Assembly: GCA_964354495.1 (NCBI GenBank)
Contig: CAYHAA010000005.1
Coordinates: 90,001 to 122,000 of the forward strand
DNA length: 32,000 bases
Direction: 5' to 3'
DNA from: an uncultured archaeon
GTDB lineage: Archaea > Asgardarchaeota > Thorarchaeia > Thorarchaeales > Thorarchaeaceae
In this document: piece by piece, positions 1-32,000 of the stretch
How the letters are laid out: every line of letters starts with the position of its first letter
How positions within the stretch are numbered: position 1 is the stretch's first letter
Position numbers and translations under genes: made by a program
Notes under the pieces: generated by a model
What the model was told of the DNA's origin: nothing
Databases searched by the model: none
The model's input: only the letters and a program-made list of their open reading frames with translations

Positions 1-2
1 AG

Positions 3-830
3 GGAGGAAAATCAATCATCTGTGTCAAGTCCACTGCACTGCAGGGGACTGTATCAAAGATTGTGGCCCACCTGAGCGAGGGTGCAGGTGTGGTCACAAC
101 GAGGGGAGACGTGGACGTGATAATCACGGAATATGGGCACGCTTCGCTTCGAGGGAAGACCATACGCGAGAGAGTACTGTCTCTCATCGCAATCGCGCAC
201 CCGGACTTCAGGAATGGATTACTTGAAGCAGCCAAAGAGATGAAATACGTATTCGAGGATCAGGTTCCATTCCTTGCCAGAGGCACCTACTTTCCGATTG
301 AATACGAAGCTATCACTGAGGCCCAAATGCCAGATGGGCCGATCAGTGTTCGCGTTCGGTTGATCCGACCCGACGACAGTGACCGTATCAAGGACCTCTT
401 CTACGGTCTCAGTGATGACTCGATTTTCTTCAGATTCTTGACGCCGCTGAGAAGTCTTAGACGGCAGACACTGCAGGATTTCTATCGAGTCGACCAAGAA
501 TCAGATATCTCCCTTGTCGCAGTGGCAGAAAATGGAGGAGAGGGAGAACGCGAGAAAATCGTTGGCGCGGGAAGATATCTACTGAATAGAAGCAAGAATC
601 AAGCCGAGTTTGCATTGCTCATTAAAGACGAGTACCAGGGCCGAGGTATTGGTACATTTGTTCTGAATCAGATGATGCGTATTGCAAAAAGCAAGGGAGT
701 CAATGCATTCATTGCATATGTTCATCCAAAGAATGTTGCTATGATCAATTTCATACACCGAACGGGAAAGCTAATCGAGAGCCGACTAAGCATCGAAGAT
801 AATCAATACACATTCACCCTAAGACTGTAG
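3..830 (+). CDS. Acetyl-CoA hydrolase/CoA-transferase C-terminal domain fused to a Pat-type GNAT acetyltransferase (5' end lies before the window)
   Basis: Frame is open from base 3 (GGKSIICVKST...). VVTTRGDVDVIITEYGHASLRGKTIRER...LIAIAHPDFR is the acetyl-CoA hydrolase C-terminal signature. It is followed by a GNAT domain (VRLIRPDD...LSDDSIFFRF; AEFALLIKDEYQGRGIGT). Confidence 0.88.
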   Translation, partial: GGKSIICVKSTALQGTVSKIVAHLSEGAGVVTTRGDVDVIITEYGHASLRGKTIRERVLSLIAIAHPDFRNGLLEAAKEMKYVFEDQVPFLARGTYFPIEYEAITEAQMPDGPISVRVRLIRPDDSDRIKDLFYGLSDDSIFFRFLTPLRSLRRQTLQDFYRVDQESDISLVAVAENGGEGEREKIVGAGRYLLNRSKNQAEFALLIKDEYQGRGIGTFVLNQMMRIAKSKGVNAFIAYVHPKNVAMINFIHRTGKLIESRLSIEDNQYTFTLRL

Positions 831-969
831 ACATTGCCCCTGAACCGATTGGCCGACAATGACCACTCAAGAAACACGCCGCAATAGCGATTGGTTGAAA
901 TGGACAACGCATTCCAAAATGAAGCTCAGTGAAGCGATTTCGACAATATCAATCTAGGTGGTGAACTGA

Positions 970-2490
970 TTGGAGTTCCCTGTACATGACACGCTCTCTG
1001 ATGAGAGTCTGAAGAAGGGATTAGATGCCGTTGTGAGAGATGGCATCACATCCCAAATCAAGATGACCTTGACAGAGAGCATATTCCTGATTGCCTTCGC
1101 AGTGGCCCTGGGTGCCTCCAATGCGGTGATCGGACTCATCGCCGCAATCCCTCCTCTTGCACAGTTACTCCAGATACCATCAATCGTACTCATAGAAAGA
1201 ACCAGGATCCGCCGAAGAATCTGCGTGCTTTTCTCAGCAGTCAGCCGTCTATCAATAATGGCCATGGTTCTCATTCCCTTTGTCACACCAGGGATTCCAG
1301 GCATTCTACTATTGTTGTTCGGAGTGACGTCTCATGCTGTATTCAATGCTGTGACAGCCGCCGCATGGAACTCATGGATGAAAGACCTCATCCCTCAGGA
1401 GATACTAGGTCGATTCTTCTCAAAGCGGCTAGCTGTCCAAGCACTCGTGGGTATTCTCACCACTCTTGGCGGAGGTGTTCTAATCGACCAATGGTTACGC
1501 AATGAACCGGCATCTCTCGCGCCATACTCGATTGTTTTCTTTGTTGGTATGGTAGCAGGCATGATTGGCGTCTACTTCATCTACACAATCCCTGAGCCTC
1601 GCATGATAATCGAATCCCTCAATCAGAAGTTCTTGGACACTCTTCGACGGCCATTTCAGAATGAAGATTTCCGTAAACTGATGATGTTCTCAGCCGCTTG
1701 GAGTTTTGCAGTCACACTTGCGGGTCCATTCTTCACAGTGTATCTTCTAGAGGTACTTGGATACGAACTATCAATTGTGACTGGACTGGCTGTCTTATCA
1801 CAGGTTACTAGTATGCTCTTCTACCAGTGGTGGGGGCGTCTCTCTGATAGGTTCAGCAACAAATCAGTATTGCGTGTGACAACTCCAATCTATGTTGTAG
1901 GAATGCTTCTTTGGACTTTCACGACAGTGCCTGGAATTCACATGCTTACCCTGCCTCTTCTGATACTGATTCACGTGATGCTGGGTCTATCAGCGGCTGC
2001 AGTCAATCTAGCTCACGGCAACCTGGCACTGAAGCTTGCACCTAGAGGAGAGAGCACATCATACCTTGCAGGGTGGAGCGTGGTCAACTCGATTGCAGCC
2101 GTCATGGCACCACTCGCTGGCGGAATCATTGCAGACTCACTGAGTGACAGCTACCTGTCCTTCCGTCTCGCCTGGCAGGGGCTTGGTTTCTCATTCGACT
2201 TTGGTCTGATCGATATCCGTGGTTTGGACTTTGTCTTTCTGATTTCCTTTATTGTAGGACTCTATGCGATTCATCGCCTGGCGATAGTACGAGAGGCTGG
2301 TGAGGCAGACCAAAGAACTGTCTTGGATGCAATGCTGGCACAAGCAGGCAGAGGACTTAGGACTCTATCTACAGTAGATGGCTTGAGGCATTCAATCGTC
2401 ATACCCCTGGCACATGCCCTTCGGTCCTCACGAAGTCAGACCCGTTCAACGGAAACAAGTGAAAGCGAAACGGAAGATACGAGCAACTAA
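970..2490 (+). CDS. Major facilitator superfamily transporter
   Basis: About 12 hydrophobic segments, MFS motif WGRLSDRFSNK, TTG start preceded by AGGTGGTGA RBS. Confidence 0.85.
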   Translation: MEFPVHDTLSDESLKKGLDAVVRDGITSQIKMTLTESIFLIAFAVALGASNAVIGLIAAIPPLAQLLQIPSIVLIERTRIRRRICVLFSAVSRLSIMAMVLIPFVTPGIPGILLLLFGVTSHAVFNAVTAAAWNSWMKDLIPQEILGRFFSKRLAVQALVGILTTLGGGVLIDQWLRNEPASLAPYSIVFFVGMVAGMIGVYFIYTIPEPRMIIESLNQKFLDTLRRPFQNEDFRKLMMFSAAWSFAVTLAGPFFTVYLLEVLGYELSIVTGLAVLSQVTSMLFYQWWGRLSDRFSNKSVLRVTTPIYVVGMLLWTFTTVPGIHMLTLPLLILIHVMLGLSAAAVNLAHGNLALKLAPRGESTSYLAGWSVVNSIAAVMAPLAGGIIADSLSDSYLSFRLAWQGLGFSFDFGLIDIRGLDFVFLISFIVGLYAIHRLAIVREAGEADQRTVLDAMLAQAGRGLRTLSTVDGLRHSIVIPLAHALRSSRSQTRSTETSESETEDTSN

Positions 2491-2534
2491 TAGTGCATTA
2501 CCAGTTCATGGTATTCAGGGTTTGCTGCTACTGC

Positions 2535-3227
2535 TCACCACTCCACAAGCTTAGCCATTCTCTTTGCCTCCTTGATGGTGAACTCGGCCTCTTTGGGAGT
2601 CGGAGGAATACCATTGAAATTGCTCCTCTTGACGTAGTCACTTGTCACTCGGATTAGCGCTTCGGGATTCATCAAGGACATCTTCTCGATCGTGTCGACT
2701 CCAGCATCATGGTAGAGCCGGGCGCGAATCGCTTTCAGACCGAAGATTCTCGCAAGGTCAGACATCTTGACCAGTTCAACAACAACATCGAGCGGAATCC
2801 CCAGCTCCTGTGATAGGCCTCGCCTTAACTTGTCCGTCCTACCTGCTTCTAGTAGTTGGTCCATGTTTCGTAATGCAGCATCTTTGAGCTTGCCAATTAC
2901 GTCAGTCGGAATGCCCAAGAAATCCTTCAACTTGAGTGGCTCTCGCTTCAGATATCGGCTGCGTATCTCGATGCACTTCTTTTCCATGTTTTGTCTTCCC
3001 ACGAACTTGAAACAGTAATGGAGACTATGCATCATTTTTCTTATGACACGTTCATCTGCAACATTTGAGGCGAACTCCTCAAGATTCTTTTCCGTCGCGG
3101 CGTCGATGCCTGCTCCTCCCTCTTTCATATGTTCACCAAAAGAACGCCAGTGAAGGAGCGCTTCCCGAATCGTGCTCTCAGACTTACTGTCACGTTTCAT
3201 AAAAAGGCGAAATGACTCTTCATCCAT
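2535..3227 (-). CDS. DUF4332-like (helix-hairpin-helix) protein with a helical N-terminal domain
   Basis: C-terminal SDLARIFGLKAIRARLYHDAGVDTIEKM...PPTPKEAEFTIKEAK pattern of DUF4332. ATG at 3227; TTG alternatives at 3230 and 3233. Confidence 0.7.
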   Translation of the reverse strand: MDEESFRLFMKRDSKSESTIREALLHWRSFGEHMKEGGAGIDAATEKNLEEFASNVADERVIRKMMHSLHYCFKFVGRQNMEKKCIEIRSRYLKREPLKLKDFLGIPTDVIGKLKDAALRNMDQLLEAGRTDKLRRGLSQELGIPLDVVVELVKMSDLARIFGLKAIRARLYHDAGVDTIEKMSLMNPEALIRVTSDYVKRSNFNGIPPTPKEAEFTIKEAKRMAKLVEW

Positions 3228-3378
3228 CAACAATTGCCCAATCTGTTGTCAGTGGCTCATGCCTTTATTCTCTTTCATTGAAGCTTGAGAAGTATCAGAG
3301 GATTTCGGCCTAAACCTAGAAATGAGCCCATCTTGGAAAAGCATATCTACGGTATGACACCTGAACAATATCGGGTCC

Positions 3379-5052
3379 GTGCTTTCTATGGTCAGAAATC
3401 TCTCTATGAACTTCTTACTCCGCAAATTCGGCTCAAGAATAGAGCCAGAGCCTGAAACTGCCACTGTTGCAGTGGCCTTTGCTTTGGCAGAAGGGCGCAA
3501 AGAGCGGAATCAACGAATCACAATGCTAAGCAGAATAGCAATTCCTTTCTGGATAGTCCAGACCTCTGAAACTAAATCCATTGTGCTATCTGCCGCAGCC
3601 AGCTCACGACAGGAATTCAAGTTCACTGACACAAAGGGTGCAACAGAGATACGAAAGATTGTGACTTCTGGTGTGCCACAACCCGAGGATGTTCCAGCAG
3701 CTGTTAAGAGAATCGAAGCATTGTTAGAAAAGACCGATACCATAACCGTTCAGCTGGCAAACCTGTTCTCACCGTCCCCATTAGCAGGTGCAGGCCAGTT
3801 CATTTTCGAATCAAGTCCCTCTGCCAAGCCAAACCGGCTGGACATGAAGGCTGACTCACCTGATGCTCTGAAGAGAACTGAAGAGTTCAGAGAAGTGCAG
3901 AAGTCGGCTAAACTTCGAGTCGAAGCAATCGAATCGATCAAGAAGGTGATGACCGAGAAACTTGGAGGGCATCTGAAAGTCCTTGAGAATCTCATAGCTG
4001 TGGAGAGAGAACGCGGAAACGTCCGCATTAGAACCATGGAGGAACGAACAAGGCAGGAGAGCAGCGACGCGGCCAAGACCAGAGACAAGCAAATCTATGA
4101 TCTTCGAGAGAAGACCAAGATGGACCTGCGTGCAATGACTGCTGACTTCTCAAGATCAGCAAACGATCTTGAGATGTTCTTCAATGAAATGATAGACAGC
4201 ATACGCGCAGCAAGAACACGGATTGGCAAGGAGGAAGACAACATCGAAGGTGCTGTGTCAATCTACAGGGAACTTGCGAAGACTCTGTCCTCCAAAATCC
4301 AGCGAAGTAGCCAGCCTTTGAAAATCATGGATGAAAGATCTGAGAAAATGCTGAAGAGTCTTCATGACGTCACAAAGGAATCTGAAACCCAGAAGACCTC
4401 TATTGAAGCAGCCTATGAGTTGCAGGTCAAGGAACGCAATCAAAGGCTTGTAGAAACAAAGAAAGAGATGGAGAACAAGACGCAAGAGCTCAATCAGCTC
4501 TATGCGCGCATAAAGGATGCGTGTGAAAGATGTGAGCGGCTTGTTGATGAACGAATCACTTTGCTTCAGAGAGAGTATCTCGACCTGATGGCATGGACGC
4601 TTGAGAACGATTCCATCATTGGACTCATGCCCCTCACACTGCTAGATGTCGAGGTTTTTATCGCAAAATACGACAGCGGCTCGCATCAGGTCCTAACACC
4701 CTGCTCCACACCAGACACCGAAATCTCACTGAGCACAAGAGGAAAACCAATCAGTCAGGAGCTTGATGAAGTGTTGATTGGAAGCCTGAATGACTGGCTG
4801 CGCCTTGACCAAACAATGAAGGGTACTTTCCTTAAGAGCTGCCAGGCAGGAAACCTGCTAATGAAAACTGAGGCGACACAACTTCTCTCTGAGGGTCTTG
4901 ATGCATTAGTACAAAGAAGACTCATCCAGAGTACAGACAAGGAGAGGTTCGTAACGCTCTGGTCCAGATACTCAGGCAAGTGCCCCAAGTGCGGTACTGT
5001 AAATGAAAAAGACGCCAAGTTTTGTCAGAAATGCGGGCTTGCATTCAGTTAG
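3379..5052 (+). CDS. Long coiled-coil protein with C-terminal zinc ribbon; function unknown
   Basis: 557-aa ORF with a heptad-rich central ~230 aa and C-terminal CPKCGTVNEKDAKFCQKCG. True start may be the ATG at 3388 or 3406. Confidence 0.8.
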   Translation: MLSMVRNLSMNFLLRKFGSRIEPEPETATVAVAFALAEGRKERNQRITMLSRIAIPFWIVQTSETKSIVLSAAASSRQEFKFTDTKGATEIRKIVTSGVPQPEDVPAAVKRIEALLEKTDTITVQLANLFSPSPLAGAGQFIFESSPSAKPNRLDMKADSPDALKRTEEFREVQKSAKLRVEAIESIKKVMTEKLGGHLKVLENLIAVERERGNVRIRTMEERTRQESSDAAKTRDKQIYDLREKTKMDLRAMTADFSRSANDLEMFFNEMIDSIRAARTRIGKEEDNIEGAVSIYRELAKTLSSKIQRSSQPLKIMDERSEKMLKSLHDVTKESETQKTSIEAAYELQVKERNQRLVETKKEMENKTQELNQLYARIKDACERCERLVDERITLLQREYLDLMAWTLENDSIIGLMPLTLLDVEVFIAKYDSGSHQVLTPCSTPDTEISLSTRGKPISQELDEVLIGSLNDWLRLDQTMKGTFLKSCQAGNLLMKTEATQLLSEGLDALVQRRLIQSTDKERFVTLWSRYSGKCPKCGTVNEKDAKFCQKCGLAFS

Positions 5053-5219
5053 CCAGGTCTTGACAGATTAGCGGTATTGTTGCGATTCAAAGAAACCCCT
5101 CTAGTCAAATCGAGTCTACAGTGCATTTGATACAGATTAGCATTCCAAGCAGATTCATCAGACAAAGGCAGAACCCTTGCTTGCTCAAGATACTTGAAAA
5201 GGAATGAGAGACGGCAGAT

Positions 5220-6230
5220 GTGTTCATGGTAGATGGTGGACATTCCCTTGCCCAGCTATCTCTGTTGCGGGATGATGCCTTCGAGTATAGAACGGTATCC
5301 GTTGAACATCTGCAGGACATGCAGGACTATATGGATGAGCTTCGGAGAAAGGGTTTATTCAGTAATAACAGGGTCTTCAGATCATATGTGGATAATAAGA
5401 GTTTCAAACTCCCCCGGGATTTTCAGGAAGCAGAATTCATCATTGTAATCGCGGTCTATGTACCTCTCGCCAGTGTAAATATGCACTACCAGGATCGCCT
5501 CCACAAGATACTCATTCCGCCTAACTATCGTGTCCAGGATTTCACCATAGAACAACTGCGTACAACTATTTCCAAGAAGATTATTACTCAAACTGGACAC
5601 AGGATTGAAGATGCACGCAATAGTCTGTTCCTAAAACACCTTGCTGCTCGCTCCGGTCTAGCTGAATATGGCAGGAACAATATTTGTTATGTCGAAGGAA
5701 TGGGTAGCATGCTCTCGCTCTATGCATTCTTCACAGACCATACTTTCAAAGAGGACCATTGGGGAGATGTTCGTTTGATGGAGTCTTGCAGGAGCTGCAA
5801 GATATGCACCAGTGAATGCCCGACCCACGCAATATCTGATGCGTGTTTTGTGATTGATGTCGAGAAATGCATTTCGCTCTACAATGAGATTGCGGGAGAG
5901 ATACCCGGATGGATTCCGGTACGAGTACATAATGCGCTCATAGGCTGTCTGCGTTGTCAGCTGAGATGTCCTGCCAACAAGGAAGTCGTATCACGAGCAG
6001 TTGAGCTTGGGAATTTGACCGAATCAGAAACTTCATCGATTCTTGAATGCGCTGAGAGTGACGATGTGGTAATAGCTCTCTGCGAGAAACTGAAGGTGTC
6101 AACGCCAGAAGCGGCAAGAAAGGATCTACCAGTGTTCTCTAGAAACCTGAAGATGCTTCTTGAGGCACTCCACGAGCATGCACATATTGAGGCCCGAAAT
6201 AGCCTCGTATCATCACAGTCTGGGCACTAG
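5220..6230 (+). CDS. Epoxyqueuosine reductase (QueG)/reductive dehalogenase-like 2x[4Fe-4S] protein
   Basis: KHLAARSGLAEYGRNNI...GS motif, CRSCKICTSECP, CISLYNE and GCLRCQLRCP cysteine motifs. Confidence 0.78.
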   Translation: MFMVDGGHSLAQLSLLRDDAFEYRTVSVEHLQDMQDYMDELRRKGLFSNNRVFRSYVDNKSFKLPRDFQEAEFIIVIAVYVPLASVNMHYQDRLHKILIPPNYRVQDFTIEQLRTTISKKIITQTGHRIEDARNSLFLKHLAARSGLAEYGRNNICYVEGMGSMLSLYAFFTDHTFKEDHWGDVRLMESCRSCKICTSECPTHAISDACFVIDVEKCISLYNEIAGEIPGWIPVRVHNALIGCLRCQLRCPANKEVVSRAVELGNLTESETSSILECAESDDVVIALCEKLKVSTPEAARKDLPVFSRNLKMLLEALHEHAHIEARNSLVSSQSGH

Positions 6231-6671
6231 TTGCTTCTTCAGGAAATACTTGCAGTGTCCCGGCGGATAATCATCCAGTGTCGCAAAGAGCTCGTACCCG
6301 AGTCTTTCATAAAAGGGTCTTGCCTCAAAGCTATATGTATCCAGATGAACATGCTTGCACCCTGCTTTAGCCGCCTCTTTTTCTGCTATCCTCATCAGTC
6401 GGGTTCCGTAACCGCTACATCTTATGGACTTCTCAATCCACAAAAGTGAAACGTACAGCCAGCCTCCAAACATTATTCCTACTAATCCGCCGACGATGTC
6501 GTCTTCTTTATTACACATAAACACTCTTACCGGCTTACCAAGTTCTGACATGCCTGTATTCTCAGTGATATTCTGACCCAGTCCAGTATAGATGACAGAC
6601 ATTCCCCTTCGAATGGTTTCGATGTGCGGTTTTTTATCAGTAGTGTATATGGAAAAGGTATACTCGTTCAT
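6213..6671 (-). CDS. GNAT family N-acetyltransferase
   Basis: LYVSLLWIEKSIRCSGYGTRLM (motif A), HLDTYSFEARPFYERLGY. Confidence 0.88.
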   Translation of the reverse strand: MNEYTFSIYTTDKKPHIETIRRGMSVIYTGLGQNITENTGMSELGKPVRVFMCNKEDDIVGGLVGIMFGGWLYVSLLWIEKSIRCSGYGTRLMRIAEKEAAKAGCKHVHLDTYSFEARPFYERLGYELFATLDDYPPGHCKYFLKKQLVPRL

Positions 6672-6780
6672 ACTTGCCTAAATGGCTGCTCTTCATTTTC
6701 AAGTTGTTAACAGGGCAAGATTTGGATTCTTAGCATTCGGTTACTGCTCTTTGTAGTGTAAGAGGGCTTGTTTTCATCAT

Positions 6781-6820
6781 GGGAAGAAAAAGAAGAGGAA
6801 GGAAGGAGATTCCCTTCCTC
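6781..6820 (-). terminator. Hairpin plus pyrimidine/U tract downstream of the caspase-like remnant
   Basis: Minus strand reads GAGGAAGGGAATCTCCTTCCTTCCTCTTCTTTTTCTTCCC: a GGAAGG/CCTTCC stem (alternatively GAGGAAGG/CCTTCCTC) followed by a T-rich tract, 15 nt after the stop at 6835. Confidence 0.5.
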
Positions 6821-6834
6821 AGATATTAAAGAAG

Positions 6835-7239
6835 TTAGAGAGTAAAACCAGAGCTTGCGTTTCCATCGTATTGTTGTGGAGTGTCGCCGCCGCCATATGG
6901 ATAGGCAGCCAGAGCATAACTGAAGCAAGCCTCCATAGTGGTGGATCTGCTACTTCCAAAGTGGCTAATCAATCCGTATTCAAGGAAGTAATATGTCCAC
7001 GCTCCATTCTTGTGGACTGAGTCATCGTAGCCATACCAGTTCTGGGTGCATGTCGTTGTCATGTACACCTTGGCATGGTTTCCGAGAGCTTGGATTTCCG
7101 GTATGAGCCCTCCTGAGTAGCAGTGGTCAACAAAGATGCAAATCCTTGCGGCTACCCAAGCAATAACATAGTCATCCAGCTCAGTGTCATAGAGATTGAG
7201 GTGAGTGAGGCATACTAGCCCGCATTTGACTTCTTTCAA
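6835..7239 (-). pseudogene. 5'-truncated caspase/metacaspase-family (clan CD) peptidase remnant
   Basis: IFVDHCYSGG catalytic-Cys motif, then MTTTC...GYDD...NGAWTYYFL. No upstream His-Gly motif before the in-frame TGA at 7267-7269, and no convincing start or RBS. Confidence 0.65.
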
Positions 7240-7528
7240 ATGGTGCGAATTGATGCTGTATTCAGTTCAGGATGCTACTCGATTTGATTCGTATTTCAGA
7301 ATGCGAATCATCGAGAGCAGATCTACTGAGATAGCAGTCTAGAGAACAACCTTCTTGCTCCAACTAAAAGATTGCTCATTATGACCTGTCTTGCAACCCT
7401 TCCAAGGGACAGTGACTCCTTCACTGAACAGTACGTCCTTTCACGAGTTCTAATGGAATATAGGACAATTGGAAAGGAATAAATCACCAGAGAATCGCAA
7501 CAGCAGCCCACAGGATTTGAGAAGCTAG

Positions 7529-10402
7529 ATGTTGAGCGAAAAGAAGGATTGGTTCAAAGACACACCTGAGGCTGTATTGAAGCATCTTGGTACGTCCGCA
7601 GATGGTTTGAGCGATGAAGAAGCCAAGCAGAGGCTTGTTGAATATGGACCTAATGAGCTCCAAGAAGTAGGTCGGGTAAGCCCCCTGAGGATGTTTCTTC
7701 AGCAATTTGCCAATCCAATGGTCTTGATTCTCATTTTTGCAATAGTCATTTCAATTGCAACTGTAGCGTTGCAAAGTAGTCACGAGGAGGAGAGCTATAT
7801 CGATGCAATTGTCATCTCAGCCATTGTCATAATCAACGCTGTCTTTGGATTCGTACAGGAGTATCGGTCCGAACAGGCATTGGAGGCGTTGAAGGACTTA
7901 TCCGCTCCGATGGCTGTCGCAAGGCGTAATGGTGTATGGGCAGAGCTTGAAGCTCGAAACCTTGTTCCCGGTGATGTCGTTTCTCTTGAAGCAGGAGATA
8001 TCATACCTGCTGACGCCCGTCTGCTAACCCTTGCTGGATTGGCAACAGATGAGTCTGCGCTTACAGGCGAATCGCTAGCAGTCGAAAAGAGTATCAAAGC
8101 AATAACATCTGAGAAACCAGACCTCGGAGATATGTTCAACCTCGTCTTTCAGGGTTCAGTCGTGACTTCAGGAAAAGGTACTGCAGTGATTACTTCCACT
8201 GGTATGAAGACTGAATTCGGGAAGATAGCACAATTAGTACAGGAGAGCAAACAAGAACTCACGCCTTTGCAATTGGATTTGGACGATCTGGGCAAGAGAT
8301 TGGGTGGTGTTGTTCTCATCCTCTCAATCATGGTTTTTGCGGCACTTGTTTTCGTGAATGCAACATATGATTGGAATGAGGCTCTCTTTGTAGGAATTGC
8401 TGTTGCAGTCGCGGCAATCCCTGAAGGGCTCCCTGCGGTGGTGACAGTAACACTGGCAATCGGCGTTAGTCGGATGGTAAAGAGAAATGCGATTGTACGT
8501 CGACTGCCTAGCGTTGAAACCCTTGGTTCGACTACTGTCATTTGCTCAGACAAGACAGGCACTATAACAAAGAACGAGATGACTGTCAGGTATATCCATC
8601 TTCCATCCGCCAAGGTGACTATCTCTGGGACTGGATACTCCAAAGAAGGAGATTTCTACAATGCCCCAGCACTTGGAAACTGCGTAGAACTTACTCAAAT
8701 GCGTGATTCATTTGATCTGGCACAGAGCCATGAGCTGAAAATGCTGTTGAAAGCAGGTCAGCTATGCTCAACAGCCACGTTATCATCAAACCCTAATGAT
8801 GAGTCGAGCTGGAAAGTCGTAGGTGATCCTACAGAAGGTGCGCTTCTTGTTGCTGCGGAGAAGGCGGGGCTTAGCCTTGAGATGATGCGCTCTCAGTATA
8901 AAGAAGTCACAGAGTTCTCCTTTGATTCAAGACGGAAGATGATGACGACAATCCGGCGCGACGACCAAGGACAAGTCTGGGCCTTTTCGAAGGGCGCACC
9001 GGAAATAATACTCGAGAGAGCCACAGGAGTCCTCGTACATCAAGATGAGATGCAATTGGATTCTGCACAGCGTGATGACATTTTAGAAGCAAATTCAGCA
9101 ATGGCTAGCTGTGCAATGAGAGTTCTGGCAATAGCATACAAAAAACTCGATTCAATTTCCGACGAATGGGATGAAGAGAAAGTCGAGTGTGACCTTGTCT
9201 TTCTCGGTTTGGTCGGAATGATAGACCCTCCGCGAGAAGGGGTAATTGAAGCCATAGCCAAATGCCGCAGTGCTGGAATACGACCCATCATGATTACTGG
9301 AGATCACGCACTCACTGCTAGTTCGATTGCAAGGAGTGTCGGTCTGTCGAGATCCGATCTTGGCGCAATTACAGGCTCTGAACTCAATGAAATGAGCGAT
9401 GAGGAGCTCGAAAAGGCAGTCAAAGAGCGAGATGTTTTCGCCCGGGTTGCACCCGAACATAAATTACGAATCGTTCAGACATTGAGGAGCCAGAATCAAG
9501 TAGTAGCAATGACTGGTGACGGAGTGAACGATGCTCCTGCGATAAAGATGGCGGATGTTGGCATCTCGATGGGCATTCGTGGTGCAGGTGTAACAAAGGA
9601 AGCTTCGGACCTCATTTTGACGGACGATAACTTCGCTACTATAGTCTCTGCGATAGAAGTGGGAAGAGAGATCTATGCGAATATCCGCAAATTTGTGAGG
9701 TTTCTTCTATCTGCTAATACTGGTGAAGTGCTGCTCGTATTCATCATGGTCATGATTGGACTGCCTGTACCCTTAACACCAGTGATGATACTCTGGATCA
9801 ACTTGGTCACTGACGGTCCTCCGGCCCTAGCACTTGGATTCGATCCACCACCCAAGGGCATCATGGAGCGTTGTCCTCGGAAGCCGGGATCCCGTATGCT
9901 AGATAGCGGAATGATGAGGATGATTCTAATTGGGGGTCTGCTAGCAACCTTTGCGGCAAGCATCATCTACTTGTACATTCTTTGGTCCAGTATTGGCAAC
10001 ATTCCGGGAATCACTGGTCCTACAATAGACTGGACACTGCCTCAATATGAGGAGACACTCAGACTAGCCCAAACAGCGACCTTTGCTGCCATGGTGTTGT
10101 TCCAGCTATTATGGGTATGGAACTGCAGAGATGAATGGAATCCTGTCTGGCGGACAAACATCCGCGAATCCAGAGCGCTATTCATCGCAGTCATGTTCTC
10201 CCTGGTACTCACGCTGCTAGTGCTCTATACTCCACTTTCAAGCGCTTTCGGAACTGTGTTTCTAGGTGTAGACCTCTGGATATTGATTGTCATCCTATCT
10301 TCGATTGGGTTCTTTGCCCCAGTTTATCGTTTATTGGGATATAGACCCGAAGAAATCTGTGATGAGGAGTGGAGTCAGAAGATATCGAATCATACAGATT
10401 GA
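7529..10402 (+). CDS. Type II (SERCA/SPCA-like) cation-transporting P-type ATPase, probably Ca2+
   Basis: TGES, IPEGL, CSDKTGT (phosphorylated Asp), KGAPE, MITGDH and GDGVNDAP motifs. TM5 SANTGEV and TM6 WINLVTDG carry the Ca2+ ligands; the TM8 position reads VLFQL (Q rather than the SERCA E). Confidence 0.93.
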
Positions 10403-10605
10403 GGATAGATGTATCGGATCAAAGAGTCATTCAACGTCTCAAGAAGTAGCTCGCTCAATATCAATTGGGCAAGTGGATGGATAATCTTTCAGCACCCTCG
10501 TGGCATGTCGTTCAATGGAAACATTCTTTCATTTACTCTGCAAATTACTTGGTTTGATAGTAAACAATATACGTAGGATGCTCGGCACAACGCGCAGGGG
10601 TAAAA

Positions 10606-11805
10606 ATGAAACTCAATATCACTCCGCGTGCAGCCAATCTACAATATGCCATACGAGACATTGTTGTTATTGCCAAACAGTATGAGAAACAGACAGGTAA
10701 GAAGCCACTCTACCTCAATATCGGAGACCCCATTGCGTATGACTGGAAGACACCACAGTTCATGGTAGATGCTCTCTGCAAGGCAGCCCAAGATGGATGG
10801 AATGGATACTCTCCTTCTGATGGTGAGCCGGAATTGAAACGAGCAGCTGCGGAGAAGGAGAAGAGAGTCAATGGTATTGATATTGACCCCAACAGAATAA
10901 TCGTGACAGCAGGTGTGTCTGAAGCAATCCAGTTCTTGACCGGAGCTCTAGTCAGTGACGGAGCAGAGCTTCTTGTTCCGGGACCCAGCTACCCGCCCTA
11001 CATTTCCTATGTCAAATTCTTCGGAGGAAAGCCGGTAGCATACCGAACAGTCGAGGAGGAAGACTGGAATCCAGACACTGACGACCTAAGAAAGAAGATC
11101 ACAGATAGGACCGTGGGCATTCTTGTCATCAACCCCAACAATCCTACTGGGTCAGTCTACGATGAGAAGACCCTCAAAGAAATCGTTGATATTGCAGGAG
11201 AGCATGGTCTTCCTCTCATCTCAGACGAAATCTATGATCAGCTCACATACGACAAACAGCAGACCCCGATGGTCCGAATTGCGGGAGATGTTCCTGTGGT
11301 CGGCTTCAACGGTATCAGCAAGGTGTACCTTGCACCCGGCTGGCGTGTCGGGTATGCATACTTCCACGATAGCAATGGAGAGCTCGAGCCTCTACGTGAT
11401 GCAATGGTTCGTCAAGCGCGTGTCAGGATATGTCTGAATGCTACGGCCCAGATTGCTTCTATTGCTGCGCTGCGTAGCGACGGTCGCCACCTCAAAACGA
11501 CAATGAAGAAGATGCGAACTCGAAGAAACCTCATCTACAAGCGGCTCAATGGGATAGACTCCATCTCAACCAAACTGCCCGAGGCGGCATTCTACATCAT
11601 GCCCAAGATTGACCTCCGCGGGAGATGGCCTAATGACACTGAGTTTGTAAAGGACGTGCTCAAAGAAACCGGCGTAGTGTTCGTGCCAGGATCAGGGTTT
11701 GGGGCAGAACATGGCACGGGACACTTCCGAAGTGTCTTCCTTCCTCCAACAGACATGATTGAGGAAGCAATGAATCGACTCGAAGGATTCATGTCAAAGA
11801 GATAG
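10606..11805 (+). CDS. PLP-dependent class I/II aminotransferase, alanine aminotransferase-like
   Basis: LNIGDP, PGPSYPPY, NPNNPTG, SDEIY and NGISKVYLAPGWRVG (PLP lysine). Confidence 0.9.
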   Translation: MKLNITPRAANLQYAIRDIVVIAKQYEKQTGKKPLYLNIGDPIAYDWKTPQFMVDALCKAAQDGWNGYSPSDGEPELKRAAAEKEKRVNGIDIDPNRIIVTAGVSEAIQFLTGALVSDGAELLVPGPSYPPYISYVKFFGGKPVAYRTVEEEDWNPDTDDLRKKITDRTVGILVINPNNPTGSVYDEKTLKEIVDIAGEHGLPLISDEIYDQLTYDKQQTPMVRIAGDVPVVGFNGISKVYLAPGWRVGYAYFHDSNGELEPLRDAMVRQARVRICLNATAQIASIAALRSDGRHLKTTMKKMRTRRNLIYKRLNGIDSISTKLPEAAFYIMPKIDLRGRWPNDTEFVKDVLKETGVVFVPGSGFGAEHGTGHFRSVFLPPTDMIEEAMNRLEGFMSKR

Positions 11806-11812
11806 GTCCCGG

Positions 11813-13516
11813 CTACTTCAGTTCGGACTTCTTTGATTCCATCAATTGAGTGATCTCATTTCGAATTGACCGAGCAACGACGAGGGCCATCTCAGTCTTC
11901 TCCGGAGATGGCGGACGCTCACCAACAACGAGCAATGAGTCAATAAGTATCTTCTCTGCTTCCATTTGTAGGTCCGATATGCTGTTCTGAAGACCGTGAT
12001 GCTCAGGAGCTGTGAGTCTACCCTTCATGTCATTAGCTATTGACTTGATCTTTCCAGCTGCCAGAAGTATCCTCTTCTTCTTTCCTGCCAGAGAGTCCCA
12101 CTCAGTACGTGCGAGAGGCACTTCAGCCTCCACCTTCTTCTCCTGATTCCTCGCATAGGCTATTGCCTTGTCAAAGACTGGGACCAATGTCTGCAGAGCG
12201 TAGGCCTTCTTCTCTGCAAGCTTTGCGTCTGCTACCTGTTCGGCCAAGGTTTCATCACCAACTAATGCATCAATCTGATCCACAACATCATTGATGACAC
12301 GGATTCGCGCCTTTGCAGAGTCCAGCTCACCTCTCTGTACCTCAGCTCGGCTTTCCTTCAGAGAAGAAGTCAGACCATCGATGACACGAAGCAGGGGTAG
12401 TGCTTCGAATTCAGACTCCTCGATTGAGGCTCGCAGGAAACCGACCCTTCCACCGGTGACATCAGAGTCCTGGAGTAGCTTCTCACTCTCCTTGAAATCC
12501 TTCAGCGTAATCAGGGTGGGGCCGGCCTGAAGACTGTAGACTGTCTTTAGCTTGTCTTCATAGGACCCTCGAACTACAACAGAGTAGTCGCGCATCCCCC
12601 CAAGGGCTTCTGCACCCCTAAGGGTGACATCTAGGTTCACGGTTTCTCCAGCGGGAAGTCTTGGAATCGTCCTCATCTTTTCGCTGGATATGAACCTCAG
12701 TCCGTCATCAAGGTGCCATTCGATTTTCATATTCGAAGCCTCGCCATCACCTGAGTTTCTGACACTTAGACGAACTGTGAAGTTCTCTGTGAAAGTGAGA
12801 TCAATGGGCACTGTTAATTGTGATGAGATTTTGGGTACCTTCAGCTTTCCTCTCAATATCTCTCGAACCATGTCGAGCCCCCTATCGACATACTTGGAGA
12901 ACTCCTGACCGGATGAGTTCGCTAGTGCGGACTTGAGTTCAGTGACAGCTGCGTTCTCGGCCTCTGCAAAGGACTCGAGATTCACACTCTGAATAGAATT
13001 CTCAAGCATTTGAGGAATCTGACTCAACCTGATAACAGCAGGAAGTCTGATTTTTGACGCATTCTCTGCAGCAAAGCCACGAGCCTTGTAGAACGCATCC
13101 GCCTCTTTGCCAATCATGACGTAGATCATGCAGGCAGCGATAGCAATGGCTGTGCCTTTGCTGGTCTCTGCATCGTCACCCCACAACAGGTGTTCAGATG
13201 ACGCGGCTAGGAGGTCATCAGCTCCGCGCTGGTATGCCGCGACAGATTTGTTGGCATCACCCAACTCTGAAAACACGTCACCAGCATCGCACATATTCAG
13301 TGCTGCCTTCTTATAGCTTCTACCAGCTCTGTATTCATCCGCAGACTTAACGAATGCTTGAGCAGCCAATACGAACTCGCGTTCCATGGTGGCTATGTCA
13401 CCTACACGCTCTGCCTGAGCAGCAGCTTGAAGGTGCATTTTTCCTGCAGACTGGCGCGTTGTGTCCCTCTGTAATTCCTCAACCCATTTTTTCGCTCTCT
13501 CGTCCGACATTGTCAA
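11813..13516 (-). CDS. Multidomain protein: alpha-SNAP/TPR-like helical N-terminus, Ig-like (CARDB/DUF11-type) domain, C-terminal coiled coil
   Basis: AAQAFVKSADEY...KAALNMCDAGDVFSELGDANKSVAAYQRG helical repeats; beta-rich FTVRLSVRNSGDGEASNMKIEWHL...LPAGETVNLDVTL; helical tail. AGGAG RBS 5 nt before the TTG. Confidence 0.75.
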   Translation of the reverse strand: MTMSDERAKKWVEELQRDTTRQSAGKMHLQAAAQAERVGDIATMEREFVLAAQAFVKSADEYRAGRSYKKAALNMCDAGDVFSELGDANKSVAAYQRGADDLLAASSEHLLWGDDAETSKGTAIAIAACMIYVMIGKEADAFYKARGFAAENASKIRLPAVIRLSQIPQMLENSIQSVNLESFAEAENAAVTELKSALANSSGQEFSKYVDRGLDMVREILRGKLKVPKISSQLTVPIDLTFTENFTVRLSVRNSGDGEASNMKIEWHLDDGLRFISSEKMRTIPRLPAGETVNLDVTLRGAEALGGMRDYSVVVRGSYEDKLKTVYSLQAGPTLITLKDFKESEKLLQDSDVTGGRVGFLRASIEESEFEALPLLRVIDGLTSSLKESRAEVQRGELDSAKARIRVINDVVDQIDALVGDETLAEQVADAKLAEKKAYALQTLVPVFDKAIAYARNQEKKVEAEVPLARTEWDSLAGKKKRILLAAGKIKSIANDMKGRLTAPEHHGLQNSISDLQMEAEKILIDSLLVVGERPPSPEKTEMALVVARSIRNEITQLMESKKSELK

Positions 13517-13612
13517 TTACACTCCTACACGGATCAGAGTCTTTCTTCGCTCATTGATTGTTTTCTTTTCAGACTAAGTAAGGCCATTCATACGTTTCAC
13601 AGAATTACCATA

Positions 13613-13906
13613 CTAGTATACTTCACGTGGTGAGTGCGTCAGACGGTCGGGAAGTCCACCGCCATGCCCTTCAATTACGAGTTCATAGCCGCGGCCAACA
13701 CGTCCGTGTTTCGCAGTCTGAAATCCTACCTTCTCAATACCACGAGCGTTTCGTTCTGCCGCTCTGCGCTCTATCATGCTAGCGCCAGTTGGTATCACAA
13801 GAATCAGTTTCTTCTGTGAATCATCCACGGTCAAGCTAATGGCAGTAGTCGGCTGTCCTGAACACTCGTGGAATTGACTATCACGATATTCGAGATTAAT
13901 CTTCAT
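13613..13906 (-). CDS. Small protein, possibly a divergent single gelsolin-like domain
   Basis: 97 aa with GGTG RBS. SLTVDDSQKKLILVIPTGASMIERRAAERNARGI resembles the gelsolin strand-strand-long helix (GAS..ER..A...A..I). Fold call is tentative. Confidence 0.6.
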   Translation of the reverse strand: MKINLEYRDSQFHECSGQPTTAISLTVDDSQKKLILVIPTGASMIERRAAERNARGIEKVGFQTAKHGRVGRGYELVIEGHGGGLPDRLTHSPREVY

Positions 13907-14009
13907 CTAGACTGTGCACCATCCAGTAGTCTGTCCTAGGGAGAAACTATCTCGGTCACATATTAGGATTTGCGCGACGAAGCGAATGGACCAAATCGCT
14001 TCTACATTG

Positions 14010-14035
14010 GCCAAAAAGAGAAAGAGAACGAGAGC
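14010..14035 (-). terminator. Possible oligo-pyrimidine/T-tract terminator after the polyproline membrane gene
   Basis: Minus strand CTCTCGTTCTCTTTCTCTTTTTGG, preceded by a short CTGAG/CTCAG inverted repeat. Confidence 0.3.
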
Positions 14036-14088
14036 CCAAGGGTCTGAGTGGCCCAAGAGCTCAGGTGTAATGATGGATCCAGTGAGGA

Positions 14089-14379
14089 TTAGTCTGGTGG
14101 CGGTGGCGGTGGTGGAGTGTCACTCAACTTCTTTGTGTCGATTCGGGCAGTGACAGAGTCACGTTTCTTCTTTGTGAAGAGGAAGCCCATTATGATGAAT
14201 AATACTCCAACGATTGCTATAGCAGCGCCGGCCAGTACGGTGTATCCAGGTATGAAGTCGTAGGCTGGGTTATACCCAGGCAACAGCGCTAGAACTGCGC
14301 CAACAATCACAAGGAGTGCGCCTAGACACACAGGACCAGAACGCGTGTATTCACGCCAAGTTAAGTAGCTCAATGTCAT
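14089..14379 (-). CDS. Two-TM membrane protein with C-terminal heptaproline tail
   Basis: Two hydrophobic helices, basic KKKR stop-transfer, ends TPPPPPPPD. ATG at 14379 follows AGGAG; a GTG at 14403 is the alternative start. Confidence 0.75.
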   Translation of the reverse strand: MTLSYLTWREYTRSGPVCLGALLVIVGAVLALLPGYNPAYDFIPGYTVLAGAAIAIVGVLFIIMGFLFTKKKRDSVTARIDTKKLSDTPPPPPPPD

Positions 14380-14482
14380 AAGCTCCTGTTCGAGACTCAC
14401 CACGTAGTCTCGTCTAATCGTACATGAATCGGTTCAAGCGATTTAAGATTATTGGGTGGCTAAGAGGAGGATTGTTCTGGTC

Positions 14483-15370
14483 TCAAAAGAGTGCAGACTC
14501 AGTAGACATACCAACGATGCAGCCTGTTGATGAGGTGTTGACACTGACTTTGATACCTGACAGGTCACTAATCTTCTTAGCAATCAACTCATGAAACGTA
14601 CATGGGTACCCTGCGGGCATCCTCGACATGTTTGGATCAAGCGATCTACAGATGCGCAATAACTCGCAGGTTCCGGTTTCAATTGTTGCACTACCCGTAC
14701 CAGTCCTCGGTAATTGACTCTCCCTTGAACAGCTCTGAATCAATGCTCCGAAACCCTTGAGCATTGCTGACTGGTCAGCGGGATTAGATGTGACCCAGAA
14801 ATGTATCAGTTGGTCAGCAGCCTTACTAAACATTGATTCTAGGTGTCCTGTGGGAAGGCTCTTGGCATATGCAGAGACCTCGTAAATCAGCGCAGCATGT
14901 GCTTCGATGAGTTGCTGCCATGCAGCATCTCCAATTGTTCTAGGCATTTGCGGCACTTCTGCTACTCTAAGATCTGGAAGTGCTGTTGTTGCTGCCGCTT
15001 CCGGTGACGCACTTTCGGAACTACTGCCCGATGGATCTGCCTGTGCGCCTGCAGTTGAACCATCATCGTAGGTGAATTCAGCCAACTCATAGCTCGGACA
15101 TACGCCACTCTGTTGATACTTGCGTGCATACTGCATTAATCTGCCTGCCATGGTGGCCACAGCATATCGGCTGAGTCCTTCTACTCTAATATGACCGTAT
15201 GCCACACCCACAATGTTGTCGAGCTCAAGACAGGGAATGGTCTTCTCAGCGATTATCTTCCTCCCGTGCACAACACGCACAGCCCACATTTCATTCAAAA
15301 CGCCAGCTTGTGCGCCATAGCTTGTGTTGGTAATGCCAACGAGTGGCGATATGGGATAGAAGTCACTCAT
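14483..15370 (-). CDS. Two-domain hypothetical protein; C-terminal domain possibly of V4R/Bet3/HNOX-like fold
   Basis: Globular N-domain, Ser/Ala/Pro linker, then TGTCELLRIC...GYPCTFHELIAKKISDLSGIKVSV...GCIV (C..C..H..C pattern). ATG at 15370 follows GGAGG. Confidence 0.7.
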   Translation of the reverse strand: MSDFYPISPLVGITNTSYGAQAGVLNEMWAVRVVHGRKIIAEKTIPCLELDNIVGVAYGHIRVEGLSRYAVATMAGRLMQYARKYQQSGVCPSYELAEFTYDDGSTAGAQADPSGSSSESASPEAAATTALPDLRVAEVPQMPRTIGDAAWQQLIEAHAALIYEVSAYAKSLPTGHLESMFSKAADQLIHFWVTSNPADQSAMLKGFGALIQSCSRESQLPRTGTGSATIETGTCELLRICRSLDPNMSRMPAGYPCTFHELIAKKISDLSGIKVSVNTSSTGCIVGMSTESALF

Positions 15371-15576
15371 TTCCTTGCCTCCAGAACGTGGGCGCATTCC
15401 TCATCATTGAATTGCCATTCAAAAGGGTATCGTGGTTGTAGTTCAATGTGCATTTCTGCCCATCTCGATGGGTGCGCCTCTTGTGATATTCACATCTGCA
15501 ATAGTTGGTCATGCGCGGCGAAAAGAACAAGAAAAGGACTGGACTATTGTGTTTCATCCAGTCCGATTCAATCATC

Positions 15577-17766
15577 TCACATGTAGCCAGGTAGCACATC
15601 AGATGATTTTTGGGGCTGCCGCTTCTTGACTTGTTCAGCCAGCTCCAAGAATCGTTTCAGATCGTCCGGCGAGATGCTTGGACGGATTTCCTCTAGTGCA
15701 GCCTTGAAATGCTTCATGTGAACGGGCTTTGTCTTCCAATCACTTCGAACTGCAGCCATTGCAGCCTCTCTGACAAGGCCTTCAATGTCAGCCCCGGAGA
15801 AGCCATCGGTCATGTCAGACAGTTTCTCAATACTCACATCATCGGCCAATGGCATGTTACGTGTGTGTACCTTGAAGATATCGACTCTTGCATCGCGATC
15901 CGGAGGTGGAACGAATAGCACTGAATCGAAACGGCCGGGTCGAAGCACAGCTGGATCTAGGATGTCCGCCCTGTTAGTGGCACCTATCACAAGCACGTTT
16001 TGAAGGGATACCATACCATCAAGTTCAGCGAGGAATTGATTCACGATTCTATGGCTCACACCAGTGTCGTCACGCATCCCTCGTGCGCCTAGTATCGCGT
16101 CAATCTCATCGAAGAAGAGCACGCACGGAGCCACTTGGCGTGCCTTCTTGAACACCTCGCGTATAGCCTTCTCAGACTCTCCGACGTACTTGTTGAACAC
16201 CTCAGGACCCCTCACGGAGATGAAGTTGGCTTCGGTCTCAGTAGCTACCGCTTTTGCAAGCAGGGTCTTACCCGTTCCAGGCGGCCCGAATAGGAGTACT
16301 CCCTTTGGTGCCCTGATACCCATTCCTTCAAAGACTTCAGGGTATTTCAGAGGCGCTTCAACGGCCTCACGTAGTTGCATCTTGACCTTAGCTAGACCGC
16401 CTACATCATCCCACCGTACATTAGGCTTCTCGACAAGAACCTCTCTCAGCGCGGAGGGAGATACCTCTGTAAGAGCCAGCTCGAAATCAGCTTGGGTGAC
16501 GTAGAGGTTGTTCAAGAGGTCGGCAGGAATGTCTCCTGTGTCTGGATCGACATGCGGCAACACTCTTCGCAGAGCCTGCATTGCAGCCTCTCGAGCCAAT
16601 GCAGAGAGGTCAGCACCAACGAACCCGTGAGTGACCGCAGCCAGCTTCTCTAGATCAAGACCCTCCTCTAATGGCATAGCCCTCGTGTGAATCTGAAGAA
16701 TCTCAAGTCGTCCCTTCTTATCAGGCACTCCGAGGACGATCTCTCTATCGAATCTACCGGGTCTTCTCAGAGCATCATCAATATCGTCCGGACGGTTAGT
16801 CGCACCGATGACTATTACCTCACCACGACTGGCGAGACCGTCCATGAGCGACAATAGCTGCGCGACAACTCTCCGTTCGACCTCTCCCGTGACTTCTGCA
16901 CGTTTCGGCGCAATACTATCTAGCTCGTCGATGAATATGATGGATGGCGCATTCTTCTCTGCGTCTTCAAAGGTTTCACGCAGTTTCTGTTCAGACTCTC
17001 CATAGAACTTCGACATGATCTCAGGACCATTTATCACCTTGAAGTTCGCACCCGACTCATTGGCAACGGCTCGTGCAATCAAGGTCTTTCCGGTTCCCGG
17101 AGGCCCCATGAGAAGCACGCCCTTGGGCGGAGTAATTCCAAGCCTCTTGAACAACTCTGGCGACTTCATGGGTAGTTCTATCATTTCACGGATCTTGACC
17201 AGCTCCTTGCCAAGCCCTCCGATATCTTCGTACGAAACTTGGGGAAATGAAATGTCCTCTAGTCGAACTGGCTTGGTCAAAACCTCAACCAAGGTGTCAG
17301 GTGTGATTCTGCCAAACTTGCCAGGCGCTACAGCTGTGGCCGTGAATTGCATTCCCTGTCCAATCGAAGAGATAAGAATCGTATCGCCCTTGGTGATCGG
17401 CCGATTGAGTATCTGCTGCTTCAAATAGCTGTCAAAGCCCGGCTGAAATCTGACGGGCTGACTAGGTGCAATGACAACGCGTGTTGCCTCAGGAACAGTC
17501 ACGCTACTTACTTCTACCAACTCTCCCAGCTTGACGCCTGCATTACTACGAATCAAGCCATCCATCCGGACCATGTCCAGGACTTCATCCTCCCTGAGAC
17601 TGGGCCAGCAGACAGCTATTGTTTCCTTGCTACCTCTGACCAAGACGTAGTCTCCGGACCTAACTCCAAGGTGACTCCTCACGTCAGAGTTCAATCTGAT
17701 AATGCCACGTCCTTGATCCTTGGGCATAGCAGCGGCGACTTTCAGTCGGATTGCGTTTTCGCTCAT
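15577..17766 (-). CDS. cdc48: Cdc48/p97/VAT double AAA+ ATPase
   Basis: Double-psi N-domain (DQGRGIIRL), two Walker A GPPGTGKT, Walker B IIFIDELD and [18 protein letters not shown] and RPGRFD, C-terminal GYM (penultimate Tyr). Confidence 0.97.
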
Positions 17767-17780
17767 TCTCGTTTCCCTCT

Positions 17781-18224
17781 CTAATCTAGCATCAAATATC
17801 CTTCTCTATTTCCAGAATTGCCTTTCTTTGCAATCTTCAATGATATCTCCATAACACCGTTCCGCAAAGATGCGTGTGAGTGATTGATATCAACATCAAA
17901 GCCTAAGTCGACGCGTCTCTCTTTGCCATCAATCTCGTGAATGATTTTCAGAGTCTTCGCTTCAACCTTGACTGAATATTCATTCGCATCATTGTAGCCG
18001 ATATTGACGATGAATAGCACTTCATCTTCTAGATCAATTTGTTCAATATCTGGTTCCGTATCCGATAGGATTCTGCCCTCACTATCGGCATCATTGAATA
18101 CTGAGCCAGTGACATAGCTAAATGATGCAGTACCCTCTGGAAACGCTTCAAGAGACCCCCTGAGGGACTCGAGCATTCTTCTGAACACTGACTCAAAGTC
18201 ATCGTCTATCAAATGAGAATCCAT
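17781..18224 (-). CDS. hsp20: Small heat-shock protein (Hsp20/alpha-crystallin-like)
   Basis: C-terminal SHASLRNGVMEISLK motif, acidic N-terminus, lies directly upstream of cdc48 as is common in archaea. ATG at 18224 follows GGAGG. Confidence 0.75.
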   Translation of the reverse strand: MDSHLIDDDFESVFRRMLESLRGSLEAFPEGTASFSYVTGSVFNDADSEGRILSDTEPDIEQIDLEDEVLFIVNIGYNDANEYSVKVEAKTLKIIHEIDGKERRVDLGFDVDINHSHASLRNGVMEISLKIAKKGNSGNREGYLMLD

Positions 18225-18308
18225 CCTCCAATTGCAGAGCCCCGGGCGGCAATGCCGCCCTTGAGTCATCGTGTGGGGCTCCTTTCTATATAGGTGCTAG
18301 TCAACACC

Positions 18309-18345
18309 TAGTATACCACTTGGTATACTAATACCACTTGGTATA
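18309..18345. promoter_or_regulatory. Tandem palindromic operator upstream of hsp20-cdc48
   Basis: Perfect 10-bp inverted repeat TAGTATACCA-ct-TGGTATACTA (18309-18330). The 15-mer ATACCACTTGGTATA occurs at 18313 and 18331. Confidence 0.7.
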
Positions 18346-18350
18346 TTAGG

Positions 18351-18358
18351 TATATAAA
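18351..18358 (-). promoter_or_regulatory. TATA box of the hsp20-cdc48 promoter
   Basis: Minus strand TTTATATA, about 25 nt upstream of the operator centre. Confidence 0.6.
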
Positions 18359-18391
18359 CCTTAGGAAGTGCTCATCACTTTGGAGGGACAA

Positions 18392-19780
18392 CTAGGCCTT
18401 TGCCTTCTCCTTGCTAAGAATGTCGCGTGCAGCAATGACACCTGAAACAGATGCCTGCATGAGACCTCTGGTTATTCCAGCTCCATCACCAACTGCGTAA
18501 AGATTCTTGACCTCAGTCTCAAGAGCACTGCTTAGCTTGAGTCGAGACGAATAGAACTTAACCTCTACTCCATACAGCAGCGTTCCATCATCAGCGACAC
18601 CCGGGCAGATCTTGTCCAAAGCTTCTAGCATCTCCAAGATAGAGTTCAGGTGTCTAAAGGGAAGAACAAAGCTAAGATCTCCTGGAGAGGCACTGCGGAG
18701 GCTTGGTTTGATGGGACTTCGAGCGATTCGTTCGACTGTGCTCCTCTTCCCCCTTCGCAGGTCAGCAAGTCGCTGAACAATCACTCCATCGCCAAGCATG
18801 TTGGCAAGACGTGCGATAGACTGGCCATATGCGATAGGCTCCTTGAATGGGGCCGTGAATCGCGTCGATACAAGAAGTGCAAAGTTCGAATTGGGCGTTC
18901 TCTTGTTTGCGAATGACTGCCCATTCACCGTGAGAATATCATCATAGTACTCTGTTGTGACAACCCCGCCAGGATTGAAGCAAAAGAGCCTGACTTTGTC
19001 ATCGAATCGCTTTGAGTAATATATCAGCTTGGGCTCATAGAGAGCCTCAGCAATCTCTCGCATCACTGGCTCCGAAATCTCAACCCGAATACCAATGTCC
19101 ACATAGTTGTTTTCAGTGTGCAGGCTCAGTCTATTCGCCTGTTTGGATAACCACTCATTACCAATTCTACCTGGAGCAGCGATGAGGTATCTTGCCTTGA
19201 TGATTTCTCCGCCATTTGTCATAAGTCCCTGGACTGCATGCCCATTGATCTGAATGTCTTTTGCCTCGGTATTGAATCGCACAGTGACATTTTTGCTAAT
19301 CTTGTCGTACATTCGCTGCATGACATGGACGCTGCCCTCACGACCCATATGGCGTACCCTTTGTGGGATGAGCTCCATGCCATTCAGCACGGCTTTCTCA
19401 GAATAGGCTTCAACTGCGTCTTCATCCCCACCATAGATCTTTGTGGGAGCACCATAGTCGATATACATCTGGTCAACATACTCGATGAGGTCTGTCAGAC
19501 GTTTTGTGCCCAAGACCTCATCAAGCCAACCTCCGACTTGGGTGGATTTCGATAGTTTTCCATCTGAGAACAAACCCGCCCCACCCCATCCAGCTAAGAC
19601 ATTGCAGGGATTGCATTTCCTGCAGCCAGGTGCGGCATCGGAATTTGGACAATCGCGTTTCTCGATGTTCTTTCCCCGTTCAATCATCACGATTTTGAGA
19701 TTTGGACTGTGCTGAATGAGTTCGAGAGCACAGAATATTCCGGCAGGGCCGCTTCCAACAATAGCGACATCGTAGTCCAA
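18392..19780 (-). CDS. FAD/NAD(P)-dependent oxidoreductase (COG2509-like)
   Basis: GSGPAG dinucleotide fold, GWGGAGLFSDGKL, FCFNPGG, GVEVKFYS and YAVGDGAGITRGLMQAS; N-terminal Cys cluster CP...CRKCNPC. Confidence 0.88.
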   Translation of the reverse strand: MDYDVAIVGSGPAGIFCALELIQHSPNLKIVMIERGKNIEKRDCPNSDAAPGCRKCNPCNVLAGWGGAGLFSDGKLSKSTQVGGWLDEVLGTKRLTDLIEYVDQMYIDYGAPTKIYGGDEDAVEAYSEKAVLNGMELIPQRVRHMGREGSVHVMQRMYDKISKNVTVRFNTEAKDIQINGHAVQGLMTNGGEIIKARYLIAAPGRIGNEWLSKQANRLSLHTENNYVDIGIRVEISEPVMREIAEALYEPKLIYYSKRFDDKVRLFCFNPGGVVTTEYYDDILTVNGQSFANKRTPNSNFALLVSTRFTAPFKEPIAYGQSIARLANMLGDGVIVQRLADLRRGKRSTVERIARSPIKPSLRSASPGDLSFVLPFRHLNSILEMLEALDKICPGVADDGTLLYGVEVKFYSSRLKLSSALETEVKNLYAVGDGAGITRGLMQASVSGVIAARDILSKEKAKA

Positions 19781-19948
19781 TGATTCTCTCTCCGAGTTTC
19801 TCAGAACTGACCTCGGCTGACTTCGATCGTTACTTAAGGGTTGTGAGAGAGGTTCCTCCTAACACCTCCATCGTGTCAGAGGTCAGATAGGAATACGGAT
19901 ATACTTCAATAAGTGTGGAGTGACAAATCAGTCTGGTCAGGTGTTGCA

Positions 19949-20842
19949 ATGACGGAATGCTCTCTGTGCGGGAAAGAAGATTTGAACTTCACATGCCCTT
20001 ATTGCAATGGCGTCTATTGCGTAGAGCACAGGCTTCCTGAGAGCCATGGTTGCCCCGGGATTCAGCGAGTACGTGAAGATGCTAAGCGTCGGGTTTCAGA
20101 ATCACTTGAAACTGAGGACGACCAAGAAGAGAATCAGACATGGACACCCATTGTGCCAGAGAAGAAGTTGGCACGACGACCTACGAAGAGGGCACGGTTC
20201 TCTGCCACGGAGAAGAGGGACTTGCTTATTGCCTCAATACTAGTCACTCTTGTAAGTATCTCTGTATTTGGGGAATACAGCGGGATAATGAATGGAATCA
20301 ATACATTTGTCTTCTTTATCTCAGGACCCAATTGGTGGGTTCCTGTTAGTATGATCTCAATATTCCTACTGTCATTCATGGGTCATGAACTGGCTCACAA
20401 ATTTACCGCGCAGCACTATGGAATGTGGTCCGAGTTTCGGATGACATCGATGGGCTATTACCTCTCGGCCATTGCCATCCTTTTTTCCATTCCAATCTTT
20501 GGCACCGGTACAGTGTATACAAGTGGTGCCTCTAGCAGGGAAGACAATGCAAAAGCAAGCCTAGCAGGCCCCTTGAGCAATTTCCTGTTTGCCTCGGGAA
20601 TAGTAGTCATCGCGATACTCTCTGTCTTTCTTCTGGGCGCTTCAAGCTTAATGTATCTCAGGCTGCCCGTACAATACGGAATTATAATCAACTCCATTCT
20701 GGGTCTCTTCAACATGATACCTATCCCGCCATTCGATGGTGCTGCTGTCAAGGACTGGAGCAAATCCCTGTGGCTTATCCTGACTTTGGCACTTCTATCG
20801 ATGTTCATTATTGGCAGTTTCGTCATTCCGATTGTAATGTGA
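19949..20842 (+). CDS. AN1-type zinc finger fused to an M50 (site-2 protease) intramembrane metallopeptidase
   Basis: CSLCGK..FTCPYCNGVYCVEHRLPESHGC (AN1), HELAH (HExxH), AGPLSN and FNMIPIPPFDG. ATG at 19949 follows AGGTG. Confidence 0.9.
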   Translation: MTECSLCGKEDLNFTCPYCNGVYCVEHRLPESHGCPGIQRVREDAKRRVSESLETEDDQEENQTWTPIVPEKKLARRPTKRARFSATEKRDLLIASILVTLVSISVFGEYSGIMNGINTFVFFISGPNWWVPVSMISIFLLSFMGHELAHKFTAQHYGMWSEFRMTSMGYYLSAIAILFSIPIFGTGTVYTSGASSREDNAKASLAGPLSNFLFASGIVVIAILSVFLLGASSLMYLRLPVQYGIIINSILGLFNMIPIPPFDGAAVKDWSKSLWLILTLALLSMFIIGSFVIPIVM

Positions 20843-20911
20843 CTGACATAATACCACGCTTCATAGCAGAACAATACTGTGCCTTCATGAGACATCTCTG
20901 GAGGCAGGCTC

Positions 20912-22447
20912 TTGCTCACACCGAATACTCAGACTAATGGCATTACAGAACTATCAATTTCAGCATGGTTCTACAGGAACAGAGCAATAGCGGGTTTTGA
21001 TAATCCAGCACGGTCCCTCTACGTTGCAATTCGGGAGCTCGTTGAGAATAGCCTTGATGCATGTGAAGAAGCAGGCGTTCTTCCGGAGATTACAGTACTA
21101 CTCAGAAGCGAAGATGAAGGACTTAGAGCTGACATCATGACTCAGGGACCCGAGACCTTCGAACTGGTCGTAAAGGACAACGGGATAGGAATGAAGCGAA
21201 ATACGGTCCCACAACTACTTGGAAAGATGCTGACCGGCACGAAGTTCACTCATCGCCAGAGCCGTGGAACATTCGGTCTTGGAGGAAGTCTTGCCCTGCT
21301 CTACGGACAGGTCACCACTCAGAAGCCAATCGATATTGTCACGGGGCAAATCGGGGAGCCATTTGGCCACGAGGTGAAGATGCAGCTTGACATTGAGAAT
21401 AATCAACCGGTCATCCTTGACGAACATGAGGTCGCAAAGTCGGAGGATGAGCGGGGAACTATGGTCACCTTCTCTCTTCAGGGAGATTGGCTCAGAAGTA
21501 AGCGGCGGATTATTGAGTACTTCGTCCAGACTGCCATTATTGTTCCGTATGCGTCACTTCTATTCGAAACCCCAGATGCAGAGGTCATCAGGTATGACAG
21601 GGTCATTCATACCTCCCCAAAGCCCACTGTTGCCGCAAGACCACATCCAAAGGGAATTGATGTTGAGATGCTCAAATCTATGATCTCGACAACACATGCA
21701 AAGACTTTGAAATCATTCCTCACAACCACTTTTCAGAGAGTAGGAGATACAACGGCCAGCGAATTCCTAGCATTCGCAGACATGGATTCAGAGAGACCAC
21801 CGAACTCATTGAGCATGGATGAACTTCTTAAAATGATGAAATCAATAGAGGGCTATGACGGATTCCTACCGCCCTCTGCGAATTCTCTCTCCCCTGTCGG
21901 GGAAGAGATACTCCTTGCAGGCGTGGAAAGACTCGCTCCCGAGCTAGCAGCATTCAAACAGAGACCTCCATGTGTTCACGAAGGCCATCCCTTCATCATA
22001 GAAACAGGAGTTGCATACGGTGGCAGCTTGAATGCGGGTGCAACCGTGGTGAGGTTTGCCAACCTTATACCTCTGCTTTATGATGAACGGTCAGATGTGT
22101 CCTATAGAGTTGTCAGAGATCTCAATCTCAAGAACTATGGTTTGAGTCATGAAGATCCCCTGACGTTCATTATGCATATCTGCTCGACTAGAATCCCATA
22201 CAAGACAGTAGGTAAGGAGTATATTGCGGACGTTGACGTTGTTCGGAGAGAGATTGAACTGGGCTTCAAGGACTGTCTGAGGGACTTAAGTGAGAAGCTT
22301 AGAAGACGCACCAGAACACAGAAGTCTAACAAACGGGAGACTCGCCTCACTTCCTACTATAGGTTCATAGCTGAAACACTAGGCAAAGCAACTGGCAGAG
22401 ATATACGACTTGACCGTCTTCTGACAGATGGAGGGGATACTGAATGA
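20912..22447 (+). CDS. top6B: DNA topoisomerase VI subunit B
   Basis: GHKL motifs ELVENSLDA, DNGIG and SRGTFGLG; H2TH region; transducer GHPFIIE, RFANLIPLLYD and IPYKTVGKE. Confidence 0.96.
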   Translation: MLTPNTQTNGITELSISAWFYRNRAIAGFDNPARSLYVAIRELVENSLDACEEAGVLPEITVLLRSEDEGLRADIMTQGPETFELVVKDNGIGMKRNTVPQLLGKMLTGTKFTHRQSRGTFGLGGSLALLYGQVTTQKPIDIVTGQIGEPFGHEVKMQLDIENNQPVILDEHEVAKSEDERGTMVTFSLQGDWLRSKRRIIEYFVQTAIIVPYASLLFETPDAEVIRYDRVIHTSPKPTVAARPHPKGIDVEMLKSMISTTHAKTLKSFLTTTFQRVGDTTASEFLAFADMDSERPPNSLSMDELLKMMKSIEGYDGFLPPSANSLSPVGEEILLAGVERLAPELAAFKQRPPCVHEGHPFIIETGVAYGGSLNAGATVVRFANLIPLLYDERSDVSYRVVRDLNLKNYGLSHEDPLTFIMHICSTRIPYKTVGKEYIADVDVVRREIELGFKDCLRDLSEKLRRRTRTQKSNKRETRLTSYYRFIAETLGKATGRDIRLDRLLTDGGDTE

Positions 22448-23589
22448 GCCATTCTAGGTCGGAGATCGCAACCTCAGATGTTCTTGGGCTCATCGATGAG
22501 GTTCTCAATACCTTGGCTGAAACAGTAGAGGACGGGGTCTTCCCGGAAATTGGATATTACGGAGCTTCGAAAAAGAACGCAGACTATCAGGAAGACAAGG
22601 GATACGTCTCGATTGATGAAACACCATCCTATATTGATGGCAGAAAGGTCGAGAGTGCGAAGATTGTCGCGGGTTTCGTGTATGGTCTCTCGCGATTCAA
22701 AGAGCATCTGGAACAGAACATGTCGATGAGTCTCAGGGACTTCTATTACATGCACAAAGTGAAGCATGTCCAGGACATCTTGAAAATCACTGACCAAAAT
22801 GAGACCAATCGCATGATAAACCTCTGCGAGCGAATCATGCGACATGATGGCGCATCTATTCCACGCGAAGAGCTTGGAGTTGTCAGTTCGCCGAAAGGCA
22901 CGTTTTATGGCGATGTCACAATCTCAGATATGTCTGGAAAGAGGCTGAATTGTGCATCGGCAGGAGAATACGGGTGGTTCATATCAAGCAGGCCTTTTGA
23001 CGTGACGATACATGATATCAACATCGATGCTGCAGTCTTCATCGAGAAAGAGGCGATGTCTAGGAATCTGATCGAACTTGGAATACCTGAAGACTTGAGA
23101 ATTGGCGTTGGTTCTTTATTCGGTCAGCCGGGCAGAAACATGAGAGCGTGGATACGAAGGCTTGCAGATCAAGAGATACCGATTCTGGTGCTCGTTGACA
23201 TGTCGCCTTGGTCGCTGCGTATCTTCTCCACGATCAAGAGTAACTCGATAGAACTGGCGAATATCAGAGGCCTGGCAACACCAGAGGCAAAGCTGCTTGG
23301 CCTTACTACAGATGACTTCTGGAACAGGCATGGATTGTTGATGGAGATTGAACACTCTCTTGAGTCCATGACAAAGTCAGACCTGAAATGCGCGGAGCAG
23401 AACAGGAGTATTCCGGCAATCAGCAATGATGAAATTCTCGGCAAGCAAAATGAAACAATGCTCAGAAAGAAACGCAAAGGAGAGCTTGAAGCTTTCAAAT
23501 CGTTTGGTCTGCCACTGAGCGAGCTGAAGGGATTGTATCTAAAGTATCTAAGAACAAAGGCTGCCGGCCTTGATGTGAAAGTGATATAA
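22444..23589 (+). CDS. top6A: Divergent DNA topoisomerase VI subunit A / Spo11-like protein
   Basis: ATGA overlap with top6B; SLRDFYY catalytic-Tyr motif, IEKEA Toprim Glu, GQP, KGELEA. The DxD motif reads DMSP. Confidence 0.85.
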   Translation: MSHSRSEIATSDVLGLIDEVLNTLAETVEDGVFPEIGYYGASKKNADYQEDKGYVSIDETPSYIDGRKVESAKIVAGFVYGLSRFKEHLEQNMSMSLRDFYYMHKVKHVQDILKITDQNETNRMINLCERIMRHDGASIPREELGVVSSPKGTFYGDVTISDMSGKRLNCASAGEYGWFISSRPFDVTIHDINIDAAVFIEKEAMSRNLIELGIPEDLRIGVGSLFGQPGRNMRAWIRRLADQEIPILVLVDMSPWSLRIFSTIKSNSIELANIRGLATPEAKLLGLTTDDFWNRHGLLMEIEHSLESMTKSDLKCAEQNRSIPAISNDEILGKQNETMLRKKRKGELEAFKSFGLPLSELKGLYLKYLRTKAAGLDVKVI

Positions 23590-23610
23590 AGCAGGTTGTT
23601 CACTTAAGAA

Positions 23611-24240
23611 ATGAGGAGCGTCCCTATGACCGATAGAAAAAGAATGTTACAATTATTGGATGAGTTTCAAAAAGCCATAGTCAAGCTAATGGATGAACGG
23701 GATACGCTGCAAAGTGAAAGCGAAGAAGTCAGAGTCACAAGAAGAGAGGCCGAAGAAAAGGCCTGGGCTGCTGAGAGCAAACTCGAACACCTGGAGGAAC
23801 AGGTTTCCAGTCTCAAGACGCAAGTCAAAGAGGCAGAATCCTCAAAGACGGGTGAGGTTGAGAAGATTCGCCAGGAACGGGATCAGTTCAAGAGAGAGCT
23901 AGATGAAATCAGCCAGCAACTTACGAGAGTCTCCGAACTCTACCGAGAGGCATCAGTGGAGAAGGAGGCACATGCAGAGAAGGTCGATGTTAGTGATCTG
24001 CTGGCGATCTATATCACTCTCATCGAAACTGTGTTCTATGGAAAGCCTCATGCAAGAATTCTGTATACACTGCATGATGTAAAGACTTCGATAACTAGAA
24101 AGAATATTGCCTCAAGTAGTGGCATTATGCCTGCGGTCGTACGCAAAGCTGTATATGACCTTGCAAGTGCAAACCTTGTCAAGGTCGATGAGGATATCGA
24201 TGAGGTCACACTCACGAAGGACATTCTCAGAAGAGGCTGA
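23611..24240 (+). CDS. N-terminal coiled-coil, C-terminal winged-helix protein
   Basis: About 120 aa of heptads, then ARILYTL...ITRKNIASSSGIMPAVVRKAVYDLASANLVKV. The ATG at 23626 after AGGAG is an alternative start. Confidence 0.8.
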   Translation: MRSVPMTDRKRMLQLLDEFQKAIVKLMDERDTLQSESEEVRVTRREAEEKAWAAESKLEHLEEQVSSLKTQVKEAESSKTGEVEKIRQERDQFKRELDEISQQLTRVSELYREASVEKEAHAEKVDVSDLLAIYITLIETVFYGKPHARILYTLHDVKTSITRKNIASSSGIMPAVVRKAVYDLASANLVKVDEDIDEVTLTKDILRRG

Positions 24241-24269
24241 TACGACACAGACGACGAGAGAGAAAGGCA

Positions 24270-25277
24270 TTGGTTAGTACATCAGTCAAGATAGCCAACG
24301 AACTGAGGAATTATGTCAAGAGATACACCCTCAGCAATAAGATGCATTCGATATTGAGTCTTCTTAGCAATGACGGGCAAGAAGTGCTAGACTGGGCATA
24401 CTCCGAAGCATCCCGTCGAATCTCAGAAGACTCCTCGATCAAGAAATCAAACCTAGGGGCAATCATGTTCGATCTCATCAGTTACGAGGCTACCCTGAGG
24501 CTCATCAGAATGAATCACTCTCGAGGTCGTATCACAACACGGAACGAGATCAGAGCAAAGACCGGACAGCGAGTCGAAATGCCTCTTCTCTATAGAGATG
24601 CCGGACTACGACATCCTCAGGAGGCGAGGAACCTTAGACATAATATGTTTCACGAGGCATTTCTATCTCTGATAATGCATCTTTTCCCAGAAGTGACTAC
24701 ATCAGTCCCAACAACGGGAGAAGGGCTTACACCAGATCTAATAGTCCATCATTCGGACCCGGATTGGACAATATCAGTTGAGTACAAGGGATATCGTTCA
24801 CTGACGCTCCTCAGCGAATCGGAACTTCTCAAGGCCATGCGCTATCAGGAAGTGTATGGAACAGCATGGCTCGTCACGACTACCACAAAGAGCGTTCGAA
24901 CACTCTATAGCAAGAACCTGAATGCGCAGGATGTCATTGAGAAGGGTTTGACGAGACTCAAAACCATCAATAAGAGAAGAGCCTACACTAGTGAACAGAA
25001 GGAGAATAGAGCAATCGCGAAGAAGGGAATGACTCATCTCGAAAAACATACTGACCTTGACCTGAAATGCAAACTATTCACGGTGCAGGAATTGCTCGAG
25101 TCAATGAGAAATGGCAAGCCAGTAAAAGGCGTCATCGTGACAACAGGATTCGAGTTCGTGGACATGCTCAAGGAGGCAGGTCTAGAGGAGAAGGCCGAGG
25201 GGGTCCTACGAGTCATGAAGCTGCCCACAATCTCATTACATAGTGATACAGTCACATCAGTTCGCCTAGTAGGCTGA
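24270..25277 (+). CDS. PD-(D/E)xK (Mrr/restriction-endonuclease-like) nuclease domain protein
   Basis: FHEAF...TPDLIVHHSDPDWTISVEYKG (D156, E171, K173), followed by KAMRY and AWLVTT. Confidence 0.7.
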   Translation: MVSTSVKIANELRNYVKRYTLSNKMHSILSLLSNDGQEVLDWAYSEASRRISEDSSIKKSNLGAIMFDLISYEATLRLIRMNHSRGRITTRNEIRAKTGQRVEMPLLYRDAGLRHPQEARNLRHNMFHEAFLSLIMHLFPEVTTSVPTTGEGLTPDLIVHHSDPDWTISVEYKGYRSLTLLSESELLKAMRYQEVYGTAWLVTTTTKSVRTLYSKNLNAQDVIEKGLTRLKTINKRRAYTSEQKENRAIAKKGMTHLEKHTDLDLKCKLFTVQELLESMRNGKPVKGVIVTTGFEFVDMLKEAGLEEKAEGVLRVMKLPTISLHSDTVTSVRLVG

Positions 25278-25375
25278 CCAAGTAGGAAAACACTGCGCTC
25301 ATTATCTTTATCAGTAACTTACCTATCCGAGGACTTATCAGTCAACATTTGATTGGATTATTCGAGGGATGATAC

Positions 25376-25768
25376 TTGGAAGACCAGACCGCCATGATGA
25401 TTCAGGAAAAACTGATGGCGATGTTGAAGGAGCTATCAAACAAATCACCCATACTAGGCGCGGCAATCTTTTCTGTGGAGGGGCTTCCTCTCGTGAGCCA
25501 CTTCCATGCGGGCACTGAGGAGGTTACTGTGGCAGCAATGGTTGCGGGGATTTATGCCGCTGGTGAACAGACTGTGAAGGAATTGAGACAGGGAGATCTC
25601 AAATCAATTATCATCCAGGGAGACCTCGGTACGACCCTAGTAATCTCAGTCTCTCCGGACTATATTCTTACAGTGACTGCTCCAGAGAATGCAGCACTTG
25701 GACTCATTTTTTCAGACGCGAAACGTACAGCAAAGGATGCAAGAAAGATCCTGCATCAGAGTACTTGA
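25376..25768 (+). CDS. Roadblock/LC7 (MglB/LAMTOR-like) protein
   Basis: ILGAAIFSVEGLPL...VAAMVA...GEQTVKELRQGDLKSIIIQGDLG...LGLIF is the canonical roadblock pattern. Confidence 0.92.
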   Translation: MEDQTAMMIQEKLMAMLKELSNKSPILGAAIFSVEGLPLVSHFHAGTEEVTVAAMVAGIYAAGEQTVKELRQGDLKSIIIQGDLGTTLVISVSPDYILTVTAPENAALGLIFSDAKRTAKDARKILHQST

Positions 25769-25774
25769 ACCACC

Positions 25775-26605
25775 ATGACAACCATTGTACAATACCCATT
25801 CACACACCACCCTTGCTATGCCAACACGCGCAACGCTCTATGGGCTCGCCTTCACTTGCCAGTCGCAACATACTGTAATGTAAAATGCGTTTTTTGTGAC
25901 CACAATCTGGGTTCATCTTGTCATACGTCGAAACCAGGATATGCCGCCCATGTACTGAACCCTGAGGAAGCAATCGAAAGTGCCATGAGGGAACTCTCTA
26001 AAGACCCAAGACTTCGGATAGTGGCAATATCGGGGCCGGGAGAGCCATTGGCAAACAGAGAAACCTACGCCACACTTCAGGGTCTGCGCGATAGGGGCAT
26101 GGATGTAAGGTTCTGTCTTAGCACAAATGGAACTCTGCTTGAAGAAGCAGTGGAAACGCTCTGTAACCTTGATGTATCAACAGTATCGGTTTCAATGAGT
26201 ACTCAGAGCTACGATATTGCTTCAAATCTCTATGAATGGGCAACCATCAATGGACATATCATGCAAGGCATAGAAATGGCTAGAGAGGTAGTGATACGGC
26301 AGCTCCGCGGAATTCGGTCAGCGGCAGATGCAGGCATCTGTGTGAAAGTCAACACGATTCTTATCCCAGAACTGAATGGTAATGATATCGTTCCCCTCTC
26401 CCGAAAAATCTCAGATGCTGGAGCGCAAATACAAAACATAGTACCCCTGGTGTCTTGCGGCGCAAAGTTGAATCTCAGAGTTCCGTCGATAACAGAACTT
26501 GATTTTGCTCGGAGCGCTGCATCGAGCAATATTCAGCAGTTCACGCACTGCAAACAATGTCGCAGTGATGTTGTAGGAATACCCGGAAGGGATAGAGTTC
26601 TCTAG
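25775..26605 (+). CDS. NifB-like stand-alone radical SAM protein
   Basis: HPC, RLHLPVATYCNVKCVFC, SGPGEPLAN, STNG, KVNTILIP and CKQCRSDVVG; no NifX domain. Confidence 0.82.
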   Translation: MTTIVQYPFTHHPCYANTRNALWARLHLPVATYCNVKCVFCDHNLGSSCHTSKPGYAAHVLNPEEAIESAMRELSKDPRLRIVAISGPGEPLANRETYATLQGLRDRGMDVRFCLSTNGTLLEEAVETLCNLDVSTVSVSMSTQSYDIASNLYEWATINGHIMQGIEMAREVVIRQLRGIRSAADAGICVKVNTILIPELNGNDIVPLSRKISDAGAQIQNIVPLVSCGAKLNLRVPSITELDFARSAASSNIQQFTHCKQCRSDVVGIPGRDRVL

Positions 26606-27429
26606 TCTTTTGGCACAGACGTGAGACATCCGACTTCGACAAGCTTGTTGATCAGGAACCAGATCGCATCTCGGTCGTATGGCAGAGACGACATGATATC
26701 TACAATACTAGTCTTGCCATCGAACCGGCTCATCAGATCCTCGAGGGCTTTTCCATATTGCACCTTCAGACGTGTGAGAATGATAGCCGGGCAATCTGCT
26801 CTCACCAGTATGTCGCTCTCAGACAGTCTCCGTTTGAAATCAATCCAACGGTATCTTGCCAGAACTGAAACAAGTGCGAGAACCTCTTCATCGGACAGAC
26901 CCATCAAATCCATGATTTCTGCGACAGTCCGCTTTCCGTTGATAAAGGACTCAACCTGCTCAAGTTCTCGGTCCACAGCTCCAACTCGAAATGGAATTCT
27001 GATTCCTTTGCTTGTCTTGATCGGCACCATATTGAGGTCAGCCGATTGAAATGGAAACTCCTTGATTACGGTGAGCGCAAACTCTCTGAATCGCCGCACA
27101 TCACCTTCAAAATGGCGAAGTTTCTCACCATGTTTAGATTCCACCTCATCAAGGATGCGCCTCATCTTCTCGCGATACGGGGCTTCATCGGGTACTGGGT
27201 CTACCACTAGTAGTACTAGAACACTCACGCCTACTTCTATCAAGATGTCATACGCAGCCTTTCGTATGGTTCGAATCGGTGTCTTAGCAAAGATGATCAC
27301 TGCAGTGACAAAACCAGCTATGAGATCTGGATCCACAGTCAGCTCGGCATAGGGTATGTTCAGAACTGACTCGCCTCCCTCCATGCGAATCAGAGAGATG
27401 TAGCGGACCTTCGAGAAATCGAACCCCAC
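26602..27429 (-). CDS. Longin-like domain plus two winged-helix repeats (NPRL2-like architecture), paralog B
   Basis: DPDLIAGFVTAVIIF and FEGDVRRFREF (longin-like); FINGKRTVAEI and FDGKTSIVDI (wHTH). GTG start overlaps the upstream TAG. Confidence 0.75.
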   Translation of the reverse strand: MGFDFSKVRYISLIRMEGGESVLNIPYAELTVDPDLIAGFVTAVIIFAKTPIRTIRKAAYDILIEVGVSVLVLLVVDPVPDEAPYREKMRRILDEVESKHGEKLRHFEGDVRRFREFALTVIKEFPFQSADLNMVPIKTSKGIRIPFRVGAVDRELEQVESFINGKRTVAEIMDLMGLSDEEVLALVSVLARYRWIDFKRRLSESDILVRADCPAIILTRLKVQYGKALEDLMSRFDGKTSIVDIMSSLPYDRDAIWFLINKLVEVGCLTSVPKD

Positions 27430-28331
27430 TAGTAGCCCGCCTCCGATGCGCCATCTTTTCTTGGCTGAGTATCACTGAATCCCAACACACCAGCATCGAT
27501 GAGATTCTTGGCGACGAGCTTCACTGCCTCGATGTTAAAGGGCAAGACCTCACAGATTTCCGCGAGACTCTTGGTACCATCGCAGTGCTCAACTATGCTT
27601 GTCAGTTGCTTTCCGTAGACTCCGACCAAGAACTTAGGCGGTTCCACAATCTTGACAAGTACTGAAGTGTCTTCCAGTTTCCGAGTCAATGTGATCCATT
27701 TGTATTTATCAAGCATCGATAGTATGGCAATGATCTCAGAGTCTTCAAGAGCGGACTGAGTCATTATCTCCTCAATGGTCCTCTTCCCATTGATATACCC
27801 AATAACGGTCTGTAGCTTCTTGTCGGTCTCACCAACGCTCCAAGGTATGTTCGCTCGATGGTCAGGGGTTGCCTCTGATTTGGAAACGATGCGCGGAATC
27901 ATCTCAAGGCTGAAGGTGCGGTAAGGGTACACTTGCAGAATATTCAATGCGAATTCCCGGAATGGTCGTATATCACCCTTCCAACTGAGGAGCTGGTTTT
28001 CATAGCTCTTCTCGAACAGATCAAGTATCGTCTTCAGCGCTGTTCGGAACGGTTCATCGTCATCAACTTTATCGATGATGAGCAGACCAACTACGTATTC
28101 GCCTTCCTCGATGATTACAACATAGCCTTCCTTGGTGAATGTCTTTAGCTGCCTATTCTCGAATATGATGACCGCAAGAACGAAACTGGCAACTAAGTCA
28201 GGGTCCACAGACATCTCACGATAAGGGATGCCAATTATGGGCTCGCCTCCCTCTTTTCTCACAAGAGAGAGATACCTGACCTCTGCTTTCTTCTGCGGCT
28301 CATCATTCATTGTTCCTAATTCATCCTTCAC
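27429..28331 (-). CDS. Longin-like domain plus two winged-helix repeats (NPRL2-like architecture), paralog A
   Basis: DPDLVASFVLAVIIF and WKGDIRPFREF; YINGKRTIEEI and CDGTKSLAEI. ATG at 28310 is an alternative start. Confidence 0.75.
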   Translation of the reverse strand: MKDELGTMNDEPQKKAEVRYLSLVRKEGGEPIIGIPYREMSVDPDLVASFVLAVIIFENRQLKTFTKEGYVVIIEEGEYVVGLLIIDKVDDDEPFRTALKTILDLFEKSYENQLLSWKGDIRPFREFALNILQVYPYRTFSLEMIPRIVSKSEATPDHRANIPWSVGETDKKLQTVIGYINGKRTIEEIMTQSALEDSEIIAILSMLDKYKWITLTRKLEDTSVLVKIVEPPKFLVGVYGKQLTSIVEHCDGTKSLAEICEVLPFNIEAVKLVAKNLIDAGVLGFSDTQPRKDGASEAGY

Positions 28332-28346
28332 TCCTAAAATAGGTTG

Positions 28347-29240
28347 TCAGAAGAAGTCCGCAAGTTCGGTTTGTGTTACCAGCGTAATATCGGAGTCCAT
28401 GTCAATGGTATAACCAATGATTTGTTTGAGATCGACAGCAGTAAGTGATGTACCAGCACTGGTGACCATCAGCGACCCCTTCAGTCCGAGATTCTCGCCA
28501 ACAATTGCTCTGCCATCAACCGAATCTGACCTCTTTCTCCACGACGTGGGCTGAGAGCTCAGCTCCTTCAGGGTGTAGTACCTGGATAGGTCCTGGAGAT
28601 CTATTTCCGAATCTGTATCGAGGTTGGCCGTACTTCCAATGAAGTCACTCAATATTGAGCGAGCCTCAGAGATTCCGAGCCTGTCAAGGAGAGCACGGGC
28701 CTTTCGTTCAGAACGAACCTGCTTGGTGATTCCGTCTGACCGACTGATTCTATCCTCAAGTCGCCGCGCATTGCGGCCTCCCTCCATCTCTCGAAGCACA
28801 CATGCATAGTCTGCGCCTTGCTCCACCCAGCGAGTGAGCGCCCTACCCTTGGAGGAAACTCCGACTTTTAGTGTCTGATCATTGAATATAACGGCATAGA
28901 CGATATAGGTACTTGCGTCGCACTGAAGCCGGCGAGTCTCATGGGCGTCACATCTGTGACCGTTGCATCGAATACATGGATCAACTAGGTCTACAACCTG
29001 ACAAGAGCCACACTTCTGACCCGAACCGAGAATCACGGAATTCTCTGGGCAACGCTCAAGTCTTCCCGTGGCGTTTACGCGGCCGATACATCTCTTTGGC
29101 CCACGCAACAGCCATGACAATTGCTTTCCTGGGGGAAGAGGCAGAAAGGCAGTTTCCTGATCCTCACCTCTCCAGACAGTCAGACCTGCATCAAAGCAAG
29201 TATCATGCTTTTGTTTCCATGTGACTCCAGCAACCTGCAT
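28347..29240 (-). CDS. DUF2797 domain protein
   Basis: Cys-rich N-terminus (CIG, CP, CGSC, CIRC..C) and YIVYAV...KVGVS...TRWVEQGADYA. Confidence 0.75.
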   Translation of the reverse strand: MQVAGVTWKQKHDTCFDAGLTVWRGEDQETAFLPLPPGKQLSWLLRGPKRCIGRVNATGRLERCPENSVILGSGQKCGSCQVVDLVDPCIRCNGHRCDAHETRRLQCDASTYIVYAVIFNDQTLKVGVSSKGRALTRWVEQGADYACVLREMEGGRNARRLEDRISRSDGITKQVRSERKARALLDRLGISEARSILSDFIGSTANLDTDSEIDLQDLSRYYTLKELSSQPTSWRKRSDSVDGRAIVGENLGLKGSLMVTSAGTSLTAVDLKQIIGYTIDMDSDITLVTQTELADFF

Positions 29241-29249
29241 AATGATACC

Positions 29250-30296
29250 TCAGAAAAAGCCCATCTTGCCTTTACCGCGCACCATCCACTGCACTCCAGA
29301 CATATTCAGGTCAGCATTGCACTTCGGACAGCGGCCCTCCTCATTCAGGTTATTGCTCTCAAGATAGACAGAATGCCTTTCAACTGCCTTGAATCCGCAC
29401 TCAGGACAGTAGGTGTTCTCATAGTCGTGACTGGGTACATTCCCTGAATATACGAATTCGAGGCCAGCTTCCTTGGCGATAGCTATGTGATTCTCAAGCA
29501 TCTTCACAGGTGTTTGAGGAACACTTGTCAATTTGAAGGTAGGCGAAAACGCAATTAGATGAAATGGCGTTCGAGAGCCTAGATTCTCAGCCACCCATCG
29601 AGCCAGATTCAGGGTGTCGTCGGGATGGTCACCAACCTCAGGAATGATCAGATTCGTGATTTCAATCAGAATGCCCTTATCATGCATGCGCTGCATCGAA
29701 GAGAAGATGGGCTCAACTTTCGGAACCGACATCAAGTTGTTGTAGAACTCCCTGTTTCCACTGCCCTTGAAGTTCACTGACGCGGCATTCAAGTATGGTG
29801 CGATGTAGTCAACTGTTTCAGACGTCATGTAGCCATTCGTCACGAAGGTGTTGAACATTCCCTTTGAATGCGCAATCTCTGCGGTATCATGAGCAAGTTC
29901 AACGAAGATTGTGGGCTCCGTATATGTATAAGTAATCCCACCACAGTTGTACCTCTGAGCCAAGTCGACAATCGAAGAGGGGGTCATGCGTTCGCCTACA
30001 GGACTCTCTCGATGAGATGAGTGATAGTTCAGGCAGAATTGACAACGAAAATTGCAGCTGGAGGTGCTTATTGAAAATGCATGACTGCCAGGAGCAAAAT
30101 GAAACAGCGGCTTCTTCTCAATTGGATCTGCAGCCATACCATCGACTAATTCATACACCTTTGTGTAGAGCGTGCCGTCTTTGGCAGTTCTCACACGGCA
30201 GAACCCAGTTTCGCCATCATGCAAGACACACCTTCTTGCACATACGTCGCACCGAATTCCAGTCTTCAGCTTTGTCCAGAGTACAGCCTCTCTCAT
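29250..30296 (-). CDS. amrS: AmmeMemoRadiSam system radical SAM enzyme (PFL-activase-like)
   Basis: CDVCARRC...GFCRVR, DPIEKKPLFHF, CNFRCQFC, YTYTEPT and C-terminal CPEC/CPKC. ATG at 30296 is preferred over 30344. Confidence 0.9.
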   Translation of the reverse strand: MREAVLWTKLKTGIRCDVCARRCVLHDGETGFCRVRTAKDGTLYTKVYELVDGMAADPIEKKPLFHFAPGSHAFSISTSSCNFRCQFCLNYHSSHRESPVGERMTPSSIVDLAQRYNCGGITYTYTEPTIFVELAHDTAEIAHSKGMFNTFVTNGYMTSETVDYIAPYLNAASVNFKGSGNREFYNNLMSVPKVEPIFSSMQRMHDKGILIEITNLIIPEVGDHPDDTLNLARWVAENLGSRTPFHLIAFSPTFKLTSVPQTPVKMLENHIAIAKEAGLEFVYSGNVPSHDYENTYCPECGFKAVERHSVYLESNNLNEEGRCPKCNADLNMSGVQWMVRGKGKMGFF

Positions 30297-30426
30297 TTCA
30301 ATATACCAGCCTATACACCGTATATCGGTCTTACGGTACATCAATAGCTCATTCTTTTGCTCTATTTCCGATAAGATTGAGACAGCATTTAAAGGACAAG
30401 AAATGCAATAGTGCGCGAGTCAATGT

Positions 30427-30873
30427 ATGCCAGCACCAAAGCAGATTGAGCGGGTCGGTAGTTTATTCAGTACTCTCTCCGACAAGAGCAAGCCCTTTCT
30501 CGAAAGATGCACTAAGACAAAGTTCCTTGCCATTGTCGACTATGATCGCGCTAGTGATGAGTATGTAAAGCTTGTAAGAAAGACTCTAAGCACCAAGGGC
30601 TTGGGCATTGCAGACGCAGATGACTGCCAAGGAAGCTTAACAGATGTCAAGAATGCGCTAGAGTCATTGCATCTGGATACGGACCTTATGAATGCGCTTG
30701 AGAATCTTCGCTCGACATATCTGGAGAGTATGCTCAAACCGGCTTTCAAGCGATATCTACAGAGTGAATCATGTGCGAAGGGGGACATCGAGAAGCTGTA
30801 CATGAACGCCCTGAAGATAGACAGCCTAATTGAAGTGATGCAGTTCATGAAAAGAATCGAGCGAATTCAGTAA
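30427..30873 (+). CDS. Hypothetical helical protein
   Basis: 148-aa ORF filling the gap between amrS and the convergent gene; TTTAAAG TATA-like element about 38 nt upstream. Confidence 0.55.
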   Translation: MPAPKQIERVGSLFSTLSDKSKPFLERCTKTKFLAIVDYDRASDEYVKLVRKTLSTKGLGIADADDCQGSLTDVKNALESLHLDTDLMNALENLRSTYLESMLKPAFKRYLQSESCAKGDIEKLYMNALKIDSLIEVMQFMKRIERIQ

Positions 30874-30876
30874 TCT

Positions 30877-31947
30877 CTATTCTTTCTTTGTGCGGACATA
30901 ATCACGGTGCACAAGGGTACTTCCATCAACTACCCAAGCAATACCCAGCGTTTGAAATTCCTCTGCCCACTTCATAACTATTGCAGGAGCAACTCCAAGC
31001 GAGCGAGCTATCTCCCTTATCGACATCTCGCCATGCTCTTCCACCATAAGGAATGCCTTGGTCTTCTCCGTGCTGTCCATCAAGCTCAGGTAGCCCTGAA
31101 GAATTTGCTCAGCATGGGCCAAGTTTGACTTGGTTTCCTCAAAATCACCCGTCATCCTCTTTAGGCTGGCTGTGGATCGCTCCAGCTCCGTCTTTATGCG
31201 CTCCAGCTCTCTAGCCTTGTCGCCAGACTCATAAGAGCGAAGTCGAGCCCTGAGTTCCTCCATTTCATCTAGCCTTGCTCCGGACTTGCCCATATCGTCC
31301 TCTAGCTGACGAATGTTGGTATTGAGCTCACCAATCTCCAGCTCCCTTTGGGAGAGCTTAGTGAGGTAGTCCTTTTCTTTTGCCTCTCCGGCTGTGTTCA
31401 GTGCTTCCAGTTCTGCAACCTTCTGTTCCAGAACTTCCTTCGATGTCTCAAGTGACTTCACAGCATGTCGCAGTTCATTGAGGGTCGTCATGTCGGCCTT
31501 TGGAGCAGCCTGAAGGCCCATGACCGTGTCCTCCAGATCATCGTTTCGGACCTTCAATTCAGCAAGATTCTTTCGTAGTTCTGCATTCTCTGATTCACGG
31601 TTCTCAGTCTTTTTCTTCTCTAGATTCAGTTCCTGTCTGAGCACTTCGACTGTGCTCTGGAACTGCTTCAGTTGAAGTTCGACTTCCTTTGGAACTTCAA
31701 CGCGCGGCTTCATTCCTAATTCAGAGGAGAGGAATTCAACCTCAGTCGTTGCTCTCTGGGTGTAATCATCAACGTTGCCTTTCAAAGCAGTAAGTTCCTG
31801 GAGAGTGAGTTTCATCGATTCGTTCATACTCTCAGTGATGTCGCGCATCTTCTCAAGTATTGGCGTGGACATGCCCGAGGTCAGTGATTCCTCAACTCTT
31901 GTGAACTCCTCTTGGACAATGGGTTGGACCTCTGTATCCACAAACAT
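30877..31947 (-). CDS. Long coiled-coil protein with C-terminal winged helix (5' end possibly beyond the window)
   Basis: About 280 aa of heptads, then EEHGEMSIREIARSLGVAPAIVMKWAEEFQTLGIAWV. The frame stays open upstream of 31947 to the window edge. Confidence 0.8.
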   Translation of the reverse strand: MFVDTEVQPIVQEEFTRVEESLTSGMSTPILEKMRDITESMNESMKLTLQELTALKGNVDDYTQRATTEVEFLSSELGMKPRVEVPKEVELQLKQFQSTVEVLRQELNLEKKKTENRESENAELRKNLAELKVRNDDLEDTVMGLQAAPKADMTTLNELRHAVKSLETSKEVLEQKVAELEALNTAGEAKEKDYLTKLSQRELEIGELNTNIRQLEDDMGKSGARLDEMEELRARLRSYESGDKARELERIKTELERSTASLKRMTGDFEETKSNLAHAEQILQGYLSLMDSTEKTKAFLMVEEHGEMSIREIARSLGVAPAIVMKWAEEFQTLGIAWVVDGSTLVHRDYVRTKKE

Positions 31948-32000
31948 GCTCTGAAGATTGGTCTTGGCCTTGCGCTTGCTCCTATTGACTATATCACCTC

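Follow-up and report, generated by a model that had tools for sequence, protein, structure and literature searches.

The locus analysed here raises the question of whether six neighbouring genes in an uncultured archaeon (Thorarchaeales, Thorarchaeaceae) encode a single machine driven by the AAA+ ATPase Cdc48, as the initial annotation had proposed. The window, meaning the whole stretch of DNA analysed, comprises 32,000 nt (assembly GCA_964354495.1, contig CAYHAA010000005.1, positions 90,001–122,000), and all six open reading frames (ORFs) of the proposed consecutive minus-strand run are indeed found where they had been placed. These are hsp20 (17,781–18,224; the ORF is open to 18,269, and the start kept in relatives, MIDDDF, lies at ~18,212; about 143–147 aa), cdc48 (15,577–17,766; 729 aa), p304 (ORF 14,483–15,397; 295 aa from the start kept in relatives, MSDFYP at 15,370), p104 (ORF 14,089–14,403; 96 aa from the conserved ATG at 14,379), p97 (13,613–13,906; 97 aa) and p567 (ORF 11,813–13,516; 565 aa from the start at 13,510 found in databases and relatives), separated in that order by 14, about 180–206, 79–103, 182 and 96–102 nt. 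By sequence, the last four are genuine conserved genes, each with 88–208 database relatives that nearly all carry the Thorarchaeota label, and the order p304-p104-p97-p567 is kept in 14–16 genera. We judge it reasonably probable that the run consists of an hsp20-cdc48 chaperone pair and a separately transcribed string of four genes, rather than one Cdc48 machine, an estimate that covers the whole explanation, including the guess that the four genes form a membrane-proximal cytoskeleton set.

The identities of the first two products are solid. The cdc48 product is a Cdc48/VAT double-ring AAA+ ATPase by sequence, scoring 1053 bits against TIGR01243 (cut-off 803) and containing CDC48_N, CDC48_2 and two AAA domains, and the hsp20 product is a divergent small heat-shock protein (sHSP) with an alpha-crystallin domain. 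The latter is too divergent for the HSP20 model of Pfam, where it has zero matches, and reaches 29.6 bits against NF041800, under the cut-off of 140. Built from 17 orthologues, a profile nevertheless matches the solved sHSPs 4rzk (E 7e-9), Hsp16.5 (E 2e-4) and 1shs (4e-4). The cdc48 start, preceded by a GAGG ribosome-binding site, follows directly on the short gap after hsp20, and across loci this spacer measures 12–25 nt with a ribosome-binding site in most, and is longer in a few. Upstream, a candidate operator (18,314–18,343, no strand assigned) contains two copies of the palindrome TACCACTTGGTA, located just downstream of the minus-strand box TTTATATA (18,349–18,360). These two copies are the only operator matches in the window, four exist genome-wide, and similar palindromes precede hsp20 in other genera. 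At the distal end, an 8-bp stem GGACTGGA/TCCAGTCC with a 13-nt loop, followed by TTTTCTTGTTCTTTTC, forms a terminator-like element (15,520–15,564, minus strand) that was read directly, having been missed by the automated scan because that scan permits loops of up to 8 nt. A hairpin of differing sequence with a T-rich tract is present 3' of cdc48 in 17 of 26 loci. Thus, hsp20-cdc48 is best explained as a self-contained protein-quality-control operon with one putative promoter, a private tandem palindrome and a shared leader. Its most likely mode of action is, by analogy, that of stress regulons in other archaea that pair an sHSP with an AAA+ ATPase. Here the sHSP would capture proteins as they unfold, and Cdc48 would unfold these clients and probably pass them on to the 20S proteasome; the Cdc48 C-terminus (..PGYM) carries a penultimate tyrosine.

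Downstream of cdc48, conserved TATA-like boxes precede p304, p104 and p97 each. The candidate p304 promoter is the conserved box CACGATACCCTTTTGAATGG (15,415–15,434, minus strand), 45–64 nt upstream of the conserved start, and the CGATAYCCTTTTGA block keeps the same distance across genera with either cdc48 or a GH38 mannosidase gene upstream. The p104 box CCCAATAATCTTAAATCG (14,439–14,456, minus strand), with CTTAAA/TTAAAT in ~26 of 28 loci, contains the most gene-upstream-enriched hexamers of the genome (7–8x relative to the whole genome and 13–19x relative to coding sequence). It is followed by a conserved 5' leader hairpin (GACGAGAC..GTCTCG; 14,391–14,414, minus strand) directly before an AGGAG ribosome-binding site; 80% of cells are paired and 7/7 pairs vary on both sides, values reached by 0 of 500 shuffles, with slid controls at 16–43%. 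Past the p104 stop, a terminator-like hairpin with the T-rich tract TTCTCTTTCTCTTTTT (14,011–14,062, minus strand) was likewise read directly, and 25 of 28 loci have a T-rich tract no more than 90 nt from the stop, mostly behind a hairpin of varying sequence. The p97 box GCAAATCCTAATATGTGACC (13,954–13,973, minus strand) is also conserved, the CAAATSCTAATATG block standing 50–60 nt before the p97 start across genera, with a GGATGG ribosome-binding site after it. The p97-p567 spacer contains no conserved box, and a T-tract in few loci, and p567, without a conserved promoter box of its own, is probably co-transcribed with p97. With promoters and terminators called solely from conservation and composition, the boxes and terminator-like sites would make three or four transcription units of the run, bearing out the earlier caution that an internal terminator was possible and a single transcript not established. 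The downstream units are best explained as p304, from which transcription perhaps continues into p104, then p104 and p97-p567, and in genomes that lack the GH38 gene, cdc48 may read through into p304.

This arrangement bears on the proposal that Cdc48 drives a membrane/actin machine in which p567 would act as a SNAP-like adaptor loading Cdc48 onto a helical-bundle substrate, with p304, p104 and p97 as further parts. The co-orientation and order of the six genes, which are the same across the family, would be consistent with such a machine. However, cdc48 is paired with hsp20 only and has a terminator-like site behind it, the downstream genes appear to have separate promoters, and the hsp20 operator is not shared with them. 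Moreover, 16 of 26 loci have a co-oriented GH38 gene (~830 aa) that separates cdc48 from p304, as do 11 of the 14 genera in which a single contig carries both. The only GH38 relative in this genome is a 27%-identical paralogue elsewhere, and the string adjoins cdc48 here because of family-wide collinearity and loss of the GH38 gene that separates them in most relatives; its position beside cdc48 is secondary. Nor is synteny with cdc48 found in other Asgard lineages: among 20 informative p567 loci from other families (21 were fetched, one being blank with this query), cdc48 never lies within 8 kb, p304 and p97 are never neighbours, and no neighbour is conserved across families.

The same observations raise the alternative that the members of the string have nothing to do with one another in function, coding respectively for a ligand-binding V4R protein, a small membrane protein, a gelsolin-fold protein and a TPR/Ig scaffold, and stand together only because gene order in this chromosomal region is frozen across Thorarchaeaceae. 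Indeed, collinearity extends equally over all 12 kb of the neighbourhood, GH38 included, and the unrelated flanking genes for a site-2 protease (S2P), an FAD enzyme and a convergent alanine aminotransferase are as conserved in place as the six. The promoter-like box of each of p304, p104 and p97, the variable surroundings of p567 in other families and the restriction of p304 and p97 to one family, compared with an Asgard-wide p567, are also in line with this alternative, although a functional link would likewise predict the family-wide co-orientation and order of the six genes. On the other side, the adjacency of p104 and p567 persists in a sister family despite altered surroundings, p97 and p567 apparently share a transcript, and all four genes encode predicted folds or motifs tied to eukaryotic membrane and actin biology, which exceeds usual coincidence. 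We therefore regard unrelated neighbours as possible, but rather unlikely.

Rather, our preferred reading, a best guess drawn from folds and one motif, is that the four-gene string serves as a membrane-proximal cytoskeleton set; it is conserved throughout Thorarchaeaceae and apparently has promoters of its own. The motif belongs to p104 (14,089–14,379, minus strand), which has two transmembrane (TM) helices, termini that are both predicted to be cytoplasmic by the positive-inside rule, and the tail KKKRDSV..D(T/V)PPPPPPPD. The heptaproline tail of the initial annotation is well retained, since at least seven prolines or PPAPPPP end the protein in 27 of 28 loci, including that of the sister family (L013); L033 has six prolines. 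A polyproline reader, most likely profilin-actin, would be drawn to this tail, and the polyproline anchor as profilin ligand is the most testable lead. The Pfam profilin model has zero matches in this genome, and equally zero in every control genome. Thor profilin binds VASP polyproline according to a preprint (10.1101/2021.08.06.455371).

The neighbouring p97 is modelled (AF2, pLDDT 81) as a single gelsolin/ADF-fold domain with an invariant RAAERNAR helix and the C-terminus LPDRLxHSPREVY. Its best structural match is Thor ProGel 7c2f (Foldseek E 1e-3, TM 0.60/0.65; Z 9.1, rmsd 2.9 Å, 73/88 residues), followed by ~33 further gelsolin, villin and ADF entries, and its Atlas features match, at 0.91, an Asgard cluster with Gelsolin on 28% of members. 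PF00626 misses p97, and no profile-level sequence similarity was found to the ProGel-like gene of the genome itself. DWG is a motif of actin-binding gelsolins, and p97 is without it because it has no tryptophan. The suggestion of a gelsolin-like protein nevertheless largely survives testing, in that the model points to a divergent ProGel-like gelsolin-fold protein, which would act on actin or on p567.

For p304 (14,483–15,370, minus strand), the AF2 model (pLDDT 86) comprises a conserved N-domain (residues 1–105) that a disordered linker connects to a TRAPPC3/Bet3/V4R-like domain at the C-terminus (~147–292), and C214, C235, C257, H260 and C284 are invariant. Sequence searches of Pfam and PDB returned zero matches, PF04051 and PF02830 included. 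By structure, the C-domain matches TPC6, Bet3, Thor TRAPPC3 (7yh2), MopR, PoxR, DmpR and BcsD (Z 5.6–7.6 over 127–145 residues; Atlas TM-by-hit 0.69–0.72), such that the V4R/Bet3-like fold guessed earlier largely survives testing on the model. For the N-domain, AFDB gave matches to Asgard 'zinc-ribbon' proteins (E 1.4e-6). The C-domain fold, together with Atlas feature matches of p567 to TRAPPC11 and TRAPPC8 clusters (0.76–0.77, where scores below 0.9 count as leads only) and a longin-TRAPPC3 fusion described in Heimdall (PMC10933270), could suggest that p304 and the solenoid-plus-Ig protein p567 (compare TRAPPC8/11) form a proto-TRAPP-like pair serving as membrane tether or GEF platform. We consider this highly improbable: bacterial V4R sensors match the p304 domain at least equally well, its Cys/His cluster being typical of Zn-stabilised V4R ligand binders, two canonical TRAPP-domain genes lie elsewhere in the same genome, the string contains no longin or small GTPase gene, and p567 is widespread without p304.

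The last protein, p567 (11,813–13,510, minus strand), combines SNAP/TPR-like helical hairpins (~1–225), a CARDB-type Ig domain (~226–340) with an invariant NxGxGxA, and a helical/coiled-coil tail (~345–565), and in the preferred reading of a cytoskeleton set would be a dimeric scaffold. It is the only one of the four genes with relatives outside Thorarchaeales, and 12 of the 23 Asgard families in the sample have members of its protein family. Six of 14 members match PF14938 SNAP (best E 5.5e-8) and eight of 14 match CARDB, and the top PDB matches of the family profile are alpha-SNAP (E 0.008), then Sec17 and gamma-SNAP, over ~90 columns. SNAREs are the substrates of true SNAP. Of the earlier SNAP- or TRAPP-like assignment, the SNAP part stands insofar as the N-domain is nearest to SNAP among TPR-like families; the TRAPP part does not go beyond the leads given above. 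The SNAP resemblance, as well as the descent of NSF from Cdc48 and a proposed action of archaeal Cdc48 on SNARE-like bundles (10.64898/2026.10.19.760048), would favour a Cdc48-driven machine. However, the p567 of the window does not reach the PF14938 threshold, and the match is not specific because TPR proteins of bacterial control genomes also match, as do further proteins encoded in this genome; in addition, SNAREs are reported from Heimdallarchaeia only and not found in Thorarchaeia (bioRxiv 10.64898/2026.10.19.760048). Taken with the genomic arrangement, we hold such a machine to be very unlikely.

The polyproline ligands of profilin in eukaryotes are formin FH1 and Ena/VASP, and p104 similarly presents its seven-proline run on a predicted flexible, cytoplasm-facing tail, but as a small two-TM protein without FH2, EVH1 or WH2; it is a putative ligand. 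Like Thor ProGel (7c2f; Akil et al. 2020, PMC7444086), p97 is a single gelsolin/cofilin-fold domain of ~90–100 aa from the same phylum, but with 14–16% identity, no DWG, no PF00626 match and its extra invariant C-terminus it remains a putative actin binder; gelsolin folds also occur in Sec23/24, without known actin binding (PMC7444086). Compared with Thor-TRAPPC3 and the V4R sensors PoxR, MopR and DmpR (Tran et al. 2024, PMC10933270), the p304 model shares a two-layer alpha/beta fold of ~145 residues and places its conserved Cys/His cluster at the Zn position of Thor-TRAPPC3/PoxR, between beta-sheet and helix, as a putative Zn site, but it escapes the family models, reaches only modest Z-scores and joins the domain via its linker to an N-domain of 105 residues that is known otherwise from Asgard 'zinc-ribbon' proteins. 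The p567 family shares helical-hairpin repeats with alpha-SNAP/Sec17, but the resemblance covers ~100–170 residues, with Ig and coiled coil in place of the SNAP C-terminal bundle, and the setting differs from that of alpha-SNAP in that no SNAREs are known in Thorarchaeia (10.64898/2026.10.19.760048) and p567 is unlinked to cdc48 outside one family. The hsp20-cdc48 pair, finally, resembles the Phr (Pyrococcus) and HSR1 (Archaeoglobus) regulons, in which genes for an sHSP and a Cdc48-type AAA+ ATPase are under joint control (PMC10653856); it differs in its candidate operator palindrome TACCANNTGGTA and its divergent sHSP, and at the Thor locus the two genes appear to make up one operon, with palindromic sites overlapping its promoter.

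The six genes lie head-to-tail on the minus strand where the initial annotation had placed them, in the order hsp20, cdc48, p304, p104, p97 (97 aa) and p567, within a 3.3-Mb genome that is 98% complete and in which the window covers C5:90001-122000; the database relatives of the window proteins carry the label Candidatus Thorarchaeota. Four of the start codons are refined here against 27 orthologous loci. The hsp20 gene spans 17781-18224 at most, with its start at the conserved MIDDDF or just 5' of it, p304 starts at 15370 with MSDFYP (14483-15370, 295 aa), p104 at the ATG at 14379 (96 aa) and p567 at 13510 (565 aa), all on the minus strand. From sequence comparison, the reading of these six genes as one unit is not supported by gene content, signals, regulation or synteny. 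The value of the run lies in the four neighbours of hsp20-cdc48, which are variants of known Asgard protein kinds.

The linkage of hsp20 with cdc48, already pointed out in the initial annotation, is that of a tight pair, with 14 nt between the hsp20 stop and the cdc48 start, GAGG ahead of cdc48 and a similarly short spacer in most loci. The cdc48 product is unambiguously assigned by its sequence as Cdc48, since TIGR01243 matches the whole protein with 1052.8 bits (cut-off 802.65), and CDC48_N (PF02359), CDC48_2 (PF02933) and two AAA modules (PF00004) are present. Its C-terminus reads ..PGYM, with the tyrosine penultimate, and in other archaeal Cdc48 proteins a C-terminal motif with a penultimate tyrosine docks onto the 20S proteasome. 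A second full-length Cdc48 paralogue is encoded on another contig of the same genome (C20:35425-37569; TIGR01243 1031 bits). The small HSP of the window has no match to Pfam HSP20, which matches 1 of 17 small-HSP orthologues (E 0.025), and reaches 29.6 bits with NF041800 against a cut-off of 140. A profile of the 17 orthologues matches the solved small HSPs 4rzk (E 7e-9) and Hsp16.5 (E 2e-4 to 4e-4), and by this profile similarity the hsp20 product is probably a divergent member of the small HSP/alpha-crystallin family.

The promoter region 5' of hsp20 contains the box TTTATATA and two copies of TACCACTTGGTA (palindromes at 18314-18343), a sequence that has two matches in the 32-kb window, both 5' of hsp20, and four in the whole genome. 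Within the 32-kb window, the hsp20 palindrome is not repeated 5' of any downstream gene. The palindrome TACCANNTGGTA has four genomic copies, of which two are at the hsp20 promoter (18314-18343) and one, at C11:45690, sits in an A/T-rich, operator-like context (GGTATAATAATACCATATGGTATAATAG). The cdc48 stop is followed by a hairpin (15520-15564, minus strand; read directly) with an 8-bp stem and then TTTTCTTGTTCTTTTC, and 17 of 26 loci have at this position a hairpin of differing sequence followed by a T-rich tract. A sigma-70 promoter and terminator scan, unsuited to archaea, gave chance-level output and missed the cdc48 hairpin because its loop exceeds the allowed length. The Phr and HSR1 regulons include genes for an sHSP and for an AAA+ ATPase (PMC10653856), and the arrangement of the hsp20-cdc48 pair fits these archaeal heat-shock regulons; by this analogy, the operon is known biology and belongs to ordinary archaeal proteostasis.

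The path from cdc48 into p304 is interrupted in many relatives. A co-oriented gene for a protein of ~830 aa, identified as an alpha-mannosidase (GH38; PF01074, PF07748 and others), lies between the two in 16 of the 26 loci with both genes and in 11 of 14 such genera, as exemplified by 9344-11872 of locus L026 and its equivalents in loci L022, L024, L027, L030, L031, L034, L038, L039 and L043. Some genomes of the genus to which the window belongs also have the insert, and direct contact of cdc48 with p304 is therefore most simply taken as the derived state. Several losses of GH38 have occurred at this locus, one of them in the window's genome, which keeps a 27%-identical paralogue elsewhere. 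In addition, the six-gene run contains three conserved TATA-like boxes and two terminator-like sites. The boxes are blocks conserved across genera, positioned 45-75 nt 5' of the starts of p304, p104 and p97 (CGATAYCCTTTTGA, AATCTTAAATC and CAAATSCTAATATG, respectively) and followed by a ribosome-binding site, and CTTAAA and TTAAAT belong to the hexamers with the strongest enrichment 5' of genes in this genome (7-8x over the whole genome and 13-19x over coding sequence). A hairpin and T-tract follow p104 in 25 of 28 loci. The p104 box resides 10-40 nt past the p304 stop, so that read-through from p304 into p104 is possible. Given that the p97-p567 spacer has no conserved box and mostly no T-tract in the loci compared, p97 and p567 are probably a single transcript, and the predicted units are hsp20-cdc48, GH38 where present, p304, p104 and p97-p567. 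The spacer itself (13511-13612 in the window) is not conserved in sequence, and several genera have a hairpin there whose loop is A-rich, such as GGCTCCG..CGGAGCC in L022 and GCGAGCTT..AAGCTCGT in L036.

Gene order is kept in all genera of Thorarchaeaceae; however, flanking unrelated genes for a site-2 protease, an FAD enzyme and a convergent alanine aminotransferase are equally kept, and within-family synteny therefore carries little information. Neither p304 nor p97 was found outside Thorarchaeaceae. Among 21 loci examined outside the family, a p567 homologue was located in 20, spanning the Asgard families f2, f4, f5, f8, f10, f14, f17, f18, f21 and f25, and at none of the 20 does a relative of cdc48, p304 or p97 lie within ~8 kb of it. 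The initial annotation had named absence of synteny with cdc48 in other Asgard lineages as the first of two signs against its own reading, and for p567 this sign is seen at these 20 loci. A p104-like gene directly 5' of the p567 homologue is kept in the sister family only, and the conserved neighbours of p567 homologues in the other Asgard families are limited to within-family collinearity and a roadblock-type gene. This roadblock/LC7-type gene (~130 aa) is separated from the p567 homologue by no more than 6 kb in families f1, f2 and f4 (L013:6388-6786, L015:7821-8219, L017:8466-8852 and L026:3859-4290), and its proximity may be due to chance, because Asgard genomes hold many roadblock paralogues. 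The single Cdc48-driven machine suggested for the run is thus at odds with the GH38 insert, the internal boxes and terminator-like sites, the unshared operator and the lack of cdc48 near p567 at the loci outside the family. As to the four downstream genes, they may be unrelated and frozen in place by collinearity, which we consider about as likely as their cooperation at the membrane, itself a rather doubtful prospect at best.

When queried singly against Pfam and NCBIfam, p304 and p97 have no match. The p304 model (pLDDT 86) comprises two domains and a disordered linker between them. For the C-domain (~147-292), Z values are 5.6-7.6 over 127-145 residues both in a re-aligned Foldseek list and in a separate scan of 48,161 chains, with TPC6 (Z 7.6 over 129 residues), Bet3 (Z 7.2-7.5 over 137-141 residues), Thor TRAPPC3 (7yh2; Z 6.1 over 130 residues) and the V4R sensor domains of PoxR, MopR and DmpR (Z 5.8-6.4); further fold matches are BcsD, YslB and H-NOX. 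The Atlas gives TM-by-hit values of 0.69-0.72, and matches in the Atlas and AFDB include V4R, ATC-hydrolase and H-NOX models. Although the Z values are middling, the set is coherent, and the modelled C-domain has the TRAPPC3(Bet3)/V4R two-layer alpha/beta fold over its whole extent, so that the earlier guess of a V4R/Bet3-like domain with Cys/His residues is upheld at the fold level. PF04051 and PF02830 match none of the 62 p304 family members at E <= 0.1, and a p304 profile search of the PDB was empty. The fold relatives of Thor-TRAPPC3, which binds Zn via four cysteines, form the same circle as those of p304 (Tran et al., PMC10933270). In Thor-TRAPPC3 and PoxR, the Zn ties the beta-sheet to a helix through the four cysteines; the candidate residues in p304 are C235, C257, H260 and C284, in addition to C214. 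These five are invariant and fall at strand ends and a helix start in the secondary structure, which is compatible with a putative Zn site like that of Thor-TRAPPC3.

The N-domain of p304 (1-105) is very conserved, and its best rows among solved structures reach only Z 4-4.5; an Atlas feature search with it gave no usable match. This domain (within window 14483-15370) has similarity to N-terminal regions of Asgard proteins whose sole annotation is 'zinc ribbon domain-containing' (AFDB A0A5C9EYW4, E 1.4e-6) and, in the Atlas, a cluster of 218-aa Asgard proteins; it is uncharacterised and so far seen in Asgard entries only. The p304 protein represents a new fusion involving a TRAPPC3/V4R domain.

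The best conserved of the four downstream genes is p97 (63-99% identity), which is restricted to Thorarchaeota. Its model (pLDDT 81) displays a gelsolin/ADF fold, and a search of 48,161 chains ranks Thor ProGel first (Z 9.1, rmsd 2.9 Å, 73 of 88 residues), followed by ~33 rows of gelsolin, villin, adseverin, fragmin, severin, cofilin and ADF. Foldseek agrees with a gelsolin fold (probability 1.00), and language-model features fall on the gelsolin side (0.91; 178 shared features). The modelled p97 structure is therefore that of a gelsolin/cofilin fold. The gelsolin-like guess of the initial annotation is borne out in the fold but not in sequence-family membership: PF00626 does not match p97, despite detecting two other gelsolin genes of the same genome, hhalign with the genome's own ProGel-like gene gives a probability of 0.3%, and a p97 profile search of the PDB was empty or at chance level. 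The protein has zero Trp and so lacks the DWG motif common to ProGel and 2DGel (PMC7444086). Since no actin binding is known for the gelsolin-fold domain of Sec23 (PMC7444086), the fold alone is no proof of an actin role for p97. The p97 family is a gelsolin-fold family overlooked by Pfam and sequence searches.

Judged from an alignment, p567 consists of a helical-hairpin domain (~1-225), a CARDB-type Ig domain (~226-340) with an invariant NxGxGxA, and an extended helical tail. SNAP PF14938 matches six of 14 diverse relatives (best E 5.5e-8) and CARDB eight, and when the family profile is compared with solved structures, alpha-SNAP (E 0.008) comes first, followed by Sec17 and gamma-SNAP. The suggestion that p567 is SNAP-like holds in part: the likeness is real at the sequence level, yet weak, and the window's own p567 does not match PF14938 at E <= 0.05. 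Alpha-SNAP/Sec17 is an all-helical protein of ~290 aa with an NSF-contacting C-terminal bundle, whereas p567 lacks this bundle and has instead a ~225-aa helical domain, the Ig domain and the helical tail. A likeness to TRAPPC8 and TRAPPC11 (features 0.76-0.77) is a lead only. The SNAP-like match was rejected as evidence for p567 being a Cdc48 adaptor, because PF14938 also matches TPR proteins in bacterial control genomes and further TPR proteins encoded in the window's genome. Reports of SNARE-like proteins come from Heimdallarchaeia and not from Thorarchaeia (10.64898/2026.10.19.760048), leaving a SNAP-type adaptor without its obvious substrate. With no coupling of the four genes to Cdc48 supported, the attractive 'proto-NSF/SNAP' story is set aside as unsupported. 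The p567 family is Asgard-wide, with ~60 full-length clusters at 50% identity, and is present in 12 of 23 Asgard families sampled, usually as one copy per genome; in this protein, a SNAP-like helical domain is joined to an Ig domain and a coiled coil. A 416-aa paralogue encoded outside the window (L047, C5:23176-24426) lacks the coiled coil and has a SNAP/TPR-like N-domain with one or two Ig-like domains; its match in the Atlas is a cluster of Thorarchaeota proteins, likewise of 416 aa, of which 25% carry PF14938.

The p104 protein has two hydrophobic helices and a tail that is basic, then acidic, and ends in PPPPPPPD (motif KKKRDSV..D(T/V)PPPPPPPD); by the positive-inside rule, both ends would be cytoplasmic. 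At least seven prolines (or PPAPPPP) terminate the tail in 27 of 28 loci, the sister family included, the exception being L033 with six. The 5' leader of p104 contains a conserved hairpin directly 5' of the ribosome-binding site (14391-14414, minus strand), with 80% of cells paired over 26 loci and compensatory changes in 7 of 7 pairs, which could play a role in translation control of p104. Asgard profilins bind eukaryotic polyproline peptides, and we know of no native polyproline ligand for them. The profilin model PF00235 has no match in the window's own genome and none in any control genome, and is thus uninformative here. Thor profilin binds the VASP polyproline according to a preprint (10.1101/2021.08.06.455371), and p104 could therefore recruit profilin-actin by presenting its heptaproline tract at the inner membrane face. 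Were the four proteins to cooperate there, p97 would act on actin like ProGel or bind p567, p567 would serve as a dimeric scaffold, as suggested by its helical tail, and p304 would add a Zn-stabilised ligand-binding domain.

A membrane-anchored actin module of Thorarchaeaceae, composed of p304, p104, p97 and p567 with the p104 tail as profilin ligand, appears improbable. In such a module, p97 and the scaffold p567 would be produced jointly, with p97 acting as a third actin regulator of the gelsolin type, and a small-molecule or lipid signal would reach the set through the V4R/TRAPPC3 domain of p304; the p104 tail would then be the first endogenous profilin ligand in an Asgard archaeon. The tail is a concrete, synthesisable candidate ligand, with which the question of a native profilin ligand becomes directly testable. 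If it is indeed a profilin ligand, the heptaproline tail of p104 can be likened to a minimal stand-in for the formin FH1 or VASP tract.
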